DNA of 39,235 nucleotides from Candidatus Aenigmatarchaeota archaeon (GTDB taxonomy: Archaea; Aenigmatarchaeota; Aenigmatarchaeia; GW2011-AR5; JACRAC01), in NCBI GenBank assembly GCA_016219465.1, contig JACRMW010000021.1:1-39235 (forward strand), given 5' to 3'. Under the pieces are notes generated by a model that saw only the letters and a list, made by a program, of their open reading frames with translations, did no database searches and was not told where the DNA came from. Position numbers and translations under genes: made by a program. This document shows positions 1-39,235 of this stretch, piece by piece (positions within the stretch are counted from its first letter, which is position 1; each line of letters opens with the position of its first letter).

Positions 1-1
1 A

Positions 2-388
2 TAATATTTCTTTCCTTGACAAGATAAATGACTTTCGAAGAAAGTCATTTTGTTCTTCGCATTCCCGCCTATGCGCTTCTTCTCTCAAATCAGTGTCACA
101 GCTGCTGCATACAGGATAACTCTTTTTTGAAGAAATTCCAGAACCAAGATAATTGTTTGTGAATACAACAAAGTCAGCTGGCTTTGACAGGCATACAGCG
201 CATTTTTTCAATCCAACATGGTCTATTTCATAATATACTCCATCAACCAAATGCCCAAGTATTATCTCCTCAACATGAGGCTTGTATACTATTGCTGGAT
301 GAGGCTGTTCCTGAATAACAAATGGCTTTTTTGACATCACTGTTTTTTTCACAATTGGCGCTTCATCAGTCATACTAGCATATGTCAT
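2..388 (-). CDS. hypothetical protein, N-terminal part only (ORF runs off the window start); two CxxC pairs suggest a zinc ribbon
   Basis: My translation from ATG at 388: MTYASMTDEAPIVKKTVMSKKPFVIQEQ...KKCAVCLSKP...YPVCSSCDTDLREEAHRRECEEQ. GGTGAT lies 5 nt upstream of the ATG. No stop before position 2, so it is absent from the supplied track. Confidence 0.4.
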   Translation of the reverse strand, partial: MTYASMTDEAPIVKKTVMSKKPFVIQEQPHPAIVYKPHVEEIILGHLVDGVYYEIDHVGLKKCAVCLSKPADFVVFTNNYLGSGISSKKSYPVCSSCDTDLREEAHRRECEEQNDFLRKSFILSRKEIL

Positions 389-390
389 GT

Positions 391-590
391 TTTATCACCG
401 AACTGTGTGAGGTGATGAAATCAGAAGTAATCTTATTCCTTCTTCTATTTTATCACCTTTATTATATTTTTTAAGAGGTGAGAAAATTAGAAGGAATTAG
501 TATTCCTTCTTCTATTTTATCACCTTTATTATATTTTTTAAGTGGTGAGAAAATTAGAAGGAATTAGTATTCCTTCTTCTATTTTATCAT
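391..590. repeat. 67-nt tandem repeat: two near-identical units (448-514, 515-581; 1 mismatch), a diverged 57-nt unit (391-447) and a truncated fourth
   Basis: tatcaccttt starts at 451 and 518, and tatcat at 585, giving a 67-nt period. Each unit has the stem agaaggaat/attccttct and tcacc/ggtga. Confidence 0.9.
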
Positions 591-597
591 CTGTCTG

Positions 598-1503
598 TTA
601 TTGATTGTCATTAGCTCTTTTTCTTTCGTTTGTGTCAATATCTATGACAATCATATCACTGGCAATATCATGTTTCTTTTTTTCAGGCTTTTCATCAATG
701 GCAACTATTCTTCCTTGTATATAACCATTTCCAATATACCTTTCAGATGTAAAAAGTGTAAGCAGTCTATTGCCAAAAAGATAGCCTTTGTGTCTTTGGT
801 CATGGCCTCTTAAAAGAATACTCTTGTTCAAAAGATCCATATAATGATCAAAGAATTCTTTGCTAAAATCAAAGCCAACTCCTCTAGACCCATCTTTAGT
901 ATATTTAATATCTGGGTCTGCATCACTCCAAAGTATTTGTTCAGCAACAGGATCGTCTCTAATATGTTTAATGCCTTTTGGAAGAGCGCGCAATTCATCA
1001 ATATTTTTTGCATTAGGCAATCCTCCATGCAATGCAATGACGCCATTTTCACTGACAGCTGTATACGGCATTTGCGCGAACATTTCATTAAAAGCATTCA
1101 AATATTCATTGCCAACACGCTTTCCAAATTTTACTATCAAATCAGTCTTCAGATCTCCTGTTTTGTTTCCATTGTGAGCGATCGCAAATGTTTCATGATT
1201 TCCACGCAATAAAACCACATTATTTGGGTATTCGGTTTTTAGCTTTAACACATAAAAGAGGTTCTTAATAGAGCCATTTGGCTTTAGAGCCCTGTCGCCA
1301 TAATCGCCAAGAAATCCAAGCAAATATCCCTTTGGAAGAAATCTCTCTGCTATTTTTCTCGTTGCTTCATAATCGCCATGAGTATCTCCTATATACACTC
1401 TTGGCATCATGTCTTTTCCATTCCTATATCTATCCAGTTCAACAAGATTCGGCTCCAAACTCTTCATAGTATTTACTAAAATCTTGCTTGAATTTCTCAC
1501 CAC
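598..1503 (-). CDS. PPP-family / calcineurin-like metallophosphoesterase (Ser/Thr phosphatase-like)
   Basis: Motifs GDTHGD, GDYGDRA, RGNHE and HGG appear in the canonical order. Start is uncertain: alternatives are 1467 (MKSLEP) or 1410 (MMPRVY), because the longest ORF overlaps the upstream ORF. Confidence 0.8.
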   Translation of the reverse strand: MVRNSSKILVNTMKSLEPNLVELDRYRNGKDMMPRVYIGDTHGDYEATRKIAERFLPKGYLLGFLGDYGDRALKPNGSIKNLFYVLKLKTEYPNNVVLLRGNHETFAIAHNGNKTGDLKTDLIVKFGKRVGNEYLNAFNEMFAQMPYTAVSENGVIALHGGLPNAKNIDELRALPKGIKHIRDDPVAEQILWSDADPDIKYTKDGSRGVGFDFSKEFFDHYMDLLNKSILLRGHDQRHKGYLFGNRLLTLFTSERYIGNGYIQGRIVAIDEKPEKKKHDIASDMIVIDIDTNERKRANDNQ

Positions 1504-1657
1504 AATTATTGGGTTCTATCAAATTTGTCAACAAATTCTTAAACTCCAGCGACTTCTTGCCAATGCCTGAAAAATAATCTCCTAAAGATCTTTTTGCGCT
1601 GTCAACATAGCTGCCAAATGAATTGTCCAATGCAATTGCCTTTGTCTTATATGCCAT
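1439..1657 (-). CDS. small hypothetical protein
   Basis: ORF track 1439..1669, with ATG (MAYKTK) at 1657. No recognisable motif. Confidence 0.3.
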   Translation of the reverse strand: MAYKTKAIALDNSFGSYVDSAKRSLGDYFSGIGKKSLEFKNLLTNLIEPNNCGEKFKQDFSKYYEEFGAESC

Positions 1658-1786
1658 AATAATAACCACGCCTTTACTATATTTAATCCCCTCAAGTATT
1701 TAAAGATTTCTGTATTCATCACGTTTAAATAGTGATATATACAACCCTGCCTTTAAATATTATACATAGCATGTATAATACATGGT

Positions 1787-3187
1787 GTGTATATGAAATT
1801 TTATGATAGAGAAAAAGAACTGTCGTTGCTTAGGAATCTTGACAAAGCAAAGAATCTTAGGTTTGTGGTTGTTAAAGGCATGAGGCGAATTGGAAAGACC
1901 TCGCTTTTGCTGAAACATTTAAAAGACCGGGATTTTTTGTATGCATTTGTGCCAAAAGGCAAGACACCAGAGCTCTTCTTGGAAGATATCTGCGCTGAGC
2001 TAAAACTTCCTGTTTTCTCAAAAATGAATGGCTTTCTAAGATATATTTTTGACAGGTATAAATTTATATTCTTTGATGAATTCCAGAACTTCTATTTTAT
2101 CGACAGCTCTATATATTCTGAGATGCAGAAACTGATAGACGAATATTCAAATAAAGAAATCGCTATTTTTGCAACAGGCTCAAGCTATTCTCTCATGAAA
2201 AAGATATTTTCAGACTATTCAAAAGCGCTATATGGCAGAAGAGATATTGAGATAACATTGGATGAGCTCCCTCTTTTGACATCATTTGAAATGATGAATG
2301 ACATTGGTATCAGGAAATTTGAAGAGCAGATAAAAATTTGGGCAGTCTTTGGCGGAATGCCAAAATCCTATGCGCTCATGGAAAAGCTTAGTATAAAATC
2401 ATTCTCTGATTTTGAGGAAATATTCTTTAAAGAACAGATACGAACATTAATGGACGAGGGCGCAGCAATCCTTATCAGCGAATTTGGCGGAGATTATAAG
2501 ATATTCTATAGTTTATTGGAAGCGATTTCAATTGGAAGAACAACGCTCTCTGAGATATCTTCTGTATTTGGTTCAGACGCAACAACAACGAATAGATATC
2601 TGACACTTCTGAGAAATGATTATAATCTTATAATTAAACAGTCTCCAATAACAGAATCCGCTAAATCAAAACGCGGCAGATATATGATAAAGAATAATTT
2701 CTTGCGCTTCTGGTTCAGTTTTATTAAAAGACACGAATCTCTCATTGAGCAAGGAAGAATAAAAGAATTGACAAATATTATCTCAGAGAATTTAAACTCA
2801 TTTATAGGCAGGGCATTTGAAGAAGTCTGCAAATATTTAGTTGCAGAGAGAATAGTGCAACTGCCATTCATATGCCAGTCAATCGGCAGACAATGGGGCA
2901 ATTTTAAAGGAGAAACCGGGAGAAATGAATATGAAATAGATATTGCAGGTGTAAATCAGAAAACAAAAGATATTCTTTTTGGAGAATGCAAATGGAAGGA
3001 TAATGTCAACCCAGAAGAAATATTATCCAGACTAAAAGAAAAGGCAAAATATGTAAAATGGAACAATAATAATAGAAAAGAACATTATATAATCTTTGCA
3101 AAATCATTCAGCAAAACAACAAAAGACGCCATGCTGTTTGATTTGAGAAGAATTGAACAAAATATTGAAAAGAATAGAACCCTCTAA
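1787..3187 (+). CDS. archaeal AAA+ ATPase (Arch_ATPase-like) with DUF234-like C-terminal PD-(D/E)xK nuclease-fold module
   Basis: Walker A GMRRIGKTS, Walker B-like FFDEFQ, and C-terminal EIDIAG...GECKWK (D...ExK). ATG at 1793 is the likely true start. Confidence 0.8.
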   Translation: MYMKFYDREKELSLLRNLDKAKNLRFVVVKGMRRIGKTSLLLKHLKDRDFLYAFVPKGKTPELFLEDICAELKLPVFSKMNGFLRYIFDRYKFIFFDEFQNFYFIDSSIYSEMQKLIDEYSNKEIAIFATGSSYSLMKKIFSDYSKALYGRRDIEITLDELPLLTSFEMMNDIGIRKFEEQIKIWAVFGGMPKSYALMEKLSIKSFSDFEEIFFKEQIRTLMDEGAAILISEFGGDYKIFYSLLEAISIGRTTLSEISSVFGSDATTTNRYLTLLRNDYNLIIKQSPITESAKSKRGRYMIKNNFLRFWFSFIKRHESLIEQGRIKELTNIISENLNSFIGRAFEEVCKYLVAERIVQLPFICQSIGRQWGNFKGETGRNEYEIDIAGVNQKTKDILFGECKWKDNVNPEEILSRLKEKAKYVKWNNNNRKEHYIIFAKSFSKTTKDAMLFDLRRIEQNIEKNRTL

Positions 3188-3233
3188 CTATGATATCAGC
3201 AGGCTCCAGGAATTGATGGTTATCTATAAACTG

Positions 3234-3410
3234 ATGTTTGACGGTATTTATATCTAAAACGCCAAATAATGATTTTTTTCACCCAACTTTCAGTAGAGGT
3301 GAAAAAAATGCATAAAAACACAGTGAAATTATCATATTTCCAGCAATTTTATACCCTCTGTCTAAAAAGGGTAAAAAATTGCCTATCAGACTATATAAAC
3401 CGTCAAACAT
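3234..3410. repeat. inverted-repeat-bounded structured spacer between the convergent ATPase genes
   Basis: atgtttgacggtatttatat (3234-3253) pairs with atataaaccgtcaaacat (3393-3410). An internal 11-bp hairpin is tttttttcacc/ggtgaaaaaaa (3273-3308). Confidence 0.7.
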
Positions 3411-3456
3411 GAACATTAAGATGGTTTTTGGCTAGTGAAGTCCTTTCACACCCACA

Positions 3457-4761
3457 TCACAGATAGCAGACAGGAACAAATTTTATGATCGTGTTATTTA
3501 TTTTCATCTCGCCCCACAAATTTTTTGTGCATATCATGGCTCTTTTTGGGTTATATGCTGAGATAAAACTGCGGAAGCTTCTGGATATTGCTGGTTCTTT
3601 GAATTTTTGAAACTTTACCTCAATAGGAATATAATTATTGCTTATGTTCAGGACAAAATCCACTTCTGCTTTTGCAAGGGTTCTCCAATAATTCATTCTA
3701 TAAAAATCTTTTACAATGCTGAAAAGCTGGCTAAAAATAATATTCTCGGCAATGCTTCCTTTATCAGACCTTGTTTCCAGAGGAGCGAAGTCATTAATCA
3801 TCATGTTTCGCATGCCTGTATCTATCAGATAGACTTTTGGGTTTTTTACAAGTTCTGTTCTCAGATTCTTGTGAAAAGGCCTTAATAATTTTATTATATA
3901 TGTTTGTTCAAGAATGTTCAGGAAACCCAGAATTTCTTTATAGTTGCTGTTGCATAATGATGCCAGTTCATTGTAGTTTATCATATTGCCTGCCTGAGAA
4001 GAAAGCAGTGAGAGCAATTTCCTAAACTTGAATTCATATGTTATTCTAAGCAATCCTTCAACATCCCTGGCAATGTATGTTTCATATGTGTTCTTCAATA
4101 TGATTTGTTTTTCTTCATCTGTCTGCGATTTGACGACCTCTGGATATCCGCCAAATATCATAAATTCCTCAAAGAGCCGGGAAAAATCATCCACAAAGAT
4201 ATCGTCCTTTATATCAAAATTCTTTCCTTCTAACAGGAATTCTTTTACTGCATTATTCCTGCTGATATAGATTTCATGCAGTCGCCTGTCTTTTGCGCCT
4301 AGAAATTCTCCGAAATTCAGCGGAAACAGATAGAACATAAAGATTCTGCCAACCAGATGTTTTGACATATCATCTATTTCCAGCGATGACGAGCCTGTTA
4401 TAATAAATTTCACATTCTCCATTGTATCATAGAGGAATTTCAATTTCTGGCCCCCATCTTTAACATAATGATATTCATCCATGAGAAAATAATGTTCTTC
4501 ATTTTTGTTGATGATAAGACTGCTTATAAGCTCTTTTGCATTCACATGAAACTTTTCTCTGATATCAAGATCCTCAAATGTTAAAAATGTGATGTTTTCT
4601 TTCTTAATATTCTTTTCAGTTATCATCCATTCCATAAACAAATTGAGCAAGGTTGTTTTTCCAGAGCGCCTCGGCCCTTTTATAGCAAGTATCTCTTTTC
4701 TCTCAAGCCATTTTTTCAATTCATTTATCAGTTCTCTGTGGAAAAGACTATGATTATTCAT
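3457..4761 (-). CDS. AAA+ ATPase of the AAA_14/DUF4143 type with C-terminal PD-(D/E)xK-like motif
   Basis: Walker A GPRRSGKTTLL, Walker B FLMDEYH, and C-terminal EVDFVL...IPIEVKF. Confidence 0.8.
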   Translation of the reverse strand: MNNHSLFHRELINELKKWLERKEILAIKGPRRSGKTTLLNLFMEWMITEKNIKKENITFLTFEDLDIREKFHVNAKELISSLIINKNEEHYFLMDEYHYVKDGGQKLKFLYDTMENVKFIITGSSSLEIDDMSKHLVGRIFMFYLFPLNFGEFLGAKDRRLHEIYISRNNAVKEFLLEGKNFDIKDDIFVDDFSRLFEEFMIFGGYPEVVKSQTDEEKQIILKNTYETYIARDVEGLLRITYEFKFRKLLSLLSSQAGNMINYNELASLCNSNYKEILGFLNILEQTYIIKLLRPFHKNLRTELVKNPKVYLIDTGMRNMMINDFAPLETRSDKGSIAENIIFSQLFSIVKDFYRMNYWRTLAKAEVDFVLNISNNYIPIEVKFQKFKEPAISRSFRSFISAYNPKRAMICTKNLWGEMKINNTIIKFVPVCYL

Positions 4762-5036
4762 AATACATCACTTTTAATAGTATTATTAGTTAAAGACTTT
4801 AAATAATTATTGTTATAAAAATTGCTTAATACTATAAAGCCTATGATTCCACAGACTTTCTAACGAATAATACTATTATTGTCTATAGTTATTCAATAAT
4901 TATAGCTCTACCATGAAATAAACTGGATATTATTTCATGTTGAGCTATACACACAAACAACATGCGTATTGCTCCAGTATAGTTAGCTGCAACCTATGAT
5001 ACTCTAATTAGTATTGCAGCTAACTGTAATCAAAGT

Positions 5037-6743
5037 TCACATATTCTTGGGTTGTCCATTTCCAATGCTTTGCATCTTTTCCTTTATCCTTGATATCTCA
5101 TTATCATCAACTTTCTGGAATAGTATAAGAGGTCTTACAACAGTGCCTGGTTTTATCAGCGGCTTTGCCAGGTCTTTCCATCTTATTTTCTCAGATTTTT
5201 TGATATCCAGGCATTTTATCACCTGTTCAGTTGTCTGTGGAATAAAAGGCCTTATCAAGAATGTCGCTACTGCAAGGCTATTGACAGCATAGTATAATGT
5301 TGATGCTGCATACTTTCTTGTCTTTTTGTCCCTGACCATTATCCATGGCTCTTTTATCTGCAGGTATTTATTGACTTCATCTGAAATAGCCAGGCATTCT
5401 TTCAGAGCGTCCTTTAGTTTTACCTCATGAACAAACTCTTTTATCTTTTCAAGGCTCTTGGCTATGCGTTCTTGCAATTCCTTTTCAGCAGTGCCTGGCT
5501 TCAATGGTCTCGGAACCTTTCCAAAATGCTTTGATATGAATGATGTTGTTCTGTAGAATAAATTGCCATAATTTGCTATCAATTCATTGTTAATCCTGTT
5601 CTGGAAATCAGTCCATTCAAAATTAGCATCCTTTTTCTCAGGCATCATTGATGCAAGATAATATCTCCAGTAATCAGAAGGGAATAGATCAAGAGCCTTG
5701 TCGCTGAACACGCCTATATTTCTGGATGTTGAGAATTTCTGCCCTTCCCAATTCAGGTATTCATAACCCTGCACAAAATAAGGCAGTGTATAATTGTTCT
5801 TGTCTTTTCCAGCCATTAGCATGCCTGGCCAGAACACTGTATGAAACGGAATATTGTCTTTTCCAAGAAAATGAAAAACCAGTGAATTTGTCCAATATTT
5901 TTTCCAGTTTTTTAGCTTTGCATCCTTTGTCATTGATATGTATCCCAATGGCGCATCAAACCAGACATAAAATACCAGCTGTGAATATCCATTAAGCGGC
6001 ACCTTTACTCCCCATTTCAGGTTTCTTGTTATGCATCTTGGCTTTAGCCCCTCATCTATCCAGCCAAGGGCGAAATTCCTTGTTCCAACAGGCCAGTGTT
6101 TGTTCTTCAATATCCATTTCTTCAGTTCGTCCTGGAGTTTTGACAGGTCAAGGAAAAGATGTTTTTCTTTCTTGAATATAATATCGTTCTTTGCGCATAT
6201 CTTGCATCTTGGATTGATAAGCTCGTTTGGATCCATGAGCCTGCCGCAATACTCGCATTGGTCGCCTCTTGCATCCTTGCTGCACTTTGGGCATGTTCCT
6301 TCTATATATCTGTCTGCAAGGAACCTTTCACAGTTTTCGCAATATGGCAGGGTAATAGTGGATTTTAGAATATAACCGTTTTTGTAAATGCTCTTGAAAG
6401 CCTGTTGCGTGGTTTCTGTATGGGTTTTTGAAGATGTCCTGCCAAAAAAAGTAAAGTCAAAATTCCATTTCTTATATATCTCTTTCTGTATTTCATGATA
6501 CTTGTCAGCATACTCATCTGGCTTCATATGCTCTTGCATAGCAGCTATTTCTGTCTGGGCTCCATGCTCGTCTGTTCCGCATATGAATATATTGTCTACA
6601 TCCATAAGATCAAGAAACCTGTGAAATATATCAGCAGGAAGAAGAGAACCGACAATATTGCCCAGATGCTTTACCCCGTTTACATAAGGCAGGGCAGATG
6701 TTATAGTCACAGGCTTTCCTTCAAACCCTATATCTTCACCCAT
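5037..6743 (-). CDS. metG: methionine--tRNA ligase
   Basis: ALPYVNGVKHLGN (HIGH-type), KFSTSR (KMSKS-type), and zinc knuckles CENC...CPKC...CEYC...CKIC. ATG at 6743 (MGEDIG) is chosen because the 51-aa extension in the track covers an intergenic hairpin repeat. Confidence 0.9.
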   Translation of the reverse strand: MGEDIGFEGKPVTITSALPYVNGVKHLGNIVGSLLPADIFHRFLDLMDVDNIFICGTDEHGAQTEIAAMQEHMKPDEYADKYHEIQKEIYKKWNFDFTFFGRTSSKTHTETTQQAFKSIYKNGYILKSTITLPYCENCERFLADRYIEGTCPKCSKDARGDQCEYCGRLMDPNELINPRCKICAKNDIIFKKEKHLFLDLSKLQDELKKWILKNKHWPVGTRNFALGWIDEGLKPRCITRNLKWGVKVPLNGYSQLVFYVWFDAPLGYISMTKDAKLKNWKKYWTNSLVFHFLGKDNIPFHTVFWPGMLMAGKDKNNYTLPYFVQGYEYLNWEGQKFSTSRNIGVFSDKALDLFPSDYWRYYLASMMPEKKDANFEWTDFQNRINNELIANYGNLFYRTTSFISKHFGKVPRPLKPGTAEKELQERIAKSLEKIKEFVHEVKLKDALKECLAISDEVNKYLQIKEPWIMVRDKKTRKYAASTLYYAVNSLAVATFLIRPFIPQTTEQVIKCLDIKKSEKIRWKDLAKPLIKPGTVVRPLILFQKVDDNEISRIKEKMQSIGNGQPKNM

Positions 6744-6814
6744 CAAATCACCAAGTCTTTCATTATTGAGAACGTTGACTAAAATACATGTTACACAAAG
6801 TCCTCTATAATATT

Positions 6815-6960
6815 TATAGTCATCCCATAAAACAATCAGGTATTGTTTTATAGGCGACATTATCTGCAGAGAACCAGAGGTTCTCTGAGACTTCAAAAAG
6901 CTCTGCTTTTTGCAAGTAGCAAACCCACAGATTCATCTCTTGAATATTTTATGGGTTTGC
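6815..6960. repeat. array of three hairpins; the first module is shared with 32743-32790
   Basis: tatagtcatcccataaaacaat...attgttttatagg; cagagaacc/ggttctctg (6867-6887); gcaaaccca/tgggtttgc (6919-6960). Confidence 0.8.
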
Positions 6961-7084
6961 TATTATAAGGGAAGCAAGCTTTTAATTGCTTTTAAATTTC
7001 TAACGAAATGCCATTCAAATGCTTAAATAGTTATTATTCATTGGTTACAAATCCTTAAATAGATTAGATGTTATAGCAATAGAT

Positions 7085-7303
7085 ATGATGAAGAATATTT
7101 CTGCAGAAGGAATGCAATTCCATGAAGATGAGATGGTTCAGGAGATGGATGAATATTTTGGCAATATTTTAGACAAAGCCATGAGAACTGGCAGTCTGCC
7201 AGAGGGCGCAGAAAGATCTAGTTTTTTAACGAGATACAGGATGCTAATACAGGATGCTCACAAGCTGCACGAGGATATGTATAATTATTTCAAAAGGACA
7301 TAG
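7085..7303 (+). CDS. small hypothetical helical protein
   Basis: 72-aa ORF. Its TAG stop is the first 3 nt of repeat module tagaggaatt. Confidence 0.35.
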   Translation: MMKNISAEGMQFHEDEMVQEMDEYFGNILDKAMRTGSLPEGAERSSFLTRYRMLIQDAHKLHEDMYNYFKRT

Positions 7304-7377
7304 AGGAATTACTTCGTAATTCCTCTAAACACACAAACAACATGCGTTGTTTGGTGCACCAGAAAGCTTTGCTTTCT
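7301..7377 (+). repeat. three-hairpin repeat element (family H2); an inverted copy lies at 31611-31686 and a partial copy at 4948-4967
   Basis: agaggaattacttcgtaattcctct + cacaaacaacatgcgttgtttggtg + agaaagctttgctttct. Confidence 0.9.
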
Positions 7378-7697
7378 ATGTGTATTCAGTGCCATCTGCG
7401 AAATGCGGCCTGAAAGGTAAACTATAGAGAATTTTTGGCTCTTTTGTCACATTTGAACCATATGGCATTATAATCTTCAGGAGAAAAGTCTGCTCTAACA
7501 AATCAATATATTCACGCTTTCCTTTGCTAAGTTATTCAATTCTATTATTTTTTCAATTTGAGTAGGCAGTAACATAATAATTATTATAAACACAAAGTAT
7601 TCAAGCATTCTGTTAAATAGTTTTAACAAACTGCAGACATTCTGACAAATACCTTTTACGAAATGTCAATATTTATAGAGAATTTCACAAAAATTCT

Positions 7698-8093
7698 CTA
7701 CACACCTAGCCAGAACATCAGCAATCTTGGAACTCCAATTACTGGCGCTGCTATTATTGTTTTTCCCATAATCTGTTCTTTTTTCACAATTCCAGGATCT
7801 GGAACAGGGTTGTTGTCACCCTTTATGATATAGCCTTTTTCTCGCTCTTCTATTATTCTATGTATTATAGGCATGTTTCCACGCATATAGACAACTATGT
7901 CGCCTGTGTGATATTCTCCACTGGCTATAACCACCATGTCGCCTACATGGAGAGTTGGTTCCATTGATTCTGAGACAACAGAGAACATTGGCGTTGGTGT
8001 TCCAAGCGCAAGACCTAATCCAAAATAAAATATGTATGCAGCTGCAACAACTGCAATCATCTCCAATATTTCTCTAATTAGGCTTTTTGCCAT
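7698..8093 (-). CDS. signal peptidase I, archaeal/Sec11 type
   Basis: N-terminal TM segment, SESMEPTL catalytic Ser box, IIHRI, and GDNN box. Confidence 0.8.
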   Translation of the reverse strand: MAKSLIREILEMIAVVAAAYIFYFGLGLALGTPTPMFSVVSESMEPTLHVGDMVVIASGEYHTGDIVVYMRGNMPIIHRIIEEREKGYIIKGDNNPVPDPGIVKKEQIMGKTIIAAPVIGVPRLLMFWLGV

Positions 8094-8206
8094 ATAAATC
8101 CTCCTAAAATTATTTTACACTGATTATTTTGCTGCATTACTATTGATTCCTTTATCATTTTATAAAAGAAATAGTGAATGAAAGTTTAAAACTTACATCT
8201 TCTAAG

Positions 8207-8301
8207 AATAGAAAGTTTTGAATAATCCATTGACAATTCAAAACTCTAATTGAGGATTTGAATGTATTTTGTAAATGATAGAGCTATTCAAAGTTTTCAA
8301 T
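8207..8301 (+). repeat. hairpin repeat family H5; other copies at 17747-17790 (+, partial) and 37251-37345 (-)
   Basis: aatagaaagttttgaataatccattgacaattcaaaactctaattgaggatttgaatgtattttg. The 10-bp stem agttttgaat/attcaaaact spans 8214-8245. Confidence 0.85.
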
Positions 8302-8314
8302 AAACACTATGTTA

Positions 8315-8575
8315 TTACTTAACTGCTTTCTGGAATTTCTTTCTAAGGCTGTCTATGTCCTCTGCTATCTGTTCAGATGCTTCTATCAATGATTTTTTTG
8401 CATCCTTGCTCTTTACAAGAAGAACAGGTTTTGAAAGATAGGGGTGTTCTTTGTTATAAGCAGAGTAGTTTACTTTCTTTTTCCATAAATTCTCGTGCAA
8501 AAGATTCACCAATGTCAGGTCATTAACTTCTAGCTCAACTTTCTCGCCTTCTTTCTTTAAAAGATTTACTTCCAT
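8315..8575 (-). CDS. rpoL: DNA-directed RNA polymerase subunit L (Rpb11 homologue)
   Basis: 86 aa. The pattern ELEV-x-DLTLVNLL...YSAYNKEHPYL...LLVKS matches the archaeal RpoL signature (HTLGNLL...Y...HPL). Confidence 0.65.
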   Translation of the reverse strand: MEVNLLKKEGEKVELEVNDLTLVNLLHENLWKKKVNYSAYNKEHPYLSKPVLLVKSKDAKKSLIEASEQIAEDIDSLRKKFQKAVK

Positions 8576-8598
8576 TTCTAAAACCTCTAGCTATATAA

Positions 8599-9474
8599 TC
8601 ACTCAAATGCCAAACCCAGATCGCTTTCATTGACCACAGCCATGCTGTCTAATATTCTTGGGCATGCAGTGTTTATAAAGCAATCTGCCTTTATACCAAG
8701 CAGTTTTTCGCTGGTTATCTCATCCATTATTATTATAAAAGCTTTTTTATTCCTTTTTTCAAGCATTTCTTTTATTCTTCTTGCCCGGGTTATTTCAGTT
8801 TGGCCTGGTTTTGATGAAACTAGAATTCCAAATATCTCAGCATCTTTTGCTTTTTCAATGGCAGCATATCTTCTTTTTTCAAACACCATTCTTTCCTTGG
8901 ATATATCCCTTAATTCGTTTTTTTCAATGTCCATTACATAGCTGCAGTTTGGCAGCGCATGGAAATTGCCAGATCCTATGAATAATATGCAGCTGTCATC
9001 TATATTAGAGCATCCTAGAACAGCACCAATTGTCTTTACTTTTTTGCCATTGTCTTCAAGCACTTTTTTAATCTCTGGCAGGGCATCCTCGTATTGGCAG
9101 CTTGATGCAATGGATAGTTCTCTTTCTTTTATGCTTTTCAATAGTGCTAAAATCTTTTTTCTGTCAAAAGAAATATCTATTTTCCATGGAAAATAAAGGA
9201 CTGGAAGGGTTGAATCAATATCCTTGACAAATTTTTTGTGGCCAATATGCACTATCAAATCAGCTCCAGCCTGTTCTGCTTCCCTGATTCTCAGGTCGCA
9301 TGCTCCATAGCATGGGTCGCCTAATATAATAGTTTCATATCCATTTTTTTCCAGCAGACCAGCTATTTCCAATGCTTTTGTCTTAAGCCCTTCTGGAACC
9401 TGCAGGGCTATTCTTTTCCTGGTTTGTCTGCCAAGTTTGTCCAACAGCAAATCAATATTTTTTTCAAGATTCAT
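8599..9474 (-). CDS. dph2: 2-(3-amino-3-carboxypropyl)histidine synthase (diphthamide biosynthesis, Dph2)
   Basis: RIALQVPEGLK near the N-terminus, and three conserved Cys contexts (GDPCYGACD, LGCSN, NTACPRI). Confidence 0.8.
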   Translation of the reverse strand: MNLEKNIDLLLDKLGRQTRKRIALQVPEGLKTKALEIAGLLEKNGYETIILGDPCYGACDLRIREAEQAGADLIVHIGHKKFVKDIDSTLPVLYFPWKIDISFDRKKILALLKSIKERELSIASSCQYEDALPEIKKVLEDNGKKVKTIGAVLGCSNIDDSCILFIGSGNFHALPNCSYVMDIEKNELRDISKERMVFEKRRYAAIEKAKDAEIFGILVSSKPGQTEITRARRIKEMLEKRNKKAFIIIMDEITSEKLLGIKADCFINTACPRILDSMAVVNESDLGLAFE

Positions 9475-9602
9475 TAGAATTAATCACTATTATAAAATTT
9501 AAAATCATGCTCTTATGGCAGTTGTCTTCCTAGAAGCATTGTCAATAACATCAAGCAACATTGAATTATCCATATCATCAACCTATAATTATTGGCAGAA
9601 AA

Positions 9603-9935
9603 TCATCCAACATAAGACTCTTGCTGCATGACCAGCGGAGGCTGTCTTTGCATGGCAGTTGCCTGCTTTCTTTTTTGGTGATGGTCTTTGTATTGTTTCC
9701 ATGTGCTTTTTGCTACTTCATCCCTGAGTATTTTGGTAACCCGTAATTTAGGAGTTGTGTAATCTACAAGGACAATATCATCTTTTCTTATGCCAGTCTC
9801 AAGCTTTTTGTCAACCATTACTGTCAGTGTGTTTTCATCCCACATATCCAGCATTGCCTGCACAGTGCTGTCAGATGCCTGCACTTTTTTGTGCTTTGGC
9901 GAAAACACTTCAATTACTTTTCCTGGATGAAACAT
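9603..9935 (-). CDS. hypothetical protein
   Basis: ORF with ATG (MFHPGKV) at 9935. Basic, Gln-rich tail. No motif recognised. Confidence 0.4.
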   Translation of the reverse strand: MFHPGKVIEVFSPKHKKVQASDSTVQAMLDMWDENTLTVMVDKKLETGIRKDDIVLVDYTTPKLRVTKILRDEVAKSTWKQYKDHHQKRKQATAMQRQPPLVMQQESYVG

Positions 9936-10006
9936 AATAATAATCACATTATAACTGTTCAGAAAACAGTTAATTTAAATAATAAAAGGATATTAAGGAT
10001 TTAAAG

Positions 10007-10044
10007 TCGTTCAATAAAAGAATCGTCGTTCAATAAAAGAATCA
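10007..10044. promoter_or_regulatory. perfect 19-nt tandem direct repeat in a divergent promoter region
   Basis: gtcgttcaataaaagaatc occurs twice (10007-10025, 10026-10044), between a minus-strand start at 9935 and a plus-strand start at 10055. Confidence 0.5.
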
Positions 10045-10054
10045 TTGTTATATT

Positions 10055-10582
10055 ATGAACAGCAATTCAGGTTATGGCGAGAAGATAGAAATAGAATTCA
10101 GGCGCATTCCTATTGATGTTCTCAGGAAACAAAACAGCAGGGAAATAAAAGATTTCTGTATTTATGTTATTGAAATAGCAGGATCTCTTGGCGCAAAAAA
10201 ATATACAAAATATTGCTGCAAAAGAGATGGTGATGAAAAGTGTCCTTTTGCAGTATATCAGCCAGTTCATTCATCAGGCACTGTTGTCACAAACAAAGAC
10301 AGAAGGCTTGAAGCTTTTCGCGCATATATATATTCTCCAGAGAAAATGAAGAAATGCCAGGATAATGATACTGCTGCATTGGCAATAAGAACACGATTAA
10401 GAAACGAGCCATTGAACAGCCGCATTTTTGTTGAAGATAGTGATGGCAGAATAAACCTATATCTGGCAGATGTTCTAAATTCTCCAAGAAGTGTAGCGCA
10501 TAGCTATTTTTCAAAATCGACTAAAACAGACGCTGGTAGAAAACTGAATTTTATGAGAGGAAGGACTAAACGAGGAATTTGA
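10055..10582 (+). CDS. hypothetical protein
   Basis: 175-aa ORF. The stop codon lies inside repeat atttgatacgtcata (also at 20126-20156). Confidence 0.4.
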   Translation: MNSNSGYGEKIEIEFRRIPIDVLRKQNSREIKDFCIYVIEIAGSLGAKKYTKYCCKRDGDEKCPFAVYQPVHSSGTVVTNKDRRLEAFRAYIYSPEKMKKCQDNDTAALAIRTRLRNEPLNSRIFVEDSDGRINLYLADVLNSPRSVAHSYFSKSTKTDAGRKLNFMRGRTKRGI

Positions 10583-10652
10583 TACGTCATATCATCAGTC
10601 TTTTCACAAAAGCTCTATTGAACTATTTATGTGAAGAAATGCAATATCTTTT

Positions 10653-11624
10653 ATGAACAAAGGATATTTGCCAATTCTAACTGCAGTACTTGTTTCTGTT
10701 CTGTTTATTGCGCTGTTATATGCAAATAGTTTCACAGGATATGCACCAGGCAATCCTGATGACAATGATGATGCAGCAAAAAATACAGCAGAATTAAATC
10801 CTGAATTGCCAGATAGTATACTGGAATGCTCTGACAGCGCAGGCAATGAAAAATGCGGAGGCTCTTGCTGGCTCAAGGACAATAACAAGCCAGCTGCCGG
10901 CAATTTCAAGGATGCAAAAGGCAGGATTGGCGCGCTTGACTGGAGTGGCAATTGCATGGAAATAGCTGCTTTTATTGATGATAAGCTTTGCTGCAATGAT
11001 TGTGACTGCGGTTCGGGCATATGTTATGAAGGAGAATGCGCAGAGCCAGAGCCTGTTCCTGTTGATGCCAAGATGCCTTTATTTACTGCAAATACAGAAC
11101 AGCAGAAAGCATCTTCAGATTTTGTAAAATATCTATATTCAATCAGGAGTTCTGTGAGAGGGACTCCAAATATGTGCGCTGAGTTTGTAATGTTGTTGAT
11201 GGATAGGTATTATAAAAACAAGGAAATACTTGGCATAAGCGGCAATGCATGGGACATGGCTGCAGCTATGATGAAAAAGAATACAATTATATGCCAATAT
11301 CCAAATTGCAAAGCAGACATGCTTCAGCCAGGTGATTTTGTATTTTTCAGAAATCCGCATGTACAGAACATGGGTTATTGGTCAGATATCAGGGCAAGCT
11401 GCAGCAATATAAGAGACAACTACAAATTATGCGATTATAGCAAAGGAAGCATAAGCATAGCAGGCTATCCAATATCAACCCATGTTGGAATATATGGAGG
11501 AGATAATTTTGTATTTGACCAATGGGGTTCTGCAACACATGGAACACTGTCATCCAGAACAAGCTGGGCAGGACATATCTCTCTTGCGATAAGGCCGAAT
11601 TATGCCAGCCTAACTAGAAAATAA
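10653..11624 (+). CDS. secreted/anchored Cys-rich protein with C-terminal NlpC/P60- or CHAP-like cysteine peptidase domain
   Basis: N-terminal TM helix. Putative nucleophile context NMCAEFV. PGDFVFFRN...STHVGIYGGDNFVFDQWG resembles the NlpC/P60 GDlvff...HVGIY signature. Confidence 0.6.
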   Translation: MNKGYLPILTAVLVSVLFIALLYANSFTGYAPGNPDDNDDAAKNTAELNPELPDSILECSDSAGNEKCGGSCWLKDNNKPAAGNFKDAKGRIGALDWSGNCMEIAAFIDDKLCCNDCDCGSGICYEGECAEPEPVPVDAKMPLFTANTEQQKASSDFVKYLYSIRSSVRGTPNMCAEFVMLLMDRYYKNKEILGISGNAWDMAAAMMKKNTIICQYPNCKADMLQPGDFVFFRNPHVQNMGYWSDIRASCSNIRDNYKLCDYSKGSISIAGYPISTHVGIYGGDNFVFDQWGSATHGTLSSRTSWAGHISLAIRPNYASLTRK

Positions 11625-11727
11625 GCCCTCTTATTCCATCACGCTTTTCCTTTGTCGCTTTTATTCGCTCTTCCAACTTTTGTTTGCGCATATTTACCAC
11701 TCCACATATTCTTCTAATTGATTAGTG

Positions 11728-11852
11728 AGGACTTGAATGACAGGTATTTTAGTCAAAGTCCTTATTGAGAACTTTCACATGGTGTACACAAAGACCTTTA
11801 GTCTTTGTGTACAGCGTGTAAAAAGACTTCAGAATACCTGAAGTCTTTTTAC
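11728..11852 (+). repeat. hairpin repeat family H6 (about 98 nt shared with 32959-33056) plus one extra 15-bp hairpin
   Basis: 13-bp stem tgtacacaaagac/gtctttgtgtaca (11783-11813); 15-bp stem gtaaaaagacttcag/ctgaagtctttttac (11818-11852). Confidence 0.9.
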
Positions 11853-11995
11853 AACTTACAGGGTTAATCAAAATTCTCTAGTGTTTAGTAATATCATATC
11901 AAAGATATGCATTTAAACACAAAGACTACAGCCAGCTAACATTTATATCAGACTGAACAATTAATATTTGTGATTATATTCATCTGGTCTTTATA

Positions 11996-13282
11996 ATGAA
12001 GCACTCAAGAAACGCAAAACTAGACAGAACACTGGGATTCTGGACATTGCTGTTCTGCGGCATAGGAGCTATACTAGGAGCTGGAATCTATGTATTATTG
12101 GGCAAGGCAGCTGGCATTGGAGGCAATGCTGTCTGGATGTCGTTTGGCATTGCTGCATTCCTGGCTATATTGACAGGTCTTAGCTATGCAGAGCTTGTTT
12201 CAATGTTTCCAAGATCAAGCGCAGAATATGGCTATACTAAAAGGGCATTTGGAAAAAGAATAGGATTTGTCATAGGATTATTGATAATATTGGCAAGCAT
12301 TGTCTCAGCAGCTGCAGTGGCAATAGGATTTGGCGGGTATTTCTCAGCATTGTTCAATATTCCTATAATACCGGCCGCTATTCTGCTCATAATACTATTA
12401 TCAGGAGTGCTGGTCTATGGCATAAAAGAGTCAGCAATATTAGCCATTCTCTTTACATTAATAGAGATAGCAGGCCTTCTCATAGTTATTGTGATTGGAT
12501 TTCCACAAATAGGCTCTGTAGATTATTTTGAAATACCCAGTTCCGGCTTTACAAGCATATTTGCAGCAGCAAGCCTGATATTCTTTGCCTATCTTGGATT
12601 TGAGGAAATGAGCAGGCTTGGCGAGGAGTCAAAAAATCCCAGGAAAACCCTTCCAAAGGCCTTGATAATATCTATTATAATATCAACAATATTATACATG
12701 CTTGTTGCTGTCACTGCAGTCAGTGTGGTAAGCTGGCAATCTCTTGCTGTGTCAAATGCGCCATTGGCAGATGTTGTTGCAACAGTTCTTGGCTCAAATG
12801 CATTTATGCTGATTGCTGTAATAGCCTTGTTTGCAACAGCAAACACAGTGCTATTCATAATGCTTGCCGGCTCTAGAATAATGTATGGAATGTCTTCTGA
12901 AAAAGTATTGCCAAAAAAGCTTTGCTGTCTGATCAAAACGAGAAAGACGCCGTTATATGCAATAATCCTGACCATGATATTTACAATAGGATTTACATTG
13001 ATTGGCAATCTGGAAACTGTAGCAAGCCTTACTGATTTTGCAGTATTTGCAGTATTCATGGCAGTTAATGCCACGTTAATAACATTGCGCTATAAAATGC
13101 CTGGGGCAAAAAGGCCTTTCAAGACACCATTGAATATAGGCAGATTTCCTGTTCTTCCATTGCTTGGCCTGATTGCATCGTTTTTCATGCTGTTGCATCT
13201 GGATATTGTTATAGTGTTTTATGGAATTGGATTAATACTTCTTTTCTTTGCTTCTCATGAGATATATGAAAGAGTTAGGTAA
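11996..13282 (+). CDS. amino acid permease (APC superfamily)
   Basis: About 12 predicted TM helices. N-terminal GAILGAGIYVLLG and SYAELVSMFPRSSAEYGY are typical of APC transporters. Confidence 0.85.
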   Translation: MKHSRNAKLDRTLGFWTLLFCGIGAILGAGIYVLLGKAAGIGGNAVWMSFGIAAFLAILTGLSYAELVSMFPRSSAEYGYTKRAFGKRIGFVIGLLIILASIVSAAAVAIGFGGYFSALFNIPIIPAAILLIILLSGVLVYGIKESAILAILFTLIEIAGLLIVIVIGFPQIGSVDYFEIPSSGFTSIFAAASLIFFAYLGFEEMSRLGEESKNPRKTLPKALIISIIISTILYMLVAVTAVSVVSWQSLAVSNAPLADVVATVLGSNAFMLIAVIALFATANTVLFIMLAGSRIMYGMSSEKVLPKKLCCLIKTRKTPLYAIILTMIFTIGFTLIGNLETVASLTDFAVFAVFMAVNATLITLRYKMPGAKRPFKTPLNIGRFPVLPLLGLIASFFMLLHLDIVIVFYGIGLILLFFASHEIYERVR

Positions 13283-13325
13283 ACATGGTTGATTCAAGGC
13301 ATGTCAGGATCAGAGGTGAATTACA

Positions 13326-14153
13326 ATGAAAAGAATATTTGTTGCTGGATTTGCAGTGATTTTATTATTCATAATAATCCAACAGCCTGCTCATGCTGAC
13401 GAGGATAAATGCAGGCAGTGGTTTAATGACGTTGTCAAGACTTCTATAAAGAATGCCGGTTTGGAATATTCTGAGAAATTAGGGGCTTTTACAGCAGCTA
13501 TTTTCCAGTGCGGCGAGAACGGCAAACAATCGTGGTGCAAGCTTCGTGAAAGGGCGGCAAACAAATGCTGGATAAATTCATATGTTGGCGCAGGAGGGGC
13601 AATGCAATTCATGCCAACGACATGGAGTGGCACAGGCATTCCAAGCTCTGCATGCATCAGACTGGCATCATCCTCAAGATTCAAGGATGTTGATTATATG
13701 TGCGGACCAAGACTTTCAAATTGCGCGCAAGAAGCATGGTCTGAGTGGGTAAATGAGCATGGATTTGATACTAAAGACATTCCGCCAAAAAATCTGGTGC
13801 TGAATTATTATTATAAAAAGCGGGCAGAACGAATTGAGAAAATAAAAAAGGATTTAGCGCCTTGTTTTAAGACAATGGCTGCTGGTGAAAGAAACTGGAA
13901 AAATGGCTATAGAACAGATGGAGATGGCGATGGAATAACAGACATAACAAATATCTATGACAGTTTTGCATCAGGAGCAGCATATCTGTCAGCAATACTT
14001 GCTTCAAATGATGATATTGCTTCTGCAGCAGGAGAATATAATGGAGGGCCAAATTGGCAGAATTTTGCAGAATCAAGAACATATTCAGCCAGAGTAACCG
14101 CTTGCTATAATGATTTTGTGAAAAATAGATTTTTTGTTGTAGATAAAGTATAG
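13326..14153 (+). CDS. secreted lytic transglycosylase (SLT)-like protein
   Basis: Signal peptide ending AHA-DE. GAGGAMQFMPTTW and EYNGGPNW resemble SLT motifs (GLMQ...T, AYNAG). Confidence 0.6.
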   Translation: MKRIFVAGFAVILLFIIIQQPAHADEDKCRQWFNDVVKTSIKNAGLEYSEKLGAFTAAIFQCGENGKQSWCKLRERAANKCWINSYVGAGGAMQFMPTTWSGTGIPSSACIRLASSSRFKDVDYMCGPRLSNCAQEAWSEWVNEHGFDTKDIPPKNLVLNYYYKKRAERIEKIKKDLAPCFKTMAAGERNWKNGYRTDGDGDGITDITNIYDSFASGAAYLSAILASNDDIASAAGEYNGGPNWQNFAESRTYSARVTACYNDFVKNRFFVVDKV

Positions 14154-14280
14154 ACTTTATCTTCATGGTGAATATAGACTTTATCTTCATGGTGAATATA
14201 TATTCAACTGAAGATTCAGGTCAGGTTTGCTGACCATGAATCTGCAACATTAGTGGACTTTCAAAGAAAGTCCACTTTCT
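14146..14280 (+). repeat. composite hairpin element family H1, copy A, with an internal 24-nt duplication
   Basis: tatagactttatcttcatggtgaa occurs twice (14149-14172, 14173-14196), followed by ggtcaggtttgctgacc and gtggactttcaaagaaagtccac. Confidence 0.9.
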
Positions 14281-14702
14281 TGTTGTAATTCATATTCAGG
14301 CAAGATTCCTTGATCTGCACAAGCGCTGAGGGCAGCTGAATTCTTATTTGACTGAAGAAATCGTGAATATTCTCCCTTGCTTACGTTGTCATCTCCTTTT
14401 TCAATCCCTTTTCCATAACAAATATCAATAAACTGCTTAAATCCTTTAAGATAGGTTTCATGAGTTTTCTTTCCTAACTCACTCCAGTCTTTTTTTATTC
14501 TTTTAATATCATCTTTCTTCATTTTCTCAAACTCTTCTTTATTCTTAGGACAACCGTTTTTCAGTTCGTCTTCAAACAATCTATATACTCTCCTGCCTTC
14601 TGGACCTAGTTGTTTTGCCATTTCATCTATACTGCCTGCATAACATGGGGTTGTTGTCATGGAAAACATAAGCGCGTATGGAGCAATTTCTCTTACTTTC
14701 AT
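14250..14702 (-). CDS. hypothetical secreted Lys/Glu-rich protein
   Basis: 150-aa ORF with a hydrophobic N-terminus. The last 9 codons are encoded by the H1 hairpin. Confidence 0.4.
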   Translation of the reverse strand: MKVREIAPYALMFSMTTTPCYAGSIDEMAKQLGPEGRRVYRLFEDELKNGCPKNKEEFEKMKKDDIKRIKKDWSELGKKTHETYLKGFKQFIDICYGKGIEKGDDNVSKGEYSRFLQSNKNSAALSACADQGILPEYELQQESGLSLKVH

Positions 14703-14863
14703 GTTTTATTCACCTAAGGTCAATGATAGTATATTACCCATGAGTAGTATATAAAGATTAATCTCGTGCCAGAAATACCGAAATCCATATAAACCCAGGA
14801 ATACTTGTTTTCAGTAGCATTGGCTATAGTTAGCTACTGCTATAACCAAGCAAAGTGATAATT

Positions 14864-15418
14864 ATGCCAGATTATGTTGCAATTCCGAGCGAGACCTTTC
14901 TCAGATATACTAAACACATACAAAACAAGGATATATTAGACTCAAAAGGAAGAAAGATCGGCAGGGTAAATGACCTTGTACTGGGAAATCTTGACGCAAA
15001 TCCTCATATAGAAGGAATTCTATCAGAAAAGACCTTTATTCCATGGTCATTGATAGCAGGATTTGGCGAATATGTCATGCTAAACAAGAGGCTGTTTGAG
15101 ATATCAGGACATGAGCTGGATGCAAGCAAGATATTGCTCTGCAAACAGCTGCTGGATGAACAATTGATAGATGAACAAGGCATGAATATAGGCAGGATTG
15201 ATGACATAGCATTGATGTATTCTAACAAGGAAAGAAATCTAAAAGTGTCTGGCATATGCACTGGCATTCAAATTAGAGTAGGGATACAAAAATATTATGA
15301 TATTATTCCATGGAAAAATGTCAGAGGATTTCAGCAAAGGCCGAGCGCGCTCATAGTAAAACCAGGCAGAGCGAGCTGTTCGCACACTTCAAAGGCATTG
15401 GTCTATCTCAGGGAGTAG
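14864..15418 (+). CDS. PRC-barrel domain protein (two PRC-like repeats)
   Basis: GRKIGRVNDLVL and GMNIGRIDDIAL resemble the PRC-barrel G-x-x-iG-x-v-x-D signature. ATG at 14864. Confidence 0.55.
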   Translation: MPDYVAIPSETFLRYTKHIQNKDILDSKGRKIGRVNDLVLGNLDANPHIEGILSEKTFIPWSLIAGFGEYVMLNKRLFEISGHELDASKILLCKQLLDEQLIDEQGMNIGRIDDIALMYSNKERNLKVSGICTGIQIRVGIQKYYDIIPWKNVRGFQQRPSALIVKPGRASCSHTSKALVYLRE

Positions 15419-15470
15419 TTATTTCTTTGCGTTCAGATTTGTATTAATATACAGATGATAAATTAAGATA

Positions 15471-17297
15471 ATGATATTTCCTTATCCAAGTCTGCGAGAG
15501 CAGCAGAAAGAACTTATCAATGATGTTAAAACTGCATTGGCAAGGGGGCAGAACCTTTTGGCAGATGCGCCAACAGGCCTTGGCAAGACAATAGCAGCTT
15601 TATACCCTTCTATTGAATATGCTCTTGAGAACAACAAAATAGTATTCTTCCTCACTGCAAGGCATAGCCAGCACAAGATGGCTGTAGAAACACTGCAAAA
15701 GATCAGACAGCACACTGACATAGGCGCTGTTGATATTATTGGAAAAAAATGGCTTTGTTCCTATGATGTTGATAAGATGGACAGCTCTATGTTTAATAAT
15801 TTCTGCAACGGCATGGTGAAGAATAAGAACTGCGCATTTCTAGCTGCCACAAGAGAATCTGTGAAGGAAAAAGAATTGAAAGAGAGTGCCAGAAAGGCGA
15901 TACAAGGGGTAAGAAAAGAAGTAATCCATTCAGAGGATTTCAAAGCAAGACACTGCAAGGAGTTTTGTTGTTATGAACTTCTTATGGAAGCTGCAAAGAA
16001 AAGCAATGTCATAATAGGGGATTATTTTCATATATTCTCGCCTATTGGAGAAGCATTTTTCAAGAAAATGGAAAAGGAGATAGAGGATTCCATTATCATA
16101 GTTGATGAAGCGCATAATCTTCCATCAAGAATACGGGACAGGCTCTCGTCAAAGATATCAATCAAGACAATACGATTTGCAATTGAAGAGGCAAAGGAAT
16201 TTGGGCATGATGATATTGTGGATTTATTGGAGAGGCTGCAGAATATTTTTGATTATCTTTCAAGGCACATGGCAGGAAACGAAGCATTTGTTTCAAAGCA
16301 AGATTTTCTGGATCATATAGAAAAGTATTCAGATGTTGAACAATTAACAGAGGATTTCTATAACATTGGCAAGGATGTTCTGAGAGAAAAGAAAAGATCT
16401 TCAATAGATCACATAGCGTCTTTTATTGAACAATGGTCAGGGCCTGACAATGGCTATGCAAGAATACTCTCAAAAGAAGGAAAGGATGTAGTGCTATATT
16501 ACAACTGCCTTGATCCGTCAATAATTTCAAGACCTAAAATAGAGAATAGCCATTCAACTATAATGATGTCTGGAACATTGCAGCCAATTGAGATGTTTGC
16601 AGATGTTCTTGGATTTGACCGAAGCAAGACGACAATGAAAAGATATTCCTCTCCTTTTCAAAAACAGAATAGGCTGGATATAATCATTGGCAATATCACA
16701 ACCTTGTATAAAGAAAGGAATGAAAAGACTTTCCAGGATATTGCAAACATGGTACGGTCGTGTTCACGAAATATCAGGGGAAATGCTGCTGTATTCTTCC
16801 CAAGTTATGATATACTTAAAAAAGTCTTTTATGAGATTGGCTCGCTGGAGAAACAGATAATTGTTGAAACCCAAGGCATGAGCAAGAAAGAAAAAATGGA
16901 ATTGTACGATGAATTTGCCTCTTATTCAGACAAAGGAGGAGCTGTTCTGTTTGCAGTGATGGCAGGCTCGTTCAGTGAAGGGATTGATCTTCCAGGCAAT
17001 CTGCTGAACGGAGTCATTATAGTCGGTATTCCTTTTGGACGGCCAGACAAGAACACAGAAGCGCTGATAGCTTATTACGATAGACTTTTCAAAAAAGGCA
17101 AGGAATATGGCTATGTCTATCCTGCAATGATAAAGGTCATACAGGCAGCAGGACGATGCATAAGGACTGAAAATGACAGGGGAGTATGTATATTTGCCGA
17201 CAAAAGATATCTGTGGAGCAGTTACAGGAGATTTTTGCCAGATGATATAAAAACAGCCAATAACACAGATTTTCTGATAAAGGATTTCTTTCAATAA
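15471..17297 (+). CDS. xpd: XPD/Rad3-family Fe-S DNA helicase
   Basis: ADAPTGLGKT (Walker A), VDEAHNL (DEAH box), four Cys between helicase motifs I and II (WLC, NFC, KNC, EFCC), and C-terminal QAAGRCIR. Confidence 0.85.
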   Translation: MIFPYPSLREQQKELINDVKTALARGQNLLADAPTGLGKTIAALYPSIEYALENNKIVFFLTARHSQHKMAVETLQKIRQHTDIGAVDIIGKKWLCSYDVDKMDSSMFNNFCNGMVKNKNCAFLAATRESVKEKELKESARKAIQGVRKEVIHSEDFKARHCKEFCCYELLMEAAKKSNVIIGDYFHIFSPIGEAFFKKMEKEIEDSIIIVDEAHNLPSRIRDRLSSKISIKTIRFAIEEAKEFGHDDIVDLLERLQNIFDYLSRHMAGNEAFVSKQDFLDHIEKYSDVEQLTEDFYNIGKDVLREKKRSSIDHIASFIEQWSGPDNGYARILSKEGKDVVLYYNCLDPSIISRPKIENSHSTIMMSGTLQPIEMFADVLGFDRSKTTMKRYSSPFQKQNRLDIIIGNITTLYKERNEKTFQDIANMVRSCSRNIRGNAAVFFPSYDILKKVFYEIGSLEKQIIVETQGMSKKEKMELYDEFASYSDKGGAVLFAVMAGSFSEGIDLPGNLLNGVIIVGIPFGRPDKNTEALIAYYDRLFKKGKEYGYVYPAMIKVIQAAGRCIRTENDRGVCIFADKRYLWSSYRRFLPDDIKTANNTDFLIKDFFQ

Positions 17298-17449
17298 TAG
17301 ATTTTTTGCACAATTTTGCAGTGTGAAACTAATTTCATACATATCCATATATGCTGTTTCAGACAGATATGATTAGTATGAGGTGAAAAATAGAAGATGA
17401 ATTCACTATTCATCTAATTTTTCTCTCATAGAATGATGAGGTGAAAAAT

Positions 17450-17746
17450 ATGAAAGGAAAAACTATAGCAGTTTCTGTCATTGCAGCGATTGCATTGATA
17501 TCAGGAATAGCTTTTGCCAGTTCCCAGATGACAGGTGCTGAAATGAACGATCATCATGCGCAGATGCACAGAGGTGAAGCAGGGGCAATGAATGAGATGT
17601 CAGGCATGCATGGAAACACAATGAATAGCATGAGTATGGAACAAATGCGAGAGATGCACAATTCAATGCATGGCGAGGATTTGACAAACGAAGAGTTTGC
17701 AGATCATCATGCATCGCACAGCGCAGGCTGTTCAATGATGGAATAA
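17450..17746 (+). CDS. small secreted Met/His-rich protein (possible metal binding)
   Basis: Signal/TM segment, then repeated MH/HxxM motifs (HHAQMH, MSGMHGNTMNSMSMEQMREMHNSMHG). GAGGTGA lies 5 nt upstream of the ATG. Confidence 0.5.
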   Translation: MKGKTIAVSVIAAIALISGIAFASSQMTGAEMNDHHAQMHRGEAGAMNEMSGMHGNTMNSMSMEQMREMHNSMHGEDLTNEEFADHHASHSAGCSMME

Positions 17747-17840
17747 AATAGAGAGTTTTGAATAATCCATTGACAATTCAAATTCCTCAATATTCCTTTT
17801 TTTTTATTTTCTAGAATTATGTCCAATTCAGTTGGTATAT

Positions 17841-18650
17841 TCACTTTCTAAGAAATGCTGATTTTATAAAATCTCTGCTAAATCCTTTTGGAAGCTTTTT
17901 CTTTGTTGCATAATTGTAAAGTGCTGTTATGTAAATCCCATCCAGGGCGCTTGTGATTAGGTATAGGATTATCAATCCTATCACCACTAGAATGAGCATG
18001 ATTATAAACAAAGCAAATATCCCTGTAAATAGCGCCAGTAATACTAATATGATTCCTGCCAATACTCCTAATACAAACAATGATCCTATTGAGAATTGGC
18101 CTATAACAGACTCTCCCCAGGTTTTCTTGAATATTTCGCCAGACCTCTTTATAGCAGAGAGACTGTTTTTCTTTTCAAATATTATCACAGGTATTGTGAA
18201 CAGTGTTAGAAATGACCATGCAAATGCTATTACATATGATATTATTTTTGCTATCAAGTTGTCTCCTTCTGCTATTGACCTTAATATCAAGCCAATTGTC
18301 GCATTTATCAATGCCCAGATTATGAGCTGGGGCAGGTTTTTCAGTGCAATGCCAATTCCGTTTGAGAATCTTGAATCCTTGCCATTTAACCGCATGTTTG
18401 CAGATGCCATCAGGCTGGCTGTAAAAAATACCCCTATTATTGAAGCTATGAAATAAAAGCCAATAAATGCCCAGAATATTCCTGATGCGCCTGCTGTCAG
18501 TATAACTGGAACAATCATTGCAAAGAACAGCATGATTATGATAATGCCAGAAACAAGCGGATAGAGCAATAGCTCCTTATCTTTTTTCAGAATATCCCAG
18601 CTCTCTTTTATAAGCTGTATGCTCGCTGTTAATCTTGAGAAAAATCCCAT
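17841..18650 (-). CDS. polytopic integral membrane protein, unknown function
   Basis: About 6 hydrophobic helices. ATG (MGFFSRL) at 18650. Confidence 0.6.
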   Translation of the reverse strand: MGFFSRLTASIQLIKESWDILKKDKELLLYPLVSGIIIIMLFFAMIVPVILTAGASGIFWAFIGFYFIASIIGVFFTASLMASANMRLNGKDSRFSNGIGIALKNLPQLIIWALINATIGLILRSIAEGDNLIAKIISYVIAFAWSFLTLFTIPVIIFEKKNSLSAIKRSGEIFKKTWGESVIGQFSIGSLFVLGVLAGIILVLLALFTGIFALFIIMLILVVIGLIILYLITSALDGIYITALYNYATKKKLPKGFSRDFIKSAFLRK

Positions 18651-18764
18651 AATTACCATATATTCTTTACATTTAAATCAATTAAAAACTCTTGCTGCCT
18701 GGGTTCTGGAATTGTCTGGCTGCTTGATGGCGTGGATTCATCCACAATCTGAGCCATTGTTGCA

Positions 18765-18955
18765 TCAGCAGCAGCACCTGAACTGTCTATGTTTGCTGTA
18801 TGCTCCTTCTAGTCCTCGATCAATGAATCTACATATCCAGCTATAAACTGTGTGTCGTGACCTTTCAAGGTCATTTGCTATTTTATCAATAGATTTTCCT
18901 TGTCTTCTCTTAATAGCCGCTAGTAACCTGATATTATGGAATCTGTATAATTTAA
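18765..18955 (-). pseudogene. remnant of an IS630/Tc1-like transposase N-terminal helix-turn-helix
   Basis: My translation: FHNIRLLAAIKRRQGKSIDKIANDLERSRHTVYSWICRFIDRGLEGAYSKHRQ, then a stop. No start codon and no catalytic domain. Confidence 0.3.
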
Positions 18956-19041
18956 AAGTTTAATAATTAAAGTCCTCTAGTATACTTGGTTTGCTATAAG
19001 GAAGAAATGAGTGCTAAGGTAGTTCATATTTAGAATCTGAA

Positions 19042-19311
19042 TCATACAGCAATAGTCAACAGACCTTCTACTTGAAAGATGCCTTCTTCTGTTAATGTGA
19101 GTTGTCCATTCTGCTCTCTTACTAGATTGATCTTTTCAAGATCTTTTAGGCCTTCAAGAGACTCTTTGCCGAATTTCTCAGTAATATCACTGATACTAAT
19201 ATTTGGATTGTATTTTGCTAAATAGAGCAATATATCTATGTTTTTGTTTTCAAGAATTATATTCTTTATATTTGCAGCCTCATAGTATAGCTTTCTTAAT
19301 TGCTCTCCCAT
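19042..19311 (-). CDS. small winged-helix DNA-binding protein
   Basis: 89 aa. ILLYLAKYNPNISISDITEKFG...LEKINLVRE fits a wHTH pattern. Confidence 0.5.
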   Translation of the reverse strand: MGEQLRKLYYEAANIKNIILENKNIDILLYLAKYNPNISISDITEKFGKESLEGLKDLEKINLVREQNGQLTLTEEGIFQVEGLLTIAV

Positions 19312-19355
19312 GTTTTCACCATATATTTATTAACCATAGGTCTGAATATAAGCTT

Positions 19356-19832
19356 TTATTTTCTTGGTATTCTATTCAAAAGTCTTGATGCCCATGGCTT
19401 ATAATTCGGATTTTGCAATCCTTTTCCTTTGCATGCCTGTTTTTGTATAATCTCAGCTAATCTATACATTCTGAATCTGGAGAATACTAGAACATTGTTA
19501 ATAGAATCACATTCTTTATAGACTATGATTGTAGGAAAATCTTTGATATATGAACAAGGATTGTTTCTCAGAGAATCAAATTTCTCTCTTTCTATAAAAT
19601 AAAGGATCTTACCATGGAATAGATAATTATCAGCTAAGTAGTTCTGTTCTGTTAATGTGCCTTTTCCTTCACCATCAATAAAAATAATAAGCTGATGATT
19701 TATACAGCAAGTTTCAAGTATAGACAAAGGTGTCAACCCGCCCTTTTTATCAATATCATAGTATTTATCAACTGTCTCTGCATAAAGACCATTTTTTAGA
19801 AGACATGTTTTTATGTCGCATAATTTCTGCAT
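19356..19832 (-). CDS. hypothetical alpha/beta protein (loose resemblance to nucleoside 2-deoxyribosyltransferase/TIR-like folds)
   Basis: The track ORF 19356..20003 overlaps tRNA exon 2. The first ATG after the tRNA is at 19832 (MQKLCD). The motif LIIFIDGEGKGTLTEQNY is reminiscent of the D-x-G-T-x-x-E pattern. Confidence 0.4.
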   Translation of the reverse strand: MQKLCDIKTCLLKNGLYAETVDKYYDIDKKGGLTPLSILETCCINHQLIIFIDGEGKGTLTEQNYLADNYLFHGKILYFIEREKFDSLRNNPCSYIKDFPTIIVYKECDSINNVLVFSRFRMYRLAEIIQKQACKGKGLQNPNYKPWASRLLNRIPRK

Positions 19833-19943
19833 TTTTTCTTTTGTGTGCCAGTCACCAAGAATTAGAATCTTGAGACTGCGAATGAGAATAAGATAATCCG
19901 TTTCCTTTTTCTTCAGTTCATTTCTTATTTGTGAATTTCGTAA

Positions 19944-20409
19944 AGCCCCCGGAGGGAATCGAACCCCCAACCTTTTGATATCATGAAAATAGAATATTTT
20001 CATGATCCAGAAAAGCTTTTGCTTTTCTAGAATCTCAAAGAAGTGGAAGCTTCTTTGAGCATGAAAATACTCATTTACAATTCCGAGAATGTTTTATTTT
20101 CGGAAAACACTCGCTCATCACAAGATTTTGATACGTCATACCACCAGTCTTTTCATGGTGGACATGCGTCCACCTGAAAATTCAAGTCAATTTCATTGAC
20201 TATGAATTTGACCGATGGATACGTGGTCAAATATGATTTGACCCGAATCTTCAAAATGACATATTGTCATTTTAGAAGATACACGAAATCTTTTCACATT
20301 ATTATTTTTCTTGCTCGCAATATCAAATACAAGTCAAACGCTCTATTCTCCTCAAGCGAACGCTTTCGCGCTAGACACGCTCGCTTGAACCAGATTGAGC
20401 TACGGAGGC
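19944..20409 (-). tRNA. tRNA-Thr(UGU) with two introns: 43 nt in the D-loop and about 348 nt at the canonical 37/38 position
   Basis: Exons 20409-20388, 20344-20328 and 19979-19944 join to a 75-nt cloverleaf: GCCUCCG UA GCUC AAUCUGGUUA GAGC G UUUGA CUUGUAA UCAAA AGGUU GGGGG UUCGAUU CCCUC CGGGGGC U. All stems pair, with G-U wobbles at 4:69 and 50:64. No encoded CCA. Confidence 0.7.
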
Positions 20410-20748
20410 AAATCTCTGATTTGTCTCGTATCTTGAAAACCTTATTTGTTTTCAATCTACGGAGGCATTATCTGACTCACTTACAAATATATTATATTAA
20501 GGAATAAAAAGATATGTATAGTCGCAGTCATAACAAACTAGAACAATATGAATGGTTATATAGCAAGCAGATGTGATAGGCAGTGTTTTCAGTCTCCTGG
20601 AACAGGAATTTAGAAATGCTGATGTACTGCTAATGTATGATTGCTTCAGGTTGAGGGCTTATAAAGAAAATGAGAATCCATATACAGAAGTGACCGGCCT
20701 TGTGCAGCCTTTTGTGAAGTTATAAAGATTATTTGCTTGTTTCACTAT

Positions 20749-22329
20749 ATGCAATATGATATAATATTCATAAGCGGAGAAAAACTTTTTGACCATTCGC
20801 TATGCGGCATAGCAATTCTGAAGAAGCTTATGGAAAAGCGAGGATATTCTGTTGGTGTGATTGAAGAGCCTAAGAAAGAGTCTGATGTTCTGAAATTAGG
20901 AAAGCCCAGGCTGTTCTTTGGGATTGGGACTGGCTGTATAGATTCCATGGTAAGGAATTATACTCCGCTTAACAAGAAAAGGACTGAAATAGAAAGGCTT
21001 AAATTTGTCCAGACAATTCCTGACAGAGCTTTGCTAGTATACTGCAATTGGATAAAGAGACATTTCAAGGATTCTGTGCTTGTAATAGGAGGTGTTGAAG
21101 CTTCTCTCCGGCGCCTGACACACTATGACTATTGGGACAACAAGCTCAGGCGATCTATACTCCTTGAATCACGGGCTGACATATTAGTTTATGGATGTGG
21201 TGAAAAACAGATTGAAGAGATAACAAAGCGTGTCAGAGAAAAGAAGGATCTGAAAGGAATTGCAGGAACCTGTGTCAGATCAAGAGAGGTTCCAGATGGT
21301 TTTACAATGCTTCCAAGCTACGAAGAATTGTTAAAATCCAAGAACAATTTCTGCGATATGCAGAATCTTCTTTCAAATGATGAAAATCTTTGCCAAAAAA
21401 CAGACAAAAGTTTTGTGCTTCAATACAAAAGCCCTGTTTATACAACAGAAGATATTGATGAATATTATGGCTTGGATTTTACAAGAAAAGCTGTGGATGA
21501 CCGCACAAGAGGATTTGAATTCAGCATAGTCACTCATAGAGGATGCATAGGAAACTGCAATTTCTGTTCACTGCGGTTAACAATGGGAAGCAAGATAATC
21601 TCGCGTTCAGAAGAATCTATATTAAAAGAAATAAAGCATATCACAACACTGCCCCATTTTTCAGGAAATATAGATGATCTTGGAGGACCTTCTGCAAACA
21701 TGTATGGAATGGACTGCTCTGTGTGCAACAAAGACTGTATAAAGTGCCAGAATCTTGACAAAAGCCATAAAAAGTTGATAGAGCTCATGAAGAAAGCAAG
21801 GAATATTCATGGCATTAAAAAAATATTTGTAAGAAGCGGGGTACGATATGATCTGGCGCCAAAAGATTATCTCAAAGAACTTGTAAAGTTTCATGTTTCA
21901 GGAAAATTAAAGATAGCTCCTGAACACGTGAATATGCGTGTATTGCAGCTTATGAATAAAGACATGGGCAGTCTTGATGATTTTATAAAAGAATTCAATG
22001 AATTAAGCAAATGTGACCTTGGCTTTTATTTTATAACAGCGCATCCTGGTTCAACAATGAAAGAAGCGCATGAACTTGCAGATGCTGTCAAAAAGCTGAG
22101 AAATGCTGAATCTGTCCAGATATTTACCCCTACTCCTATGACAATCTCTACCTGCATGTATTATACAGGAATGAATCCAAGGACATATGAAAAAGTTCAT
22201 GTTCCTCTAACATACAGGGAAAAGAAAGAGCAGAAACGGGTATTGCTATTGCCAACTAATAAAACAAGTCAGGGTATATGGCAGGGTATATGGAAAAGAC
22301 AAGAATATACTAAATATATTAGAAGATGA
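20749..22329 (+). CDS. YgiQ/UPF0313-family radical SAM protein
   Basis: N-terminal YDIIFISGEKLFDHSLCGIAIL...GYSVGVIEEP (YgiQ N-domain) and CIGNCNFC (CxxxCxxC). Confidence 0.8.
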   Translation: MQYDIIFISGEKLFDHSLCGIAILKKLMEKRGYSVGVIEEPKKESDVLKLGKPRLFFGIGTGCIDSMVRNYTPLNKKRTEIERLKFVQTIPDRALLVYCNWIKRHFKDSVLVIGGVEASLRRLTHYDYWDNKLRRSILLESRADILVYGCGEKQIEEITKRVREKKDLKGIAGTCVRSREVPDGFTMLPSYEELLKSKNNFCDMQNLLSNDENLCQKTDKSFVLQYKSPVYTTEDIDEYYGLDFTRKAVDDRTRGFEFSIVTHRGCIGNCNFCSLRLTMGSKIISRSEESILKEIKHITTLPHFSGNIDDLGGPSANMYGMDCSVCNKDCIKCQNLDKSHKKLIELMKKARNIHGIKKIFVRSGVRYDLAPKDYLKELVKFHVSGKLKIAPEHVNMRVLQLMNKDMGSLDDFIKEFNELSKCDLGFYFITAHPGSTMKEAHELADAVKKLRNAESVQIFTPTPMTISTCMYYTGMNPRTYEKVHVPLTYREKKEQKRVLLLPTNKTSQGIWQGIWKRQEYTKYIRR

Positions 22330-22425
22330 GATTCTTGCGAAAAATGTCAATCTTTGGTTTGGAATGAAACGCATGAAACTCCTGTCTGGAATAGAATATT
22401 TGCTTTCTGGGGAATAAAAAGCATA

Positions 22426-22989
22426 TCATCTTCTGTAATCCATATCTTCTTTCTTTTTTGCAGGAACAAACATGCTGTATTTTTCATTGCCTTCCAGTTC
22501 CATCATGATCCTCTTTATTATAGCTTTCTTTGGATCTGGGAACAGTTTTACTCTTGCAACCATGTCTTTATATGATTCAAATGGCTTTTTCCTTCGTTCA
22601 TCCAGAATATCCTGTACATGCTTTTTTCCAATGCCTGGTATAAGCTCCAGCTGATGCATCCTTGGAGTTATCATGGTTGATTTGTTGAAGAATTCTATGA
22701 ATTTATTCTCATCTTCATCAACAAGTTTTGTCACTGTCTGTATAAGTATGTTTTTTGCATAGTTTGTGAGATCTGCATATAACAGAGATCTTTTAATATA
22801 TCGGATCTTATCCCTTGGGCCAGAACCAATATATATTTCTTCCTCTGGCTTTAGGTTAATTCCTTCGCGTGGAACAATCTCTAATAGAGTCATTCCTCTT
22901 CCAAGAACCTGCGCAATTGGCTCTACATGCCTTCTATCTGCATAGCCTTGCGGCAAGAAATCTAAAACTATACAAGTCTCTTCTTTCAT
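22426..22989 (-). CDS. DUF655-family archaeal protein (OB-like plus helix-hairpin-helix)
   Basis: VLDFLPQGY...EPIAQVLG...MHQLELIPGIGKKHVQDILDERRKKPFESY. Confidence 0.75.
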   Translation of the reverse strand: MKEETCIVLDFLPQGYADRRHVEPIAQVLGRGMTLLEIVPREGINLKPEEEIYIGSGPRDKIRYIKRSLLYADLTNYAKNILIQTVTKLVDEDENKFIEFFNKSTMITPRMHQLELIPGIGKKHVQDILDERRKKPFESYKDMVARVKLFPDPKKAIIKRIMMELEGNEKYSMFVPAKKKEDMDYRR

Positions 22990-23268
22990 GTTTGAACCCT
23001 CATATTATTCTTATTATGAATGAGTTTCAAACATAAGGCGAAACTTGTTTTCACCTCTCGTTTTTGAAACCCAATATTATTTTTGCGGTTTAATAAATCT
23101 TCAACTATTCACATAGCTAGAGATTTCATTGATAAAACCCCACTCTATCATTATATATGTCAAGAAGCTATTTATACCTGAATCTGACTTTATGGAAATA
23201 TATCTATCAAATTCAGGTTTATAGTGAAAACTGCCTCATCCAAACTCTAGAGCGTTTTCATTGTAGGT

Positions 23269-23352
23269 AAAGTATAGACTTTATCTTCATGGTGAACATG
23301 TGTTCACCTGAATCTGCAACATTAGTGGACTTTCGAAGAAAGTCCACTTTCT
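23269..23352 (+). repeat. composite hairpin element family H1, copy B (lacks the middle hairpin)
   Basis: aaagtatagactttatcttcatggtgaacatgtgttcacctgaatctgcaacattagtggactttcgaagaaagtccactttct. Confidence 0.9.
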
Positions 23353-23360
23353 TGGATATT

Positions 23361-23630
23361 CTAGAAAAACATCCAGATTAACATGAAGCTTATTATTATA
23401 GCTATTGCAGATAGTATTGGAAAAAGATATTTTAGATAGATTATTTGCTCTATATCCGGTTTTTCAAAAAAATACATGAAGAAAACAGGAATCGGCAGAA
23501 TCATGATCAATAAGAATATTGCATTATCCAGTGTATAGAATTCAGCTGGAATTATCAGGAGACTGACTATTATAGATACCAGGTATATTATCCCAATGAT
23601 CATAAAATAATTAGAATATTTGTTTTCCAT
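23361..23630 (-). CDS. small membrane protein (3 TM)
   Basis: Hydrophobic ORF with ATG (MENKYS) at 23630. Confidence 0.4.
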   Translation of the reverse strand: MENKYSNYFMIIGIIYLVSIIVSLLIIPAEFYTLDNAIFLLIMILPIPVFFMYFFEKPDIEQIIYLKYLFPILSAIAIIISFMLIWMFF

Positions 23631-23644
23631 TATTATTCCTCTAT

Positions 23645-24421
23645 TCAAAACTCTATCTTTTTTACGATCTTCTTTTCAGGCCCGATTATCTCTGCGCTCA
23701 CATGCACATATTCAGCAAGTCTTGAGAGCTTTATCTTGTTCTTCAATAATTCATCCACTTGATATATGCCTGCTGAGTTTGTCATGGATATTCTTATTTG
23801 TATAGGCTTCTGACTGCCAGTTCCCTCCACAATATCAATCTTTTGTATAGCAACTGCGCTGATTGCATGTATATTGTTGCCGCCTGTCTTGAATGGTATT
23901 CTTGCCCGGTCTTCTGCCATGTCAAGGCCGTCTGCTATGCGAACAATGCCTCCTTCAATAGTAAGCGGCTTGATATTTGAATCGTGGAATGTCATTGCAT
24001 GGAATATCTCGGCCATCATTATTACTTTTTTATCTTCCTTGTAATTCTTCAATAACTTTTCCAGAATAGGCTGGGCAACAACAATGCCATAGACATCATG
24101 ATGTTCCCTGTGTATTATCATACCAATATCATGAAGAAAAGCCGCAAGAACAACAACTATTTCTGCATCATGATTATCCATTTCAGCATAGTTGACTGAA
24201 ATGCTTGGTTTTACACCATGTTTTACCAGCATTCTCAATAGTTTTAGCGCAATATTAGACACTATCTTTGCATGAACAGGGCCATGATCAGAAAAACCCA
24301 ACCTGTCAACAGCTGTGATATTTGCACACCTCAGGACCTGTTCTATTTTTCTGTCTTTCTCAATCATGGCAACTATTTTCTTTAGTTTCTTGTTCTCTTT
24401 CACAGGAATATTGAATTTCAT
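23645..24421 (-). CDS. HD-domain metal-dependent phosphohydrolase
   Basis: SDHGPVHAKIV...LAAFLHDIGM...HREHH. Confidence 0.75.
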   Translation of the reverse strand: MKFNIPVKENKKLKKIVAMIEKDRKIEQVLRCANITAVDRLGFSDHGPVHAKIVSNIALKLLRMLVKHGVKPSISVNYAEMDNHDAEIVVVLAAFLHDIGMIIHREHHDVYGIVVAQPILEKLLKNYKEDKKVIMMAEIFHAMTFHDSNIKPLTIEGGIVRIADGLDMAEDRARIPFKTGGNNIHAISAVAIQKIDIVEGTGSQKPIQIRISMTNSAGIYQVDELLKNKIKLSRLAEYVHVSAEIIGPEKKIVKKIEF

Positions 24422-24500
24422 GACAATACTTAGTTTGCATTAATATAAATCATTTTTTCATTATATGGCCATTTCTTTCACATCCTACATAATCAGAATT

Positions 24501-27119
24501 CTACGTATTCTCAAAATATTTTGAGCCCTCGAGATATATAAACCCAATTAATGCAAGACCTGTTATTATTAGCCAATCTATTAATGCTATTGGAGTTGTA
24601 TAAAATATCTGGTTTGCAATTGGGCTGTAGATTATTATAGATTGCAAAACTAATGACACAAATAGAGCTGCCAATAACTTGCTGTTGTTGAATATTCTTT
24701 TTCCAACAGGCCTATCTATGTCCTGGATAGACAGGGCTGCAAATAACTCAAATACCACAATACCTGTAAATACAAGTGTCTGTATTTTTGCTATATTTGC
24801 AGGATTTGATTGCAATGACCAAATAAACAATCCTAATACACATATTGTCATTATTATTGGAAATCCTATGATATATTTCTTCAGTCCTTTGAGAATATTC
24901 TCGCCTTTGGGCCTTGGCGAGGAGACTATGATGTTCTTTCCAGCGCTATCTGCTGAAAGAGCAAGTGCTGGAATGCTATCTGTGACAAGATTTATCCAGA
25001 GCAGCTGGACTGCGGCCAAAGGAATTATAAAAGACAGGCCTGACAATGCGCCAATTAAGACTGCCAAGAATACTATCAATATTTCAGAAATATTGCCTGC
25101 CAACAGATAGGCCAATGATTTCTTGATGTTATTATATATCACTTTTGCATCTTCTACAGCATAAGCTATTGAACTAAACTTATTATCAGCCAATACAATG
25201 CCACTGGCTTCTTTTACCATATCTGCGCTGGTTCCTAATGCTATGCCAATATCTGCTTTCTTGAGAACAGCTGCATCATCAATATTATCTCCTGTCATTG
25301 CAATGACATTGTTTCTGCGCTTCAGGCTGTCTATTATTCTTAATTTATGAGAAGATGAAACCCTTGCATATATATTCACAATATCAATAATCTTGTCAAG
25401 CTCATTATCTGCCATCTTATCAAGTTCATTAGGTGTCAATATTTCTCCATCTATTCCAAGCCGGGTTGCAATAAATCCTGCTGTCTCTTTGTGATCTCCT
25501 GTTACTATGACAGTCCTTATGCCTGCTTCTTTGCATAGTTCTATTGATTGTTTTGCTTCTGTGCTGATTGGATTTGACATTGCCTGAAGACCTATGAAAA
25601 CAAGATCTGACTCTGACATGGACTGGCCTTTTTTGCATTTTCTTATTGCAAATGCCAGAATATGCATGCCATTCTTTGCAAAAATACTATTTGCAGCTAC
25701 TATCTGTTTTACATCGCTTATGACAATCTTTCGCACTCTTCCTGCTGTGTAAATATGGCTGCATTTCCTGATAACCTCTTCAAGCGCGCCTTTTGTATAT
25801 GATATTCTCTTTTTCCCAATATCATACAACACAGTCATTGTTTTCTTGCCAGAATCAAATGATAGCTCATCTAATTTTGTATATTGTTTTCTTAGATCAT
25901 CTATGCCTGCTTTTTTTCCAGCAACAAGAAGCGCCTGTTCTGCAGAATCTCCTGTTTTCCTGTCAATATCAGCATCATTGCACAGAATGCCTGCTGCTAA
26001 TAATAACTGGATGTCATTGTGTTTTTTAGGAGAAATTTCCCTGCCATTTAGCACAAATCTGCTGTCTGTGTCATATCCCTGGCCAGTGATGTGGATTATC
26101 CTGTCATCTATATAGAGATGCTTTACTGTCATTTGATTTATGGTAAGTGCTGTTGTATTAGCGCAAATAACAGTGGCGCTTCCAAGTTCTTCAATAGATG
26201 ACGACCTTGCTATTATGGCATTCTTATACATTCTTTCCATTCCTATTGCCAGGCTTGTTGCTGCAACAGCAGGCAGGGATTCTGGAACAGCTGCAACAGC
26301 AAGTGCTATTGCTAATAGCAGAATTGCGCTAAGAGCAATTCCATTTAGCCATCCTATTGCAAAGACTATTACAGACAATAATATGAATACTATCCCAAGA
26401 CTTGTTCCTAATCTCTCAAGTGTTTTCTGCAAATAGACTTCTGGCTGCACATCTACAGCAATGTTTGCAATTTCTGTTGTCATTCCAGTGGAAACTACAA
26501 CTGCTTTGCACTGGCCATAGACAATTGTTGTGCCAGAATATAGCATGTTGCTTCTTTCAGCAACAGGACAATCTTTGATAACAGCTGCTGTCTTTGATAC
26601 AACAGAAATATTGTTTGTTAACAAGGATTCATCTGTCTTGAGATTCAGGTGTTCTATTATTCTCATGTCAGCAGCGACTTTATTGCCTGTTTTCAACATG
26701 ACAATATCACCAGGAACAAGATCTGATACTGGAATACTAACAAGCTGGCTGTTTCTCATTGCATCTATTCTAGGCATATTTATTCTGCCAACAATGTCTA
26801 ATGCATTTTCTGCTCTCTTTTCCTGAACAGCTCCTATCAAAGCATTCAGCAGTATTATGACAAGTATGACTGATGCGCCTATAAATTCGCCGAGAAATGC
26901 AGTTATAATAACTGCTATAATAAGTATCAGAACTAGTATTGACTTAAACTGTTCTAAAAAGAAATCAAAGAACGTCTTTTCCTGGGTTTCCAGAATATTC
27001 TTCCCATGCCTCTCCTGTCTGATAGATGCTTCATAATCAGTTATTCCTTGTTCCTTTGTATTCAGTCTTCTTAGAACCTCTTGTATTCTCAGAGTGTGCC
27101 ATTTTATATCTTTAGCCAT
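24501..27119 (-). CDS. P2-type cation P-type ATPase homologue with degenerate catalytic motifs
   Basis: Cation_ATPase_N-like start, M4 AVPESLP, KGALE, VTGDH, MTGDNIDDAAVLKKADIG and M6 LLWINLVTDS are present. However DKTGT is replaced by ICANTTALT, and TGES by TNNI. Confidence 0.85.
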   Translation of the reverse strand: MAKDIKWHTLRIQEVLRRLNTKEQGITDYEASIRQERHGKNILETQEKTFFDFFLEQFKSILVLILIIAVIITAFLGEFIGASVILVIILLNALIGAVQEKRAENALDIVGRINMPRIDAMRNSQLVSIPVSDLVPGDIVMLKTGNKVAADMRIIEHLNLKTDESLLTNNISVVSKTAAVIKDCPVAERSNMLYSGTTIVYGQCKAVVVSTGMTTEIANIAVDVQPEVYLQKTLERLGTSLGIVFILLSVIVFAIGWLNGIALSAILLLAIALAVAAVPESLPAVAATSLAIGMERMYKNAIIARSSSIEELGSATVICANTTALTINQMTVKHLYIDDRIIHITGQGYDTDSRFVLNGREISPKKHNDIQLLLAAGILCNDADIDRKTGDSAEQALLVAGKKAGIDDLRKQYTKLDELSFDSGKKTMTVLYDIGKKRISYTKGALEEVIRKCSHIYTAGRVRKIVISDVKQIVAANSIFAKNGMHILAFAIRKCKKGQSMSESDLVFIGLQAMSNPISTEAKQSIELCKEAGIRTVIVTGDHKETAGFIATRLGIDGEILTPNELDKMADNELDKIIDIVNIYARVSSSHKLRIIDSLKRRNNVIAMTGDNIDDAAVLKKADIGIALGTSADMVKEASGIVLADNKFSSIAYAVEDAKVIYNNIKKSLAYLLAGNISEILIVFLAVLIGALSGLSFIIPLAAVQLLWINLVTDSIPALALSADSAGKNIIVSSPRPKGENILKGLKKYIIGFPIIMTICVLGLFIWSLQSNPANIAKIQTLVFTGIVVFELFAALSIQDIDRPVGKRIFNNSKLLAALFVSLVLQSIIIYSPIANQIFYTTPIALIDWLIITGLALIGFIYLEGSKYFENT

Positions 27120-27242
27120 TTACCAGACCCTATATTGGTATTGAGTCTGAAAGAATTAAAACAGGACTGAAAAACCTGAGTTTGACAGATAATTTTTCAG
27201 AAGCATTGTTTCTCAAGTGCATATTATTAAGCAGCTATACTC

Positions 27243-27414
27243 AAAGACATTAATTTTTGTATAAATAATGTCTTTTGTATAGCGAGCCAACAAAGTAATC
27301 ATGTATAATATTTTTTTGTTGCTCGCTATAAGTGAACCAAGACATTTTACTTGGTTCACTATATATACTGAATAACATAATTATTGGTAATATTATTAAT
27401 ATGTCATTCAGTAT
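27243..27414. repeat. four consecutive hairpins directly 3' of the surface-protein gene
   Basis: aaagacatta/taatgtcttt; tatagcgagc(c)aacaaa/tttgttgctcgctata; agtgaaccaag/cttggttcact; atactgaataacat/atgtcattcagtat. Confidence 0.8.
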
Positions 27415-30400
27415 ACATAGCTTGCTCTATAGACATTTCCCTGGTCATCAATTATCCATCCTGTTGAAGAATCAATAAAATCCATGCTTCTGAATCTTGT
27501 ATTTGTTCCTGATGATTGTTGGGTCCAGGTTGTTCCACCATTTGTTGTGTTTAATATAATCCCACTCTCGCCAGCTATCCATCCTATATCTGAGTTGATA
27601 AAACGGGCATTACGCAATACAGCTGTTACACCAGATGATTGTTGGGTCCAGGTTGTTCCGCTATTTGTTGTTTTCAGGATTGCTCCGCTATATCCAACTA
27701 TCCAGCCTGTGTTTGAATCTATGAAATAAAAATTCAGAGGATATGCAGTTCCAATAGATTGCTGAGTCCAGGTTGTTCCGCCATTTGTTGTTTTATATAC
27801 ACTATTATCAGAAAGTAGCCATCCTGTATTTGAATCAATGAACTGAATATTGTTATAATTGTTATTTGTTCCTGTAGGCAGTTGTGTCCAGGTTGTTCCG
27901 CTATTTGTTGTTTTCAGGACAGTTCCTCCATATCCAACTGCCCAGCCTGTGTTTGAGTTTATGAAATAGACATCAATAAGATAGTTAGATGTTCCTGATG
28001 ATTGTGATGTCCATGTAACGCCGCCATTTGTTGTCTTTAGAATTGCTCCAGTTGCGCCAACTGCCCAGCCTGTATTTGAATCTATGAAAAAAACATTGTA
28101 AAGATATGCTGATCCAGAAGACTGTCTTGTCCATGTAGCGCCACTGTCTATTGTCTTGAATATATTTGCTCCGCCAGCAATCCAGCCTGTGTTTGAATCT
28201 GTAAAATCAATTCCAACAGCTGCAAAATTAATTGATGTTCCTCCTATTCTTGACCAAGTATTTGCAATAGGTGTTGTTACAGATTCTGTACTGCTAGTGT
28301 TTGATGAACTGGATGAAGATGATGACGAACTGCTTGATGATGAGCTGGTTTGCTGGACAGTGCATAATGCTATATCATTGATATCTGTTGATTCTGCTGT
28401 TGACGGACAGAATTCCATTGATTTGTTTCCTAATGGTGCCAGGAATTCAGAATATCTTGCATTTACACGTCCTCCTCTTCGTGTATCCTCTGCCCGCGTG
28501 CCTGCAATAACTAATGCATATTTTCCTCTGTAGTGTGTTGCATGAACTATTACAAAATTCCTTCCTGGCCATTCTTGCCCCAAGCCAGGTGTTGCTGCAC
28601 TGCATTTGTATGGGAAATCTCCAAGACTGGCAAGCATTGAAACATCATCATTTACACAAGGCCCTCCTACTAGTATAATATTATCTGTTCTTGGTGTTGT
28701 TGCATGTTCTGTATCTAATCGTGATGTAGTTATACCTTCTGTACCTGAAACATCTATACCAGCTATGTTGTCAGAAGCAGCTGCTCTTTCACCTATAACT
28801 GTCTTAAAACCATATGAATTTCCTGTTCTTAATATAAGATTATCCATGACAGTGATTGCATAAGGCTGTATTGAAACTTCTACAACAGTGTCCTGACCAG
28901 CTGTTATTGAAACATCTTGTTCAGAAGTTTCATATCCAGATAAATCAAGCTTAAGCCTATGGGTTCCTGGATTAATTCCTGGAATTGTAATGCCCTCGCT
29001 TCTTGTTAGTTCACTATGTGTTGCAAATGCAGTTATGCTGCTGGCTCGTGTGCTTGCTGTTGCACCATCTGGCCATGTTCTTACAACAAGCCTTCCTTGT
29101 GTAGGAGAGCAGCTGCTTGAGCTTTCAGGAGGGGTGTTTCTCAGACTAGTGTATAAATTATCAACACCACATGTTCCTGAATATACAACATTTCTGGTTT
29201 GTGTTGTAGGCACATCTGTTGGACAATTCAATGGATTCCATGTTCCTCGTGTCCATGAGTTTACGCAGCAGGTTTCTGATGATATTGGCCTGTTTGCATC
29301 TGCAAGACATTGTGGATTATTCTTTACAGGTGTTCTTGCTCTTGTATATGTTACAGTGCCATCACTGCTAGTGCACTGACCCCATGTTTCTGGTGTCCAT
29401 GAATCTGTGCAGCTTATTGAAAGAGTGAATGAAACATCAACCAACTGGCCTGGATTGACAGACACTATTGATGATTCTGCGCTGAATTCTGATCTTGATG
29501 CCCTGACAGTGTATGTTTTTGCAGCTCCTATTGGATTTGATGAAAGATCTATTCTTGCAATTCCTGCTGCATTTGTCTGTGTTGTTGCCAATAAAGCAGC
29601 GCCTTCATAGACCTCTATTGTTGATATAAAATCATTATAATATGTTCCTTGTGGATGTGTTACAGTGACACGGATTGAATTTGTATTGTTTATTAGTGTG
29701 AATGATCTTGAGAGTGTCCTGCCAAATGATACATCATCTGCGCTTATTGCAACAGAGCCTGCTGCATCATAAAAACCTGTTTTTGATAATCTTATAGAAT
29801 GAGTTCCTTGCTGAACAATTGCGCTTGCTGTTGAAGTTCCTATTAATGAATTGTCAATATAGACAGATGCCTCGCTTGGTGTTGATGATACTGACAATGC
29901 TGCTCCTGTTGCAGCGCATGCGCAAACGCCTGCAGAATCTCTTGTTATCAATACACTTGTTCTTGAGAATTGGCTGCAGGTTGCAGGAGTCTTTAGCATA
30001 TCTATAGCGCATAATAATGTATCAGAAGATCCTGCTATTGCATATAATCTTCTGTTTGTTTCATCAATATAAACCAGTGCATTGTTTGAAGAATATCTTG
30101 AATTAAATCCATTAACAGCTGTGCTTAGAAATGAATCTGTTGATGCTGCCTTTGAAAGAACTATGATATCTGTTATTCCAGAAGATACCTCGTTTGTAAA
30201 TTTGCTGCTTGTTATTCTGTACACGCCTGCAAGCTCATTTGTCCTTGATTGTTCTCTTGATGAAATGCCTGTTTCCAAAACTATTGTATAAGGAGCAGGA
30301 GTTGTTCTAGCATCCTGCATAAAGCCATCTATTCCAGAGCCGATTGCATATATTTGCCCTGCTGGCGCGCTCTTGTCTCCTGCAGGAACTGATAAAAGAG

Positions 30401-30545
30401 AAGCTGCTATCAATATGCCAACAATAATAATGCCAAATAAAAGGGTTATCGGATTTTGCCATGGATTCTTTCCAATAGGCTTGGATATTTTCCTAAATAC
30501 TCTGATATTCTTCTGTCTAGACACAATAGTCTTTTTCTTAGCCAT
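27408..30545 (-). CDS. large surface protein: N-terminal TM anchor, S-layer-like domain, PEGA-like domains, poly-Ser linker, C-terminal BNR/Ycf48-like beta-propeller
   Basis: IILVGGPCVNDD...VIAGTRAEDTRR (S-layer N-domain-like). GTHSIRLSKTGFYD and GTHRLKLDLSGYE (PEGA-like). A run of 14 Ser. Six repeats of K-T-T-N-G/S-G-T-T-W-T-Q-Q-S (Asp-box-like), with a period of about 40 aa. Confidence 0.75.
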   Translation of the reverse strand: MAKKKTIVSRQKNIRVFRKISKPIGKNPWQNPITLLFGIIIVGILIAASLLSVPAGDKSAPAGQIYAIGSGIDGFMQDARTTPAPYTIVLETGISSREQSRTNELAGVYRITSSKFTNEVSSGITDIIVLSKAASTDSFLSTAVNGFNSRYSSNNALVYIDETNRRLYAIAGSSDTLLCAIDMLKTPATCSQFSRTSVLITRDSAGVCACAATGAALSVSSTPSEASVYIDNSLIGTSTASAIVQQGTHSIRLSKTGFYDAAGSVAISADDVSFGRTLSRSFTLINNTNSIRVTVTHPQGTYYNDFISTIEVYEGAALLATTQTNAAGIARIDLSSNPIGAAKTYTVRASRSEFSAESSIVSVNPGQLVDVSFTLSISCTDSWTPETWGQCTSSDGTVTYTRARTPVKNNPQCLADANRPISSETCCVNSWTRGTWNPLNCPTDVPTTQTRNVVYSGTCGVDNLYTSLRNTPPESSSSCSPTQGRLVVRTWPDGATASTRASSITAFATHSELTRSEGITIPGINPGTHRLKLDLSGYETSEQDVSITAGQDTVVEVSIQPYAITVMDNLILRTGNSYGFKTVIGERAAASDNIAGIDVSGTEGITTSRLDTEHATTPRTDNIILVGGPCVNDDVSMLASLGDFPYKCSAATPGLGQEWPGRNFVIVHATHYRGKYALVIAGTRAEDTRRGGRVNARYSEFLAPLGNKSMEFCPSTAESTDINDIALCTVQQTSSSSSSSSSSSSSSSNTSSTESVTTPIANTWSRIGGTSINFAAVGIDFTDSNTGWIAGGANIFKTIDSGATWTRQSSGSAYLYNVFFIDSNTGWAVGATGAILKTTNGGVTWTSQSSGTSNYLIDVYFINSNTGWAVGYGGTVLKTTNSGTTWTQLPTGTNNNYNNIQFIDSNTGWLLSDNSVYKTTNGGTTWTQQSIGTAYPLNFYFIDSNTGWIVGYSGAILKTTNSGTTWTQQSSGVTAVLRNARFINSDIGWIAGESGIILNTTNGGTTWTQQSSGTNTRFRSMDFIDSSTGWIIDDQGNVYRASYVY

Positions 30546-30567
30546 CTATATCAAATAATATTTGTTG

Positions 30568-31509
30568 TTATTTGGTATATATAGATTTTTTTCTCCTCCT
30601 GTATATTGCCACACTTATCAGCAATGCAGCAATAATAACAATAACTGCAATAAATAGAATATAATCCGGCTGCGCAGCCATTGCTGCTGGCAATGAGACT
30701 ATTGGAGAGAGTTTGCCAGTATCTTTATTCTGGGGTTCTTGATAAACTGTTTTGTTCTCAGTCTTCAATGGCTCTTCTGGCAATATGATATCTGTTTTAT
30801 CTGATGTTGTATTGCTGGATTTGTTTTCAGTATTATTAATTATCTCAACCCCTCCTGAATATCCACTTCCAGATAAAGGAGATATATCATTCTCTGCCGG
30901 CGCAGTGTATAAACGACACCCTGCTCCTATTTCTGTTATAACAACAAGACTGGCAAAATCTTTGCATTCCAGTGTCTTGAGAAGATTTATTGTGTATATC
31001 AATGCATCTGACGAGCCTCCTAATATTGTCAGCTGTCTTTTTTCCTCGCTAAGGATTACAATGGATTCATCATCTGGATTGTTCCTGATGCTCTTTGCGC
31101 TGTCTAGTATAGGATCTAATGAATCCTCTTTTCCAATCATGATAATATCTTTTACGCTGTTAAAGTCTTTCTCAGAAAGAAATCTACTGCTGCTTATTTT
31201 ATATGTTCCTGCGAATTCATTGATTCTCACCTGTTCTTTTGCTATGATAGTATTTCCGAGGGCTATGATATATGAATCATCAGAACCTGTTATAAACCCG
31301 CGGATGCCTGATCCTGGTTCATAATAGTTTCCTGTTATGATAGCAAAATCTCCTTGCAAAGATTTAGGAAGAGATTTTGCTATATCATGACTAATCCTGG
31401 TAGAATCGGTTATATTCCCTGTTATAATAAAAGGCGCAACTAATATCACAGCCAACAACACAAGGCCTGCAATGATTACATAGGCATTGTCCCATGGGTG
31501 GTTTTTCAT
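30568..31509 (-). CDS. surface protein with N-terminal anchor and C-terminal TM; paralogue of the N-terminal domain of the upstream 1045-aa protein
   Basis: GSGIRGF...EQVRINEFAGTYKISSSRF...LTILGGSSDALIYTINLLKT aligns with GSGIDGF...EQSRTNELAGVYRITSSKF...LYAIAGSSDTLLCAIDMLKT. ATG (MKNHPWD) at 31509. Confidence 0.6.
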   Translation of the reverse strand: MKNHPWDNAYVIIAGLVLLAVILVAPFIITGNITDSTRISHDIAKSLPKSLQGDFAIITGNYYEPGSGIRGFITGSDDSYIIALGNTIIAKEQVRINEFAGTYKISSSRFLSEKDFNSVKDIIMIGKEDSLDPILDSAKSIRNNPDDESIVILSEEKRQLTILGGSSDALIYTINLLKTLECKDFASLVVITEIGAGCRLYTAPAENDISPLSGSGYSGGVEIINNTENKSSNTTSDKTDIILPEEPLKTENKTVYQEPQNKDTGKLSPIVSLPAAMAAQPDYILFIAVIVIIAALLISVAIYRRRKKSIYTK

Positions 31510-31531
31510 TTTTATCAACTTAGTCTTGTTA

Positions 31532-31810
31532 AAATGACTTTCTTCGAAAGTCGTTTTGTTCTTGTATAGGAAAGTATATGACATATTATTATTTCCATTG
31601 CAAGACACGCAGAAAGCAAAGCTTTCTGGTGCACCAAACAACGTATGTTGTTTGTGTGTTTAGAGGAATTGCGAAGCAATTCCTCTTTGTTCTTGTAAAT
31701 AAAGTATAGACTTTATCTTCATGGTGAACATGTGTTCACCTGAAGATTCAGGTCAGCTTTGCTGACCATAATCTGCAACATTGTGGACTTTCGAAGAAAG
31801 TCCACTTTCT
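31532..31810. repeat. compound array: flip-loop hairpin (31532-31563), H2 inverted copy (31611-31686) and H1 copy C (31701-31810)
   Basis: ggtgaacatgtgttcacc (31723-31740), ggtcagctttgctgacc (31751-31767), gtggactttcgaagaaagtccac (31783-31805). Confidence 0.9.
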
Positions 31811-31831
31811 AGCTCGTGTTGTTCGCTTGAA

Positions 31832-32692
31832 TCAAAAACTTCCTGGTATAGTAATCTCTAGATAATATCCAAAAAAGATTAATGCAATAGCTATGCAGAA
31901 CAGGAATGTTGCTTCAAGTATGTCTTCTTCTCTGCGGCTGACCAGTATGCCGCCTGCAACAGCTGCCAGCAGATAGGCCATGATTTCTACAATAGTATGG
32001 GGTATATATGACATGAGATTTGCATAGAACGGCGCAACAGCTGTATTTCCATATATCATGACTTTGAGTGGAGCTCCGTACATCACGCCTGCTATGCTTG
32101 CATTATAGCTTAACACAAAGATAGATCCTGCTCCATAGAATATTGAGAGCGCGAATGCCACAAAAACAAGAATCAGATTATTTATCAATATTTCTGCATA
32201 AGGCAATGTGAAATTTCCTGCAGGACCTGCTCCAAATAATGCAAGCTGCTGGGAAAATGCTGGCTGGCTTATTTCAGTAGGCAGGACTGAGAATAATATT
32301 GCATAAATCATTGCCATTCCAAAAAAAAGCATAAGATAAAATGTCATGAGTTTTTCATGCTTCTTTATTATAGATGTGAATGATTTTGCAGTGAAGTTCT
32401 GGGTAGTTGCCTGTTCTCTGGGTCTGTCTTTTGTATAGCTATGCAATATCAGAACCAGGAAGGGCAGTATAAACAATGATCCAAATGCCAGAATAGCCAT
32501 GCTAAATGATGAAGAGAATATGAAAAAAGCCACGATAAACCCAAGCAGGATAAAAAATCCTCCTATTGCAAATCCAAATCCAGGGTTTTTTGCAGCACTT
32601 TCAGGAGGAATGAATTTCATGAAGATGAGCGGCAGGGCTATAACACTTATTCCAAATACCAATAATGAAAATATATTGAATTCAAGCGCCAT
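31832..32692 (-). CDS. polytopic membrane protein, DUF95/SpoIIM-like
   Basis: About 7 TM helices. YIPHTIVEIMAYLLAAVAGG resembles the DUF95 PHGxxE motif. Confidence 0.5.
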   Translation of the reverse strand: MALEFNIFSLLVFGISVIALPLIFMKFIPPESAAKNPGFGFAIGGFFILLGFIVAFFIFSSSFSMAILAFGSLFILPFLVLILHSYTKDRPREQATTQNFTAKSFTSIIKKHEKLMTFYLMLFFGMAMIYAILFSVLPTEISQPAFSQQLALFGAGPAGNFTLPYAEILINNLILVFVAFALSIFYGAGSIFVLSYNASIAGVMYGAPLKVMIYGNTAVAPFYANLMSYIPHTIVEIMAYLLAAVAGGILVSRREEDILEATFLFCIAIALIFFGYYLEITIPGSF

Positions 32693-32742
32693 AATATATT
32701 CTCGTCCAGCAAAATAACTCGGTATATATTTGCTAGACTAAA

Positions 32743-32859
32743 TATAGTCATCCCATAAAACAATCAAGATTGTTTTATGGGGCGACAGTACATGCAGAAG
32801 CATAGCTTCTGCTATATATTCAACCACATTCATTAACCGAATTGTTCATGTGGTTGAAT
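32743..32859. repeat. array of three hairpins; the first module is shared with 6815-6860
   Basis: cccataaaacaat/attgttttatggg (13 bp); gcagaagc/gcttctgc; attcaaccacat/atgtggttgaat (12 bp). Confidence 0.85.
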
Positions 32860-32958
32860 ATAATTATAGAATTGGGTTTAATATATGTTTTTGCGAGTTA
32901 TGCGACATCTAGAATTATCTTTCTGCTTCTCTATACAACCTATGTTCTTTAAAAATAG

Positions 32959-33056
32959 AGGACTTTGAATAACATGTGTTTTGGTCAAAGTCCTTATTGA
33001 GAACTTTCACATGGTGTACACAAAGACCTTTAGTCTTTGTGTACAGCGTGTAAAAA
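32959..33056 (+). repeat. hairpin repeat family H6, copy 2
   Basis: About 75 nt are identical to 11751-11825, including the 13-bp hairpin at 33015-33045. Confidence 0.9.
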
Positions 33057-33113
33057 TATCTGCCAGAAAATGTATAACCATCCACTACATAGCCTATAGA
33101 GATATGCCTTATT

Positions 33114-36100
33114 TCATTTCTTCTTAGCCGGCTTGTATGAATATTTATCCTGAGATTTGTTTTGCGGCTTGTGGAAGAAAAAATAATAGACAAGAACACC
33201 GAGGATTATCAGAACTATTACTGCTGCTATCAACATGGTTGAATCAACTGCAAATGTCTCGTTTGAGCCTGTCTGGTTTGATGTTTCATTTACAATGACA
33301 GGAGCAGGACTGCAGTCTAATGATGTTGAGTTGCATCCATAGTCACAAGTTTTGTCCAATGTCCATGTGCTGTTCAAGCATGATTGCAGTTTGTTGTCAA
33401 TACACTGCTTTGAATTCTCTTCACAGCCTGTCGCAGACATGCATGCTTTTGTTGCTGCATTGCATCCATAGTCACAGGTTGCATTTGTTATCCATGCATT
33501 GTTCTTGCATTCTCTCAGAATATTGCCACTACATTCCTTTGCTCCTTCTGCGCATATTGCCACTAATTTCTCGCCTGATATTGCAAAGTATGACAGACCT
33601 GGTGCTTTTGCTGTATAATAATATGCATCATCACTTCCTATTTTTGTTGTTGCAAGCCTGTTCCATTTGGTTGTATATCTGTATAGATATACAAGATTTG
33701 AATCAATATTATTTGATGAAACCCATGATTTCTCAACCTCAAAACTTATATTGACATAATTTATATCATTGTTAATCTCTTTTGATTTATTTATCTCAAA
33801 CAATTTGTACACTGTTCCTTCAACCACGCTAGGAACTGCTGAGCTAGTAACTTTGTCTATTGTTATTGTAACACTAGTGACTGTATTATTTACCATAATA
33901 ACTATTTCTCTTAAGCCAAGAGACTTGTCAAAACTTGTTATTGCAGATGCTATTCCAGGAGTCATTGTTGAGAATGATTGTTTTTTCTCTGTCTTTGCTG
34001 CTGTGGTTGAACTGCTGCTTGATCCTGAACTGCTTGATGTTGATGCAGATGACGCAACTGTTATTGTGGCTGTGTAATCTGTCTCATTAATATTATTGTA
34101 CAAATCAATGCATCTTACATAATAACGATAGGTTCCTGCTGAAAGTCCTGTCAATGACTGGATATGGGATGTGCCTGTATCTGTAAACGTTCCTCCCATG
34201 CCAGAATATGATGTGCCTGAGTTTGTTGAATAATGGCAGGTTGCATTCTCGTTTGTGGTGACTGAGAAATTTGCAGATGTTGTTGTCAGTGTTTCCTGAG
34301 GACCATATGTTGTTATAAAAGGCGGGCTGTCGTCTGTTGTAAGGAATCTTACTGTGGTATTATAGACATTGTTTAGCGTGTCATTTGCATGCACTGTATA
34401 GTTATGCAGACCATCTGAAAGGCCTGTCTGATTGTAATAACAATATATGTTGGAGCCGTTTGCTGATTTTGTCATTGTGATGTTTGAACCAGATGTTGGA
34501 GTAGACCATTCAAGCCAGCATGCGCTTACATTGACATTTGATTCATTTACAGAAATGTTTACAAAGCTATAATTCCTGCCAACTGTTGTGCCATTTGCAT
34601 CAGTTGGGTCTATGAATGTAATATTAGGGCCTGTTGAATCATTTAATGTAGTGAAATTATAAGTGCCAACCATTGTACAATTGCTGACCTGGTTGCATAC
34701 AGTCATGTTGTAATAATATCTTAGATTAGGAATGAGATTTATGATGCTGATATTTGCCCTGGTTGTATATGTTGTGTTTGTAGATGTCTGGTTCAGGTCA
34801 GAAGCATTTGCGCTGTATGTGATATTGACAGAAGCTGCTTCTGAAGTGTTCCATGATATCAACACAGATGAATCTGTTATGCTTGTATTTGTGATGTTAG
34901 ATATATTTGGAGCAGAGTAATCTATTCTTATTGTTCTGTTCAATGCCCATTCATAAGAGCCTCCTGTATCATATACAAGACAACTCCATGTATAGTTTCC
35001 TTCTGTAGAAAAGTTATATGTGTATAAACTGCTGTTTGATGTTCCGCCAGAAATATTTGTATTATTATTCTGCATTCCTGTTGAATTCCAGATATAGAAT
35101 GTTATGTTTGAGAGTGTTCCTGATGATGCTGCGCTGCAATTGAATGTGTTTGGTGTTAAGCTGGATATGTTTGCATCAGCTGGCCTGTTTAATGAAACAT
35201 TTATTGTTCCTCCTGATATGTTATAATCTCCTCCTGAGAAATGAGGAATCCTAAACCAGAATCTGTTGTTCACAACATCCATATAACAGTCAGAAGCTGT
35301 GTTATTCTTGCTGCATGTCATTCCAGTGAACCATGTCTGGTTATATTGGGAATAATCTGCAAGCGTCACGTTTGTGCCATTAGCAGTGGTGTTCCAGACA
35401 ATATTCCAATCTTCATCATAGAGATAAGGAAGAACTGTCTTGTATGACCATGATTCGTTTACAAGAGACTGATTATATGGTATGCTTACATAAGCATGGC
35501 TATATATCTCTGGTGCCATGCTTCCAAACCTCCATATCTGCGCAAGCGAATCAGAAGCTGTTGTGTTTGCAAGAGAATTGTCACTCATCACTGCATCAGG
35601 AGGACCAGATGCAATCAAATCAACTCCTATGAAATATGTTACAATTCCGTTTGATGAGTTTATCATAACATTTGATTTTCCACCAAGCATGGCTTTCAAT
35701 GGATTGAAATTGCCTGCAAAACTGCCTAAGAAACAATTCGCAGCTGGTGAAGGAATGCTGCATGTTGCATTATCTTTGTAAAATGCTATTGCAACACTAG
35801 AACTGTCGTAAGAAACACGGCTTCCATTTGCCAGAACCTGCTCTGGATTAAATGGATATAATGTTATGTTAAACATTCCTGTGCCAGGAAATGCTGTGAA
35901 TTTTGACTGTTTTGGCGCATACTGATTGCTGAATGTCTTTACCTTGACAGTGCTGCCATTTATTATAGCTATTCTGAATGTGCCGTTTGTCAAGCTGTCA
36001 ACCATGTACCTGAGCTTGCTGTTTGTTGTGTTGAAAGAATTATGCACAATTTCTATTTCAATATGGGCTGTTGAAAGCGCAACAGAACCGTTTGTGACAT

Positions 36101-37181
36101 TAAATACCACGCGCGAAGTATTTGCAATCCTGCCTGTATTATCATAAACTCCTGCCAATTTCTGAAGTGTCGTGTTCAAGAACCCTCCATTTGTTCCAAC
36201 AGAAATGTTCTGGAATGATGCATAGTATTCACCAGAGCCATTTCCATAGAATTCAATAACATATTCTATTCCAGATGCAGCTCCAAGCACTGTTATATTA
36301 TAATCAGCTATGAATATGCCGTTTGTACTGGTGATTGCTGGTGTTCCTAATGCAAAATTAGAATTTGGAAATATCATGCCTGATATAGGTGTAAGCTGCA
36401 CCACGGCATCATTCAGTGCTATCCTTGAATCATTTGCTGCAACAGTGACAAATCCTGCAATCGTTGTCATAGTGAATGAGATATTCTTTGACAATGTATA
36501 GCTGTAATTTGTGTTATTATAAGAACTCAGGTTGTTTACGACAGTGCTTAGTGGAGGGGTTGACTGATTATCATTAACAGCAGACTGGTCTCTCATTATC
36601 ATGATAGTATAATTCCTGTTTCTTTCAACAGGAACAGTGGCATTCCATACAAGTCCGTTTGCGCCTGTGCTTGTCTTTACAGGATATGCAACTGAATTAT
36701 CCATTACCATATAATTGAATGTGACTGCGCTCCCTATTGTATTATAAGCAGACAGGTTTAATGTAGCTGCTGGAACAAGATAAAAGGTGCTATTCTCTAA
36801 TCCTATTTGCAATGCCTGCAAAGGCAGAGGAGGAAGCATTGGTCCTGTCTCTGTATACAAACCTGCACTGTCATTCACCAGAAGCTTTATTGAATAGGAT
36901 AGGTATGAATTATTTATGTTTGTTGCATTGAATGTGCCAGTGTTTGTGGTTATAACAGATGACAAAAATGTCTCTAGAGGAGGCCCGTTCTGCTGCATTG
37001 TAACTCCATACACAGATATATTCACTGCCGAGGCATTTCCTAATGTGCTGTTTTTAACACGGCCTGACAATGAGAAATTATTGGCAACAGAGATCTCTGC
37101 ATAGTCTGCTGTCACAACGCTAAAACTAATGAAAATTATGCCAACTGCCAAGCACAATAGAACAATGTTTTTATTATCCAT
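33114..37181 (-). CDS. giant S-layer-like surface glycoprotein with PGF-pre-PGF domain, duplicated Cys-rich module and C-terminal TM anchor
   Basis: Signal peptide. FN3/Ig-like segments. VNISFEVEKSWVSSNNID...LYRYTTKWNRLATT...APGLSYFAISG (PGF-pre-PGF signature). A six-Cys module occurs twice. About 85-90 N-x-S/T sequons by hand count. Confidence 0.8.
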   Translation of the reverse strand: MDNKNIVLLCLAVGIIFISFSVVTADYAEISVANNFSLSGRVKNSTLGNASAVNISVYGVTMQQNGPPLETFLSSVITTNTGTFNATNINNSYLSYSIKLLVNDSAGLYTETGPMLPPLPLQALQIGLENSTFYLVPAATLNLSAYNTIGSAVTFNYMVMDNSVAYPVKTSTGANGLVWNATVPVERNRNYTIMIMRDQSAVNDNQSTPPLSTVVNNLSSYNNTNYSYTLSKNISFTMTTIAGFVTVAANDSRIALNDAVVQLTPISGMIFPNSNFALGTPAITSTNGIFIADYNITVLGAASGIEYVIEFYGNGSGEYYASFQNISVGTNGGFLNTTLQKLAGVYDNTGRIANTSRVVFNVTNGSVALSTAHIEIEIVHNSFNTTNSKLRYMVDSLTNGTFRIAIINGSTVKVKTFSNQYAPKQSKFTAFPGTGMFNITLYPFNPEQVLANGSRVSYDSSSVAIAFYKDNATCSIPSPAANCFLGSFAGNFNPLKAMLGGKSNVMINSSNGIVTYFIGVDLIASGPPDAVMSDNSLANTTASDSLAQIWRFGSMAPEIYSHAYVSIPYNQSLVNESWSYKTVLPYLYDEDWNIVWNTTANGTNVTLADYSQYNQTWFTGMTCSKNNTASDCYMDVVNNRFWFRIPHFSGGDYNISGGTINVSLNRPADANISSLTPNTFNCSAASSGTLSNITFYIWNSTGMQNNNTNISGGTSNSSLYTYNFSTEGNYTWSCLVYDTGGSYEWALNRTIRIDYSAPNISNITNTSITDSSVLISWNTSEAASVNITYSANASDLNQTSTNTTYTTRANISIINLIPNLRYYYNMTVCNQVSNCTMVGTYNFTTLNDSTGPNITFIDPTDANGTTVGRNYSFVNISVNESNVNVSACWLEWSTPTSGSNITMTKSANGSNIYCYYNQTGLSDGLHNYTVHANDTLNNVYNTTVRFLTTDDSPPFITTYGPQETLTTTSANFSVTTNENATCHYSTNSGTSYSGMGGTFTDTGTSHIQSLTGLSAGTYRYYVRCIDLYNNINETDYTATITVASSASTSSSSGSSSSSTTAAKTEKKQSFSTMTPGIASAITSFDKSLGLREIVIMVNNTVTSVTITIDKVTSSAVPSVVEGTVYKLFEINKSKEINNDINYVNISFEVEKSWVSSNNIDSNLVYLYRYTTKWNRLATTKIGSDDAYYYTAKAPGLSYFAISGEKLVAICAEGAKECSGNILRECKNNAWITNATCDYGCNAATKACMSATGCEENSKQCIDNKLQSCLNSTWTLDKTCDYGCNSTSLDCSPAPVIVNETSNQTGSNETFAVDSTMLIAAVIVLIILGVLVYYFFFHKPQNKSQDKYSYKPAKKK

Positions 37182-37250
37182 TGATTTTATTTTGTCTGTC
37201 TTCTGTATATATACTTATTCAGGAAGCAGAATTATTGCAATAATTGCAAT

Positions 37251-37345
37251 ATTGAGGACTTTGAATAATCCCATTATCTACAAAATATATTCAAATCATC
37301 AATTAGAGTTTTGAATTGTCAATGGGTTATTCAAAACTCTCTGTT
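37251..37345 (-). repeat. hairpin repeat family H5, inverted copy
   Basis: The reverse complement reads cagagagttttgaataacccattgacaattcaaaactctaattgatgatttgaatatattttg. Confidence 0.85.
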
Positions 37346-37384
37346 TTCTAAAATAGAGGACTTTGAACTTTTGAGTTTTTAGAA

Positions 37385-37528
37385 TTATACAGAAATAGGC
37401 TGGAGAAATCTCTCTTTTGCCATTCTGCTCAATTTTTGCTTGCATGCAAGACAAACGGATTTTCCTTTGACCCTATCAACAAGCCTGGTTCTTTTGCAAT
37501 GCATGCATCTTGCAATAGTGAGCTCCAT
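37385..37528 (-). CDS. 47-aa zinc-ribbon protein (below the track length cutoff)
   Basis: My translation: MELTIARCMHCKRTRLVDRVKGKSVCLACKQKLSRMAKERFLQPISV. Contains CxxC-x13-CxxC. Confidence 0.35.
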   Translation of the reverse strand: MELTIARCMHCKRTRLVDRVKGKSVCLACKQKLSRMAKERFLQPISV

Positions 37529-37631
37529 TTTTTACACCGTTTCTTGACCTATGCATACTTGTCAACACTTAGTATATATACTTTTGGGTATTTTTCTGAA
37601 TCTTTGGAGTTTTTCTCACTTAGAAATGTCA

Positions 37632-37667
37632 AATAAATAAAAATTTGTCTGCAAATTTTTATTTATT
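37632..37667 (-). terminator. 15-bp A/T hairpin immediately 3' of srp54
   Basis: aataaataaaaattt/aaatttttatttatt, 13 nt after the srp54 stop codon. Confidence 0.35.
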
Positions 37668-37679
37668 ATCATGCGACTG

Positions 37680-38993
37680 CTAGAATTTAATTCCTCCTCT
37701 GCGCAGGAGCTTTGCCATGTCTCCCTGGCGCATTTTTGACAATCCCAATTGTTTTGACATCTTCTTTGTTTTATGGTAATTACTTAGCAGTTCTCTGATT
37801 TCTGTTTCGCTTGTGCCAGAGCCTTTTGCAATCCTCTTTATTCTTGATTGTTCCATCACATCTGGATTCTGCTTTTCTTCTTGTGTCATTGAATCAAGCA
37901 TGAATTTCCATTTCTTTGACTTCTCCTGCTGCTGGTCAAGCATTTCCTTTGGTATTTTGTTTCCTAATCCAAGCATTCCTGCAATGCCTGAAAAACTGCC
38001 TACCTGTCCTATTCCTGCCATTTGTTCATAGAAATCATTCAGGTCAAAATCAGCTTTCATTATCTTTTTTGCCTTTTCCTCAAGGCCTGCTGCTTTTGCT
38101 TTCTCAACTATGGTCTCTATATCAGGCATTCCAACGAGCCTTATTACAAATTTCTTAGGATCATATACTTCCATGTCATCAGGAGTCTCGCCAAGGGTCA
38201 CGAACTTTATCTTTGCGCCTGTTGCATAACAGGCAGTCAATGCTCCTCCTCCTTTTGCAGTTGCATCCATTTTTGTGACAATGACATCGCTTATGTCCAA
38301 TGCTTTGTGGAATGCATCTGCCTGTTCTTTTGCAGCCTGGCCAATATCAGCTGGAATTACAAGAATTCTTTCATCAGGCTTTAGCACACTGTTGATAGAT
38401 GCTATTTCATTTATCAATTCCTTGTCAAGCGCATCTCTTCCAGAAGAATCAACTATGATAACATCAGCCTTTATCTTTTTCAGTGCCCTGACAATCAGAG
38501 CAGCTGGGTCTTTCTCTCCCTTTTCTCCATAAAACTGCACATCTACTTTTTTTGCCAATTGTTCCAGCTGTTCATAGGCAGCAGGTCTTACTGTATCACA
38601 GCAAACTACAGCGCATCTAAGCCCTTGTTTTTTGTAATACTTGGCTAATCTGGATGCAGTGGTGGTTTTTCCACTGCCAAACAGACCACACAATAGTATT
38701 TTCTTTGGTTTTAATGAAATAACAGGCTTTTCAGCACCCATAATATTAGTCAGTTCTTCATAAATTAGTTTTAAAATATGCTCTTTCCTGGTCATTCCAG
38801 GGGCTATTTTTTCAAATGCTTTTTTCTCTATATTTTTTCCAAATTCCTCTACAAGAGCAACATTGACATCGCCTGACAACAGGGCTCTCTTAATCTCTTC
38901 TATAAGCTGATCCACAACAGGCTTGTCAATATGTCCTGCCCTTGCAATCTTATTCAATGCTCCTTTTATCTTCTCTGACAGGCTTTCAAACAT
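37680..38993 (-). CDS. srp54: signal recognition particle protein SRP54
   Basis: N-domain, G-domain GLFGSGKTTT, DTVRPAAYEQL, TKMDATAKGG, and a Met-rich M-domain. Confidence 0.9.
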   Translation of the reverse strand: MFESLSEKIKGALNKIARAGHIDKPVVDQLIEEIKRALLSGDVNVALVEEFGKNIEKKAFEKIAPGMTRKEHILKLIYEELTNIMGAEKPVISLKPKKILLCGLFGSGKTTTASRLAKYYKKQGLRCAVVCCDTVRPAAYEQLEQLAKKVDVQFYGEKGEKDPAALIVRALKKIKADVIIVDSSGRDALDKELINEIASINSVLKPDERILVIPADIGQAAKEQADAFHKALDISDVIVTKMDATAKGGGALTACYATGAKIKFVTLGETPDDMEVYDPKKFVIRLVGMPDIETIVEKAKAAGLEEKAKKIMKADFDLNDFYEQMAGIGQVGSFSGIAGMLGLGNKIPKEMLDQQQEKSKKWKFMLDSMTQEEKQNPDVMEQSRIKRIAKGSGTSETEIRELLSNYHKTKKMSKQLGLSKMRQGDMAKLLRRGGIKF

Positions 38994-39060
38994 AACACAA
39001 CCCTTTTATTATAGCAATGGATAATAGAAATTAGTTCTTGAATATTTTAATAGATAGAAT

Positions 39061-39155
39061 TATAGTTGCAGTCATAACAAACTAGAACAATATGACTACT
39101 CCTGTATAGTCAGCTGCAGCTCATAATACTCTAATTAGTATTGCAACTAATTATA
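39061..39155 (+). repeat. two adjacent repeat modules (H4 then H3), shared with 20517-20550 and 4977-5030
   Basis: tatagttgcagtcataacaaactagaacaatatgact, then tatagtcagctgcagctcataatactctaattagtattgcaactaa. Confidence 0.85.
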
Positions 39156-39235
39156 TAGAATAAGAAAAGAAAAAATATGTGTTCTTCAAGCAAAGATTCA
39201 TTTCTAATTAGAATCTTGGTTTTCTATGTTTTGAG

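Follow-up and report, generated by a model that had tools for sequence, protein, structure and literature searches.

The window, by which we mean the whole stretch of 39,235 nucleotides analysed here, is contig C22 of a Candidatus Aenigmatarchaeota assembly of 996,718 bases in 104 contigs (36.5% G+C, about 84% complete), with an archaeal gene content that includes an XPD-type helicase, a DUF655-type protein and intron-bearing tRNA genes. It holds three copies (A, B and C) of H1, a gene-less repeat of about 120 bases that consists of four DNA hairpins, together with several further hairpin elements, one of them inside a tRNA intron. H1 is described below as an LR carrier (left hairpin, linker, right hairpin and T-rich tail) with a twin-hairpin (TH) unit in it; H2 is an abundant element built on the same LR plan, and D is a TH unit in a different carrier. 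The features concerned are as follows.

1-56, + strand: partial H2 copy, cut by the contig end.
14138-14283, + strand: H1 copy A, a full composite (from sequence, alignment and folding).
14142-14161, + strand: left (L) hairpin of copy A.
14149-14172 = 14173-14196, + strand: perfect 24-nt tandem duplication in copy A.
14186-14240, + strand: twin-hairpin core of copy A, followed by the linker TCTGCAACATTA.
14253-14275, + strand: right (R) hairpin of copy A, followed by the tail TTTCTTGT.
19944-20409, - strand: tRNA-Thr(UGU) gene, read by eye; one intron lies in the D-loop, and a long one in the anticodon loop holds the carrier and D.
20130-20299, + strand: IS200-derived, gene-less (PATE-like) carrier that holds D, GATACGTCATACCACCAGTC ... 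CTTTTCACAT.
20152-20206, + strand: TH unit D, 55 nt, TTCATGG-TGGACatgcGTCCA-CCTGAA-aa-TTCAAG-TCAATttcATTGA-CTATGAA, with T-runs on both sides.
23262-23354, + strand: H1 copy B, with the L hairpin, the first TH hairpin only, linker, R hairpin and tail.
31560-31693, + strand: neighbouring LR-type element of another subfamily, TCTTGTATAGGAAAG...CCATTGCAAGA, middle hairpins, TTAGAGGAATTGCgaaGCAATTCCTC, TTTGTTCT.
31694-31812, + strand: H1 copy C, the four-hairpin reference form, directly 3′ of the tail (TTTGTTCT) of that neighbouring element.

A blastn search of the whole assembly raised the number of H1 copies in the genome to at least ten, with seven full ones on other contigs (C44, C8, C60, C51, C21, C86 and C31), three of these at contig ends. 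Full copies are 92-97% identical to copy C, copy-to-copy matches have E values of 1e-27 to 1e-53, and the contexts of the ten copies are unrelated to one another. The consensus reads TGTAGATAAAGTATAGACTTTATC TTCATGGTGAACATGTGTTCACCTGAA GA TTCAGGTCAGCTTTGCTGACCA(T/C)(G)AA TC TGCAACATTA GTGGACTTTCGAAGAAAGTCCAC TTTCTTGT, in which the LR carrier is TGTAGATAAAGTATAGACTTTATC ... TGCAACATTA-GTGGACTTTCgaaGAAAGTCCAC-TTTCTTGT; TGTAG on the left is able to pair with CTGCA in the linker, which would enclose three hairpins. As single strands, copies A, B and C fold with z scores of -6.6 to -10, none of 200 shuffles folds as well, and the hairpins are very stable on either strand. The initial annotation had placed copies at 14146-14280, 23269-23352, 31701-31810 and 20147-20201; the sequences there are as described, with element limits that are now wider. 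Its three hairpins in copy C are present but do not make up the complete set, because a fourth at the left end, GATAAAGT-atag-ACTTTATC, had been overlooked. At copy A, the convergent open reading frames (ORFs) 13326-14153 (+) and 14250-14702 (-) both end inside the element, so that their last codons and stops are H1-derived.

The differences between copies were reported initially as hairpin modules gained, lost and duplicated. Copy B does lack exactly the middle hairpin, hairpin 2, which is missing between CCTGAA and CATGAA, that is, between two TGAA repeats that bound a gap of 27-28 nt. The 24-nt duplication at the left end of copy A is perfect, as had been noted, and the first hairpin there carries one mismatch; the duplication consists of TATAGACTTTATCTTCATGGTGAA twice, followed by TATAT, and its ends have a TATA microhomology in common. 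A similar 15-nt duplication is found in a copy of the related element H1b on C52. Because D also has two hairpins, the two-hairpin state is older, and a deletion is the simplest account of copy B. The loss in B and the duplication in A thus look like footprints of replication slippage at hairpin bases and not like module shuffling: gain of modules holds for the family at large, as shown by TH carriers with and without their insert and by a TH-less H1-like element, but shuffling inside H1 does not, its changes being one deletion and one duplication at 4-nt direct repeats. Decay is seen elsewhere too. The right hairpin of the C86 copy is decaying, and the right TH end is degenerate (CCACAA or CCATAA) in seven of the ten copies, which indicates that the unit that multiplied was the composite and not TH.

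Covariation among the ten H1 copies is not significant and is no evidence on its own. Paired cells make up 97% of the total and 34 of the 46 pairs are invariant; double changes occur at two pairs (C-G to T-A in A and C44, and A-T to G-C in C8), against about nine disruptive stem changes, and the covariation score was matched by 16 of 500 shuffles. The excess of compensatory changes proposed in the initial annotation is therefore absent among copies of H1, with 2 compensatory and about 9 disruptive changes, and strong between families.

That comparison between families rests on a hairpin frame, T[AT]CATGG-N(10-22)-CCTG[AT]A, which has 131 matches in the genome, compared with 0 for the reversed pattern. 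The inserts in this frame comprise 46 distinct sequences, 39 of which pair perfectly over 5 bp or more; 30 different 6-nt arms occur among them. The mean number of contiguous pairs is 5.02, as against 1.44 ± 0.21 in shuffles (shuffle maximum 2.15), and the W...W′ positions of the frame co-vary as well, as TA...TA or TT...AA. Covariation between TH families is thus very strong. Genome-wide, 667 perfect hairpins were counted where 58 were expected from shuffling. Lineages that spread keep their structure while single insertions decay, which is the pattern expected if propagation of a mobile element needs the hairpin.

The TH unit of H1 is the 55-nt segment formed by hairpins 1 and 2, with two-fold symmetry (TTCATGG-X-CCTGAA-ga-TTCAGG-Y-CCATGAA), 7-bp inverted ends (TTCATGG/CCATGAA) and a bulged T/A at the base of each hairpin. 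It interrupts the 3′ arm of the left hairpin at CTTTATC^..^TCTGCAAC, with TC on either side. A single H1-like element at C14:7962-8040 has the long left hairpin, TTGTAGATAAAG...CTTTATCTACAA, uninterrupted and without TH, and reads CTTTATCTACAAC at the corresponding position, that is, CTTTATC^TACAAC. The same frame with other stems occurs at about 28 full-length places and at many places as a single hairpin, also in a TACATGG...CCTGTA variant. A carrier unrelated to LR, CATACCACCAGTC-TTT-GACTGGTGG (GATACGTCATACCACCAGTC-TTT-GACTGGTGGTTGGCGTG), provides filled and empty forms: it has a bare TTT loop in four places (C96, C29, C53 and C82) and a TH unit in the TTT loop in three (C24, C87 and C84), the difference being exactly 57 nt, or 55 + 2. 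In the same-genus genome G001 this carrier is found in the empty form. The dinucleotides that flank TH depend on the composite family (TC in H1; TT in D, the C40 type and C42; TA in C31 and C73), and the filled and empty pair implies a 2-nt duplication, for which the basis is about five independent events in AT-rich DNA. TH units are therefore discrete insertions.

The element in the tRNA intron, which the initial annotation had taken for a fourth, diverged H1 copy, does lie in that intron and is not a copy of H1. Only the 55-nt twin-hairpin core is common to the two, at 65% identity; D is a TH unit inside an IS200-derived carrier inside a tRNA intron, and its composite family has seven near-identical copies. 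The paired changes described between H1 and D are present as reported (GGTGAAC/GTTCACC versus GGTGGAC/GTCCACC, and GGTCAGC/GCTGACC versus AGTCAAT/ATTGACT). D-type carriers, copies of which in this genome include C96:3753 and C82:17700, have a left hairpin CCAGTC-TTT-GACTGG and a right hairpin CATCGGTC-tatt-GACCGATG, followed by the end ...TTTTCACAT. An intact tnpA gene in G001 (C29, 1290-1990) is bounded by CCGGTCTTTGACTGGTGG and CCCTCGGTCtgtGACCGAGGG...TTCACAT, which are the hairpins and end of the carrier, and by this sequence match the D carrier is a gene-less PATE, a palindrome-associated derivative of an IS200-type element. The host gene was read by eye as tRNA-Thr(UGU) on the minus strand, with exons at about 20409-20338 and 19984-19944, the acceptor GCCTCCG/CGGGGGC, the anticodon loop CTTGTA and the T-arm GGGGGTTCGATTCCCTC. 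Neither ARAGORN nor Rfam called a tRNA at this locus (19944-20409). With its intron search, ARAGORN found 7 tRNA genes in about 1 Mb, 5 of them intron-bearing, and missed the tRNA-Thr gene of the window; most tRNA genes of the genome are probably interrupted by long or multiple introns.

The LR carrier of H1 forms one superfamily with the abundant H2 and with H1b. H1 and H2 have a common plan, in which RAAAGTATA marks the left side and the right side has GACTTTCgaaGAAAGTC and a T-rich tail, and this plan recurs in several further subfamilies. The abundance of H2 is about 45-57, from 48 core matches, 57 left ends and 47 right ends. H1b has at least six copies, with the CATTAG linker and tail as in H1. 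One H1b copy (C41:7130-7190) carries the H1-type right stem GGACTTT/AAAGTCC in place of the GGAATTGC/GCAATTCC of other copies (C65, C81, C15 and C49), either because the families swapped a complete hairpin module or because several compensated substitutions took place.

Immediately 5′ of H2 and H1, eight bases follow TTTnTTNT (TTTNTTNT) with an information content of as much as 1.5 bits per position; the sequence 3′ of the elements is random. The 3′ ends of LR elements, TTTGTTCT in H2 and TTTCTTGT in H1, themselves fit this 5′-flank motif, which explains the frequent head-to-tail placement (on C8, on C86 and at 31526-31812 in the window, where the tail of the 31560-31693 element is the 5′ flank of H1 copy C). 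Alternatively, these 5′ bases could belong to the element itself, as a weakly conserved segment. No copy-specific target duplication was detected for H2, as the left and right flanks are not correlated (permutation test, 16 offsets); none was found in the flanks of H1, and inverted ends are absent from H1 and H2 as wholes. Relative to neighbouring genes, for which crude ORF picks served as gene calls, H2 lies in tandem in 22 cases, between convergent genes in 9 and between divergent genes in 8, and orientation is unbiased. Neither an autonomous element nor any gene was found between an L and an R end in this genome. The 357-amino-acid ORF at 30568-31641 (-) has a TTG start inside the hairpin repeats at 31526-31641, so that repeat DNA encodes about its first 44 residues; translation probably begins at the ATG that gives MKNHPW.

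Among the 41 genomes searched, full H1 occurs only in this one and is missing from the 40 relatives, two of which belong to the same genus; the H1 pattern also had 0 matches in JGI metagenome contigs. Frame hairpins are more widely spread, with 131 here, 64 in G001, 33-34 in G014 and G025, and 0-15 in the remaining genomes of the order. The 17-mer of the R hairpin, searched against all species genomes, is so short that its matches are mostly chance, and two relevant Aenigmatarchaeota metagenome-assembled genomes, one with an H2-like element, were among them. Comparison of orthologous spacers, suggested initially as a check for presence and absence, showed H1 to be missing at two of the sites in relatives but yielded no clean pair of empty and filled sites, the spacers being too diverged to align. 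At site A, synteny around H1 is lost in G002, and in G001 the contig stops inside the permease gene; at site B, the orthologous spacer in G001 holds no H1 and resists alignment; at site C, an extra gene in G001 leaves no clean empty site. An ENA contig (ERZ27254845 k141_3169053) with the permease-SLT synteny, 87% identical, has no H1 downstream, and the DNA beyond is unrelated. The 87%-identical SLT orthologue on this contig stops earlier, at ...VKNNYFR*. Its stop region (2500-2520), TTCAGATAAATCG, and the left end of H1 (14128-14150 in the window), TTGTAGATAAAG, have AGATAAA in common, which may be insertion-point microhomology or may be chance.

Certain further families of repeats show 96% identity between this genome (G000) and G001, compared with 69-81% for genes. 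A 54-nt repeat core at 32954-33007 (also at 11733-11824) is 89-96% identical at six places in G001, whereas orthologous genes are 69-81% identical, which reflects either exchange of the repeat between species or strong constraint. At 434-610, between two minus-strand ORFs, a 67-nt unit occurs three times in tandem (99% and about 86% identity).

We propose, as the reading that we on balance favour, that H1 is non-autonomous selfish DNA, mobilised in trans, dependent on its fold and spread within one Aenigmatarchaeota species. A TH unit inserted into the 3′ arm of the left hairpin of an LR carrier gave the H1 composite, which then multiplied whole, reaching at least ten unrelated sites that include gene 3′ ends, where it supplies stop codons. 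Individual copies afterwards decayed, as in the deletion of B, the duplication of A and the right hairpin of the C86 copy. Propagation would depend on a folded single strand, most likely of DNA, because the lineages that spread always have perfectly paired, very different stems on a fixed frame (TWCATGG...CCTGWA), and mobilisation would be the work of a trans-acting enzyme. By analogy, the flank geometry of LR elements, with a T-rich 8-mer at the 5′ side and neither inverted ends nor duplication, suggests the single-strand ‘peel-and-paste’ type of movement.

The obvious candidate for the mobiliser, a Y1 transposase of the IS200/RAYT type, was rejected. The sole Y1_Tnp match in this genome is a truncated pseudogene (C33:30040-30270) that is not flanked by TH or LR hairpins, no TnpB was found in this genome, Y1_Tnp was absent from the TH-rich genomes G014 and G025, and across the 41 genomes there is no correlation with the abundance of TH. 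The end hairpins of the three intact tnpA loci in G001 match neither L, R nor TH, the C29 locus matching the D carrier. The pseudogene region (C33:29000-32382) keeps the motifs PKYRR and HIHIF, has lost the catalytic tyrosine region and contains two stops; it adjoins a long minus-strand reading frame, and an H2 copy lies at the contig end. Since these searches for the enzyme failed, we limit the claim to selfish DNA that is trans-mobilised and fold-dependent. A wider reading, which we offer only tentatively, is that H1, H2 and TH stem from a DNA mobilisation system of DPANN archaea that is structure-specific and so far undescribed, whose enzyme would read the bulged hairpin frame TWCATGG...CCTGWA and not the sequence, and whose elements would nest in each other, in IS200 derivatives, in gene ends and in tRNA introns, and so fill the spacers of a genome of about 1 Mb.

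An alternative that we regard as unlikely is that H1 and the other LR elements are small transcription units, either regulatory RNA or terminator cassettes, with AAAGTATA(AT) in the left hairpin as a TATA-like box and a transcript that ends at the T-rich tail, kept because the RNA structure is useful. RAAAGTATA in all L modules, a tail that resembles archaeal terminators, the great stability of the hairpins on both strands and the compensatory changes between families would all fit such units. However, H1 is not conserved even within the genus, its orientation relative to genes is unbiased, single copies decay, and copies overlap ORF ends and sit in a tRNA intron. Nor do positions upstream of genes support AAAGTATA as a general promoter motif: TTTATA and TATATA reach their maximum between -30 and -40 relative to the start codon, whereas AAAGTATA, with 10 upstream occurrences, has no clear peak. 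The initial annotation had been unable to assign the elements to a recognised family; in agreement with this, H1 belongs to a modular, dispersed family with conserved structure, and the window has 0 Rfam matches at the gathering threshold. The best match below it, to Intron_gpI, scores 24.9 bits, where 50 would be required. Counting the L motif against a reversed-genome control was uninformative. A C/D-box reading (AUGGUGA ... CUGA) was likewise discarded, as inspection by eye showed no conservation of the box across other TH families, and its presumed guide regions pair with themselves.

It is similarly improbable that no transposition took place at all, and that template switching, gene conversion and slippage between hairpin-rich spacers, with intrastrand templating that corrects palindromes, produced stem changes on both sides in the absence of selection. 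Such processes could account for three events at 4-nt microhomologies (the loss in B and the duplications in A and on C52), for the H1-type right stem in the H1b copy on C41 and for the 7 nt that the SLT stop region of the relative has in common with the left end of H1; yet the sharp common ends at about ten unrelated loci, the fixed 5′-flank motif and the precise 57-nt difference between filled and empty carriers, with inverted ends, are left unexplained. That TH units are ordinary MITEs moved as double-stranded DNA by an IS630-like or IS5-like DDE transposase, with incidental hairpins, is somewhat less likely still, for although the 7-bp inverted ends and the 2-nt flanking repeats (TC, TT and TA) agree with it, at least 30 arm variants that co-vary perfectly on a fixed bulged frame would be needless for an enzyme that binds double-stranded ends, and inverted ends and target duplications are both lacking in H1 and H2 taken whole.

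Movement of H1 as folded, trans-mobilised DNA would place it among several known kinds of element. REPINs are REP doublets mobilised by RAYT Y1 transposases (Bertels & Rainey 2011, PMC3116915), and, like TH, they join two short inverted hairpin units in one small non-autonomous element that is intergenic, multicopy and structure-selected. The stems of TH differ, so that no single long hairpin forms; in place of a GTAG-type REP head it has the frame TWCATGG..CCTGWA, no single-copy RAYT with flanking repeats was found, the host is archaeal, and TH nests in other repeats. BOX elements of Streptococcus pneumoniae (boxA-boxB(n)-boxC; Croucher et al. 2011, PMC3049150) resemble H1 in being modular, strongly folding and non-coding, with internal modules that vary in number, but the host is bacterial, the sequence is unrelated, and H1 changes by single microhomology events and one nested insertion and not by a variable count of boxB, which makes the likeness conceptual only. 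Closer to the LR elements, including whole H1, are the IS200/IS605-derived PATEs of Haloquadratum walsbyi (PMC3119063), with subterminal hairpins at both ends, neither inverted ends nor duplication, and a 5′ sequence that resembles their own 3′ end; for LR, however, no TnpA with matching end hairpins was found, and the same-genus tnpA matches the D carrier and not H1, H2 or TH. Correia/NEMIS elements and TA-duplicating MITEs of the IS630/Stowaway type are like TH in length (about 55 nt), in short inverted ends, in a 2-nt flanking repeat and in lying near genes and in repeats, although the flank of TH is not always TA (TC and TT occur too) and its stem covariation implies that the hairpin is recognised. 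Large censuses of MITEs and insertion sequences include DPANN genomes (PMC11602168, PMC13343696), and our literature search, which covered such DPANN censuses, found no description of H1, H2 or TH elements. On these comparisons, H1 would belong with REPINs, BOX elements and MITEs as a variant so far undescribed in the literature searched.

DPANN archaea have very small genomes, which are thought to be streamlined. Here, hairpins crowd the spacers of a genome of about 1 Mb, rewrite gene 3′ ends and swell a tRNA intron. For annotation, the elements lengthen or shorten adjoining ORFs, and tRNA finders miss genes with element-bearing introns. With three H1 copies at contig ends, the elements would also be a likely cause of assembly breaks. 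If the elements are mobile and recognised by their fold, they would provide strain markers for uncultured Aenigmatarchaeota and a natural system for the recognition of single-stranded DNA in archaea.

Follow-up and report, generated by a model that had tools for sequence, protein, structure and literature searches.

A tRNA-Thr(UGU) gene in a 39,235-nt stretch of archaeal DNA (referred to below as the window) is interrupted by a 44-nt intron in the D-loop and by a 348-nt intron at the canonical position 37/38, and a further insertion stands next to a duplicate of its first 10 nt. Despite all this it is probably a working gene whose exons are predicted to be joined by splicing in cis. A live gene is favoured because the spliced tRNA differs at 0/74 positions from that of the closest relative found, L109 (an Aenigmatarchaeota MAG, NCBI assembly GCA_043800495.1), whereas the intron core that the two share differs at 15/100.

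A gene in three pieces

The window, with a GC content of 36.7%, carries chromosomal archaeal genes, among them those for MetRS, diphthamide synthase, SRP54, an XPD-type helicase, DUF655, an S-layer-like protein and a P-type ATPase. The top relatives of the radical SAM gene adjoining the tRNA locus are in uncultured DPANN archaea, and the window DUF655 protein has relatives at 84–86% identity, one of them annotated Candidatus Aenigmatarchaeota; on these grounds the DNA is taken to be part of an Aenigmatarchaeota (DPANN) chromosome. Genes for a splicing endonuclease (EndA) or an RtcB-type ligase are not among the ORFs of this 39-kb contig.

From the unspliced window, ARAGORN run without introns and Rfam at its gathering score returned 0 tRNAs, and a permissive Rfam search of 19400-21000, up to E = 10, brought up nothing relevant and nothing intron-like. 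With introns allowed, ARAGORN got the gene ends right, misplaced the intron and named the wrong isotype. An earlier note, made by reading the sequence, had proposed a tRNA-Thr(UGU) gene with a D-loop intron, a very large 37/38 intron and the anticodon loop CUUGUAA, and ARAGORN concurs once the minus-strand segments 20409-20390, 20345-20328 and 19979-19944 are joined, calling a 74-nt tRNA-Thr(tgt) with just that loop. The 74 nt include the discriminator, U, and no CCA is encoded. Removal of the inserts restores a canonical cloverleaf with all invariant positions kept: the acceptor stem is regular, with one G.U pair, the D-arm, anticodon arm and T-arm are present, and the T-arm has the stem GGGGG/CCCUC and the loop UUCGAUU. 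All pieces are colinear, on one strand and within 466 nt. As to the lengths first given, 348 nt for the 37/38 intron is exact, but comparison with the L109 D-loop makes the D-loop insert 44 nt rather than 43 and the tRNA 74 nt rather than 75.

The features are listed here in the direction of predicted transcription; in this list and below, a slash within a splice site marks the cut.

20485..20500, minus strand: TATA-like AT-rich box TTAATATAATATATTT, its centre 26.5 nt upstream of 20466, in a region alignable with the promoter region 5′ of the L109 tRNA
20457..20466, minus strand: first copy of GCCTCCGTAG, at the ancestral position of the tRNA 5′ end; now the predicted start of a 57-nt leader
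20410..20456, minus strand: 47-nt hairpin element between tRNA nt 10 and 11 (hairpin arms 20461-20448 and 20440-20427)
20390..20409, minus strand: exon 1, tRNA nt 1-19 (acceptor 5′ strand, D-stem 5′ strand, D-loop to G18 G19); identical to L109
20346..20389, minus strand: predicted D-loop intron, 44 nt, 55% GC, between G19 and U20, relaxed BHB (bulge-helix-bulge); absent from L109, L110 and L096
20328..20345, minus strand: exon 2, tRNA nt 20-37 (U20 A21, D-stem 3′ strand, anticodon stem 5′ strand, C32-A37 including the anticodon UGU)
19980..20327, minus strand: 37/38 intron, 348 nt, canonical position; its ends and three internal blocks are homologous to the 106-nt L109 intron
20133..20300, minus strand: within that intron, a 168-nt window-only insertion, a gap in the alignment with L109; a diverged copy of an intergenic hairpin-array repeat
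20060..20078, minus strand: within the same intron, a window-only stretch of ~19 nt, unalignable to the L109 intron; holds the upstream copy (20069-20060) of TATTTTCATG
19980..20033, minus strand: the 54-nt window-only 3′ end of the same intron, with two perfect hairpins (20031-20006 and 20006-19980); its last 6 nt, CAUGAU, are the splice-site partner
19944..19979, minus strand: exon 3, tRNA nt 38-73 (A38, anticodon stem 3′ strand, variable loop, T-arm, acceptor 3′ strand, discriminator U); an exact 29-nt match to it retrieved orthologs

Orthologs

How are relatives of so disrupted a gene to be found? When metagenomes were scanned with the 3′-terminal 29 nt of the tRNA, 27 loci came back, mostly bacterial tRNAs; L096 and L099 among them are homologs from archaea and contain long inserts. 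The DUF655 gene of L099 is 77% identical to that of the window, and on the strength of this kinship the contigs of the closest DUF655 homologs were fetched, yielding L109, L110 and L111. The L109 DUF655 shows 84% amino-acid identity to the window protein, and its synteny with the window extends over two genes upstream of the tRNA locus; L110 and L111 are of the same species as L099. In L109, L099, L110 and L111 alike the tRNA lies ~1–2 kb downstream of DUF655.

Other routes gave less. Synteny with the radical SAM gene placed a tRNA-Thr nearby in 0/80 fetched genome loci, an exact-protein look-up with the window DUF655 found one 2-kb contig only, which lacks this tRNA, the flanks of more distant DUF655 homologs (P0005, P0008, P0011 and P0015) contain no tRNA-Thr, and viral contigs scanned for both exons gave 0 matches. 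An integrase adjoins the L109 tRNA, and since its family is widespread at ≤55% identity it was unsuitable as a handle on further orthologs.

Four distinct genes were compared as orthologs, those of the window, L109, L110 and L096, and with inserts removed each of the four gives a 74-nt tRNA-Thr(tgt). Relative to the window tRNA, those of L110 and L096 have U6, which forms a G.U pair with G67, a different base at position 26, and C28-G42 where the window has U28-A42; the last is a compensatory change in the anticodon stem across the four orthologs. The intron content of the four varies: the D-loop intron is in the window only, the leader insertion is in two orthologs, and a 30/31 intron, accompanied by an anticodon micro-exon of 7 nt, occurs in L096 and L110. 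The downstream flank of the window tRNA is replaced relative to L109 and L110.

The intron at 37/38

An insert at exactly 37/38 is common to all four orthologs, as follows.

Window: 348 nt; last six nt CAUGAU, then A38; central helix with C32 U33 U34 G35 has a U.U mismatch
L109: 106 nt; last six nt CAGGAG, then A38; central helix with C32 U33 U34 G35 perfect
L110: 129 nt; last six nt UAAGAG, then A38; central helix with C32 U33 U34 G35 perfect
L096: 55 nt; last six nt CAUGAG, then A38; central helix with C32 U33 U34 G35 has a U.U mismatch

Taken from the canonical case, the BHB geometry has exon nt p-5..p-2 paired to intron nt n-2..n-5 and leaves p-1, p / i1 and n-1, n / q as bulges. All four introns conform at their 3′ end to YANGAN/A, i.e., [C/U]-A-N-G-A-N before A38, with n-2 = G, n-4 = A and n-5 = C/U pairing with C32, U34 and G35, and in all of them the bulges are U36 A37 / i1 and A(n-1) N(n) / A38. 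The window's candidate BHB at this site is imperfect. Its outer helix is the 5-bp anticodon stem; its central helix, C-G, UxU, U-A, G-C, is paired at 3/4 positions, and its bulges, UA/U and AU/A, are of 3 nt each. There is no contiguous inner helix, which begins only past two U.U mismatches.

That the window intron is beyond the usual archaeal size, as was first surmised, is borne out by a 2014 review in which archaeal tRNA introns range from 11 to 129 nt (PMC4090602), and in the literature searched, a search that was not exhaustive, no report was found of one >129 nt. It is also ~3x the length of its L109 counterpart (348 vs 106 nt). Of what does the additional length consist? Three blocks can be aligned between the two introns, 20327-20301, 20132-20079 and 20059-20034, with 85% identity over 100 positions, and the block 20132-20079 has a conserved GUGAUGA (20121-20115) and a hairpin with compensatory differences vs L109. 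Judged by this alignment, the 348-nt intron is an L109-type intron plus window-only, hairpin-rich stretches of 168, ~19 and 54 nt.

The 168-nt insertion sits in the loop of a conserved hairpin (CAAGA...UCUUG) and aligns with 14130-14282, 23254-23354 and 31686-31812, one of its ends being like 10577-10607. At three stem positions it differs from its relatives on both sides, in a compensatory manner (GGTGAAC/GTTCACC to GGTGGAC/GTCCACC, and GGTCAG/CTGACC to AGTCAA/TTGACT). The earlier note had described the large intron as partly made of the genome's hairpin repeats, and indeed 20139-20203 is a member of the intergenic family at 14173, 23273 and 31705, and 20123-20157 is similar to 10577-10607; the seven hairpins that it listed were all found, with one extra at 20081-20105. 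On these alignments at least the largest window-only stretch goes back to the intergenic hairpin-array repeats of this genome. We infer that an intron can accommodate such insertions, its two ends being all that splicing depends on. As a whole it folds at -121.2 kcal/mol, vs -71.4 +/- 4.4 for shuffled sequences (z = -11.3, with 0/100 shuffles as good).

The D-loop intron

The D-loop of L109, L110 and L096 reads GCTCAATCTGGTAGAGC, with no insert, and from the L109 D-loop, AAUCUGGUA, it follows that the window insert is of 44 nt (20389-20346, or shifted by one U). With the 5′ cut placed after G19 the junctions are exactly in BHB register. The outer helix then consists of A14xA21 followed by four D-stem pairs, and the central helix of A15xG, U16-A, C17-G and U17a.G, i.e., only 3 pairs, one of them G.U, plus an A.G mismatch; the two 3-nt bulges are GG/U and AA/U, and the inner helix has 11 contiguous bp. 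Two 3-nt bulges, a 4-bp helix between them and cleavage after the second bulge nucleotide are what defines a BHB, which the D-loop junctions match in relaxed form.

How much weight can such a match bear? In shuffled windows ~300 of 8.3 million junction pairs pass the same loose test (~3.6e-5 each), and a scan of the whole window gives ~400 matches vs ~300 in shuffles, so that the BHB motif alone is not diagnostic genome-wide. At junction pairs dictated by homology, however, it is highly non-random, and it is informative there only. At 55% GC the insert is richer than both the long intron (33%) and the leader insert (28%), and no further copy of it is in the window or in any fetched locus. From its position and pairing we conclude that it is a genuine lineage-specific intron of predicted relaxed-BHB type and, since it is absent from the three other orthologs, it appears to be a recent gain.

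The duplicated 5′ end

The observation that the first 10 nt of the tRNA recur 57 nt upstream stands: GCCTCCGTAG has exactly two copies in the window, at 20409-20400 and 20466-20457. The TATA-like box reported upstream of the first copy is also there, at 20500-20485, and 20484-20467, between box and copy, aligns with the sequence immediately 5′ of the L109 tRNA. Given this alignment and the spacing from the TATA-like box, the first copy is the ancestral 5′ end.

The 47-nt element between the copies, of which the window has no second example, is flanked by the 10-nt direct duplication, and its ends, read from the sequence, are not inverted repeats. At the same site in L099, L110 and L111 there is a homologous unit in two tandem copies, each starting with that species' own GCCTCT... 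Both copies of the GCCTCCGTAG type match their own tRNA at position 6, C6 in the window and U6 in L110, for which gene conversion, independent site-specific insertion or selection may be responsible; L109 may have lost the unit via recombination between the repeats. Within the element 20417-20439 is 83% identical over 23 nt to the intron repeat 20234-20256 (rough chance estimate near 0.05), and its kinship with the hairpin repeats is only suggested. The idea that the duplication is an integration scar survives in part, in that 47 nt have been inserted into the gene together with a duplication of 10 nt, at a site occupied by the same element in another species too, but the scar is not of att type; an att-like partial 3′ tRNA copy was not found elsewhere in the window. 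Leader and trailer share the 9-nt repeat ACAAATAAG; leader-trailer pairing through it was set aside as a match of 9 nt is expected by chance.

A proposed route from transcript to tRNA

Transcription would start near 20466, ~26 nt downstream of the TATA-like box, and give one minus-strand transcript. Its 57-nt leader would comprise a copy of tRNA nt 1-10 and the 47-nt hairpin element once inserted at 10/11, after which would come exon 1, the 44-nt D-loop intron (19/20), exon 2, the 348-nt 37/38 intron and exon 3. RNase P or an equivalent enzyme would cut off the leader at the second GCCUCCGUAG, the archaeal splicing endonuclease would cut both introns at their bulge-helix-bulge motifs, an RNA ligase would join the exons, and CCA would be added last. 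Runs of ≥5 T, a possible terminator, number 0 in the whole transcript, and because only ~1 is expected by chance at this composition their absence is weak evidence.

Can the 3′ splice site of the long intron be reached? The last 12 nt of the intron are the 3′ arm of the perfect 12-bp terminal hairpin (20006-19980), which sequesters the 3′ splice-site strand. The direct 10-nt repeat TATTTTCATG, with copies at 20069-20060 and 19991-19982, offers a way out: by pairing with the upstream copy, the 5′ arm of the terminal hairpin can release that strand. Folded on its own, the intron uses this alternative in its minimum free energy structure, and its 3′ terminus is mostly free. The minimum free energy fold forms neither the anticodon stem nor the 37/38 central helix, and forcing the 37/38 BHB costs, vs the minimum, 11.1 kcal/mol for the window, 4.8 for L109, 17.2 for L110 and 16.4 for L096, with BHB base-pair probabilities near 0 for all orthologs, perfect BHBs included. 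Thermodynamics cannot discriminate splicing when the orthologs span 4.8–17.2 kcal/mol and even perfect BHBs have probabilities near 0, and minimum free energy, constrained folding and pair probabilities were for that reason rejected as BHB tests; sequence evolution is the better guide.

Other readings of the locus

The suggestion that the gene is being destroyed would have it recently inactivated, its exons intact and its correct splicing abolished by the 54-nt, 168-nt or D-loop insert, with the need for ACA decoding met by another tRNA-Thr(UGU) gene or by tRNA-Thr(CGU/GGU) with wobble reading. Such a fate would suit a gene that carries three independent disruptions and whose downstream flank too has been replaced vs L109 and L110, and it would suit the failure of the minimum free energy fold to form the anticodon stem and 37/38 central helix and the competition of the terminal 12-bp hairpin with splice-site pairing. 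Moreover, too little time may have passed since the insertions for the exons to have visibly decayed. Recent inactivation is the chief competing reading but is nevertheless unlikely. Stem or invariant-position mutations relative to functional orthologs, by which a tRNA pseudogene is recognised, number 0/74 against L109, though the shared intron core is 15% diverged; the D-loop insert lies in an in-register BHB that is rare by chance; and the new 3′ end of the long intron keeps the conserved YANGAN/A signature. The intron copy of the repeat is only 65–87% identical to its relatives, so its insertion was probably not very recent. Furthermore, ACA is normally read efficiently by the UGU anticodon only.

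Where the leader is concerned, the earlier note had raised a third intron at 10/11. The first GCCUCCGUAG (20466-20457) would then be the true exon 1, the 57 nt to 20410 would be spliced at or before 10/11, and the transcript would be leaderless from +1, as in archaea without RNase P. The placing of the TATA-like box, centred 26.5 nt upstream of a first copy that is itself at the ancestral 5′ end, is in keeping with this, as is the agreement of both copies, in each of two species, with the tRNA they accompany (C6 in the window, U6 in L110). Yet BHB-like pairing is present in 0/11 equivalent junction pairs between the 10-nt copies, a central helix there would, owing to the duplication, require a sequence to pair with itself, and the short ordinary leaders predicted for L109 (~12 nt) and L096 (~6 nt), from by-eye TATA-to-tRNA spacing, imply 5′ processing in the clade. 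A third intron is accordingly very improbable. With no pairing at those 11 junctions and with ordinary leaders in L109 and L096, a 57-nt 5′ leader removed by RNase P is the simplest reading, and most likely the 47-nt insertion gives such a leader. Scarcely credible is the proposal that the halves are expressed separately, as in the split tRNAs of the Nanoarchaeum type, or that the 348-nt insert is a self-splicing group I intron. The intervening sequence is certainly long and highly structured, and DPANN rRNA genes do have group I introns (PMC6125680), but neither group I nor group II introns are matched by Rfam, even with the threshold relaxed to E ≤ 10, and the orthologs have homologous cis introns of 55–129 nt at the same site. 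A complementary GC-rich leader/trailer pair, as used in trans-splicing, is absent, and so, as read from the sequence, is a well-placed TATA box before exon 3.

What the gene would imply

As tRNA finders miss the gene, genomes of this DPANN lineage would be scored as being without tRNA-Thr(UGU), which fits the incompletely predicted tRNA sets of DPANN archaea (PMC5829648). If the 348-nt intron is spliced as proposed, it would nearly triple the reported size range of endonuclease-spliced tRNA introns and indicate that these introns can be safe landing sites for repeat elements. Together the four orthologs form a small natural series in which the gain and loss of introns, and the substrate range of DPANN splicing endonucleases, could be studied; extra-loop forms of these enzymes accompany more disrupted tRNA genes (PMC5829648, PMC8450103, PMC11291895).

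Might the hairpin modules be mobile, and tRNA-Thr(UGU) a recurrent target for them? One module would have entered the coding region at 10/11, duplicating 10 nt, in two species or more, and others the 37/38 intron, and the GC-rich D-loop hairpin would be an intron born of one such insertion which by chance completed a BHB with the D-stem. The proposal is speculative and quite improbable. Were it true, there would be a dated, lineage-specific case of archaeal tRNA introns arising from hairpin elements, and BHB introns of ~350 nt would be shown to be processed.

Comparison with known systems

The nearest likeness is to the archaeal tRNAs with multiple introns and relaxed BHBs, D-loop introns included, of Thermoproteales, Thaumarchaeota, Asgard archaea, some DPANN and Methanopyrus. 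In Methanopyrus kandleri tRNA-Glu has a D-loop HBh′ intron and a canonical intron, and the window gene likewise has one in the D-loop and one at 37/38. Shared too are relaxed BHBs with exact 3-nt bulges, presumed splicing by endonuclease and ligase, and the presence or absence of an intron between close relatives. The window differs in its host, a mesophile-like Aenigmatarchaeota with 37% GC, and in a canonical intron ~2.7x the 129-nt upper bound (PMC4090602). That long intron is AT-rich and modular, not a short GC-rich stem.

Is there a known precedent for extra structured RNA in a tRNA intron? The tRNA-Trp(CCA) intron of Euryarchaeota, ~65–105 nt long, nests a box C/D guide RNA. It resembles the present case in being a long 37/38 intron that holds extra structured RNA, and the window and L109 introns even share the box C-like GUGAUGA. 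However, the extra length of the window intron comes from repeat insertions, not a guide RNA, and by eye the window and L109 introns have no CUGA D box, terminal C/D pairing or guide complementarity.

With REP-like and MITE repeats the common ground is that the intron, and probably the leader, hold hairpin modules also found downstream of window genes, and that the leader insertion, as with MITEs, is flanked by a direct duplication, here of 10 nt. Unlike MITEs, they have no terminal inverted repeats or associated transposase that could be seen, the copies are diverged with compensatory stem changes, and the insertions, though within a tRNA intron and coding region, leave coding potential intact.

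The split and tri-split tRNAs of Nanoarchaeum equitans and Caldivirga maquilingensis are also fragmented at 37/38 and joined via BHB-type structures, and the 7-nt anticodon micro-exon of L096 and L110 recalls the short middle piece of the tri-split ones. Processing as a split tRNA had been considered for the window gene and is unlikely; its pieces lie in order on one strand in 466 nt, and the orthologs have the same intron, shorter, in cis. The kind of system is thus already known. What is new is the size of the intron, the nesting of hairpin-repeat insertions on a conserved scaffold, the host lineage, and an insertion with duplication inside a tRNA coding region.

Orthologous tRNA-Thr(UGU) genes with two introns

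Can a tRNA anticodon arm be interrupted on both sides of the anticodon? The tRNA-Thr(UGU) genes of another species (represented by L110, L111 and L099) and of a further archaeal ortholog locus, L096, carry one intron at 30/31, of 98 or 75 nt, and another at 37/38, of 129 or 55 nt; between the two remains a 7-nt micro-exon, ACUUGUA, with the whole anticodon inside.

L110 7537-7837: tRNA-Thr(UGU) ortholog, the same gene as L111 2633-2933 and L099 878-578 (minus strand)
L096 about 6424-6221, minus strand: tRNA-Thr(UGU) ortholog

In both genes the central helix of the 30/31 bulge-helix-bulge (BHB) motif, C25-R26-U27-C28/GAUG, is perfect, with an A-U to G.U change between them. Since C32-U34 is taken up by the outer helix of that BHB, the two introns must, on the modelled pairing, be excised sequentially.

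A box C-like motif within the 37/38 intron

In the window and in L109, the closest ortholog locus found, the conserved intron hairpin CAAGA...UCUUG is followed directly on its 3′ side by a conserved GUGAUGA.

Window 20115-20121, minus strand: GUGAUGA (box C-like)
L109 about 3677-3683: the same motif

A strand containing GA (GCGAG or GUGAG) is 5′ of the hairpin, and together with GUGAUGA it may constitute a K-turn protein-binding site. Neither a D box nor a guide was found alongside the motif in the window and L109 introns.

Flanking sequences and repeats

Downstream of tRNA-Thr, by about 70 nt in L109 and 255 nt in L110, is a tyrosine recombinase gene.

L109 3886-4896 and L110 8093-8413: tyrosine recombinase gene

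The flank 3′ of the tRNA common to these loci is 84% identical over 151 nt. Because members of this integrase family occur widely across archaea, with identities no higher than 55%, the gene here probably belongs to an integrated element. The window flank (19943 and downstream) is unrelated to theirs, and its ORF, 19356 to about 19831, has no family match. On the other side of the tRNA, the stretch from its promoter to the radical SAM gene holds what looks like a gene remnant, not present at that position in L109: when translated, window 20570-20722 matches the C-terminal part of the L109 gene at 1975-2460 at 58% over 51 residues.

The window has several repeats, among them one family of composite hairpin arrays, each of three to four stem-loops and positioned downstream of genes, whose copies are distinguished by compensatory stem changes.

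14130-14282, 23254-23354, 31686-31812, 10577-10607: hairpin arrays
434-610: 67-nt tandem repeat, 2.6 copies
11733-11824 and 32965-33056: 92-nt dispersed pair, 96% identical
27448-28210: 117-123-nt periodicity within a 1045-residue surface-protein ORF (PSII_BNR/PEGA domains)

A possible interrupted tRNA elsewhere

At the end of a short contig from an unrelated organism (L093, minus strand) is a tRNA-Thr(UGU)-like 3′ part with CCA encoded. Its anticodon arm is intact, and the sequence before that arm bears no relation to a D-arm; this candidate may be another interrupted tRNA.
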